Shown piece after piece: positions 1 to 64,000 of a stretch of 64,000 bases of DNA. A model generated the notes under the pieces. That model saw only the letters and a list, made by a program, of their open reading frames with translations. It searched no databases and had not been told where the DNA came from. Made by a program: the position numbers and the translations under genes. Location: assembly GCA_009103225.1 (NCBI GenBank), contig RHPI01002262.1, positions 598,317-662,316 of the forward strand. The letters run 5' to 3'. Numbering within the stretch: the first letter of the stretch is position 1; each line of letters opens with the position of its first letter. Source of the stretch: Chlorokybus atmophyticus. Lineage: Eukaryota; Plantae; Mesostigma and Chlorokybus algae.

Positions 1-767
1 CACTTCAACAGGCTCAGGGCGGAGAGGGAGGCAGCTGCTGAGGTGAGGATGAGGGGGTTGGGTTGCATCTGTGTATATGTGTGTGTGTATGTGTGTGTGC
101 GCGTGCCCGTGCATGGTGTTCAGAGTGAGCGCAAGTATGCACGCAAGCCCACCCACTCGTTGCGCACGCACATACGGGCACGCACGTTTTTATTAAGCTG
201 CTTGGTCATTGTGGCGACTGCTAGACGGAATAGTTACATAGCTTCTGTGTTGCAATAAGCAGCAGCATCGGGCTGGGGTCAGCATGTGTTGAGTTCTGCG
301 GTTTCTGGTTTTCAATTTCAAGAGGCCAGTAAAAGAAGAGAAAACATATTGCTTTCACAAACTGACAAGTGAGACAAGTGTGAGTGTTGGTAGCTTCCAA
401 CCCGCTCTTTTTCACTGGCTGTGTCTTTCTCTCGTTTAGATTAGACAGAGACACTTGGTCTTCGTGTCTTTCATAAGACACGAGGAACCAGTGTGTTTGT
501 CTAATCTGTCGCACGCTCTCTCCCTCCCAGGCTCTGAGGCAGCACCGGGCCGACACCCGCATGAGCATCGCCAAGTTCACGAGCTACATCCCAAAGGGAC
601 CCGCCATTAGCCTCTTCAACAGCAGCGGCAGCAACGGGTCACGTGTATCACAATCGATCAACAATGGCAACAATGGTAAAATTGGCGCGATGGAGAGCGT
701 GGCTTCGCTTGCGGACTCGCATCAGAGCTTGTCCGGCACGCGGCTTGACCAGATGGCAACTACTTGA
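1..767 (+). CDS. 3' end (last two exons) of a gene that begins before the window; unknown product
   Basis: Exon 1-42 (HFNRLRAEREAAAE) ends at GAG|GTGAGG. The acceptor CCCTCCCAG at 530 is followed by an in-frame exon 531-767 (ALRQHRADTRMSIAKF...DQMATT*). No recognisable domain. Confidence 0.5.
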
Positions 768-1352
768 TGTTAATGTTGATGAATGTAGGTGAATAGCTGT
801 GTCTATATAGCGATAGCAGCAGGTAGGTTGTTGTTGGTGTATGCAATTTGCTTGGTGCAAGGCAGTGTTGCATACATGTACATAGGTTGTAGTGTAGCTT
901 GTGACGGTGTTGAAGACAATAGTGGGGTTTGCCCGTCGCTTGCTGCAATGTCAATAATCTATTACTACCAATGTTGTGTGTACATGTCATTGTCGCAACA
1001 TGAATGCAACATTGATCAACAACAATGACAGCAGTTTGGTTAAACTCCTGTCATGCCAGTCGGATGTAAGATTGGTTGTGAATGGGTGCTCTTTTGGTGT
1101 AGATCGCACGCACTGCCGCGGGGCATGCTTGGCCTTGGTGATGATGATGTTGATGGTAGTCCTCTACATCCATCAACGCTTGCCACCGTGCTGCATCAGA
1201 AATGCAAAGTCATTGGCATGACTACAAGCACGCAATGTGTAGGCAACGTCCAATGCTAATATAAGGAGGCAATGGAAGTGTTGGCAACTGCAGAGACAAC
1301 GACTGCCTCGTAGTGTCCTACTGCATGGCACGCACCTTTTGATGACTTCTTT

Positions 1353-3692
<2,340 letters not shown>

Positions 3693-4129
3693 CACCTGCA
3701 GATGATGTGTTGATGTTGATGTGGGCGTGGGTGGTGCAGTTTGTTGCTGGTGTTAGTGTGGGTGTGGGTGTTGGTGCTAGTAGTTTCTGTGGCTGTGGCT
3801 GTGGCTGCTGCTGCTGCTACTGTTGTCATTGCTGTTGCTGTGGCTGATGTTGCTGTGTGACAGCTTCTCTGTCTGCGGCTACATTGCTGTTGTTGTTGCT
3901 GTCCTTGTCATCAGCGTGGTCATCTCTGCTGCTTTATTTTTCAGTTCAACTGACCCAAAAGGCTGAACCACTTGGTAGCTTGATGCATGCTTCCCGATCT
4001 AACCACTGACTGCAGCTTACGTATGCTTGGAAGCTTAGATCTTCTTTACCAAGTAGATCTAAAATTTCAAGCACAGTCTTGTAGATTGTCAGCAAGTACG
4101 AAGTTAAACACTGCTTCTGCATACCAAAG

Positions 4130-4331
4130 CAGGCCAGGCCGGGCCAGGCCAGGCCAACTGACCTTGGAGTTGGTCCGCTCCCACTGGAACCGTCTGGGCC
4201 CAGGCTTCGCTTCCACCGCAGGCGCCATCGGCCCGCACTCCTTCCTCGCCTAGCCTGGTGTGGCGGCGGCAGCAGCCTGACCTGGCCTGGCCTCCGCCCA
4301 GCTCCGCCCAGCCCTGGTCCGTCCTGGCCTG
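4130..4331. repeat. CCWGG-rich segment with imperfect 19-bp terminal inverted repeats
   Basis: CAGGCCAGGCCGGGCCAGG (4130-4148) matches the reverse complement of 4313-4331 at 17/19. CCAGG dominates the left half and CCTGG the right half. Confidence 0.5.
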
Positions 4332-5218
4332 GTCAGTGCATGCAATTCATACCATTCGCAATGCTTCTGCTGCACGTTTTGTTCTGTGATTTCTTCTGCG
4401 GCTTTTGGGGTAGTCAAATTAGCGGGTCAATGTTTTGTGTCAGACAGTCTCACGCAAGACCGTCACGCGGGTGACGGCTCCCACGAGGCGTAACGCGCAG
4501 GTAAGTGCCGGTTCGAGATACAGTGTACCGGGTACATCCGTTACAGTTCACAATAACCGCGTTGGTGGGCGGTTCCAAACAACAGCTAGCGGTAGACATG
4601 GCAACACAATCAAGCGGTAGAGCACCAATGACGTGCAACTTTCTGCCGTCTGACCGGCAGCTTCCTGATAGCAGCCGGTGCCGTCTCTTGGTAATGGAGC
4701 GGAGGCAGATTAGCTCATGTCCGGAGTGTAAACGGCAGTATATTAACGGCAGCAAATGAACGACTCGAGCAAACAGTACCGGTAGACGTATGCGACGTCG
4801 TCGGTCAAGTCGCTTGAATTCATGACGAGGCCGATTCGCGTTGCGCAATTTCGACCCCCTAATGATCAATACGAATAACCTCATTATACCAATACCATCT
4901 GTACTGTAAAAGTTACGCAACAGCCGTCGTTTCCGTATCACAAAAGTACCTCTCAGACTGTGCAATGAGAAAATGACAGTTAGCTGTGGCCCTCAGTTAG
5001 GGTTTCTGACTGCATTGGGCACCTTACCTTGGTGGTGGTGTAGGTGGAGGGGGCGGTCGAGGCGGCGGCGGCGGCAGGCGAGGTGTTGCCGTCGTCGTTG
5101 AGGTCGTCGTTGTGGTGTCGACGGCTGGGCGGTGGGCGCCCGGTGCCGTCGGATCTCTTACCCGGCATGGCCGGGAGAGTGACTTGAAGTTGGAGGGTGG
5201 GGCAAGGGGAGGTTGGTT

Positions 5219-8745
<3,527 letters not shown>

Positions 8746-9995
8746 GCAGTAGGATGAGGGTGGCAAGATAGTATGAGCAGTGTTTAATTGTATCAATGTT
8801 GAGTGATCCGTGTAGTCGAACGGTCGCATGACTCGCTGTGCTTATGGGGGCACCATTGACACCATTTGTGACTGTAATGTTGTTGGCATGCCATTACGCA
8901 AGCTGCAACAATAATTGTGGTTAATTGTTGCTCCGCGCAGTTGGAAACTGATGTCATAAGTCTAGTTGATGCTTACACAACTTGTACAGTACATCTAGGT
9001 CCGTGTTGTGTTCGCAGTTGTTGTGGTGTGGCCTTGGCGGCACTAGTGTAGTTTGCCATGCTGTGCGTGGGTGTGGTGTGTGCCTTAGAGGTTTTGGATT
9101 AGGCATGGACACGAACTGATTGCCGTTTGTTTTTGTTTACAATATTAGTGTTTGAGGCGTTGTGGTGGTTATAGCGGTGTTTTCTCTCTCATTACTACAG
9201 CAGTATTTCTACTGATATCATTTGTTGCTAAGGCTAAGCCGCCCAGCGTGCTGATTGTGTGCTGGTGTTGTTGCTGTTGCCCAAGCTGGATCAACCATTT
9301 CTACACGTCCATGGCGCTTGCAACTGTGCGTAGTGCAGCCTGCTTGAAGTGCGCCCCAATGTTGTGCACCCTGTTGACTTTGTGCATACGGCTGCATGCT
9401 TGTGCTGTCTTGGATTACCTTAACTCAGTCGCCTTGGCTGTGAACGAGTCTGCCCTCACTCTCATGCCTTGCATATCAGAGTAATCAATGGCAGATATAA
9501 AGGAATGCAACCTACACCATGGCGCCTGCAGTGCGAGATCAAAGCAACCTGAGGAGATAGCAGCAATCACAGTTGATTCACCAGGCTGTGAACTTGCCTA
9601 CCGATATGCTTTCATATATCAAATGTCATCGACGTGAACAGTGCTTGCTGTGCTTTGGTTAACACCCGCATGAACAGCGACGCAGCTGGCATGCCTCTGC
9701 CTTTGCCTGGGCTTAGAGCCCCCGTGTTTGGAGTCAGTGAGCGTTGCTAATGCCGCTGGGAATATTTGTGTTTGTGTGTCTATCTGTATCTGTACCTATG
9801 CCTGCACTCATCAGCGCGCCACTGTTATGCAACAACGCAAATGCAGCAGCAGATGCAAACTTTTGCTGTTTAAGTACGGGTGTGCCTGCAACAGTTTTAG
9901 CCAAACTCTCGTTTTGTTTCTGTGCTATAGCCAATGTCTACAAGAACTGTCATAGACCCATCCAAAACCGATACTGACAAAACCAGAGTAAGCTG

Positions 9996-12900
9996 TTATT
10001 GATCTGCCAGGCACTTCTCAAACCCGGCCCGCAGCTCTGCCTCATTAAGCTTCTTGCCGATGAACACGAGACGGCTTGCCCGCTTCTCATCAGGACCCCA
10101 CGGCCGCTCCGGCATGCCATCAAAGAGCTGGTGCACACCCTGATGCCAGACGCGCAACCATCAGTTCCGCAATGCGAGTGCGCACATGCACACAGTTGCC
10201 ACACACACGCGCACGTGTGCACGTGCATGCGCACGCACACACACGCGCTTGCTAAATATGAGAACGCGCATCGCATGCATGCACACATGGATGCAACAAC
10301 AACAAATTTGTCATCATGGCCTGCAACTTGTACCTGGAACACAAAGCGCTCTTCGCTGCCTGCGATCGCAAGAACTCCCTTCATCCGATAGAGCGTGTCG
10401 GCACCGTCCTCAATCAGAGCACCCAGCCAATAGTTCACCTACGGTGATTCAATCAAACTCCACCATCAGTCGCATACTTGATATAAACGCACTAACAAGC
10501 AGAAGCAGTACGCATGCACACAAGCTGCTGCTCAGCATACAACCCACCTTGTCAAGGTCAAGCTCGCCGTCCAGGCGCAAGGAGACCGACGTGACATCCG
10601 GATTGTGCGTATGCGCATGCGCGTGCGTGTGTTCATGGTTGTGCTCGTGTTCATGTTTGTGACCATGGTCATGCTGTTCGCAGTCAGGGGCGCAGTCAGG
10701 GCCATGCTCGTGGTCATGGTGATGATCGTGTTCATGGCTGTGTTCGTGCTTGTGGTCGTGATCGTGTGCTTCTGCAGCCTCTGCCTCTAGAATCTGCACG
10801 TGCGATACGTGTTGGCACACACAAGAGCACACAGCACGCACACTCGACACATGCACTAATCCAGTACAAGGTTACACACACGCGGCACAATCAACGTGAG
10901 TTAATACACTTCACCATGCCAACAATGCCATCAGAAAGACGACTCATGGCCCAATGAGAACATGCATCCCTCATTAGAGCAAGCAATAGACGTGTTTTGG
11001 ATTTTACCTCAGATTCCACTCTGTCAAGGTCAAAGCCGCCGATGCCCAGCACATAGTCCACATCAACATCAGACTTGACCGCGCGCTTCAGTCTGGCCAG
11101 ACCATTGATGGTTTTAATCTTGCGCTCGAGGTTGTCAAGGCGAGCGCTGTCGTTGATGAGGTCCGTCTTGTTAAGGATCAACCGATCAGCAAAGGCAATC
11201 TGATCCACTGCCTCGCTGTTGGGCTCATCTTCGCTTTCCTGCAAGAAAAACAGCATTTGGTAGCTGGCAGCGCACGCGCTTGACGACACATGACGGAAGC
11301 ATCACAGCAACAACAACATCGCCTGATACAAGGTGAGTTGAGGCATACCCGCACGCGATTACCACTTTAACCCCAACCATCATTACCATGTGCGGCGCTT
11401 CCGGCCCCCACACTCCACCCAAACCAGTATGGCTTCATAGTGATACACGCATACAGCAAGTCAACACACACGCACACACATGCAGTTATGCACAAAAGGG
11501 GCACTATGACACACTTCTCAAGTACTTCATGGAAAGTACATGTAATGCTGTCACAAGGTTTGTGATACCTTCACAAGATGGCGTTCAATGTTCACTGCAT
11601 CCACAACCGTGACAACTCCATCAAGCTTCACGTGCTCAAGCAGTCTCGCATCCAGGTAAAACGACTGGATGACCGGAACAGGATTGGCCACGCCGGTTGT
11701 CTCGATGATGATGTGGTCAAACTTGTCCTTTTTGGTGTAAACCAGGTCCGTCATCATGCGCACCAGATCACCGCGGACCTGCGGACAGATGATGATGAGA
11801 CTGTTCTGCGACTCCATATCAGAACTAGCTTGTGAATGTCAGATAAGTTGCTACTTTTCTTGATCTGATCGAGCCTCTCGGATTACCTTGACAGGCCTTT
11901 CTTGGACTGACTATGACACTGGTTGCTATACAAGCATGAAGTGCATGTCGCACTGCCTGAATGTACTAATAATGAGCATGTATCCGCTGGGTTGACAAAC
12001 CAGATGAGAGCATTACAGCGAAACGCGACTAGTGACTTGCAACATACCGTACAGCACAAACATCCGTTGTTGAGCATTAGAATGTCCTCTGCTCCATTCT
12101 GCTGTGCTGCAACCAAGTCGCCGTCGATATCAATTTCGCCGAACTCGTTCTCAATGACAGCAATCCGCCTGTCAACAACAACCAGAATTCCATAACATCA
12201 GTAACAGGCAGCCACACTCCGGCGTGCACGTGTCCAACTGTACCTGCCATGATTTGCAGACAAGATGTGATTTAACAGCGTAGTCTTGCCAGAGCCCAGA
12301 AAGCCTGTTATGACTGTCACGGGCACGCGCGTGTCAACGGGCGCCACGTCAATAACTTCTGTTTCCTCGGACACAGCGTTGCACACGATGCTGCAAAGAA
12401 GAACAAACAATACTGAAATTGCTGTCCGCAAGGAAGCTTCTGTGCAAGGTTTGGTACGATCTGACAGACCAATTGACTGAAATGCCTTGTGGGAACGAAT
12501 ACATGTACACATGACATTGTTGTATGCCACATTATGCAAGCACAGATGCAATGTGACTTGTGGATGCAAGCCATGTTGTGCCATATCAATTGTTTGCCGC
12601 ACATAACTCACCTATATTCATTGCTTTGTTTTGTTTTGTTCTCTTTTGTTTTGTTACTCTTGGAGAGAGGAGGAGGGGGAGGGGGGGAGGCACAGTTGCA
12701 TGCATGTTGAGCTCTGAACTTGTCTCAGCAAGGACGTATTGAACGACTAGTACAACACACTGACTACACTCCAATGTGCTACAACATAGGAACTTCACCA
12801 TTCAACAGCCTACACAATCCACATCTACCATGTTGATGACACCACCGCCAAATGCAATCACTTAAACCATGACACCACCGCCCGTTGCAAACACTTAAAC

Positions 12901-13288
12901 CATCAACCGCGATTCAGCACATGCAAACAAACAACTCATGCAATCTATGAATGCTGGCATACCAGACACACACGCTTGCAGAAATGCTGTCAAACAAACG
13001 CTACTTGCACTAATGGAAACTGCGCTACGAACTCACCTGCGTTTGCTTCGCCGTTGCGCTGCCCCGCTGACTGTCGGCTGGGCACCTGCAGCAGCAGCAA
13101 GCACTGGCAGCGTTGAACGCCACCGCCTGTTGCTTTGTACAACTGCTGTGTTGAGGCGGCTAGGGTTTAAAGCCGCAGCCTGGCGCCTGCCGCTGCTGCT
13201 GGCGCCCACAGCAGCCGCCTGCTCCGGCAGAGTGCACGCGGCGGACAGCTGCTGCGCCGCCGCAACGCTGGAGAAGCAGCTGGCCATG
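9996..13288 (-). CDS. CobW: CobW/COG0523 (ZNG1-like) G3E P-loop metallochaperone GTPase with His-rich insert and plastid-type transit peptide
   Basis: Walker A TGFLGSGKTTLL, AVIENEFGE, NNGCLCCT (GCxCC metal site), Walker B IIIETTGVANP, DGVVTVVDA, QIAFADRLILNKTD, a His-rich exon (HDHDHKHEHSHEHDHHHDHEH...), and CobW_C (LYRMKGVL, FQGVH, RLVFIGKKL). Exon 1 (13288-13037) is Ala/Ser/Arg-rich. Stop TAA at 9998-9996. Confidence 0.95.
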
Positions 13289-13759
13289 CTTGACAGCTGG
13301 CGCCAAAACTTCACCCGCCTACGCCCACACAACAAATATCTTAGCAGCAAAGCCGCAGCAAGCGATACCACCAAGCATCAAAGCATGGTGCACAAAGTCA
13401 GGCAAGTAAGCCCGCCGAGACAGCTTTGTCCACGATAAGGACCGGCAAGAACAAACATTTGGACAAACAGACTGGCGACCACCATACACGCAGCGTCGGA
13501 TACTCACCTGGTAGAGCGCGTGGACAAGGCGGTCGCCGCCGCCACCGCCGCCGCTGGATAATGGATGAGGCTGGTTTCTGACCTGCGTGCGGCGTGGTGC
13601 GCGTGTACTTCAAGTACGAATAATACTGCCGCCATAATGCCATCATGCAGCACGATAATCCATGCCAAGACTGCGTTTCTGTTTTACCAATCACGTTCTT
13701 GCAGCAACTCATTCAGCCCGTAGTGGGGTTACACTGTTGAAGCTTGAAAGCATAACATG

Positions 13760-14700
13760 ATATCCCTACATGTTGATGAGATGTTATCAACATCCCATCA
13801 ATAGGAAAGGGATATTTATGACATTGCAAGGAGGGTGGCGTAACAAGCCATGTTATAAAGTACACGTAGCTATGAAAATTAGATGAGGTGGCATTATTGA
13901 GTACCCATCATGTAGCGTAAGTGATTGATTTGCAAACGCGCATGATGGTATGAATGTACAATCAAATGCAAATGCATAAGATCCTCTCTGATGAAAACTT
14001 CTTTTTACCCCATAAGAAGGTCTGTGTTTATCATGTTTACATTGAATCTTATACTGGTTATTTTTATAATAAATGTTTACTCGCATATTGCTTCGTTATC
14101 CAGTGGTATAAAGACGATTATCAGTGTTTCAATAAGGGTGGGCTGCACATAGACATTTAACACATTGATCTACTTATTTGTTTATTAGCCGCCAAGGCAA
14201 TGGGAGTTGTTTGAAATGCTTCATAAATCATACCATTAATTATCATTATAATATTTATGCCATTGTGCATTCATTCAATCATTATGATGATCATGATAAT
14301 GATTGATGTGATTGACATTGATGATAATCATCATAAATCATCATAAATCATCATGATGATTCATGATCATAATTTATCGAAATGATGAATCATTACCATG
14401 AATATGATGATGATAATTTGGTAATTGATTCATATCTTGCGTGCAATATGGTCATAGCTGCAGTTTCATTGATAGCTGTGATTGTTCAAATAGTAAGTCT
14501 CTATTCTGCATGTTTTTGCCTCTGCAGCTTATCTCGCTTCCCCGCGTGTTTTTCTTCAATGCCTCAAAAACAACTATTTGTAAATCATGCATGTTGCAGG
14601 GAAAAGGATTTGGCCAGTTTTGCCATGTGTAATTCGTGTGTTTTGTACTAACAAGTGACGTGAGTTGCATTACTTAATCAAATGTGTGCTATCTCATACG
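13760..14700. other. AT-rich island with an ATC/ATG/TGAT low-complexity core (~14220-14440)
   Basis: Visibly depleted in GC and lacking the CA/TG repeats typical of the rest of the window; the core has many ATCATGAT and TGATCA words. Confidence 0.6.
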
Positions 14701-15674
14701 GATATTAAACAACCGCAAAATCAATTGTACAATAGGAACAGTACATATAATGGGGTGGTATGTGAGGACTCTTGTCCAGACTTCTGCCCGGGTCATGCAA
14801 ATTTGTGACGGCGCCGAATTTCATGGGAAGCCGTTATTAAGGTAGTGTAAGTTGAGCCATGGCATTGCACTTGCGCATGTGCGTACTTGCTCTACAACGG
14901 TTGCTGCCGTTGAATAACAGAGAGCGTCACCTTGTATTGAATACGCCTCCACTTGCAAGTTAACACGGTTCAATCAGTTATTTGTCATGGACATTAAGCA
15001 CGCATTAAACACCTCATAATACCTTAAAGCACGTTTGCGCATGCTTATAACAGCCTCTAGCGTGTACATTATCACAGATTTGCACATAGAGTTGCAAGCA
15101 ATTTCATACTTTCATGGAAGTGCACAGCTGCAGTTTGAACCCCACCAGGAAGTCTGCTCTCCTTTGATCTCGAGTCTTTGAAATGCACGCAAGTGCATGG
15201 AAACCACTCCTACATGTACACATGTCATGTGCATCAGTCCCCAGCGTCATACTGTGGTGTGGGCTACACCACAACGTCACCGCAATACACCTGACAATGG
15301 TGTTGTTGGTATGCGCTATGTCACTTTGCATGCTGCTGACTGTGCATGCCAATATGCATGTGCATTGCCGTTTCGCATTGTTTGTACACCACCATGCCAT
15401 CGGACAACCCGTCGCACTCTACACACGATATTGCCCTTTGCATCGATGCAAAGGGCATTATGGTGTGTGGAGCGTGGGGTACAAAAGATATCTTGGATAT
15501 TCCACGCTTGCGCAATTGCCGCCAACCCCATCTCTCGTTCCATTATAATGAACGCGCAATTGTTCAATTGTCATCATCTATCATGCTTATCAACACACCT
15601 TATACACTACCATACACACAAGCATCTACCACCAGCACCATGTAGTCAACACATACAGTATCCGCATCGATACT

Positions 15675-16657
15675 CACAACCACGACATGCACCGCCGCAG
15701 AGGGAGCTTCTGTGCGTGCCGTACATGCATGCGTGTGTGTACTGACAAAACCCTAAGCCGGCAGTTGACAAGACGGCAGTAGGAGGCTGGCGGCGATGGC
15801 GGCGGGGGTGTGGGTGAAGCGGGAGGGGGAGTGATGACGCACGCATGCATGCATGTCTAATGGGTATGGGCAGTAGAGAAGGTAGGTAGCAGCTAGGTTG
15901 GCAGCCCGGTGGTTAATAAGAGTGCTTCATGGTGTGGTGAGTCGACCGCTCATGCATGTGTGTGTCACACTCTCATGCGTGTCACAATCCTTGCACTCTA
16001 TTTATTATACACTCCATGCCCTGGTTGGTGCGGCCATCCCATGCCAGAGGCTAGTCCAGTCCGCTCGTGCAGTTGAGGTGAGCGGCTGGCTACCCTATGT
16101 TACGGCATAGGGCGTGCATGTCACCGTGCTATGGTGTGGTGTGGTGTGGATAGGTGGGTGTTTGACCGGGAGCACCCTGCATGTGTAGTTGCCTAGTTGA
16201 TACCGAGAGTTGGTGCCCACCCCACTAGCCATGCATTGCAATGCACAAGACGAAGTCACAAGTGAAAGTTGACATGGGGAGCAGCGAAGTCTGCCCGTGT
16301 CATGAAAGTAGACGCACACAACCACGACATGCACCGCCGCAGAGGGAGTTTCCGTGCGTGCCGTACATGCATGCGTGTGTGTACTGACAAAACCCTAAGC
16401 CGGCAGTTGACAAGCCGGCAGTAGGAGGCTGGCGATGGCGACGGGGGTGTGGATGAAGCGGGAGGGGGAGTGATGACACACGCATGCATGCATGTCTAAT
16501 GGGTATGGGCAGTAGAGAAGGTAGGTAGCAGCTAGGTTGGCAGCTTGGTGGTTAATAAGAGTGCTTCATGGTGTGGTGAGTCGACTGCTCATGCATGTGT
16601 GTGTCACACTCTCATGCATGCCACAATCCTTGCACTCTGTTTATCATACACCATGCC
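15675..16657. repeat. Direct duplication of a ~345-bp segment (15675-16020 and 16317-16657) separated by ~300 bp of unique sequence
   Basis: Near-identical copies, for example CACAACCACGACATGCACCGCCGCAGAGGGAG and GTACTGACAAAACCCTAAGCCGGCAGTTGACAAG in both; the duplicated ORFs 15646-15846 and 16300-16485 mirror this. Confidence 0.9.
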
Positions 16658-16955
16658 ACCAACTCCACCACTCACCCACGCTCTCACACACCAACACGCA
16701 CTCACTCATGCAATGCAAATAGTAGACCAGGCTGAGCCATGATGCATCATTGGTCATTTGCCTTTGTGATGCTGCCTGATAATTACGAAATGCATAGGCA
16801 AGAACCATAGCACGACCCCACGCAAGCCAAACTACGCGCAGCAGCATACCGCTTTTGTATATGCACGTAAAGTGTACAAAAGATGCAAAGTACAACTGTG
16901 CTTGCATCTTGCACAGTGTATAATATAGTATGCAAGGATTGTGGCATGCATGAGA
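16610..16955. repeat. Perfect 25-bp inverted repeat (16610-16634 / 16931-16955) with a ~296-bp spacer
   Basis: TCTCATGCATGCCACAATCCTTGCA pairs with TGCAAGGATTGTGGCATGCATGAGA. Confidence 0.75.
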
Positions 16956-17247
16956 ATGTAGCAAACATGCATACAGTCCGCACACTACACCATCGCACAG
17001 TGTCTTTGAGTGTACCAAAGATGCGAGAGGCAATGTGCCTAGCGCAACTTTTATGTGCTCTATGTCAGCACGAACAACAATAGATGCTTAGAGTGTTGGA
17101 TGAAGATCGGGTGAGTATGCATGAATATGTACATCGTGTAGCGTATGCATGCTTAAGTATACGCACGCGTAATCTGCGTACTGCATACAGTTATAACATC
17201 ACTATACACAAGCTACACGGCACACATCTAAACACTCGCTGCTCATA

Positions 17248-20200
17248 TCAAGTCGTGGCTATATCAGGCAACACCGTGTTTTCACCCATCACACGCCCAC
17301 CCACATCAACAAACTCCTCATGACCCGGAATGCTTTCGACCGTGCCATCTTTGTTGATCTGCAGCGGGTACTTCATCATGTACCCGTCGAGCGGTACCAC
17401 TTCATCGCCGGCATACTTTTCCCAATTGTTGGCCGCCAATGTGGACACCGTCGCTGCACACGCGGCTGAAGATGGCTGATGGAATTCATCATGTATAGCG
17501 CCAAAATGCTCAGCCCACAGCGACATTCGGTATGCATGAATTGCTCCTTTTGGTGGCTCGCTATCACCAGGCTGCATTGCAACATGAGGTAGCAATTTTC
17601 AACATGTACTCCGAAGAACAATCAAAGCCTACGTTTCCGCAAGACTGTGTCAGCAAGCGTACCTTCATCATGTGCTCTGGTTGGTAGGCCATCACCGCTA
17701 TCTCCGTGTCGCGCGTGCCATACAGTGACCTTGCATTGATGTTGGCGGACCCAACAATGACGCACTGAACACAGAGACGCATGAAAGGCTCAATTATGAC
17801 AGCTGATGCAGTAACCAAATGCAGCAACCAGCACCATCTGACAGTTCATCCACGGAGGTTACACGACACCTCAAGTATAGTACCTGATCATCCACTATAA
17901 GGAGCTTGCTGTGGACATATCTGCAAGAAAACACATGCAGGCGTCACCAGTCTCCGACTTGCCGCAAGTTAATTACGACAGTGCAGGTTGTACACTCACA
18001 TAAGAAAGCGCCTCGTCATGCTTATCAACTCCAGAGTGTTGGAGACCTCCATGACGGTGTCATTGTCGGGGCTGTCTGGTGCATTCTCCGTAGGCAACTT
18101 GCTACCTGCTGCCGTCCTTGACTCTAAAGTGGTGTCACTCTGCGAAGCTGCAATATGCTGCAATCACAAGTTGCGCTCTTGCAGCATGCTGAGTGTATGC
18201 ACACTTACAACTCTGGTGTTCTTCCTCGGGTTCTCGTTTGCCAAGGCAGAAGAATTTGAGGTAGTCCGTTGGCCAAGAGTCTGTGCCTGTCTCTTGCAGC
18301 GTGGTGGCGATTCGTTTGTACATCATCTTCAAGGTCTGAAAGAGAAATATTCAAGCAACAAGCAAATGTGTGACGACTAGCCTTGGTGGTGGCTTGTTTA
18401 TAGAGACTGTGGTTGCCATACCTGTGTTTGCCAATGCAAAATTTCCTACGAGAAACACATACCACCAATCAGTAGTGCTTCATAAACAGTGCTGTACATT
18501 CGTCTCACATCTTCTCGCAATGTCAGTGTAGCTTCAGGCAGCATAAGGCGTCGAGAACCATACCTGCACAGTCCGCGACGTGGGGTTGCCCTCACAGAAC
18601 ATGGGAACGACCACATATGCTACAAAAGGCTGGTGTTGTCGTATCTTCTGGCACACCTGGGGCAGGCTGAAAAGCATCAGGATGGTGTACAGTATGAGTC
18701 CGCATGAGAATAATGCAACCATCATATGCTTGCAATAGCATGCACGCAAGTGCCGTCCTAGCTTTAGCAACATGCCTATTATAGCAGCAGACGACTTGCT
18801 GACCTTCTCAGCAATCTCTATGGGAACAATATGTGAGCAGTCCACATGGTAGTCGGTGTCCCAGAGATGTGAGCCTCCTAGAAAGTACCTGTCATAGCAG
18901 TGGACCATCACATGTTGCAGCTTGGCACAATGACAAGTGCAATCAAAACCGGTGTCACTTACTGGTTTTCTATATAGAGGAATTGGTCTGCTCTTCTGAT
19001 CGCGTGCACATAGCCCCTGTATATAGAATTGTCCACACGGCGACCTTTCTTGTGATGCAGCCTTAGCGGCCCTACACTGGTGTCGAGAACAGCAGAGCGC
19101 TCGTCGATCGATCGTAGCACCTGCATTCGCCACCTGTCACGCATGAAGTCTTAGCGTGTAACGCAATGTCAGTTACATGGTGATGGCAGGAAGTCAGTAG
19201 CAACTGGCACACCTGTCCGGATCTGTTGATGAGTTCACTGCTGCTTTACTGCCTAAGTAAAACTTGTCTGAGTCCAAGTCCACCAGCATGTCCACTTTGT
19301 CACGGACCTGTACATGAATGCCGCACGCATCAGCCAGGTTCAACACATGCAGAGCATGTCAGAAATGGTCTACACGCAGGGCATGTGTCAGAAGAAGAGT
19401 ATTTTGTAACCCAAAGCTTATCAGCCGCCACTGCATTGAACGGGAAATACCTGAGCTTTCCAGCGCTCAGTGAAGTTGCGCACAACATCTAGCGCTGCAG
19501 GGCCTTCAACACGGCTGTGTGCGTCGTGCCACGGCTGTTGACAAGTGACACACGTCAGCAACACTCAACTTACGTGTATAAAACCAGGTAGCATCAATGC
19601 TGATTCAGGACACGCAAGCCTGTGAGGCACTTGTGCACGTGTACGCACTTGGCGAGGGCCGATACTATCCGCGGGAACAATGTGATTGAAGAAGTCATCG
19701 CGGAACTCAACAGTGTCGCGCCCCTTGAACAATCCATGCTCTGGGGTATCATATCTCATTCCTGCAAAGAAAGTCACTCCACCTTATATCACCTCTGGCA
19801 TAAGTTTGCGTGATAAGCAAAGTGATCCAGTGCTTACAGCGGTACTGACCGCATAAGTCCAGACCGCCAACGTATGCTACAATGCGGTGCTTCCCAGACA
19901 TGGCTGATGGCTCATCCGCAGCTACCAGCTTCTGGTGATGAGTGAACAGTCCCAAAGTGGCGAGCTCCTGGCAGCGATGTTGGTAAGCACACATTCCGTG
20001 CATTGCTTATATTTACCTACCTCATGCGCTCATGATCATATACACATTGTGAGAACGCAGGATGGCACCTTGAAGAAGTTGTTGGTGTTTGAGTCGGCAT
20101 CAGATCCTATGCGCGGGACTTTGGCTACCTCAACCGGTGAGTCCTTGAACGCCAGGTAAGTCTCCTCGCATTTGGTGTCCATGATACCCTGATAGAAGCA

Positions 20201-22419
20201 TCCACCAATAAGCTGATATTTCCGCCGCAGATGCAGGCAGATTAACAGCTAGGGAGTGTGCTTACTGCAGTGGTAAAGAACGGTGTTGATAGCGATGTCG
20301 CGTCATCCCAGATCATAATCAGGACTGTCACGCCCTGAAAAGCAGCTGTACATTAGTCACTGGTAAGATGACTGGCAAACGGTGGCCTCAGTGGCGTCGA
20401 GTGAGTACCTCTCTTGCTCTGCCATCAAGAAGTTCCTTGAGTGTAGGCTGGCCCTCTTCCCGAACAAGCTGTATTTTGGTATCCACAGACCAACCCTGTT
20501 GTGTGCAACAAGCAATTGTAACAATGTCCTGTAGGAATTGCATATGCAAGCATTCAGGCGCAGATGCTTACGGCAATATAGATGAAGTGTTGTGCCTTCA
20601 AAATGGTATCCTGAATGTCTCGCCAGCAGCACCTGTGCTGTTGTACGCGATCAGACAGTGGGATAGGGGGCAAGATCTTCTCGCTGTTGCATGCATCCTG
20701 CAGGTCCAACGTGGTTAGAAGGTTGTCAAGTCACACCTTGTGCGCGATGCATACAAGCGGTCGCAATGTTACGCTACAGACTTGCAGTTCACTTGCCTCG
20801 TAAAGGGTAAGCCGGCAGCCATCTTGTGGCTCAAAGTATGTGTCCGGCACGTCTGGGGACTGCAACCACAGTTGTGCTATGTGTCAGCAGCTCAAGTATG
20901 CCACATTTGTACATTGCATGCGGCAGAGCAAAGGTGCCAGAACAAACTTCCGCCCTTGAACCTGCAGGGTAGGATCATTGTCTAAGGGAATGTACTCCAC
21001 CTCTACGCAAAGCTGGCCAAGGCGTGTGTAATGATGCCTTCGTTTCCTGCGGTGCTCCTGCAATGTGGTGTACATTCGGTCCTTAGCAACTGTCACGCTG
21101 CTATGCGACAACTCACACAACGCATGCGCGTATGTACATGCGCGAGCGTTTGTGTATGCAAGAGTGTGAGAGAGAGCGGCTGATGTGCAAGCAGCACTTC
21201 ACATCCAACAACCAGCAGCAACGCAACTTTGCAGCCCTTTGAACCTTGCGAAGCTTGAGCCAGCTGGTTATGTGGCCATTCTTGACCAACTCAGCTGCGC
21301 TTATTGAGCCGACTCCTAGCTTATCAGCGCCAAACATGTCCTTGTCTTTGACACGGAAAACAACTTCATCAACTTCGTGCGCTACGTTGACCAGAAACTC
21401 CTCCTCCCAGACAGGGTTCAGATCATTTGGTATAAAGCGAGTTTTGCATACCCTGTCAGGACCTGTTAGACAACCACACACGGCGATCAGGCAGCCGAAC
21501 AAGACACTGTGAAGGTATTTAAATTAACTAATACAAACAACACAACCGCATGGTGCATTCTGCAGTCCACACATGACAGGTAGCGCATCTGACATCACAT
21601 GGGCAATGGACTAACATACTGCAACAGCAGATGACACACGAGTGTGCGGGACTGAAAGCAGACCCCAGACACTTGCTTGTGTCTTTGAGTCTGCTTTGCA
21701 ATTTGGGGGGCATGCTTACCCAAGTACACATTGACGTAAGGATCCGAGACAGGCAAGCGAGGGCAGCATGGCAATGAGAAGAGTTTCGCCAATCCAGCTG
21801 TTACTGGGTTCTGACCGCACTGCAAAGAATAACAACAAGAAGAGTCGGTGATGGGCCTGCTACTTTCTTGCCGAAGTACTAGAGTCAACATGCACTTAAA
21901 AAGCAATAATCAACGACACACTACATTCAACACATGGTGCACTCCATCCCCAATGCAATCCTTGCCCACCAACCTTGCCAATGCAGTCCTTGTCCACCAA
22001 CCGCTTGGCTCTGCGAAAAAAGATACAACATGCACATCAAATCAAACCACCCCAGTCTACAGGTACAGCAACTTCCAACATAATCAACAACACATTATTA
22101 CTTATGACATATCACATATCACATATTATCACACACCAAATCAGTGATAATAAAACATGCAAGCACACAGATCGTGAATCTTACAAGTGGTTGCTGTTCA
22201 GGTAGACTGGGCTAGTTGCACGTAGGGTTACCTGTGTATCTTGATGTGCATCTTGCCATGCAGAAAAACTTCGGGCTCTTTCTTCTGTCTGTGTAAAGCA
22301 CTGCCGATGCCTTGGGAGGATCTATCTTCATCTGCACGTGCAGAAGGGGGTGTGTCTCCGTCAGACGAACCACCCTGTCTCGCTGGTGCATTGCCTCGCC
22401 TCTTCAGCCGAAACTTCAT
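17248..22419 (-). CDS. PLD: Plant-type C2-domain phospholipase D (PLD alpha/delta-like)
   Basis: N-terminal [11 protein letters not shown] and C2 elements ([38 protein letters not shown]). First [14 protein letters not shown] (~19915-19945) followed by AYVGGLDLC; FLYIENQYFLG; second [15 protein letters not shown] (~17890-17920); [21 protein letters not shown]; C-terminal [11 protein letters not shown]...LMKYPLQ-like ...LPDIATT* (TGA at 17250-17248). Confidence 0.95.
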
Positions 22420-22885
22420 GCTACCTGACTGCAGATAGCATTGCTTGTTAAACAGAGTTGATAAGCAGGTTCACGCATGACCCGCACACAGGTTCACACG
22501 TGCAACGTAATTGAGGCCAAGCACGCATGACATGCATCGATACATATAGCGTATCCACTATGCAAGCAACTCTTGAAGTTCAGTTGGTTGGGTTGGTTGC
22601 TTTTTGTTGGGCGACAATGCCGCAACATACTGGTCTCTATGGACTTACAGCTGGCAATGCATGCAAGGTCAAGTCGAGGAGGAGGCATGGTCAATTCTTG
22701 TCGTGCTTCTTACGGCAAGACTTTTTAGTCTCAACCAACAAGGTGTGTGCGAGGCCCGCGTCTCAAGCAGCTGTCGCAGTCAGCCGACCATGCCGACCAC
22801 CTCAAGCCTGCAGCAGGTAACTATTGACTGGGCTACAGAGACAACCTCACAAACATCTTCTAAAAAAGAAAGCCCCCCCTCCCCC

Positions 22886-23511
22886 NNNNNNNNNNNNNNN
22901 NNNNNNNNNNNNNNNNNNNNNNNNNNNNNNNNNNNNNNNNNNNNNNNNNNNNNNNNNNNNNNNNNNNNNNNNNNNNNNNNNNNNNNNNNNNNNNNNNNNN
23001 NNNNNNNNNNNNNNNNNNNNNNNNNNNNNNNNNNNNNNNNNNNNNNNNNNNNNNNNNNNNNNNNNNNNNNNNNNNNNNNNNNNNNNNNNNNNNNNNNNNN
23101 NNNNNNNNNNNNNNNNNNNNNNNNNNNNNNNNNNNNNNNNNNNNNNNNNNNNNNNNNNNNNNNNNNNNNNNNNNNNNNNNNNNNNNNNNNNNNNNNNNNN
23201 NNNNNNNNNNNNNNNNNNNNNNNNNNNNNNNNNNNNNNNNNNNNNNNNNNNNNNNNNNNNNNNNNNNNNNNNNNNNNNNNNNNNNNNNNNNNNNNNNNNN
23301 NNNNNNNNNNNNNNNNNNNNNNNNNNNNNNNNNNNNNNNNNNNNNNNNNNNNNNNNNNNNNNNNNNNNNNNNNNNNNNNNNNNNNNNNNNNNNNNNNNNN
23401 NNNNNNNNNNNNNNNNNNNNNNNNNNNNNNNNNNNNNNNNNNNNNNNNNNNNNNNNNNNNNNNNNNNNNNNNNNNNNNNNNNNNNNNNNNNNNNNNNNNN
23501 NNNNNNNNNNN
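22886..23511. other. Assembly gap (N run)
   Basis: Run of N, flanked by C-rich sequence. Confidence 0.99.
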
Positions 23512-24447
23512 CCTCCCCCTCCCCTTCTTCCTTCCCAACCACCACAAGTAAAACAAAACCCAAAGAACAACAACCACGTGGAAAAACAAGAAACAGCAGA
23601 GGGGGAAGCAACGAGCTGAGCGTTACAAGACCTAACAGCTACAAGTAACGCATTTCAATGCAACAAAGTTCCCAAAACGTCATGCAAGTTGAAGCTCAAT
23701 TTATCCTCTGTGACAGCTGCAACTGTGCTGTGTGCATCAAGCAGCATAGGCAGCTTCAAGGTGTGCAAGCTTTGTGAGCACAAACTACATGCCTAGTTCA
23801 AGAACAAGAATGCCTAAAGTCCTAAAAGCAGCAGATCGCGTGTCAAACCAGCAAGCATGCAATGTGCAACTCACACCCACAGCTTCAAGCTCCAAGCTTG
23901 CAACGCATGCCAGACCGCGTCCCCGTTTGCTACACCGCTTCAGCAAGCTTGAGCATATACACATGGCAAGCAGGTTCGGCAGCGTCAGCACCGACACCGC
24001 AACACAATCAAGCTCTGACAAATCAAGCAAGCAAGCTCGCTCCAAGCTCCACGCTCCACGCTTCAAGCTGTCCACGCAAAAGCTGCAAGCTCCAGCTTCA
24101 TGCGCTCAACGCAACAGGCTGTAGGGCTGCTAGACTTGGAGCCCCAGTAGCATTTGGACCAATGCTGGCCTGGAGCGCAGCAGTCCTGCCCCAATGCATG
24201 CTCCAGGCGGCAGTCGCCAGGCAGGGGCTGGCGATTTGAAGCAAGTTTACACAATAGACTCTAAATCCCCTTGTTACTCATGCATCCTGTTCGACCGAAC
24301 CAGGCTTGATGAACTCTAGTTCAGCAAGTGCAGAATCGAGTCTGGGTGAAAGCTGCTGTCAGGCCATGCGGCCACGTCAACAATCTCCAACCCTAAGATT
24401 GGTCTGGGCGGCGGCAGCGGCGGGTGGGGGCGAGGTTTGCGTGCGTG

Positions 24448-26842
24448 ATGGCGTCGTCCTGTTGTCATGGCCTGTCGGTGTTGAGTGCGTTGCGGCCATT
24501 GCCGTCACCTAGGGCGGTGCCAGCAGCAGCAGGAGCGCGTGGGGCTTGTGCATTGCGGTCTGGTCGGGGACAGTGGCTAGGCGGGTCTGGCCTGAAGCCA
24601 GCTGGCGCAAGGGTTGTGTCTGGGAGAGGCTTCGATTGGCAGCAGAGTAGGCGACAGCATGTGCTTGTCACGTGTGCGGCTGACGGCAAGAAGGACAAGA
24701 AAGCAGACATTAAGTACAGGTGCGGGTGCAGTTGGCCATGCGTGCATTGTACTTGCACCGTCAGCTCTGTCTGCACTCATTTGCAATGCTTGGCTGCAAT
24801 GCAAGCAACAGTCTTGCGCGAGGTTTGGTAATTGCACTCCTGATCCTGGAACAGCTGGTGTGACCTCTGTGTAGTGACCAATGTCGGACTCACAGCTAGT
24901 TACACTCGCTGCCGTAAAGCTCTTGATGTCATAGCAATGGTGATGCTGTTGTGTAGTCTTTGCACGTATGCATGTGCCATGCATGGGCTTGCTTGTGTGG
25001 GCTCGCATGCATTCGCATGTCAATTTCAGAAGTGACGCAAGCAACTGAGGCTGCAGTTTCGTCGGGTTTGTGCTTTTGTGGTTTCGGCGATGTATTCTGC
25101 AGCTATATACTAGTAGGTACTGTTGCCACAGAGCAGTGCAGTAGCTCGCGTGCTATGGTAATGCATGGCATGTTTGACGACCACAATGTCATACCATCTT
25201 GCTTGACTGTGCTTCGTCTGCTTTGACAGTTCGCAAATGTCCGCGCAGCTACGCACAGAGGCCACTGCACCTTTTCGCACCTTTCGCATGTTCCTCTATC
25301 TAGGTAAGCATGTCACCTCCCCCCCTCCCCCNTCATCCTGAACACCCCCCCACATGTTAGCATAGCTCGTTGTGCCATGTGACAGAGGCCTTCAGTGCCA
25401 TACCAGAGAGCTATTTTCGGAATCTTATTGCAGGGTAAATGCATGACTACACAGCAATTGCGTCAAAGATATGACAGCAATTTGCTTTGGGCTCTGTTCG
25501 CAGCATTCATGGGATCTGCTGGGTTGGGCGGCACAATCTCACTGGTGCGAACGTTGACAAGCGCTTTGGGCGCTCCAGCTGCCAACACTGGTCTGCTACA
25601 AGACAACCTTGTTAACCTTGCAGTTGATGCCGGCGCCTTTCTGCTTTTCTTCCTGCTTTACAGATCCGATTCCAAGTCCAAGGACAAGCAGCTTGCAAGG
25701 ATAACACGAGAGGAAACGATGGGCGAGCTCAAAGTGGAACTCACAACCGGTAAATGGCCCATAAATCATGTATGGTGCAAGCAAGTTGGGCCTTCTCATC
25801 TATCTATTGGTGTTGTCTAGAGTTGTATGCGTGCATACTGGCATTTGTGCAGGGCTACGTGAATAGGGAGGAGCTGAAGTTAGGCTTGCGGGAGGTGAAA
25901 ACACCCGCAGAGGGGGGGAGGGGGGGGGGTCCTGCATGCATGTGGATGTGTTGGTCGCTTTGGGTCCCTAGGGGCTGATGAGCACTGGCTGGTGTCATTT
26001 TCCAGTGCTAGATGCACCTTACAGTGTTCTTGCAGGAAAGGTGATTTCGCTTGAGCAGCTGCGAGGAAGCGCTCGTGTGTTATTGCTAGCCGGGGATTAT
26101 AACTATGTTAAACAGGCACTTGACGCGGCAGGTACATCAGCTGTAACAATGTATCCTCACTAAATCGTGCCATCTTCTTTTTCTGCGTCATCTGATGGGA
26201 CTCCTGCTGTCCCGCTCGCTTTGCAGAACAGTATAAGGACGCATTGGTTGAGCGAGGCGTGACGATTGTACCACTTGTGCTTCCACCGAATGCGCCTCAG
26301 ACAAAGGAGTTGGCTGTGACAGACGATAAGCGATGGAAGGCTGCGCCTGTGGTCGCAGACAAATGGGTCAGGTGAGTAACCTGTGCGCATGTTGGGCACA
26401 GCAATGTGCCTGCACTGTTCTGTGCGCTCTCAGCAGCAGCCGCACCTCAGGCAAAAGCTGGTGTTGGCAACCTCATCTGACAGGTTATTTGTGCAGCTGG
26501 ATAGCGGAGCAGAAACGGGTAGCTGGGGTGGCACCTGGGTCTCCAGTGTAAGTATTAGGTCAAGAGTTGTTGACATCTCCTCGCATGCTTAGCCATGCAG
26601 GCACTGCACACATGGCTAAGCATGGCACTTGAAAGTCTGCGCAAGCATTCGACGACGGCGTACCGTCTCAGTTGGTACCCTCCTGATGCTACTGTGCTTC
26701 CAGGTACATTTCTTTGAGATTAGATGGCCGAGTGCGCGGCAGCGGAGTGGGCATCCCACCCTGGCAGCAGATATCAGTGGCTCTGCCGCCAATGAAGGGC
26801 TTTTTCCAGGGGCCCCTCGACGGCTTAGACGGACGAGTTTAA
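24448..26842 (+). CDS. LPA1-like (LOW PSII ACCUMULATION 1 family, DUF3493) thylakoid protein with transit peptide; apparently the TPR-less paralog type
   Basis: LRTEATAPFRTFRMFLYL, AFMGSAGLGG, QLARITREETMGELKVEL, VISLEQLRGSARVLLLAG, LVERGVTIVP, WIAEQK, YISLRLDGRVRGSGVGIPPWQ...LPPMKG...DGLDGRV* (TAA at 26840-26842). These match recalled plant DUF3493 proteins; exon 1 reads like a transit peptide. Confidence 0.9.
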
Positions 26843-27804
26843 AACTACAGGTTCATCACCAGCAGTATCATTTGTTCAATGTGCACGGTTATGCAATGCT
26901 TATCTTTCAGATACAATTTTGGGCTACTTCTTTATATGTTGAGGGCACCCAATGTCTTTCCAGATATTGCACCCTGGTTTCTGCGGCTGTTATGACGATG
27001 TTGCAGCTGTACAACACATATCCTATGTTGTCATGTTGCCGTTGTCATTTGTACACTCGTTTGGGACATACAGGCTTGAAACGTCCTGGGCATGTGCACA
27101 GAAACACGTGCACATGTTGTCAACTGTTGCCCATCAATGCAGACATGATTATACAATTCTGTAAACTGCCATTATAAATTATAAGGCAAGATAACGCTAT
27201 TGGAACCTTGCAGACGCTGGGCACAATGCGCTGGCCTTCCACCTTTTCTTTCGGTCTTGTACTTTTAGACTGATGCTTCCCACATTCTGTCACTCACCTA
27301 AGCTATGGAGCTTGCACGGTGTAAGCTGATCTATATGGCAGATGTCAAGGATATATAGCAGCGAAGCACATGATGTGATAAGTTTTCATACTCACGTGCA
27401 ATAAGCGATATACTGCTTAACAAGCACATTAACGAGTAGAAGACGTGGAGGGGTTGTAGATGTAGCAAGCCTCGCACGCTACTGTGCGTGATGAGTAGAC
27501 GGTAATAGGGTGGACAGCTGGTCGAAGTAGCGAGTCGTCTGTCATCATTGTCGCTGTGCTTGTATCACATGGTCATTTTGCTGTAGCAAGCACTGCAGGC
27601 ACAGCACGGCATGCCACAGCATGCCATGTAGACGTTGTTGCTACTATCGTTATTGCCAGCAGTGGTTAGCTAGATGAGAAAGAGAGACCCAGAGAGAGCG
27701 GCGGTGCGGTAGTACTGCTTAGGTTGGGGCAGCATGAAATGGTTTAGCAGCAGTCGTCATTTCATGACTGGCAAGGGATTGTGCTTGCCCCCCCCCCCCC
27801 CCCC

Positions 27805-28221
27805 NNNNNNNNNNNNNNNNNNNNNNNNNNNNNNNNNNNNNNNNNNNNNNNNNNNNNNNNNNNNNNNNNNNNNNNNNNNNNNNNNNNNNNNNNNNNNNNN
27901 NNNNNNNNNNNNNNNNNNNNNNNNNNNNNNNNNNNNNNNNNNNNNNNNNNNNNNNNNNNNNNNNNNNNNNNNNNNNNNNNNNNNNNNNNNNNNNNNNNNN
28001 NNNNNNNNNNNNNNNNNNNNNNNNNNNNNNNNNNNNNNNNNNNNNNNNNNNNNNNNNNNNNNNNNNNNNNNNNNNNNNNNNNNNNNNNNNNNNNNNNNNN
28101 NNNNNNNNNNNNNNNNNNNNNNNNNNNNNNNNNNNNNNNNNNNNNNNNNNNNNNNNNNNNNNNNNNNNNNNNNNNNNNNNNNNNNNNNNNNNNNNNNNNN
28201 NNNNNNNNNNNNNNNNNNNNN
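27805..28221. other. Assembly gap (N run)
   Basis: Run of N preceded by a C homopolymer. Confidence 0.99.
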
Positions 28222-30297
28222 CAATTAACAGGTGAAGAACCCCCCCCGCCCCCGCCCTCCTTTGGCTGGTGCGCTAAGCCAGCCTTGCTCTACGGCTGGT
28301 AGGGTCCCGCGATTGCATGGGCGCAGTAACACCCAAGCAAGTTGAAGGCTCCCTACCATCAAGAAGCGGAAGGCTCAAGCGTTTGAATGCACAGCACACA
28401 GGAAGGCGCCAACAGGTATCATTCTCTCCGCTTGGCGCGCATCGAATGAGCGTGAGACAATGCTAGCTTGTTGCACTTCAAAACTCAATGGGTCCGCGCT
28501 CTTCATTGTCTGCTGCTGCTCTGGGTGCATGTGGGTCATGATCACTTGCATGGTCTTTCTGGCTTCTGCATTACAATGGTGACTGCCTGCCCGGTTTGCT
28601 CGTATTGCATGCTAGGGAGGGGGGTTGCCTTTGCATCTACAGACAATTGTCGAGAGGCAGCTTAAGAGCATGCCCAAAAGTAATGCTCATAGGGTCTGAC
28701 ATGGTTGCAATTGTTGGCGCTGAGAGCAACAGATGGAGCATTGAGAGAAAAACATGCAGCATTGCAATGGGAGAATATAACTCTGTGCCCACCAGAGCCC
28801 AGCCTTTTCAACTCTCATGCAATCATGCATAAGTACATGACTGATGCACATCATGCGTGCCCTTGGATCCTTCACATGTCCACCACACATGGACCATGTT
28901 TACAAGTCTGCACACAATGTGTACACCCAGGTCTACTATGCAGACAATCACATGCACAGTGCTCCCTTCGTGGAGAGGGAGAGGTGCACATGCAAAGGGA
29001 GGCTTAGGAACATGTTCTTTATTAACTCTGGAACGGTGGGAGCTTCATGGTGCAGCTTGTAGCAGACCTTGGAGCTTCCAGAACGGTGTCACATGGCAGC
29101 TCCTACACAACTCTCACAAGCAACAACCCAACATAGGGCAGGGGAAGGCCCCTTTAACACCACTTCTTTATCACCAAGTACCCATATCTAGTGTGTGGAA
29201 GGACCTTGCTAACACCCAGCTAAGGCGTGCACAACAATGCCAGCGCCGTCTTGAAAGTGTACAACAACAACTCCCCTTGCCTTGGGCGTGCCAACGCCTA
29301 TAAAGCCCCTCAATGGCAGCTGATGCTGACGTAGATATCTAAGTGCCCTTCCTGTCAGGAAGTTCCTGATGCCTTCCCACTTGGCCACACGTTCCCTAGA
29401 AAGGCATATTCCCTTAGGGACGTGTGCTGACCGTACAATTGACGTTCAGCACACTACACAGTGCTTCAACGGCCATGTGGCCATCATGGCAACTTGTCAC
29501 ACACTTAATGTGACTCACTCAGCATTGTCACATCATGCCATGTGCTATATATGTCACACCTTTACTCACGCTTGACGCGACATGCAGCTGTAATTTACAT
29601 GTGCATACCAACCACTTTCTTTGTACAGTACTGACTTCATATACTGTGTATGACACTTGCCACAACATGCGACAGTGTCTCGCATGTGAACATACACATG
29701 CTCACGCTGACCAGCTCTGTGCTAGCTGCTTATCAGTGCATTGCACAGTTCAACTTGCCCAAGGCTCATGAGCTCAAGGACTGACAGTATGAGCGAGCCA
29801 CTTATGCACATACCTTAAACAGTTGAACTACTATATAGTCATGCTGTCATATGTCGCAACATAGCAGCTGAGAGTGATCATGCCTTGCCTGTTAAGCGTG
29901 ACATAGAAACTCGTGTTGCGCAAGTTTCAGCTGTTACAGATGAAGGCTGCTAGAGTTCAAGCAAAGTGTTGTGTGGCAAGCATGGAAACGGTGAGCACCT
30001 ACGCCATCTTGGTTATAAGCTTAGAAGGGCAAGGGTGTGCAAGTGCTCATGCCCAACACACTACAATGGCATTTGCCTGCAACATATGATGTGCGCAACT
30101 TCTGCATGCCAGTGGGGTGTGCAGATTTCAGATTTCCTTCTTCACGCCTTGTAGGTGCAATTCACGCTTAGCTTCAGTATGCAAGCAGGTTGCTGGCCAA
30201 TGCTTTGTTACAAATTCAATGCTTGTATGAGCGCATACTCATTGTCACACCCGTCCACTCACCCCTCAACAGAGTGACATGCTGTGGTCAGCCTTAC

Positions 30298-30823
30298 TGT
30301 AACGGGAAGGTACATTACCACAAATCGACCATAAAAGCACCAAGTCTTTTGTGGTCGAGTGGGCTGTGACATTGGTATCGGAGCTTGAGACCCGGGTTCG
30401 ATTCCTGCCTTGCACACGAATTCCGCGGTCGTTGTTTCTCGATCCAATAATATCGTAAATGGTCACTTTATGAGTGCCATCATCGATGGGTCGCGACTTG
30501 CCTAATGGCAGTCGCGCCGAACTAACCAGTTCAGTCGGCGCGGCAGGGCGCGACCTGCCTATCGCGGCGACGCGACCTGTGGGGCCGGCAGCGTTTCGCT
30601 ATGCGCGCGTTGACCGGTATGGGCCTAAATTGGCCGGTCCTTGGACGGTGGGGCCGGTGACCGACCTTAACAAACCCCTTGGGTAATTCCCCAGCTGATG
30701 GCCGCCAGCTGCCGAGGACGTCAGCGTTCTTAAGTGGGGCGGAATGTAACGAGAAGGTACATTAAGTTACCACAAATCGACCATAAAAGCACCAAGTCTT
30801 TTGTGGTCGAGTGGGCTGTGACA
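30298..30823 (+). mobile_element. TRIM copy A (complete)
   Basis: 5' LTR 30298-30371 (TGTAAC...GTGACA); PBS TGGTATCGGAGC at 30373-30384 (canonical tRNA-iMet PBS is TGGTATCAGAGC, so one G-U wobble); PPT AAGTGGGGCGGAA at 30732-30744; 3' LTR 30745-30823. No coding capacity. Confidence 0.88.
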
Positions 30824-30824
30824 T

Positions 30825-31330
30825 TTGGTGCTTTTATGGTCGATTTGTGGTAATTTAATGTACCTTCCCGTTACATTCCCCCCCACTTAAGAACGCTGAC
30901 GTCCTCGGCAGCTGGCGCTCATCAACTGGGGAATCTTCCCAGGGGTCTGATTTAGGGTCGGTCACCGGCCCCACCACCCAAGGACCGGCCAATTTAGGCC
31001 CATACCGGTCAACGCGCGCATAGCGAAACGCTGCCGGCCCCACAGGTCGCGTCGCCGCGATAGGCAGGTCGCGCCCTGCCGCGCCGACTGAACTGGTCAG
31101 GTCGGCGCGACTGCCATTAGGCAAGTCGCGACCCATCGATGATGGCACTCAGAAAGTGACCATTTACGATGTTATTGGATCGAGAAACAACGACCGCGGA
31201 ATTCGTGTGCAAGGCAGGAATCGAACCCGGGTCTCAAGCTCCGATGACCAATGTCACAGCCCACTCGACCACAAAAGACTTGGTTCTTTTATGGTCGATT
31301 TGTGGTGATTTAATGTACCTTCCCGTTACA
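30825..31330 (-). mobile_element. TRIM copy B (3' LTR truncated at the dimer junction)
   Basis: 5' LTR 31330-31252; PBS-like TGGTCATCGGAGC at 31250-31238 (1-nt insertion); PPT AAGTGGGGGGGGAA immediately before the 3' LTR; only the first ~51 nt of the 3' LTR (30875-30825) are present. Confidence 0.85.
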
Positions 31331-32552
31331 CTTACCCAGATGTTGGCGCTGCATGCGCTGAAGCCTTCGCAGGCTTTGCGCAACGTACTACTACTAATAG
31401 TTGACTTGCATTAACATAGCGTGTATGACAGAGCAACGCAGCATATCATATCTGGCATGTCGCACAATGATCAATAACAATGCTTGGTATGCGCAGGTTG
31501 CAATGGCGGCCTCTACCATATCCACTGCCATCATCTGTATTGTTTTTAATGGAGTTGTGATTGAGCCAATCGAAACTTGTATAAGTACAAGCAAGAGGTG
31601 CAAAAGACAGCTTGAGAGCCTGCAGCTCATGCCGCATGATCATTATGCGAGTCCTGACGGCAACAGGACTTGCATACTGTCGCATATGTCCGAGGTGAGA
31701 CACATACATGCAGCTTTGCAAGCGGAAAAGGTGGTGCTGCTCACAATGGAGACGTTACGAATGAAAGCAGAGCGGCGCGCAGCATATGTATGCAAGCAGT
31801 GAGCACTTGCGCCGATCTAGTTTGTCTCATGCATATGTTGTTAACCTAATCAAAATGCTTACCTCTGTGAACAGCTTTAGATAATTGGAATTCATGGCTT
31901 GTGTTTATTGAGCCATGAGTGCACTGTATGTAAACGATAAGTAGTGAATATTGAAGTCCGGTGGTTTGAAATGTGATGGCAAGGGACACTCTACTGAAAG
32001 TTACGCAGCCTTGAAGCGCTCGCAAGTTTGCGCAGTCACCTTTTCAAACCTTGCTCAAGCCTTCAGAATGTACAACACCAACATGGTTGCACCCAACACC
32101 CAAGCAACATACACTCTGTACCATATACAGTCGTGAAGTGCAGTCCATGGCCATGCACATGTGCTGCGCTCACCTGCAGTCAGCTATGCTGCTACGACTG
32201 GCGCAGTCCTCTCATCTCGGATATGGCTGGCATGCCTGCATGTCATATGCAAAGACGACGGAAAAATGCTGCAAGTCACTCACACAAGCACAACACGCAT
32301 ACAACTAGCAGCACTGTACACTAAGCTAGCCAGCGGGCAGCGCTGGTGGTAGCGTTTGTGCTTAAAAGACATCAATGGGAACAGTAGCAGTCTGCATAGA
32401 CTACTGACAAGTTGTTACCGCGATGTTTCTTGAAGCTCAGATGACTTGCCCTCTATTGACCATTACACTGCTACAAGTACTGCAATTACTTCAACCTGTC
32501 CTAACTCCACCCGGCACTATCACTTGCCAACGCTAGCGCATGCCAATGATAC

Positions 32553-35500
32553 TTAACTGCGTAGAGCAAAACTCAGTACCTCATCCGCGGCTCGGGCCGG
32601 CTGTTCCAGGTGAGGGACATGCCCACATTCGGGTATCATCACAACCTTGCAGCTGGGCAGAACTTCTGCAAATCGCTGCACAGACAAGAGCTTTACCAGA
32701 CAAGTATGTGCGGCATATGGGTTACAACGAGGCATTGTCGCATGCGCGCATTTGCCGAGGGTGTTTTGAGACTGGTTGAATGCTGCAGCACATATGTTGC
32801 GACTACAGTAGCAAACACTCTGCAGTTGGCGAAGCAGACACACCTGAGCATACTCCGGCTTGAGTATGCCATCATTCTCACCCCACAAAACCAACGCATC
32901 ATGCGTCACCTACCATACAACACACGCACACAGTCACCTATGCGCGTAGTGGTGAAAACTGATAGGCTGCCATGTTATATGCTAAAATGACCAACCAGTA
33001 CATGAAACTTGGGAGGAGCAAATCATTTGTGTGCATGCCTCGTACCTGGCTCATAGAGGATGTGACACTGTAGCCTCCGCTGCGCATGAACTCAATGTTA
33101 GCATCGCGCCATCCCGGCAAATACGTGTGCAACCTCCCAACCTGCATGCAAGGAATGTGAGTCCACTACAGTAGCACAACATGTGACGAATGCATGCATG
33201 AAAATACCACTATACCGTACCCGAATTGCATCAGTGGTAGCCAACTTCTGATCATGATAAGCCATCCTGTTCGCCATGGACCTCAACGGCCAGCTTCGCA
33301 GAACCTCAATCTGTGCACGCGTTTGATAAGTTTAGCAACCTTGCCTGTCATTCAAGCAGTAAGCAACAAGCATTGGTGTGACATGCATACCCCTGCTGTT
33401 GCCAGGGGTCTCGGGAGGCTTTTCATATTGCCAACGCCATCGATGAAGCCCTGGGCATCTATAAGCACCAGTTTGTGAACCTGCGTGGCTTGAGGACACA
33501 AGCCCAAACATGATGACCACCATGGCAACCATCATGAGCCAAAAGCGTGTACACTCTCATCACATCGAGCTTATGACTTACCGCATCCGGATGGTTGACG
33601 GCGAAGTCGATGGCAGCCGCGCCTCCCAAACTGGCACCAGCCAGCACCATAGGCTTTCCAATGTTGGACCTCCAAAACTGGTATTGCACAAGCATACAAA
33701 GTTGTGTCAATCACGAGAAGCGCTAGACAGTGAGTCCATTGCGAGAAGTACAAAGTACAGTCAGTCGCTGTGTGCTGTGTGTCATTCAATTCACGAGGCA
33801 TTCGCATGCAAACAGAACAAATGCACACAACAACAACAACGACAACATTGGTCTTCACAACACACCTCATACAGCAGCTCTCGCTTTGCCACAGGGCCCC
33901 AGTCCCTAAGGCCCGTCTTCGCGTCCACGCCGTTGAAGCCCCAGCCGAGGAGGTCCACCGCCCATGCCGCGGCGCCGCGTGCCGTCAGGACAGGATGCAG
34001 CCGCCGAAACTCTAAGCACGAGCTGCGCGGCACACTCTTGTCCGTTTATCACAATGGTCATCATACTGATAGAGTAGACCAGCATGACCGCAGGTGCTGG
34101 CACACACACGCATGCTGACTTGCATTTTGACCAAACTATGCTTCCATGTGGTCTACTTACAGGTATGCACTGTGTGTATGCACGGCGACGGTAAGAGAAT
34201 ACTGAAGTCACACCCACTGCATGCTGACCTTGACCTGTACGTAACGAACATGTACACTTGCTCCAGCAACTACTGTTGATGTGGTGGTGTACAACAGCTT
34301 CATGTGTAGCTGTTGTACAAGCATTATCAAGTACACTGAGCTATATGTTGCACTCTTCAGCTGACACAAATTGTGAACTGACAAAGGAACACATTCTAAT
34401 TAATGCTCAGAAAAAAGGAAGTTACTAGCAGCAGCAAAATGCAATGACAAAGCATATGCACAGCAACGGGGCCAAACAAACCATCTGCGTGCCTGTCGAA
34501 GCCATGAATGAGCACAATCGGATGGTACTTGGACGTTTGCAGCGCGTCCGCACTTTCCGGCCCAACAACAGATGCCTCGATGATGCTGTCAGCAAGGGAC
34601 GTCTGCGCAGCAAACGCAATTAACAGGTGAAGAAGGATGTTTTACCAAGTTAGCAAGTTAGCAAATGTTACGTGTTTGCTTGGGAACAGCTTGAAACGAA
34701 CCCACTAGCAACTAACTGACAGCACGCCACGCATGCAGACACGCGCACGCGCAGCGTCGTTTGCAACTAGCACACCCATATGTACAGCAAACTTGTCCAT
34801 ATGGCGGCCACGTTAAAAAGCGAGTGACAGTTGTTGCCATCGCAGCTATCACGAGAATGATTGCATTTGCATGCATAAATGTGTGTGCATGTACATAATC
34901 GTGTGTCAGCGCGTTTTATGAGTATCTTTATAAGTATTCAATGGCCACACCCACACAGTCAGTGAAGTCAGTCAGCCTTTGCAGAATATACGACTTGATG
35001 GTGATGACCTTCTCAGATATCAACCTTGATGAATCGTGTTAGTACCTTACGCATACCATCAACTGACCTTCACGGGGACGCGCGTAATGCGGCTGGCCAT
35101 GCTGCGAGCTGCGGGCTCCTCCAGCTCCTCCACTTGCTTGGGCAAAAAGTGCGGGAACTGCGTGCAGGGATGACCTCAGTTAGCGTCATCATCACACAAG
35201 CTTTGTGATGATGATAATGTGGTTGTGTGTACAGGCAGTGTCAATGTGCACGTAGCACTGTCCACAGAGCGTTATTTCCAAGCCTACTTTAAAGGTCTCG
35301 ACTGAAAACGTTTGTGCACATGGTGGCCCTGTATATGACAAGAAATGAACTCAAGTACTCACCCGGACTGGGATCAATGCTTCAACTAAAGGTTTTGAAG
35401 GAGAGTTATAGTTGGTGACGAGGATTATGGCAAGTAGAGTAACAACAAGCCAATGGCAGGAATGTAATGTGACTGAGCATTTGTAGAAGACTGTCTCAAC

Positions 35501-35969
35501 CAAAAGCGCTGTTGGTTGCAGCGGCTGATCATGGAACACACAAGACAAAAGACACAAGCACAGGTGCAATGCAACACATGCAACAAAGAAACCATGCATA
35601 TAGCATGCAGTGCAGCACACTCACTTTGACGCCCGCAGCCTCTGCTGTTTGGGCAGCAGAACTAGCTGAGGCATGAGGCTGGACTAAACGCCGCTGATTC
35701 CTCCTGCCGTTCTGGCTCGTGCTTCCAGAAGCTGCAAGCAGAGTGCGTGAAGCCCTAACTCTGAAGCTGGCTCTCCTGCTACTGCTTGACGTCGCTGTCA
35801 TCCCCATGGTTGTCGTCGTCGTCATCGTCGGTTTTGAGCCATTCCCGCTTTCAACATATGTTAGCGCCCGTAACGATGACAAGCCGCTCGCCGACAAGCC
35901 GGCGAACGTGATAGAGCTCACCGCCGCCCCCGCCATGGCTACCGACGAGCACAGCAACAAGGTGGCCAT
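32553..35969 (-). CDS. Alpha/beta-fold hydrolase, probably plastid-targeted
   Basis: FPHFLPKQVEELEEPAARSMASRITRVPVK, PIVLIHGFDSSCLEFRRL, AWAVDLLGWGF, nucleophile elbow GASLGGAAAIDFA, LVLWGENDGIL, GHVPHLEQP...LSFALRS* (TAA at 32555-32553). The start is uncertain (in-frame ATGs at 35969, 35936 and 35807). One intron needs a GC donor. Confidence 0.9.
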
Positions 35970-36013
35970 CAAGTAAGGGCGTGTGCTTGTGTGGCACAGA
36001 GTTGGCTTGCGGC

Positions 36014-39000
36014 ATGGCGGCGGCGGTGGTGAGGGTGCCGGCGGTGGCAGGCTGCATCACCACTACGTCGTCCTCCACCACCAACTCCTCCTTGTCGCTG
36101 CCGTCATCGTCGTCGTTGCGGAGGGCGGTGCCGCAGGCAAGCTTGCTGCTTGCCAAGCGGCAGCTTCAGCCTGTGCATGCAACCTGCAGCAGAAAAGCAA
36201 GCAACGTGATCAGCCACAGGGTAAGCAGGGTTCAAGAAAGGATGAGCTGATAGACTTATGCCATATTGTAAGCATGCAACATAGCATGTCAACACCAGTT
36301 TCTCTGCGGAAGGCGAAGCAAACAATTTATAACTGTTAACTGTTAACATCTTTGTCGCTGCTGACATGCAATGCCTTGCTACAACTGAGCTATGTACGCA
36401 ATGCAGCTCCACAATCAGCATCAACTGCAGAGTGCGTGTAAGAGCTCAGCTGCGCAACTGGTGCCGTTTGCAGAGTGTGCATTGCGCTTTGGACATGATG
36501 CATTGCGGTTTTGAGCTCGTGCGTCCTTGCGTACAACCTCAGAATGGTCTTATCGTGTGCATGCCCACAGATGCATGTGCATGTACGTGTGGACGTGTAC
36601 GTATGCGCGTGCGCACATGCATGCATGCGCATGCAACTGTGTTCACCCACCCCTCTTTTCCAACGACACAACTGTCTCGCACGCTCAATTGCAAGGTTGC
36701 TGTGAACAATGTAGCACACACACGCATGCGTGCCTGCATACATGCACACGCACACATACTGTTGGTTACCAATCCATTTGCTTGACTCACCATTATCAGT
36801 GTGTTGATTGCTTACCAGCCATGCACTCGACCCCGATTGCAACGATCACGCACGGTCGCATGCAAAGCAAGACTGGATGAAGGCAGCTCTGCGAGCTCAA
36901 CGGAGACAGATTATGAGTGGGGAGGGAACTCCTTGGGGGTGAGTAGCATGATTTGTAGTCATCTGATGGTCAGCACTCAGCTGCATGTGGCTTGACTGTT
37001 CCAAATAAAGGCGTGTCTCTAGAATCACACAGTACACACATGCAAGCATGCACGCACAAGCGCATGTACACACAGGCATGCACACAGACACACGCATGCA
37101 TCCACGCACCCACCAATACACATTAGCGCAGGTGGGTTACGCGACATTGTTTGCTTTTCTAGGCTTGGCACCGCTGCTCCCAAAGTATGACTGGAGCGCA
37201 CCGCTTTATTTCATCTCTGTGGCCTCTTTAGCCATATTTGTTGGCAGCCACCGCAGGTCAGTGTGCTATCTTTATTACGGAGCTAATTGCAGTATCACAC
37301 CAGTTTGTGTTTGGGTATGCTTGGGATTTACTTGTGGTAGCATTACCGCATATGTGTGCATTGCAACCGTAAAGTCAATCCACTGTATGCGTTGTCATTG
37401 TGTGTTCTTGAATGCAGCTTAAAGCAGCAAAAGTGGCAACGCCTATCATTCTCGGATGGCCTGCTCGCACCAGTCGCAGCGTCATTTACGCTCGCATCAC
37501 TGTACTTTCTTCTCAAGTTCTTGCCCACCTTGGACATAAGGTAAGAGCATACTGTGTACGCCAACATGCTCGCATCGTATGTCACAAAGTGAACAAACGT
37601 TTTGCATGTTGTGGTTAGAGCATTTCTCCAAGCTTACTTTGTGCTACTGGGCACTGTCGCGGTCACCGGCAATGTTGGCACGGCGCTCGCAGCCTGGACG
37701 CGCCCACTTAGCCTACCTACGTGGGATGTCCGTAAGTATGCTCGCACACTTTCACGCACAAACCCACACAGACAGGGGCGTGCATGCACATGCATACGGA
37801 CACAGCTGCACATGCACGCATGCAGGCACTCACATGCGTGCGCCCACATGCACTGGCACGTGCATGCAAGTGCGCGTGTGAGAACTTGTAGCCGGATGTG
37901 CCCACTTAGCCTTCCTACGTGGGATATTCGCAAGTGGTCACGCATACACGCTCACACGCACAAACCCGCTTGCACACACACACAAAGGCACGCAGTCATG
38001 CACACGCACACGAAGCTGTACACACACGTACGGGCGCGCACATGCACTTGCATGTGCACAAATGCATGGATGCCAAGCAACATGCAGTGCGCATGCATCT
38101 GCGCATCGTTGTGTCATGCAAAGCTGGAATTGGGTGGCAGAATTCCCAAAGTGGCTTGTGTATGATGATGATAACGAGGAAGGCGACAAGAAGGAAGTCA
38201 CCACAACACTCAGATTGACCGACTTCATTGCGCTGGCTGTCGGAGTTGGCGTTGCCTTCGCAAACTTGCAAAGCGGCGGGGACTTCACTGTGAACAATGT
38301 CATAGCTGTCTGCATCGCATCCGACATCCTGCAGCTCTTGTCCATTGGCAGGTAAGCAGCATGGTTGGTCATTTAGCTACCTGCATCATAAATTAAACCT
38401 ACATCGCAAGTGTGCCATGTATGTTTGCATAATGATGTTGTGTAAGGATATATGGCGTTTGCAAAGATGTGTGTGCTTGCCAATAGTTGTACATGTGCAT
38501 GTGCACGCACATACGTACACATTGTTGCCTTAAAGCTAGCTATGCGCGTGTGTGTAGCCTGGATTGAGTTGCGAGATTTTGTCTCTTGCATGTTTAGGAA
38601 GCCATTAGGTTGCAATCGTATGTGCGTAAATGTATATGTGTGCATGTGTATGCCTGGACATACAGTGCACATGCATGTACTTATAAACTGGACTTGCAGC
38701 TTTGGCACTGCGGCGGTGATGCTCAGTGGGCTCCTCCTATACGACGTCTTTTGGGTGTTTGGCTCTCCCTCAGTGTTCGGCGAGAGCGTGATGGTTGCGG
38801 TGGCCACGTCGGACGCTTTTGAAGGCCCGATCAAGCTTATATTCCCCTCTGCGATGGTCAACGCGAAGCTGCGATACTCCCTCCTTGGCCTCGGCGATGT
38901 CGCCATCCCGGGACTGCTCGCGGCTCTGCTGCTTCGCTTTGACCGATGGCGCCACCAGCAGGTATGTTGGTGCTGTGCCCCCATCTGAGATATCAAGATC

Positions 39001-39548
39001 ATAAGTACATGCGTGCCAGTGGTTGTTAGCTTGTGCGCTACTACCGTACACCATAACACATGCGCATACAAGCACACATGCACGCACATACATACAGACA
39101 TGAACACAATGTTGGTGTACGGTATGCCTCCTCGCACAAGTGTTTTCAACTACGAGTTCAACAACTACTGTTTATATGGCAAGCTTTCCCATGCATGACT
39201 TTCATGTGTGCCTTTGTGCATAAACTACATGTACTGGGTCAGCTCACACCTAGTGTGCTATTGCATCAGGGCTACGCCTCCTCCTCAACCTCACGTGTTG
39301 ATGACGACGATACCAGCGCCTCTCAAAGCAAGCTCTACTTCTACACGTGCTTCTCATCTTACGTCCTCGGCCTGGTCCTGACCACCGTCATCAACAAGTA
39401 CACCAACGCCGCGCAGCCCGCCCTGCTGTACCTGGTGCCGGCCACGCTGTGCAGCACGCTCGCGCTGACGCTCGTGCGCAAGGAGACCCGGCTGCTGTTT
39501 GGGTACCAAGACGCCAAGCCTGAGACTGAAACAGATGAGGTGAAGTAG
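36014..39548 (+). CDS. Signal peptide peptidase (peptidase A22B, GxGD intramembrane aspartyl protease) with a Ser/Thr/Arg-rich N-terminal extension
   Basis: Catalytic LLLYDVFWVFGS and YSLLGLGDVAIPG, the AQPALLYLVP motif, GPIKLIFP and multiple hydrophobic segments. Eight or so exons; stop TAG at 39546-39548. Confidence 0.93.
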
Positions 39549-40379
39549 ATAGAGTAGTAGGTTGATAGCAGGTACAATATAGTGACATTCAATCTGAGCA
39601 GTGTGCAGCGGGATGTAGCGAGTGAGTTTGTGCGTGTCAGCACAAGTAGTTGGGTGTGGGGCAGAAAATAGTTGCGTATAAGCAGTAACTACTGCCAATA
39701 TCAGCTGAGTGTGTATGCGCAAAGCTCTATGCTCTGCTCGGTATAATGCCTCCCTCACTTGTATGTATGTTCGAACTGCCCAAAGTATTTGCGTGTAGAG
39801 TGAAGAACAGGGCTTTTGCAGGTTGAAGCAAACAGGGCTTGGCTCTGGCGGTTACATGGTACAAATGACACCATGTAGACAGATTACCAGGAACAAGGGC
39901 TCAGCCTCTAGGAAAGCAGGCTTATTTGTGAAGTGTACAAGCTCAACGGCACTCGCCTAATGAATCGTGTCCCCAAGTCCAACTGGCATGCAGTACGTGT
40001 CACGCGAGGTACATCCAGGTTAGCACTAACAAGTCTCTTGATAGTGCAGGATGTCAGCAACAAAAACACAAGGCATGCAGAAAGGGTTGGCCCGATCTCA
40101 ATCTGCACTTGAACAGAGACATGCGACTGATAATCTCATCTCTGTCAACAATCAATCAGAACTATAAGCTAAGAACTCACCACATGTGCGCACCCAGCTT
40201 GTAGACACGAATTACGAATGCAGGCACAGCGCCAAAAAGATGTGTACGTGAGCATGGCATGAGCATGGCATTGCCAACCCCCGTGTTCTGAAGTGCACTG
40301 CGATGAGGATATGTGCCTAGCTGCAAGTGAAAGCGAGTACTACACTTCACACACTGCAATAGCAGGCTAGCTGACGAAC

Positions 40380-43109
40380 CTAGACACTGATGGCGACTCG
40401 AGACACCCACGCAATCTTGTCAGGAGATTCACCAGGGTACTCCTTGAACTTCAGGTATAACATTCTATACTTGTCTGCGTCTCGGCCAGCCGCGTGCACC
40501 ACGAAGGGACTTGGCTCGTGACTTTCGCAGTAAGGAATCTCAAGCCAGCAGTTCATGTATCGATACGGTATTATTACCTGCACAACATGCTCCATATGAG
40601 CTTAATGCATGACATGCACGCACACGCACTCTTGGTGGTGAGGGAGCGAGGGAGGAAGTGCATGCGCGCGCACTCCCTCACCACCAAAGGCACACTCATT
40701 ATGTACACTCATCACAGATCCCTCACAGCATATTCGCGCTTGAAAAAACACCATGTTCTGAGTAAAACTTACACACACAACACTTGTCACAGATCGCGCC
40801 CGATCCTAGACACAATGTACGCATATTGTTTTGTGAACAAACAACAAGGATAGACACCACTGAGCACACGGATGCACACCCCAACAGTACACTCACATCT
40901 CCCTCCCCCTCCCCGCGCCTCCGTCGCCCACACATACACACGCACGCCTGCGCGTGCGCGCACACACACAGCACACACACGTTGCAAGCTCTGCGCACTT
41001 ACAGCATATTTAGAAAAGGCTTGAGGATGCTCGTAGCGGTAGTCGAGAAGAGCCTGCTGCTCCCACCACGCGTGCTCTATATCTGACCTGCAAGTTGACA
41101 TGCTTTTGTTCCCCGACTCAATGCCTTACAATACCAACGATACGCATTCAGTACAGCAAGCAACCAGCATGCATGAAGCAGCCTCTACTTACGGGAAGTC
41201 GTTGTACAGCGATCGCAGCATTGATAGCGACCACTTGGAGTTGCGAATGAGAAACACGCCCGTGTTGATGGAAGCCGCCGCCGTCACGGGGCTTACAGAG
41301 AACACGGGATTATCAAAGTCTGATGTGAGAATCAAATCCTTGCCAACGCTGGAGTAGCCTGGGAGGTTGAGGAACTTCTCCAACCTGTGACACTTCAATG
41401 AGTCTGATAACATGCACACAAAGACACAAACGCATGCACAAGCACACACGCACGTGTGTACACGTTATGCATATGTGTGTGCGTGTGATCCATCAACAAA
41501 GCAACAGCTCAATAACCATGCTTGAGGTGGTTGGTGATGGTAATGATGTGTGCATGCACACATGCGCATGTGCATACGCGCGCGCAAAAGAGTGCAAGAC
41601 ACAGACACACACAGGCGCAAGACGGTTGCCAAGGCTCATAACCCTTACTTGACGTCGTGGTTGGTGATGATGGCGTCAGCGTCCATGAAGAGAACCCACC
41701 CGTCCGTAACCCGTGGCAGCAGCATCAACAGCGCAGGAACCTTACCCCAAGCCAGCTGCACACACAACAACCACAAGCAACAGTTAGTACACATGCTAAT
41801 ATGTGTTCGCATCATACATCAAAACCCTTTGTGATGTCGTGAAGGCCTTCAGCATGCATGGAGAAGGCTACATTAAGTAGGGAGTGTTATCAATACCAAC
41901 CGGGCGAAGCGGGTCAGGCGTGGCGTTCAGCTCACAATATCGATAGCCGTGCCTCGCCGCATAGAAAAGCCGGTTGCGCCTAAGCCTGGTTATGTACACC
42001 TGCATGAACAACAAGCACCATCCAGCATAAGGGGGTGGATGGAGAGACAACTCCTCTTCACAATGCATGCATGGTAGTAAAATCAAGTTTGCCTGGACCA
42101 GGTTTGCCAAGTGTGTGTTACTAATGGTGTTAGTTGGCATTTAGTTGAACTGCATCATCGCATTGTCACCTGGCTGATGTTGGTTTGCAGTGTCAGGATG
42201 GTGAACCTGCCCATTCCAACGCACATGCTTGTAGGCCGATCGATCCACGACTCGACCAGGCTCCAAGTCTCTGAGACTGGCAGGGTTTCACCGCATGCGA
42301 AGGGCAATGTCTCCATGAAGCTGCAGGCACACATCAAGGGAGGGAGAAAGTTGACTGCAACATGACTTGCAATGCTGCACTGGTCGCAGCTGCAAAGCTG
42401 TGCATGTAACGTGCACTATGCACATGCTTGTGTCCTGGCTTGATACATGAAGGTCTAATGTGCAAGGAACGACTGCTTGCGCGGTTGTCCTGAGTGTATT
42501 TCAACGCACCGCGTACACGCGTGTAGCGCGAACAACAAACGCGGCTGCTCGTGCATGCAAAGGCAATTACCAGAGTCGGGCGTGTTGCATAATGCGGCAC
42601 AGGAGAGCACAGTGCCTGACAGTGTAGTGGGACACAGTGCAGCACAGAACACTGGGATGCACGTACGCAACGTGCTCGTGTGGTCCAATATGGCTGCATG
42701 TGTAAGAGTTGAGCAAAGTTCAACTAATTGCACGCTGGTGATGTTGATGCTGATGATAGTGGTGGTGGCGGTGATGGTGCTTACAGCATGATGATACGAG
42801 CTGGCTTGCTGCACCAGCATGCAACGGCGTGCATGGCACTTGCTTGGGGTCATCGGCGTGCGTGGCAACGGCGGAGCGGCGGGCGCCAGCCATGAAGGCG
42901 GCGATGACAGCGACGGTGAGCAGGACGGTGAAGGCCACTGCCTGGAGCAGCACCACCGCCACATGCCTGGCAGAGCTCCTGCTGTGGCCCCCACCTCCTC
43001 CTCCTTGTCCACCTCCTCCTCCCCAAACCCTAGCCTGCTGCCCTGGCCTGGCCTGCACGCCAGCCTGCTGATCCAGCTCTACCTCAGCTCTACCTGTAGC
43101 ATGCTGCAT
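40380..43109 (-). CDS. GT34-family (GMA12/MNN10-like galactosyl/xylosyl) glycosyltransferase, paralog 1
   Basis: N-terminal Gly run plus TM helix (VAVVLLQAVAFTVLLTVAVIAAFMAG), RRNRLFYAARHGYRYC, LAWGKVPALL, WVLFMDADAII (DxD), INTGVFLIRNSKWSLSML, WWEQQAL, PFVVHAAG. Stop TAG at 40382-40380. The start is uncertain. Confidence 0.85.
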
Positions 43110-43325
43110 TCATGCTGCTAACCACTTTCAACGCCGCCAACGCCGATCACGCCAACGACGACGCCGACCATGAGGACAACGACACGCACGCCTCCATCAA
43201 CCAGCTGCTCAAGCAAGCCTACAAACCTCTGCTGCCGCCGCCGCAGGAGGATGCCACAGGCATACGCACAGGCAACGGTGAGCTATGGCCGTTGCTAACA
43301 ATGCACAGTTGTGGGGTTGCTGGGC

Positions 43326-46006
43326 ATGGCGCTGGGCGGCGGCGGCGGCGGCGGCGGCGGAGGCGGAGGTAGAGGTGGGGCTGGGGGTGGGGTGAGGTGG
43401 GTGTCGTCGGGTAGGTTGCTGTCGGCGGCGCTGCAGGTGCTGCTGGGGGCGTCCCTGCTCAGCACCGCCGTGGCGCTGGCGTTCGTGGCAGGGGCGAAGC
43501 TGTCACTCACCACAGGCGAGAAAGAGCTCATAAGGTAGGCTGTGTCGCTGTTTAATGATGCTTGTAGTTGGGAGCTTGCGTGAGGCTGTCTGCCTCAATG
43601 TGTTGCTGCAAGCTCGCAGTTTGCAAGCAAACCTGGTTCTTTGCTTGTAGGTCATAACAGTGCCGTCATGCACGCTTCAACTTCATTGTGCATGTTGTGA
43701 GTTCTGTATACATGCTTGCACAGGCAGTAAGCAGCGCATCAAACAAGTTAGCGAAAGCAACTGTCTTGTGCACACATTACGCTGTAGCCAGATTGGTGCA
43801 CTCTTCAAACTCTCATTTGTCCTATGGTTGTGTGGGCTTGTGCAGGTTGTGTTGACTGTGTATACACGTACGTTCAGACTTTCACGCTGTTGATATGTGG
43901 GCGCATACAAAGCGTTATGGTGTGGACTGACATGTGCCGCATGTCTTCATAGCATCCGTATGCTTACAACGTACAAGTTGCCAAGTGTAGCACGAGTGAG
44001 TGAGATGGTAGCAAACAACAGCCTTGAAAGCCAATTGAAAAGATGATCTAAGCACTCACTTCCAACTACCATGCAGAGAGTTTGCCGAGCGGCACTTTGC
44101 AGCACCGCAATCAGCAAGCACGGTTTCTCGCCAGTGCTTCAATGCGCCAGGAGAGATAAGCTGGCAGCTTGTGGAACGCTGGATATCAAAGCCGTGGTCG
44201 CTTTGCTTCGGGGAAGGGAAGGACTTCACCATCTTGACTGCCCACAGCGGGCTGCCTCTGGTGCGTGTGCCAATGTATGCATGCACATACGCTTGTATCA
44301 GTTTGCGTGGGGATATGGCACACAAACCAATAGTACATCTGTACAGGCATGCAAAACTACGCACATGCATTGACATACATGTGCGCGCATGGCTTCTTTT
44401 GCTTGTATAAGCCTGCTGTGTGCCCACCTTGCACATAGTGCATTTGGTTGGCATGCTCCTGTGCGCACTCATCCATGCACCTGCACCGGCACGCACGCAC
44501 GCAAGCGGGCACCAACACATGCGTGCGTGTGTCTACATTTGCAGTCACTGGCAACTGTGCATGTGTGCGCACCCACTGGCATACTTTATGCGCAAACCAA
44601 CGTGCGCACGCGCACATGTGCGTATGCATGTCGACACGCACACACATGCGGACAGACGCACATGCACGCGTGCACCGCCACATGCACAGTTTCATGCAAG
44701 CGCACAGATACATGTCCATGTGTGTACGCTTTCAAAGGCTGTATAGGTGTTGATGGCTTGTTTTGGCCAGCTGTATGTGCAGAAGATGAGGCGCAATCGT
44801 CTTCACTATGCAGCGCAGCACGGGTACCGCTACTGTGACGTGGACACCCAACCAGACCCTTCACGCCCGGTATGCTAGTCTCGCTGCATGGCTGCATGAA
44901 CACGTGCAAGCAACAATGTCATTGCTTTTCTGCTTGCCAGCATACCACTCAAGGTGTAATATTCATTATCGTGGCATGCACAGGTCGAACCAATTACAGC
45001 ACTACCAACCGTAACACATGACAGCATACCATTGAGACAACAAGCACACACGTAATGGTATGCTACATTACATGCTTGGTGTCAATGTGTGCTCATTGAG
45101 ACCTTTGCTTTGCCAGGTACAATGGGCCAAGGTCACCTCCCTCTTGATGCTTCTTCCACACGTCAAGGACGGTTGGGTCGTAAACATGGACGCCGACACG
45201 TTCATCAGCAACGGGTCACACAGGTACCTTTGCACATGAATGGGTGGTGAGTTTCTAGACAACACAATGCTTGATGCTCTTTGCTTGTGGCTCTCTCTAG
45301 AGCAGGCTGGAAGAGCTGACTGAGCTGCAAGGACACAACCTCACAAGCAAAGACATGATTGTGACCAGTGGGCTGGGCAGCAGCCAAGAGCAGGAGAAAG
45401 AGGACTCAGCTTATCTGGACCTAAGCTCACTTGATACTGGAGTGTTTCTCATACGTCGCACAAAGTGGACACTCGCTATGCTGCGCTCGCTCTACACTGA
45501 CTCTCCGTACGTATAGTGTGCTGAACAGCGCGCGCGCGCACACACATGCACACACGCGCCTGCATGTGCAAGTGTGTGTGCATGGGGTCGCGCCTAAGGT
45601 GATCTGTTGCCACATGGGCGCTATCGTGTTAAGGTTGATCTGTCATGCAGGGGGCCACTTGCACACAAGTGGAACTTTGACGAGGCATTGAAAGAGTTTC
45701 AGTGGGTGCGTCCACTCGGCTTTGCAGCGCACATGGAGGTACGGGCAACGGGAATGCAGCAGTTCTCTTCTTATGCCAGATGCGTCAGATCACACAACAC
45801 CAACTCTGCTGCAGGTTGTTCCCAACACCCACATGAACTGCCCTTACCATCTCTGCCGTGACCGCAAACCTCTACCTTTCATCATGCACGCGGCCGATGG
45901 GCATCCGATCAACAAGTACAACAGCCTTGCGGCGGTCTTGACGGAGGTGCCCGGCGTTGGGCCTTCACGCATGGCCTGGGATCAAAGCACGCTGTTTAGC
46001 GATTGA
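43326..46006 (+). CDS. GT34-family glycosyltransferase, paralog 2 (divergent, head-to-head with paralog 1)
   Basis: Gly run plus TM helix (LLSAALQVLLGASLLSTAVALAFVAG), WQLVERWISKP..FTILT, RRNRLHYAARHGYRYC, QWAKVTSLL, WVVNMDADTFI, LDTGVFLIRRTKWTLAML, PFIMHAAD. Stop TGA at 46004-46006. A longer start at 43112 is possible. Confidence 0.85.
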
Positions 46007-46850
46007 TGAATCACGTTGGAGTTGCATTGGCTACACATAGCAGTCTTGGTGCATCTTGTCAACAACTTGTTGAGCTTGGCATCAGGTGTAGTTGCAGCGA
46101 GCATAAGTGTTACCTGGTTGGCTGGCGCAAGCGCAGTGCATGTATCTGGGTGTAGGGAGACAGGCTAGCTGTGTATCGTAGGCATGCCAACTGGTTGGTT
46201 TCCTTGACTGGCTATGGAAAATCGTTCTCGTAGTAACAATGCGCCTGCAAGCATAGTTTCACATCGTGTTTGTCTGCTCAATGCTTGTTAACCCTACTCA
46301 CCCATTCTTGTTGACCTCCAGCAGCAGGTGGTGTGACAACTTGCACATTGGCAACACATCTGAATGACATACACAGTGTAGTGCTTTGGACTCTTGTACA
46401 GTTACAAGCAAGTGCGCCGCTTTGCTAGCGGAGCATGGTGAGAGAAGCAAACCAACCTGCAACCAATGCCTGGTTGTGAGCACAGCCACAGGCAGTGTCG
46501 CGCTGAGACATGTCCGGGTCGCACGTTTGAGACGTTTTTGTTCTGTCAACGTTTCGACATTTCAACAGCAAATTCACCCAAAAAGGCATTCGTGTCACAT
46601 CTGAAGCATTGATGCACCACTTGCACTGTACAGTTGTACAGCTTCAGCTACATGTGCGCAAGTATACCAGTGTAGCGTAGTGCATTAAACTCGATAAGTA
46701 GCCAAACTGTACAATCATGCCTGGTAACAACTGCTGGGACAAGTGCATGCGAACCTATATACAATGAACGCACACGCATCAAGCAGTTGGGTGCCGCATC
46801 GATGCAGGCAAGCGCTCTACGTTTGATGTCTCACCAACTTCTTTTTTCTC

Positions 46851-48391
46851 TCATGCATCGTCTTTGCTGAACATGCCAACAAGCTCGCCTTGTGCCAAGA
46901 CATGGCCCTGTCACACACAACAAACGCACAGAAACCCTCTGATTGTAAGCACGCAGAAAAAAAAAGAGACGGTGCGCGCACGCATGCACACAGCCACCCA
47001 CCTTCATGGCTTCCTCAAGCTTTTGCGCTGTCGGCTTCTCAGCAAACTTCAGCCGGGGAGTATCGAGGGCGTAAAGCTTAAAGCGGTAGCGGTGATCGCC
47101 GATGGGCGGTTTGGGACCCTTATAATGATCTATTTTGAAGTCGTTGATGCCTTGCTCGGTGCTGGGCGGCAGGTCCGAATGCGGTGAAGAGGCTCCTTGC
47201 TTGAAACCTGCAACAGCCAAGATAAAAATAAGTGGAGTATCAACATAACATAAGCTTTCAACACTGCTGAGAACTAATAGGGCTTGGCAAACAAAAGCCA
47301 TTGCAAACGTCATGTTGTTGACTGGCAGCGGCTTCTCACATGTTAATGGTGCTTTGCTGAGCCAAAGAAACACTCGTATTGGACAACAAGATGTACCTTT
47401 GGTGTCGGGAGGTATGTTGTACACAACCCAGTGTATGAATGGGTTCGGTCTTGGATGCTTGGGGTCGGGCGCGTCCGGGTCGTCCATAATCAGCGCGAGG
47501 CTCTTGGCGTCCTCAGGCACATTCTCCCATTCGAGCTATGAACAAGAAACAGGCAATTGACAAGGCAATCACCGCTCTACAACCACTGTCAGGACTGCTA
47601 CTGGATTGCTTGCTGTCAAGTCATGGCGTTGACTTGGTAAGCACCTACAAGCTTTGCTAATGAACTTGATCAGTTGCTGGAAAGTGCTTTCTATAGCCTG
47701 CAAGCCATGCCACACAAAGAACTGACGAGTCTAAAACCCAAGGCGAGGCAGACAGCTGTTACGTGTGTATGCAACGAAGCGGCTCTGCTGTGTTGCAGAC
47801 TTGCACAAAGCGGAGAGCCTTAGCAGTACTCCATGCCAACTTGTAGTTCCCGCTTAGTACTGAACATGCTTCGCATGCATGTGCGCATCTACGTTGCGGC
47901 TACCTTGAGTATTTGCATGCATATTGCGTGCATGCAAATACTCAAGGTACCTTACGTCGCAGGACTGCCTGCATGCGCGCAGGCATGCATGCAAGCACAT
48001 GGATTCGTGAAACACTACAAGCAAGCAAGATGGTAGAGTACCGCTGGCGAGATGTCCTCCCCATAGCCAGTGAACTTCTTTGGAATACGTCCCATGTGCT
48101 GGAAGTCAGGCGACTTGACGACAAGCTCAGGCATGCTTGCGGACGCAGCAGAGGAGAAAGAAGCGGACCGGACAGCTACTGGTAATGTTGGTGATGTTGA
48201 AGTTGAAGCTGTGACTGCTACTAGCAACCAAGCAGGCTGCTGTTGCTGCTGCTTGCCGAATACGGCAGCGCTGCTTTGAAGACAGCTATTGGCCTCTTGT
48301 CGCAGTAACAGGCCACTCCCACAGCGCAGCGCAGCCCTGGAAGCAAGCTGATAAGCAAACACACAGCACGCTGAGCAAAGCACACTCACAT
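46851..48391 (-). CDS. YbhB/YbcL-type (prokaryote-like) PEBP/Raf-kinase-inhibitor family protein with an N-terminal presequence
   Basis: VKSPDFQHMGRIPKKFTGYGEDISP|LEWENVPEDAKSLALIMDDPDAP..FIHWVVYNIP..QGINDF...YKGPKPPIGDHRYRFKLYALD..MKGHVLAQGELVGMF; stop TGA at 46853-46851. The 5' start is inferred as AT|G split by intron 48389-48337; an alternative ATG lies at 48134. Confidence 0.88.
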
Positions 48392-48605
48392 GCAGCTAAA
48401 GCTCAAGCTTGTCTAGCCTGACTTCCACAACGCTCAAGACAAACTGCTGCAATGGACATACAGGGCGAAAGCTAATACTTGGCGTGAAGCTCAAGCTGTT
48501 GCTGCTAAATAGTTCACTGCATGCATTCAAGCTGCTTGTAGCAAGCAGTCAGCTTAAAGCTTCCTGTCACTGGGCTGCAGAGGCTGCCAGCTGGCAGCTT
48601 GTGTC

Positions 48606-48727
48606 TGATCTGAGGTCAGTGATCTCGGGTTCACTAACAAGAGTTGAGCGCAACCCGTGATCAGTGATCCCCAACGTGCTAGGTTCGGTAAACTTATGTG
48701 AACGTGAGCTGTGATCACTTGGTGATC
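48606..48727. promoter_or_regulatory. Cluster of six TGATC words (five GTGATC) in the divergent intergenic region between the PEBP and BI-1 genes
   Basis: TGATC at 48606, 48620, 48658, 48665, 48712 and 48723. The regulatory role is inferred from position only. Confidence 0.3.
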
Positions 48728-49671
48728 AATTTGTAGTCACTGTCAAGGCATCAGCAGGCGGCGTACATATTCTCCTGGGCGGCGGTGTGGCGGAGCTTGG
48801 GCATAGGGTTGTGCTTGTGCAAAGAGTTCGCTCCTGTTCGTGGCTGCTGGCAGAAACCGTCGGAGGAGGTTCGCTTTGACTTCTGCAGCTGCAGGTTTGT
48901 TGTGCTGTGCGTTTGCGGAAAGTTCTGGAGAGAGCTGCTGGTGGCAGTTGCTGTTTCTGTGGGCGTAGCTAGTTTATTTTCCCTGCCTGTTCGGCGCCGT
49001 TTGCTCGCATATCAACGTTTCCTCGCTGTTTGCCACGAGCAACGATATTGCTTGACGGAGTTTCACATTCTCCGGCTTCTGCAAAATACAACACACTGTG
49101 GTCGCACTTTTCGTGTATTGGGCTTCTGTCAACGACGGAAGGCGCGTCTCGTTGCACAAGTACAGTGGACAAAAGTATATGTCGTGTTGTTCAGTTTGCA
49201 CAATGTCTGCGTGGCCGTTGCAAGCTGGTGCGACGATTGTCCTTGATTGCCACTAGGTATCCGTCAGCTGTAGCATCTTGATTGACATCAACTGGTAATA
49301 AGTCCTAGTGTGTTTGCTCGGCGTCATCGTACTGCTTGTACACAGGCAGATTGTATCCAGTTGTTCACCTTGCTGTCTTGCTCCCCATGCAGTCTACGAT
49401 TGGCTTAACTGTAGCTTAGCAGGTGCATGCGTCTGTTGCATAGTGTGTATACATAATGTGGATACATGCTGCTGGTCATGTTGATTGCTGGTCATGCCTG
49501 CGGTAAATGGTTGTGTACTAGTTTCCATATTAGACAAAGTCATCTGCACAACACTGACTAGAGTAAATCATCATGTGCATATGTGCATGTGCTTTCGCAC
49601 TCAAGTTTGAGTTCTCTCAGTAGCTGAGGTTGCTGTTGACCATCCATCACTGGCGGCAAGCAGGAGGCGCC

Positions 49672-51515
49672 ATGTATTCGTACGGGCAAGCTGGAGCCGG
49701 CTATGGCGCGCGAGGTGCTAAGTATAATGACCTGGAGGCTGGCGGCAGCACGCTGTTTCCAGGCCTCAGCGAAGCTGACTCTGAGATGCGATGGGGCTTC
49801 GTGCGCAAGGTGGGCATGCTGATTAGGGCGTCATTTCAACATTGAGTCACCCATGGACAGGACACACATACATTGCCTGATTGGATGGACTGCGCGATGG
49901 TAACAAACGATGGGAATTACATATCAAACCTATCCCGTATGTGTAGTACCTATTGCGTTTAGAGCATATGGGTACAGAAGCAAAACCACTGGTAGACATT
50001 TTAAGGTGTTGATCTTTATTACCTTTAGGGGATCAATGTAGGTTTGACCGTGCCAATATGCATAAGCGTATGGTTTGTGGCATCACGTGACACACCCATA
50101 CCTAATTAGCGGTGTACGGGACCTCCGTCATATGGTTGGAGCGCACTGTTTGCTTGAGGGCCTCCTTCACAATTCTCTGTGGCGGGATCACTGTGCTCGA
50201 TGGGCTCTGCGCATGTTTTGAATTTTGCACACTGATCTGCTGTTGTGCAGGTTTACGGCATCTTAAGCATGCAGTTCTTGCTTACGGTCATTGTGAGCTC
50301 CATCATGGTGTTCTCTGAGCCCGTGAACCGTCTCGTCACTTCCAACCAGGCGTTTCTTATAGTTGCCATGCTCCTCCCGTTCGCTGGTAAGGCGTTCATT
50401 ATTGTGGGGTTACTTGTGTTGATGGATGCCTCCTTCAGCGTGTCATACCTGTAGTGTACTCTTTAGCAGCTTGGTTGGCATTGTTAGTTCTGTAATGATC
50501 ATCTCATGCAGTGCTATGTTTGCAGTGATGATTCCCTTGTACTGTTATCGTTATCATCACCCGCTCAACTTGGTGCTGCTCGGTCTCTGGGTGAGTACAA
50601 TTGGCTGCTTTGTTGGCAAAACACAATGCTTGTCGCATGTTCTAGTTGGCAGCTACTAACATCTACCTTTGCAGACTGTGGCTATCAGCTTGACTGTTGG
50701 AGTAGCCTGTTCTTTTGTGGCTGGTAAGCGTCATGTGCGTGGCCTTGGCTACACTGAAAAACATGATTACAGTGGGAGCTTACATCTGCTGTTTTTCAGG
50801 TGTGGTGGTGCTGGAGGCTTTGATCCTCACAGCTGCCGTTGTGGGGGGCTTGACAGCGTACACGTTCTATGCTGTCAAGCAGGGCAAGGATTTCAAGTAA
50901 GACACTCAACTTGGGGCTCTGTGCACAATTTAACCGAAGCACTTCAAGTCCATGCGTACTGGTTGTGTAAGCTATGCTTCATGGTGTTATATTATTTGTG
51001 TACGTGTGTTTGCAGCATGCTGGGACCCATGCTGTTTGCATCCCTGTGGGTTCTGATCGCTTGGGGCTTCATCCAGTTCTTCTTCGCTCCAGGGCCCATC
51101 GGCAGGTGTGTACTCACACGCTTCTTTGTTCTCTGCGCCTTTCCTGGTGTCCATATGTCTGCGTTCCTTCTCTTGATGCCAGCAAATGGTGACTTGCATT
51201 AACATAAGAGCTTCCAGGTGATAACAATTGCATTCTTTCGGTTTTCAGGATGATCTACTCTTTGATTGGAGCCATCATCTTCAGCGCATACATCGTGTAC
51301 GACACTGACAACCTCATCAAGCGTAAGCAGCCCTTTTGTATGCAGAGCGGCGCAGTTGAAGTGTGGTGCCTAACAGCATCGGTGCTTACTTGCTGTTGTT
51401 GGCAGGCTTCTCCTACGACGAGTACGTGTGGGCCTCCGTGGCTTTGTACCTTGACGTGATCAACCTCTTCTTGAGGATCCTTGAAATTCTGCAACAAATG
51501 AATAACCAGCAATAG
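49672..51515 (+). CDS. Bax inhibitor-1/Lifeguard (TMBIM, BI1-like) family membrane protein
   Basis: DLEAG..LFPG, MRWGFVRKVYGILSMQ, HHPLNLVLLGLWT, VVLEALILTAAVV.GLT.YTF, DFNMLGPMLF, YSLIGAIIFSAYIVYDTDNLIKRFSYDEYVWASVALYLDVINLFLRIL; stop TAG at 51513-51515. Confidence 0.95.
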
Positions 51516-53536
51516 GCGTGCAGTGTCCTTTGGGTGCAGTAAAGCTGCGGGGTCAGAAGGGTCAATAAATGTGTAGTTGCTGAAACGTTTGTTTGTGTTG
51601 TATGGTGTATAGTTGTCTTTGTTATTACGTAGCTTTTGGGGTGTGCTGTTAGCAGTGCGTTTTGTTGCAACTATCTCTGTCTTCAGCAGTGTGACCACCA
51701 ATGTGCTGGCACGGTGTGACCTGTTGGGATCGTAACGTTAAACGGGGTCTGTGCTGTGCATTGGATCAGGTCTGCTAAGTGCTTGCTGCATCCACTCCCC
51801 TCTGCACACAATAAGTTGGAGATTTATCCCCTCTGAATTTGTTCTCGGTGCTGTTGTTACTTGTGCCACTGTTGCTTGCTTTGCATAGCACATTTGCATA
51901 TTATAGCTTTATGTACACCTGCGTGTAAGAGATGGTGTGCTAGACGTGTGTGCGGATTGTAGTAAGCACTTGTGTATAAAGCGTGTTTGCCGTACAGTGC
52001 ACCTAGTTGAAATCTGCTCATGAAGTGTATGAGTTGTGCTAGCAGTAACTGCACAATCAAGTGTATACGGCTGCACATGGTGGTGCAGGCAAGCGATGGG
52101 CAGCACCATTCGCTTGCTGCGCATGCTCTTGTGGTTGCTGCCTTGCTATGCCCCAAGTGCTGCTGAGGGCCCAGCGCGCTGCTGCTTCTTCTACCGTACT
52201 TGCTGCTTGCTGCTTGTGTTCGTACTAACGCTAACTTGCTCTGCTTCCTGCCTTGGCCGCTGCTAGTACGTTGCATTGTGGTTGCTTGCTGATTGTCACG
52301 TTGCAATGCCACAGTCTATGCCTATGCTAGCTGCTATTGTATTGCTAGTGTCTTGCCATTGTCCTTGCATATGCACAACTGCCATGGGTTTGTAGGCAAT
52401 GCTTTCATGACTCTGGTAGACCAGCTCCTAAGTTACCTCATAGCGCTTGAATTTGCATGTGCTGTGTGCCGTCGCATCAGCACCACATGATGCGATGAGT
52501 GACTCCAAGAGAACCCGAAAGAAATCGCAACTCAGAGGAACATCTGATTGAGAACTGGTGGAGCTCCGGACCCATTCTGGCTGTTACGTTATGTTCTAGC
52601 TGGGCGCGCCTGTCTTGGCATGCGCGGTGAGGCTGTGTGTGATTGCAAACCCTAGTGTTCATCTCTCCTGCTGTGCATGTGTGCTTGCTTGTGTTGGTTA
52701 CATCCGCGTGAGCACACTTGCATCAGTACCACTGGAAATCCTATGTATTGTGGAACGCATATATTGAATGCTGATAAATGTGTGGCAGTAGCAGTATTGT
52801 GCTCAAGTGCAGTCAAACTATCAATGACCCCAAGAATTCCTCATCTATTCGATAATCAAATCACAGTGTTTCGATACAGGTTTGCACACTTGGAATGGTT
52901 GCATGGATGTTGTAAGGCATGGCGCGCAAACAGTTGGGCCACACATTGACACATCACTGTCAGTGTGGGTTGTGCGCCTGTACATGTGTACATACAGTAC
53001 AGTGCTTTGCGTACATGGGTTCCACACACAGTGTTGCTCGCTTGCTTAGTCAACCGGCTACACTAGAAAGAGAAAAAGGAAAGTTCGAAATCAATTGGAC
53101 GAGGGACTTCGAACAGAAGGGAACTGCTACCAGGCCAGGCTGCCACTACTACTCAAATGCTAACACATGCGACCAGATGCAGCCAAGGCCGCAACGCGTA
53201 AACCAGCATCACCCACACGCAAGCGCGGGTGGAGGTTGGCGTGCAAGCGACGCTGTCCCTGTTGGAAGCACAGCCACCCACTTGCAGTGCGGGCCTCGCT
53301 GCTACATCCGAATTCGCGCTGAACGCGAAAATCTGGCAACAAGTCGTTACCAGACTGCTGCTCTCATCTGCTCGCTGCTTTCTGTCACTTGGGATAGCTG
53401 CAACGGCTACAACTGTTGACACTGCTACCCATTGACCGTACGACACATACTCACACTACGCAGGGTTGCGTCCAGACTAAGCTCTCAACTGCGCGCATGT
53501 GCGGTAAAAGAAGAAGTCTCTCACGCGACCGCTGCT

Positions 53537-56500
53537 TCACTCCGCTACATGGAACTTGGCAATGAAGAAAGCGATCGTGTCGAGTTCATTGCTAGGATCA
53601 AAGCTCTGGACCAGGCGAGACTCGTCCTCTGTGAGCCATGCGCGGCCACCAAAACCGTCGTCAACATCCGCGCCGCCTATCAGGCCGGGACCGCCAATGT
53701 ACGGCTCCTGCGCTGCCAGCGTCAGGTTGGGATACGTGTCTAAAGCGTAGCGCACTAGGCCTTCGTTCTCTCCTGGATTGAGTGTGCATCTGTGCACAGA
53801 ACGGACACAACAGCAGCATAACAAGAAGTGAGATGGCAAAATAGATGGGGTGGCAGAATGAAACACAACAGGACTGCTGGGCAGCAGTCTTGTGCATCGT
53901 TGAGGGTGGATGCATCACTTACGTGGAAAAGACTATTGTGCCACCGGGTCGCACCAGCTTCATTGCTGACTCGAACAGCTTGCGCTGGTACAGGACAAAC
54001 TTGCGAAGATCTGCCAATGACAGCTGCAAACATGAAGCAGTCAGCAAGATGATAAACGAAACTGCTTGTCAAGCGTACTCCAGATGTACTGACAGCACCA
54101 TAACCAGCATTTCCAGCATTGCACTACATTGTGTTTGAGGCCCCAGACACAAAATAGTTACGGCTTGATTATTGAAGCAGCACAGGCGTGCGCGCGCGCA
54201 TAAGCATGCATATCCTGTAACAAACACTATCCATGATGTGAATGGGTGATGTTCAAGCAACCGCACCTCTTCCACCCACAGACGCGGACGCAAGCCTAGA
54301 GCAGAGCACGGTGCGTCCAGCAGAACGCGGTCAAAGGAGTGGGCAGGGAAGCCTTTCACTTCACAGCCATTGACTGCATCTGCACCATCTGCGACACTGA
54401 AGCCGGAAGCACGTCAGTTGCCAACTATTAAAATCCAATTTGTATCCAATTTGTATTAACTTTTGGCTGCTGCAACATGTGTATGAGGTTACCAACACAA
54501 CTTACCTGGGAGGCAGTGCAGCTTTGGTGGCATCCAGTTTGTAAGCGCTTATGCAGGTGAACCCCAGCTCATTGGCGAGGTCTCTTATCTGCTGGGCCTT
54601 AACGTGCGACTTGTCCAGCGCTATGAGGGTGCCCTTGTCCTGACACACCAACACAAGGTGTGTGACACTCAATGATGCGCGCATGACGTACAACAATCAA
54701 CACATGGAACCCATTGTTGTTGATGGACTTGTTGGCAAGATACACTGTGACACGCATGCAGCAAGTGTTGATTGAAGCCCACATGATAGTTACCTCCATG
54801 CATTGTGCGATAGCCGTAGTCTTGCCGCCCGGGGCGGCGCACATGTCAATGACACGCTCACCCGGCCGCGCACCCAGTACCTGCGCGGCCACAATGCTCG
54901 GCAGATTCTGCACATACATCTTGCCGTGCAGTAAGCCTGCAAGCACAACGCGTGTTACATGGAGCAAACAAAATGTGCGCAGGGACGTTGGCGCAAGAAT
55001 TGTCTGCACACACATAGCATGCAATGACACAATGTTGTTCAATTGGCGGACCTGTATGTGCACCTGCATGTCAATCCACAACCGGAAGCTAAGTCAAAAA
55101 TCCAACGCATGGTGGCTCCCCTAGCCACAGCCCATAGCCTCACCACTGCATGATGGCAGGTTGAACACTCTCCTCTCCATGATAACCGCTATGCCGCTCA
55201 TGGAGCCAAAAATCTGCCGCAAGACAACAAAACACATCATACCGCAGTCAAGTAACTGCATCGCACCATGCTGCATGTGCGTTGCTCAGCCAAGATTTGC
55301 ATGTGCACTCCTGATGCTATTAACTTGATGAAATGTGTATGTGCTTTTGAACCTGGAAGACAACCAACATGTGATGCAAATGCACTTATGGTGGTCATGT
55401 CACGTCTGCAGTAGTAGTAGGTGCAACAAAGCTGTCCATTGTGTTTTGTAGCAACACACACAGTTAGGATGCCTACTAACATGCAGGAAATAGGAATACA
55501 TGTTGTGCGGGCTCTGATCATCACCTGAGCCCTAGTGAGTTGAGCACGCCCGATGCCGAGACAAAGCGCAAGCCTGCCTGCAGCAAGCCGCCCGCCGCTG
55601 TCAAGCTCGTGCGCTGAGCCTAGCGTCGTGCCGCGTGTCATCTGAATCGACTTGCCTCCAGCTGCCTCAACCTATGCAAGATGCACAGCATATTGGACTG
55701 TGCTTTGCGCAACATGTTAACAGGTGGTATGGCGAAAAGTCGTGCAATGCATAACAGGTGCTTGTGCTTGCTGATGGTTCCATCATCAAGGATAACGAGC
55801 AACACTGCGTTTCCATGTTGACATGTAAGCGGGTTTGCAAGCAGAGGACCAGTTTTCCAAAAAAAAACAAATGTGATGTCACTGGAAGTGTTTACAGACA
55901 GTTGAAACGTACCTCTACTGAAACAATGACTAGATCACCAGCTTCTACGCTAGAACTGCACCCCAGAACGCCGGGCACATACACCTGCAAACAACATGCA
56001 CGCCAAGCTTAGCTCCAAGGCATGCAACGCACAGGCAAGAGAGGACCTGACGAACGGCATCAGCATCCATACTAAAAAGTGCATGCTACTACTCACTTGA
56101 GCTCCACGAAGAACTGCCTCTCCGCATCGTCGTGAGACAACAATCTCTTTGTACACATCATGCGCATCATAGTCGATGTGGTGCGGGCCGGAGCCGCCGA
56201 CCATCACAACATGGGGAATGGACTCGTGAGCGAACACCGCACGCTTTTCACCGTCGCAGGCAAATGCGACCCCGTTCTCGCATTGCTGCAGTTGCGAATC
56301 TGCGGCTTCGAGGGCCGCCGAGAGTTGAGGTATTAACTCTTCTACGGGGACTCTGGACCTGCAGCATGTCTCTAGAGGTGGCCGCCTGCGGTGAAGCATG
56401 TTGGTTGCAACTGCGCGCATGCCACAGGCAACACCACGCGCGCGTGCACACCCACAGCATCAACGAGTAACTGCTTGCAGGGGTTTGCAAATAAGCGACG

Positions 56501-56866
56501 TTACAGACATTGTGTTAGTGGACAATATGTGACCACAAAAAGCACCTTTCAAATGCTGCACCCACTACAATGGACAATGCACACACTACATGACACCATC
56601 GTGCCCCTGCTCACGCTTGCAGAGGCATCCACACATGCGGGTATGACGACTTTGGTATGCTGTGAAGAAGAGCCCTACACGACAGTTGTAGATGCTGACG
56701 GTCATCATGTGTGAGCTGCAACTGCCTTGAGAATGTCATGCACGAATGCTCGCACTTACGCTAGCGCATGCACAATCCTGTCGAACTTGTTGGCGCCGTA
56801 CGCAGCCGCCAAGTACTCTCTGACAGCTGGCTGCCACTTGAGCACAGGCCTGAAGCAACGCTCCAT
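53537..56866 (-). CDS. NSUN6-like NOL1/NOP2/Sun RNA cytosine-C5 methyltransferase with PUA domain
   Basis: KWQPAVREYLAAAYG..ALARPP; PUA segment EIVVSRRCGEAVLRGAQVYVPGVL; QNLPSIVAAQVL, VIDMCAAPGGKTTAIA (SAM binding), FDRVLLDAPCSALGLRP (motif IV), GGTIVFSTCTLNPGENE (motif VI), FFIAKF. Stop TGA at 53539-53537. Confidence 0.93.
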
Positions 56867-57568
56867 GAACTACAAGATGGAGGCGACCCTTCTCCACCTG
56901 TGCAGCTTTGTCCTTCTTCTACTTGTAAAACTTCATGACCTGTTGAAGAAGTTATGATATATCCGCATGCCATTCTCACTTTTCACAGTGACGAGGTTAC
57001 GAACAAGCATGCAGACAACCACGACAGCAACTGCTGCTTAGCACCTTGAGGTTGGAAACCGGTTAAGAGATGCTTGCGAGAGGAGGAGGAGACTTCAGCT
57101 TACACGCCTGGGCCTTGAACTGCTTGCTAGAGCGCAATGTGATGCTGCTGTTGACTGTGGCAGCAATCCCAACTGTGCAAACACTGCTCCAAGCACAGTG
57201 CTCAGCTGCTAGTCAAGCGCTGTCAGGTCAGTGACCTGATAATGGAACCACAGCCAGCTCCGGTACTTGCTTAATGCACCTCTACAGTGCATGCTGTCAT
57301 AGCATTAAGCACCGATCCGGCGACGCCACCTACACCGCCACCCCCGCCGCCGCCAGGCACATCCATACTGGTGCGTTCAGTGCCTTAACAAAGTAAACTG
57401 GTAGCCTTCTCATTCACATGTTAATCGTGACATGCTTGACAGTGGTGAGAACTTTTTCAGATTGAACTGCTTCAGGCGTGCGTTAAGTGTTTCAGGCTAA
57501 ACTATTCAATGTCTTAATTGCATTGCCTTGCTGCAGCTTTGGCGGCGGCGGCGGCGGCGGCAACAACG

Positions 57569-60241
57569 ATGGCGGCGGTGGCGGCGTCGACCGTGGCGGG
57601 GCTGTGCAGCACGGATAGATTGGGTCAGCACTGTGTGGCTGTATCGGCCAGTAGCGCGCCTGAAAGGGCACGGCCAAGGCCGAGGCTGGCTCGTCTGGTG
57701 GCAAAGGTTAGCAAGCTGCAGTGACACACAAATTTTTGCATTGCATTTTGGTGGCAATTCTGCTGAACACCGTTACAGAAGCATGCAATCTGGCCTTGAC
57801 TGATCGCAATAACTTGCATGATTCATTGCATTGGCATCAGAAAGATGGTCTGTCTGTAATGTCGGGTCGAGCAACAACAACAATTATGTAGCAGAAGGGC
57901 TCATCAGTAAAGGCACCACTGTGTTGTAATTCTTTGCATAAGGGTTATGTTGAACTCCATCTCGCGACAATGCCTGTTGACGACAGTCATCATGTGTTCG
58001 CTCCGTTCTTGCTTTCACCATGAACTGTTGACATTGGCGTGGTTGACAACATATGTCCATCGTGAGATTTGCGGAATGGCTAGTGCCTGCAACGGTGTCT
58101 GCCTTAAATACGGCAAGGTCAGTCGTACTGTTCTGGAACCTGTTGTCAACCTCCACATGTACCTCTGCACATGCATGTGCGTGCATGCATCTGCGCACAT
58201 GCTAATGGACACACATGCATGCACAACACAAGTTCTCACCAACATAAACCACAGGCAGGCAAGGGCCCGCGCAGGAAAAGCAGTGGCGGCGAGGTGGCGG
58301 GCGGCGAGACAGAGTGGGCGAGGGGTTTTGGGGCTTCTTCGTCTTCGCTGTCTCGAGGACGAGCCGGGCAGGAAGCTAGGGTAGAACGCGCGGAAGATGT
58401 GGAGTTCTCAGCACCAGACAGAAGCGGTACAGAATTTGTTCCATGCTCTTTAAAATCTCAGGTCTGTTCATTCAGTAAACTCCAATAAAGAGCCGATTGC
58501 GTCAGCATGGTGTGTGCGCGCGGGCGTGCGTGTTGTATTCCGTGTGTGCGTGATATTCATGTGTAAGGCGCATCAAGCGCTATGCAGTAGTATGCAATGC
58601 ACCACGTTTCTGCATGAAAATCTAAGTTGGGTTGGTAGAGATGAGATGATGAAACAGTCACTGGCAGTGTGCATGCACCTGGATATTGACAGCAGTGCAT
58701 GAATGCTTTGTGAGTGTCAGCACTACGCGACTGGTATGCACACAAGGCACATGTGCTCTAAGCGGACGTGTCCCGATACCTTCAGGCGCAGACGAAGAGG
58801 TGGACATGGATGACGAGGAGCTGGAGGAGCTTGATTTCGACGACTTGGTAGACGCTGCTGAAGGTACTTACCCTGACAACATAACTGTGGTTGAGTCGTA
58901 CCATCACATAGCCATCACCGACTAGCTATGGCGTTAGTTGCACAATGCATCTGAATGCTTCCGGGAATCTATGCATGGCTGGCAGTCATTGTTGCCTTTT
59001 GCTTTGCACATCACCCAGCAGCTGCTACAAACCTTCTCGCACAGAACAAGGGTGCATGTCTTCAAGACCCAACTGAAACAGTCTGTTTTACTGTAATGTG
59101 CTGCCAGGTGGGCTTGATGTCGAGGAATGGCAGAGCAAAGACATAGGCGCAAGGATAGGAACAAGCGAAGAAGTTGAAGATGATGATGACAGTCGGAAGT
59201 GTGAGTGCTGACTCTCGTACTTTGGTCGTATTGCTGTTATCATTTGGGGGCGCATACAACGAGCGACAGATAGCAGTTGACCGGTATGCCGCACAAGCGC
59301 GAATGTGTGGCACACCGTGGATAGTATGTGCCACACGCACTGAAGTGTGTGCCACAGTGTTAGGCTACTGGCAAGTTGCGTGCATTCCAAGCAACTTAAT
59401 GTGTTAATTATTACAACTGTTGGGATGATAACAAACGACAAATTACAATTACTTGCTTGCTGCTTGCCTTAGGTTGCTGAAGTATGCACTCTGCTGTTGT
59501 CATGCGCACTCACATGCTTTTCTTTGTCGCATTCAGCTGCTTATCTGCTTGTTAAGCCTGGCATGACATTTGCTGTGGTGCTTGGCAGTTGCGGTGGCAC
59601 TTGCAGAGGCGGCCAATGAGATCAAGGCAGTGGACCTGCTCGTGTTGCATGTGGCGCCGCTGGTGTATTGGACGCGCTTCTTCGTGCTGGTCACGGGCTT
59701 CTCGCGTCCGCAGATCGAGGCTATATCGTAAGCAATCTGTCTGCACTGCATTATTGCCACGCTCTCGTACGCACAAAGTCTGTTTCTAGACACAACCCAC
59801 AACTTAGTCAACAGGCCAGCAGAGTGGACTATGTTGTGTATGCGTGCTCCGGCCGTCATCAAGAACTGCAGATACTCTGTTTGACATGAGCCTGTGCGCA
59901 CCTTGGTCATTGCTTGTGTGATTGGCGTATTCATGAACAGGCAAAAGATGAAGGATGTCGCAGAGGAGCAGTTTGATAGGAGATTAGACGAGAAGGCCGA
60001 CCGCATGCAAACCAGCTGGATCTTGCTTGATTTTGGTAAGCATGGCAACCTCGGAAGCGCATTATGAATCAAACAGACCTTGATAGAATGTGTGATGCCG
60101 AGTATGCAAGCTCTAACACGTAGTCTGTGTTAAGGTGATGTGGTTGCGCATGTCTTCCTGCCCTCCGAACGGGAGTACTACAACCTCGAGTCGTTTTACG
60201 GTGCTGCGGAGGCGGTTGATCTACCTTTTGCAGCCCTCTGA
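57569..60241 (+). CDS. RsfS: Plastid Iojap/RsfS ribosome silencing/biogenesis factor
   Basis: Transit-like N-terminus, acidic linker, then [72 protein letters not shown]; stop TGA at 60239-60241. Confidence 0.92.
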
Positions 60242-60945
60242 GCGACTGAACACATGATACGTATGTGCAATGCAAGGTGCCCTTAGTTAGGGCCTTGTGG
60301 CTGTGCTGGTGAAGAGTTTTGCATGGCTCTTGAAGCGGTGAGGGCCACAACTTCGCTCGTACTTGTGCTTCGCTGTCTGCACCCAGGCATTCGCTTCGTT
60401 GCCATGAACTTATATGTCAAGCGCAATCCTTGCGTCAATCCTTGGTTCACACAGTATTGTGCGAGTCACGCGTGCAAACATGGCTGATTTTCATTTTACC
60501 ACCAGCTCAGCAAAGCAAGTTTGGCATCACCAAACCACCACTCGTGTAGCACAGCTTTAAGGCTTGTAAGCTGCTTCAAGGGCACAATCAGTGAACGCCT
60601 AAAGAAGCCTGCATCTCACATGCTACCCCTTCTTTGCTTTGTAGTGGCAACACATTGTCAAACATCTCATGTGACTCATCTCGGCCGCATCATGCTGACA
60701 TTGCAAAAGCAGCACACACTTCACAACACAATCTTGTATCAAATCGGTTAGACGAAAATCTTTTATCACCAAGCAGGTATACTGCACTGGGCACAGCTCC
60801 TGGGCTCTACCTACAAAACAACTGCTGGAATTATGTATTGCATGACGTATTCAAACAGTTTGCCAGCGAAACATACCAAACACAACTCAGCCAACCCTAC
60901 GCACACAAGTCTACTCTCACTAGTGTGAACCACAACCAGAACACA

Positions 60946-61010
60946 ACTGCTTAGGCTAGCAGTCTACTACTGTGCAGTATGAACTGTAGTAGACTGCTAG
61001 CCTAAGCAGT
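60946..61010. repeat. Perfect 25-bp inverted repeat with a 15-nt loop, plus a third partial copy (61009-61025) in the CDS
   Basis: ACTGCTTAGGCTAGCAGTCTACTAC (60946-60970) is the exact reverse complement of 60986-61010. Confidence 0.95.
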
Positions 61011-63519
61011 AGTAGACTGCTAGCCTGGGCTTGCGCGTGGCGTCTCTGGAGGAGTAGAAGCCATACCAGTTGGGTGTTTTATCGCCATTGGTTCGCTTGC
61101 CAAAGTAGCCTCTAAACTGCACGATGCCGGCTTTAGGGAAGGCGCTGAGCTTAGAGGACCTGAGGTAGTAATTCAGGTAGTAGCGCTGCAGGGAGCTCCT
61201 GGCAACATTTATGTTCTCGCCGCGCTTCTGCACAAAGTCTGCTGGAGTCAAGCTCTTGGAACCGGTGAACGCGCGCGACATGTCGAGGTAGAGGCTGCCA
61301 AACTTGCCATTGCGCATTGGCGTGGGGTTGACGGATGAACCACGCCTGAGCACGAGCGTGACGCTGCGCAAGTACGCTTTGCGTGGGATGCTGCGGGTGC
61401 TGCACGAGACGAAGAACTTGAACTGAGAGGCGCCGCTGTCACCCACGCGAAGGCCACCTGGACCCCGGCCATGGCGGTAGACTGTCCCTGAGGCGAGCCT
61501 GCTTGGGAGGGCAGCAATGTAGCCGTCGTCGCTGCTGCCAGTGTTGCAAGTGATGCTCACGCGCCGGCATGTCTTGCGGGAACCACACTCGGTGGTCAAG
61601 CACGAGCGACCAGCAGCAAAGTTCTTGATCAGAGGCACCGTGTCGCTGCTGCGGAAGACATTCACGCCCTGGATGCTGGGGTACATCGTGTACGCGATGC
61701 TGTTGATGTGCATGGAGCTCCACGAGTGACCCAGCTCGTGCGCTGTGGTGTCGGTCACGTCTCCAAGCGAGGGACTCCAGTCTGACTGCGCCACTGAGTA
61801 GGCGTAGCTAGTGACGCACGTCGTGCCAACATAGGCATTGCCGATGACATTGCTGGACATCTGCCTGCAACGACAAACAAGCCCAGATGAGTCGGAAGGA
61901 GAAGGGTCAGTTGTTGCAGTGCACACGCACTGAGAGCCACACAGACGCCCATTGACGAGCACGCACACGCTTGCACACCCAGACAGACACCATCCCACCC
62001 ACCCACACGCACATGCACACAACCATGCACAAGTAGTAAGCACAGTACCTGCCAGTAAAGAGCTGAGCCAGATCGCGCTTCACACTCTGGCGGTTGTTAT
62101 TCCACTCGTTGGTCATCTGTGTCAGCAAGTTGTTGACATCGTTGGCGGAGTACGGGTCGGCCCTGTTTGAGCTTCGCACGATCACCGTGGTGAGCTTGTG
62201 CCGAATCTGCACTTGGGAGAGGTACTGCGGACATGCCATTGCTGTTACCATGACATCAACAACTGTCATCTAGTCGACTGCAAGACAATGCATGCAGCTG
62301 ACCTGCTTATTGACAATGTTGACGATGGTAGCAATGCGACTGTTAACTCCACTCGCGCTGCCATACCTTTGGAAGTAGGGATAGTCTAGCAGAAGGCAAA
62401 CAAACAGACATCAGAGTTGTACTCTTCAGCCAAAGTAATCAACAACAGCACAGAAGCATCCACCAACCTGTGTCAATCGCCAGCTCCGCCACGTAGTTGC
62501 AGCCGACGCCCAGTGCTTGTGCTCGAAGAGGCTGCATGCAGCCACAACGTCAATGCACATCCAACAAGGGTGAACAAAGCCACTTGCGACATGAAGAAAA
62601 ATCATAGCGAGTGCGAGAGGCTAACTTACCGTCTCGACTGCCAGTGTCATGGCGTGATCCATATGCCTGGGCTCTGCACAGCTGGCATGGGAAGTGCCAA
62701 GTGCAGATCTTTTATACACAGCATGCGTTGAGGCTGGGACATCCAGCGTGCTTCTTCCCCGCCGAGGGACTGGCTCAATGAAATACTCAATGCCGCCCTT
62801 ATCAATGTACGCGTGCAAGCCATCCTCGTGCAGGGAGCCAGCAACCGCAGACCCATTGTGGCCGTACAGCCTGCCGCAGACAGTGTGCTCCGGACCAGCT
62901 TCGTGCTCTACCAGCTCGCCGTCCTCATTCTGCACCAGCAGCTGGAAGCCCTCTGCCCTCACTGAGCAAGGCTCCAGCTCCATCTGGTGAAGTTCCCCAT
63001 CTAACAGGACGCTCTGCATTGAGAATGCAACACAACAATGAGTACCCCGAAACAGAGGATGACCACTGCAGTGTGACAACTGTTGTAACATGCAGAAGCT
63101 AAGACTACGGCATGAGAAGTACATGCACGCAAGCCAAGCTAGCACTGTGGTTTTCATGGCTGAGCTTGGTGCATACTGCACAACAGACGAGACACTGCAA
63201 AGGCCTTGCGCTGTAAAAGTTGTATGTAGGAAACAGCATGGAGTGTGTCATGACGTCGCACACTGGACACGTGACAAGCAAGCAGCAATGACAACAATGC
63301 AGAAACACACACAAACACCCAAGCTAGCGATGCTGTCACACGTACCACAAGGCTTGGTTTATGGAGGAGGACGTGCTGAACTTCGGCATGCGTCAAGTTG
63401 AGGGTGTGGCGAGCATGCTCTTGCAAACCAGCACTTGCGATGACAGCGCTGGCAGCAGTAGTAGCAGCTGCCCACCTCACCAGACCCAGCAGAACCACCA
63501 GCAGCAGAAGACGAGCCAT
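60997..63519 (-). CDS. Secreted M12B (reprolysin-like) zinc metalloprotease with prodomain and a C-terminal DNRLRE-like beta domain
   Basis: Signal peptide MARLLLLVVLLGLVRWAAA; prodomain (ELEPCSVRAEGFQLLVQ..GSAVAGSLHEDGLHAYI..YFIEP); ELAIDTDYPYF; RDLAQLFTG; IGNAYVG; zinc motif TAHELGHSWSSMH; Met-turn YTMYPS. The C-terminal domain runs DDGYI..LRVGD..FKFFVS..SVTLVLRRG..QFRGYF..FYSS..KPRLAVYY. Stop TAG at 60999-60997. Confidence 0.92.
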
Positions 63520-64000
63520 CTTCGTTATGCAAACCAGCTGGTTGCAAAGATAGTTTGCAACTGCTATGCTCCGCTATTCTTAGCAGACTGACAATCCACA
63601 AGCGCAATGCCTAGACAACAGCGAAATGGTGCTTACGTACACTCATTCACAGGTACTTATAGCTAGCAAACCGCCTGAGGCAACCGCCTGCACAGCGACA
63701 CGCGACTGGCATGTCTATCCTCTCTTGCCTCCAGCAGAAGCCAAAAATGATGGCGCCAATGCTGCCCCCAGCACCACCGCCGCCGCCGCCACCGCTGCCG
63801 CCACCACTAGCCAGTACCACTGCGTTTTGACTATGCACACTGATGTGACACCCTCGCCGTTAAGCGAAAGGCACAGCGGTTCCGCGAAAAAATGCCGCCG
63901 CATCGTTCCGTCTAACCGCACCCGCAGGTAACGGCGATGGCGCCCGCCTCGCACCATTCATTGTCTGTCGCATTTCCCAAAATCAGTCACACATCACACT

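Follow-up and report, generated by a model that had tools for sequence, protein, structure and literature searches.

In a 64,000-nucleotide window of the Chlorokybus atmophyticus genome (contig RHPI01002262.1), sequence inspection places a tail-to-tail pair of TRIM-like units at 30298-31330. Each unit has the order LTR, tRNA-type primer site (PBS), purine tract, and LTR, and the inverted pair is bounded on either side by an LTR start (TGTAAC). Every coordinate in the initial annotation of this locus was recovered, and the features are, by window position, as follows.

30293..30297: left copy of the target-site duplication (TSD), CTTAC, abutting the TG of the unit A 5' LTR
30298..30371, + strand: unit A 5' LTR, 74 nt, TGTAAC...GTGACA, lacking 5 nt of the other three LTRs
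30372..30384, + strand: unit A spacer T (30372) and PBS TGGTATCGGAGC (30373-30384), from sequence inspection
30385..30731, + strand: unit A internal region, non-coding (ORF search blank), with the B-box-like motif GGTTCGATTCC at 30395-30405
30732..30744, + strand: unit A purine tract AAGTGGGGCGGAA, immediately before the 3' LTR
30745..30823, + strand: unit A 3' LTR, full-length (79 nt); a 13-14 bp hairpin lies at ~30777-30810
30824: junction base T, the same as the single base separating LTR and PBS
30825..30875, - strand: unit B inner (3') LTR, only LTR bases 1-51 kept
30876..30888, - strand: unit B purine tract AAGTGGGGGGGAA, directly before TGTAAC
30889..31237, - strand: unit B internal region, non-coding, with a B-box-like motif at 31217-31227
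31238..31251, - strand: unit B spacer T (31251) and PBS TGGTCATCGGAGC (31250-31238), with one inserted C
31252..31330, - strand: unit B outer (5') LTR, complete, 79 nt
31331..31335: right copy of the TSD, CTTAC, abutting the unit B outer LTR

The two CTTAC copies are in direct orientation and abut the LTR termini exactly, a match with a probability of 0.00098 by chance at this fixed offset. The single CTTAC pair around the whole dimer and the two LTR-start outer ends, both claimed previously, can be seen directly, as can the anatomy of the units. The arms (526 and 506 nt) are 96.8% identical over 497 aligned columns, with an exact stretch of 120 nt common to both and sequence change of ~2% per arm. 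There are 19 differences between the arms, and these are concentrated at 30645-30702, within 60 columns (scan P 0.007). Unit A is complete, and the inner LTR of unit B is broken in the loop of the strong LTR hairpin, exactly after ACCAA. Read-through transcription of the dimer would yield an RNA that folds into a ~480-bp hairpin. We rejected a candidate MIR8562 microRNA at 30685-30935 (101 bits versus a gathering score of 211), as the match reflects the long hairpin only.

An inverted repeat of this kind raises the question of an artifact in which fragments from different copies of the family were linked by a short-read assembler or gap closer. By its appearance, the scaffold comes from a short-read assembly: the Chlorokybus genome was assembled with SOAPdenovo/GapCloser at k=85 (PMC7027972), the window holds N runs of 1, 626, 1, and 417 nt that are typical of such scaffolds, and the 120-nt stretch common to the arms exceeds k. 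However, the words spanning the junction are not something that a de Bruijn assembler can create, and within the window the 40-mer there occurs only once. Were two loci falsely joined, the 5-mers at both LTR ends would match only about once in 1,000 cases, and the arms differ by 3%, indels included. We therefore regard an artifact as improbable. The 120-nt stretch leaves only a flip of the inner segment ambiguous, which changes the owner of the complete LTR and not the layout.

Each arm carries the LTR-retroelement hallmarks described in the initial annotation: TG...CA ends, a PBS that starts with TGG one base after the LTR, and a purine tract immediately before the 3' LTR. As in TRIMs, the direct terminal repeats are short (74 and 79 nt in A; 79 and 51 nt in B), the purine tracts lie against the 3' LTRs of both units, and each unit is below 1 kb and without coding capacity; the longest ORF, a spurious one of 97 aa, returned no relatives in a protein search. 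The PBS of unit A agrees at 11 of 12 positions with the plant initiator-Met PBS as given in the initial annotation, and it may be complementary to the 3' end of the host's own tRNA, which the window does not encode. Because CTTAC flanks only the whole pair, so that neither unit has its own 5-bp TSD, the pair is a composite of two TRIMs and not itself a TRIM. DIRS-like retroelements have inverted terminal repeats, no TSD, a tyrosine recombinase, and an internal complementary region; membership in that group was rejected, since here the 5-bp TSD is clean and coding capacity is absent. The opposite orientation of the units under one TSD is that of a TA-TRIM with inverted units (PMC4717578).

The LTR contains an A-box-like motif, and an exact B-box consensus follows just after the PBS, so that the boxes straddle the LTR/PBS border. 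The LTR elements of the TRIMp3 group (Cassandra, Helenus, and Ajax; PMC10886601) are likewise small and non-coding and bear a promoter signature of the Pol III type. In Helenus, however, a tRNA-like sequence lies within the LTR (PMC10886601), whereas here the B box is outside the LTR, and the LTR contains no recognizable tRNA-derived sequence of the TRIMp3/Helenus type. ARAGORN found no tRNA genes in the window, and Rfam gave no tRNA match even at E values up to 10. Inverted forms or dimers of TRIMp3 are not mentioned in PMC10886601 (Kojima 2024).

All four occurrences of the LTR core in the window, versus zero expected, lie within the dimer, and the PBS and B-box motifs were not found elsewhere in the window outside the dimer. 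Neither an LTR 20-mer nor a PBS/B-box 27-mer gave any match in metagenome scans, and an exact look-up of a neighboring exon ORF returned none either. These results bear on an earlier proposal that the dimer may be an undescribed mobile configuration. That the palindrome itself is the transposing unit, either as a member of a fold-back/TIR-type family or as a dimer copied as such, would account for the terminal inverted repeats and the TSD, but each arm keeps the retroelement order of PBS, purine tract, and direct LTRs, and the center of the palindrome is asymmetric by 29 nt. Furthermore, its read-through RNA would be without repeated R ends, unit B is without the distal part of its 3' LTR, and no second copy appeared in the window or the metagenome scans. 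We judge this explanation very improbable. Without terminal redundancy or a second copy in the window, the idea of a new mobile unit is unsupported, and the existence of an inverted TRIM pair under one duplication in maize means that the layout is not new. The dimer as a unit cannot retrotranspose; arm A may still behave as an ordinary monomer.

The sequence found at the junction of the two units is ACATTTGGTGC. It reads ACA-T-TTGGTGC, with three T, where the LTR/PBS border reads ACA-T-TGGTATC, with two. The T at 30824 is neither the target-site base (C) nor part of the unit B LTR. The inner end of unit A is thus the LTR plus T, as at the LTR/PBS border, which fits an untrimmed U5 end of a linear cDNA; likewise, T instead of the target C after the inner CA of unit A fits a cDNA end that was never strand-transferred. 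As a single base, however, this T would be expected by chance with a probability of 0.25. The retained end of unit B starts with TTGGT, matching the LTR/PBS border with a shift of one base (~1% by chance). Among the four LTRs, five sites vary, all as singletons, with no A-specific or B-specific states, so the four LTRs may have been identical at entry. Read outward, the U3 end (GTTACA) differs from the U5 end (GTGACA) at only one of six bases, and integrase could therefore plausibly accept two U3 ends.

Given the single direct 5-bp duplication and the U3 ends at both outsides, the best reading is one integrase event on one symmetric substrate, as the initial annotation proposed. We conclude that the dimer is most likely the fossil of two DNA copies that entered the chromosome in a single event; this reading of the origin is drawn from a single locus. 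As to how the copies came together, we put at about even chances that host end joining linked the U5 ends of two cDNAs, with integrase acting on the two U3 ends either earlier or later. In such a sequence of events, two linear cDNAs of the same TRIM family, probably copied from the same or near-identical RNAs, would be linked by host end joining from U5 end to U5 end. One U5 end would have been intact, consisting of the LTR and the single T that precedes the PBS, and the other would have been short by 28 nt of LTR plus the terminal T, having broken in the LTR hairpin loop. If joining came first, integrase would have inserted a dimer cDNA by the U3 end at either side; alternatively, integrase may have inserted two separate cDNAs in concert, each by its U3 end, after which the cell would have repaired the break. 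Both orders yield an identical product, and it is the order of the steps and the joining enzyme that we infer.

End joining fits the junction: ACAT/TTGGTGC is explained by a blunt or 1-nt-overlap join without any extra event, and a blunt join of the complete unit A end (LTR plus T) to the 28-nt shortened unit B end requires no extra assumption. The clustering of the arm differences within 60 columns favors two templates over self-copying of one molecule, although it could alternatively reflect local hypermutability, arm-to-arm conversion, or short-read consensus polishing. That retroviral integrases can insert two donor DNA molecules jointly is established in vitro (PMC2857682 and its refs 28 and 30-33). 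In the literature that we searched, no case of two-donor integration of an LTR retrotransposon in vivo was found.

The main rival to end joining is that a palindromic cDNA formed during reverse transcription and was then integrated through its two U3 ends, which we think unlikely, if clearly the foremost of the alternatives. A plus strand with the start of the PBS copy (...ACATTGGT) would pair with ACCAA in the LTR hairpin loop, either on another plus-sense strand or on its own, and would then be extended. The hairpin-loop ACCAA is the complement of TTGGT at the LTR/PBS border, the unit B LTR ends exactly after ACCAA, and the single-stranded loop would be accessible for pairing; all four LTRs could have been identical at entry, and template switching is the accepted origin of tandem complex LTR elements (PMC1950507). 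The TTGGT match, shifted by one base, hints at pairing with a PBS-bearing strong-stop strand and speaks against a blunt join; such pairing would mean an event at the stage of reverse transcription or one of microhomology. The predicted junction, however, is ACATTGGTGC, and the one found has one T more, so that the T run must afterwards have gained 1 nt. The strand transfer at TTGGT/ACCAA put forward in the initial annotation fits the complementarity and the break point and falls short by one T in the predicted product: with three T at the junction versus two at the LTR/PBS border, the TTGGT overlap is out of register. In addition, the rest of the PBS copy would be an unpaired 3' flap that reverse transcriptase could not remove, further unusual steps would be needed to complete both strands across the junction, and the clustered arm differences (P 0.007) speak against one molecule copying itself.

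The junction base also bears on whether the pair arose from two independent insertions. The second unit would have inserted in inverted orientation into the right CTTAC, and a deletion of ~33 bp would afterwards have taken the middle CTTAC and 28 nt of the unit B inner LTR. Small deletions are common, as are TE insertions nested in or next to one another, and with ~2% change per arm, the element is old enough for a deletion. Yet the same 5-bp target must be hit twice, because any other target leaves no CTTAC beside the unit B outer LTR. Moreover, a contiguous deletion leaves ACA/TTGGTGC, one T short, and the inner end of an integrated unit A should show the target C, where T is found. We hold this history to be highly unlikely. 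Two further candidates were rejected. Fold-back duplication after integration would give an inverted flank, GTAAG, but CTTAC is found on the right in direct orientation; this candidate is likewise contradicted by the T, not target C, after the unit A CA. Nested insertion of unit A into the unit B LTR is contradicted by the lack of any LTR remainder to the left of A.

The closest precedent is an inverted TRIM pair in maize under one TSD, CTTCA (AC220956:117725-118283), validated by PCR and sequencing (Gao et al. 2016, PMC4717578). As here, two miniature LTR retrotransposons are inverted within one 5-bp TSD, but the maize pair is from a land plant and belongs to a family unrelated to the present TRIM. 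In PMC4717578, the pair is confined to one figure panel, arrays as a class are attributed to homologous recombination, and no junction anatomy, U3/U5 end identity, or mechanism is given. We found no mechanistic analysis of inverted LTR-element dimers in the literature, where the maize panel was the sole precedent found. Complex tandem three-LTR elements (PMC1950507; Zeng and Sun 2018, 10.1101/452573) resemble the dimer as multi-unit structures formed before integration and flanked by a single TSD; their units, however, are direct and share an LTR, whereas here they are inverted and meet at an LTR-to-truncated-LTR junction. The word "inverted" is absent from PMC1950507 (Sabot and Schulman 2007). 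Retroviral joint integration (cited in PMC2857682) also uses the ends of two molecules, whether alike in type or not, and the stagger is correct and yields the TSD length of the family; it was observed in vitro with short donors, whereas the present case is a genomic locus.

The dimer is thus well preserved as an example of its kind; the kind of element is not new. One insertion, an inverted interior, an end-joined inner junction, and potential hairpin RNA are also features of inverted T-DNA or transgene repeats and of L1 twin-priming products. Their machinery differs from that of the present dimer, as T-DNA has no integrase and L1 uses target-primed reverse transcription. T-DNA hairpins are mentioned in PMC11624286, where it is also suggested that long inverted repeats might give rise to LTR hairpins able to initiate the silencing of transposons.

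Taken alone, the locus adds one more case to a layout known from maize. Its single TSD and its untrimmed central U5 end nevertheless record clearly, in a natural setting, that a substrate ending in U3 on both sides can be inserted by an LTR-element integrase. We tentatively suggest, as a possibility of modest weight, that in C. atmophyticus short, abundant TRIM cDNAs may routinely be inserted by integrase complexes assembled on the ends of two molecules, with the cell sealing the free ends. Such insertion may extend to U3/U3, U5/U5, and U3/U5 combinations and even to a TRIM with a Gypsy element. If true, it would be the in vivo counterpart of a two-donor reaction known only in vitro, and through it LTR retroelements would regularly give rise to inverted-repeat loci making hairpin RNA.

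Two inverted TRIM-like units lie tail to tail at 30298-31330 between direct copies of CTTAC (unit A is the + strand copy and unit B the - strand copy). The LTRs, PBSs, purine tracts and flanks that the initial annotation described were all located, as follows.

Features of the dimer, in window coordinates
30293-30297 and 31331-31335: TSD copies, CTTAC in direct orientation, adjoining both outer LTR ends
30298-30371, +: unit A 5' LTR, 74 nt
30373-30384, +: unit A PBS, TGGTATCGGAGC, with one T between LTR and PBS
between PBS and purine tract, +: unit A body, non-coding
30732-30744, +: unit A purine tract
30745-30823, +: unit A 3' LTR, complete, 79 nt
30824: junction base, a single T separating the units
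30875-30825, -: unit B inner LTR, LTR bases 1-51 only
30888-30876, -: unit B purine tract
between PBS and purine tract, -: unit B body
next to the outer LTR, -: unit B PBS, as in unit A plus one inserted C, preceded by one T
31330-31252, -: unit B outer LTR, complete, 79 nt

The LTR core has four matches in the 64-kb window, all inside the dimer (0 expected), and the PBS is likewise found in the dimer alone, as is an exact B-box consensus, GGTTCGATTCC, which follows the PBS at 30395-30405 and recurs in arm B at 31217-31227 (two matches in the window versus 0.03 expected). It lies ~43 nt downstream of an A-box-like motif inside the LTR, TGGTCGAGTGG (30352-30362; mirror copy in arm B). These boxes resemble those of TRIMp3 elements (PMC10886601), but ARAGORN and Rfam found no tRNA. 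As RNA, 30340-31290 is predicted to fold into a single long hairpin (-950 kcal/mol, z = -54), to which we attribute a below-threshold Rfam match, of low sequence identity, to the microRNA precursor family MIR8562 (30685-30935; 101 bits against a gathering score of 211). The dimer lies in apparently intergenic DNA ~1.2 kb beyond the 3' end of a putative alpha/beta-hydrolase gene, whose last exons the ORF at 32553-32909 (-) resembles by eye (…ECGHVPHLEQP…). Elsewhere, two direct copies of ~340 nt (15675-16012 and 16317-16651) share 93-94% identity, with starts 639-642 nt apart, and may represent either a small LTR-type element or a local duplication.

That a single integrase event inserted the pair by means of two U3 ends (LTR starts), as had been proposed from the sequence, is well supported. 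Both outer ends are U3 ends, and the probability of equal 5-mers beside two element ends fixed as TG/CA is 0.00098 by chance. Furthermore, the base after A's inner CA is T, whereas the target base is C and B's next LTR base is G (B strand). This T is the base between LTR and PBS, hence the last base of untrimmed linear cDNA, and agrees with an end that integrase never transferred, as a single base with a chance of 0.25. In outward reading, GTTACA at the U3 end and GTGACA at the U5 end (the LTR finish) differ by a single base of six, which makes the use of two U3 ends plausible; in vitro, retroviral integrases routinely insert two donor molecules together (PMC2857682). Under two independent insertions, the second unit would have had to land precisely in the CTTAC of the first and ~33 bp would then have had to be lost; the product would still be one T short of the observed sequence. 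Fold-back duplication after insertion is excluded because the flank duplication is direct; a folded-back copy would read GTAAG.

The scaffold resembles a short-read assembly after gap closing, and its N runs in the window (2211, 1 nt; 22886-23511, 626 nt; 25332, 1 nt; 27805-28221, 417 nt) agree with the short-read assembly by SOAPdenovo (k=85), GapCloser and Pilon that has been published for Chlorokybus (PMC7027972). Poly-C tracts adjoin 2076-2092 and 27788-27804, and N runs create spurious long ORFs at 22604-23648 and 27734-28302. A false join of two loci is a caveat, but it would give no matching TSD, and the junction words must be present in reads. Because one exact stretch common to both arms (120 nt, 30525-30644) exceeds k, the assembler could have flipped the inner segment; this would exchange the owner of the complete inner LTR between arms and leave the layout unchanged.

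A and the reverse complement of B agree at 96.8% of 497 aligned columns and are separated by 19 events (adjacent changes merged). All five variable sites in the four-LTR alignment are singletons, and neither unit's LTR pair shares a state against the other, so the four LTRs could have started out identical, each lineage having since changed by ~2%, as far as the alignment indicates. The insertion is not a recent one. The 19 events are unevenly spread, nine of them being concentrated in a 60-column stretch (30645-30702; scan P = 0.007). The clustering is mild evidence for two source templates rather than a single self-copied molecule, but it may also stem from local hypermutability, arm-to-arm conversion or polishing of the assembly.

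At the inner junction (ACA-T-TTGGTGC), A's LTR is complete and B's stops after ...GCACCAA, within the loop of an LTR hairpin (13-14-bp stem; DNA fold -15 kcal/mol, z = -4.0 to -4.4; 30777-30810 in A's 3' LTR). The same hairpin is predicted in each LTR, and ACCAA in its loop is the reverse complement of TTGGT from the LTR/PBS border; TTTT at LTR bases 55-58 lies four bases beyond the cut point. In the simplest account, A's full cDNA end (LTR plus T) would have been joined to a B end lacking 28 nt of LTR and the terminal T, with at most one T of overlap, in the manner of classical end joining. The leading explanation, with about an even chance, is that host end joining linked the U5 ends of two cDNAs, either ahead of integration or once a two-donor U3/U3 insertion had left both of these ends free. 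Second and distinctly less probable is a switch during reverse transcription, in which TTGGT of the border pairs with ACCAA in the loop, as the initial annotation suggested. The complementarity is present, and an out-of-register match of 4-5 nt would arise by chance in roughly 1% of cases; however, the pairing predicts ACATTGGTGC, one T off, and requires one later T gain. Since gaining one nucleotide in one particular T run is about as unlikely as the chance match, the junction by itself does not separate the two routes, and the inner join may reflect either end joining or a strand-transfer error.

TRIMs are a familiar class of element, green algae included (PMC4717578), and the inverted-pair layout is not new: the same paper pictures it in maize under one TSD, with no analysis of its ends, junction or origin. 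The dimer is a clear fresh example of that layout. Tandem composites under one TSD have been ascribed to template switching or pre-integration recombination (PMC1950507; 10.1101/452573), but those arrangements are direct, whereas the units here are inverted. It has been proposed that LTR-element copies placed head to head or tail to tail may supply LTR hairpins at the onset of silencing (PMC11624286).

The further suggestion of a new mobile configuration is unsupported. Searches of the 64-kb window, two metagenome scans and protein searches with spurious ORFs yielded no second copy. By reasoning from its structure, the dimer would be unable to move as a unit, because read-through RNA would begin and end in LTRs of opposite sense (A's sense, B's antisense), with no repeated R for first-strand transfer, and because the distal 28 nt are missing from B's inner LTR. 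Arm A, which retains all parts of the monomer, may behave as an ordinary TRIM.
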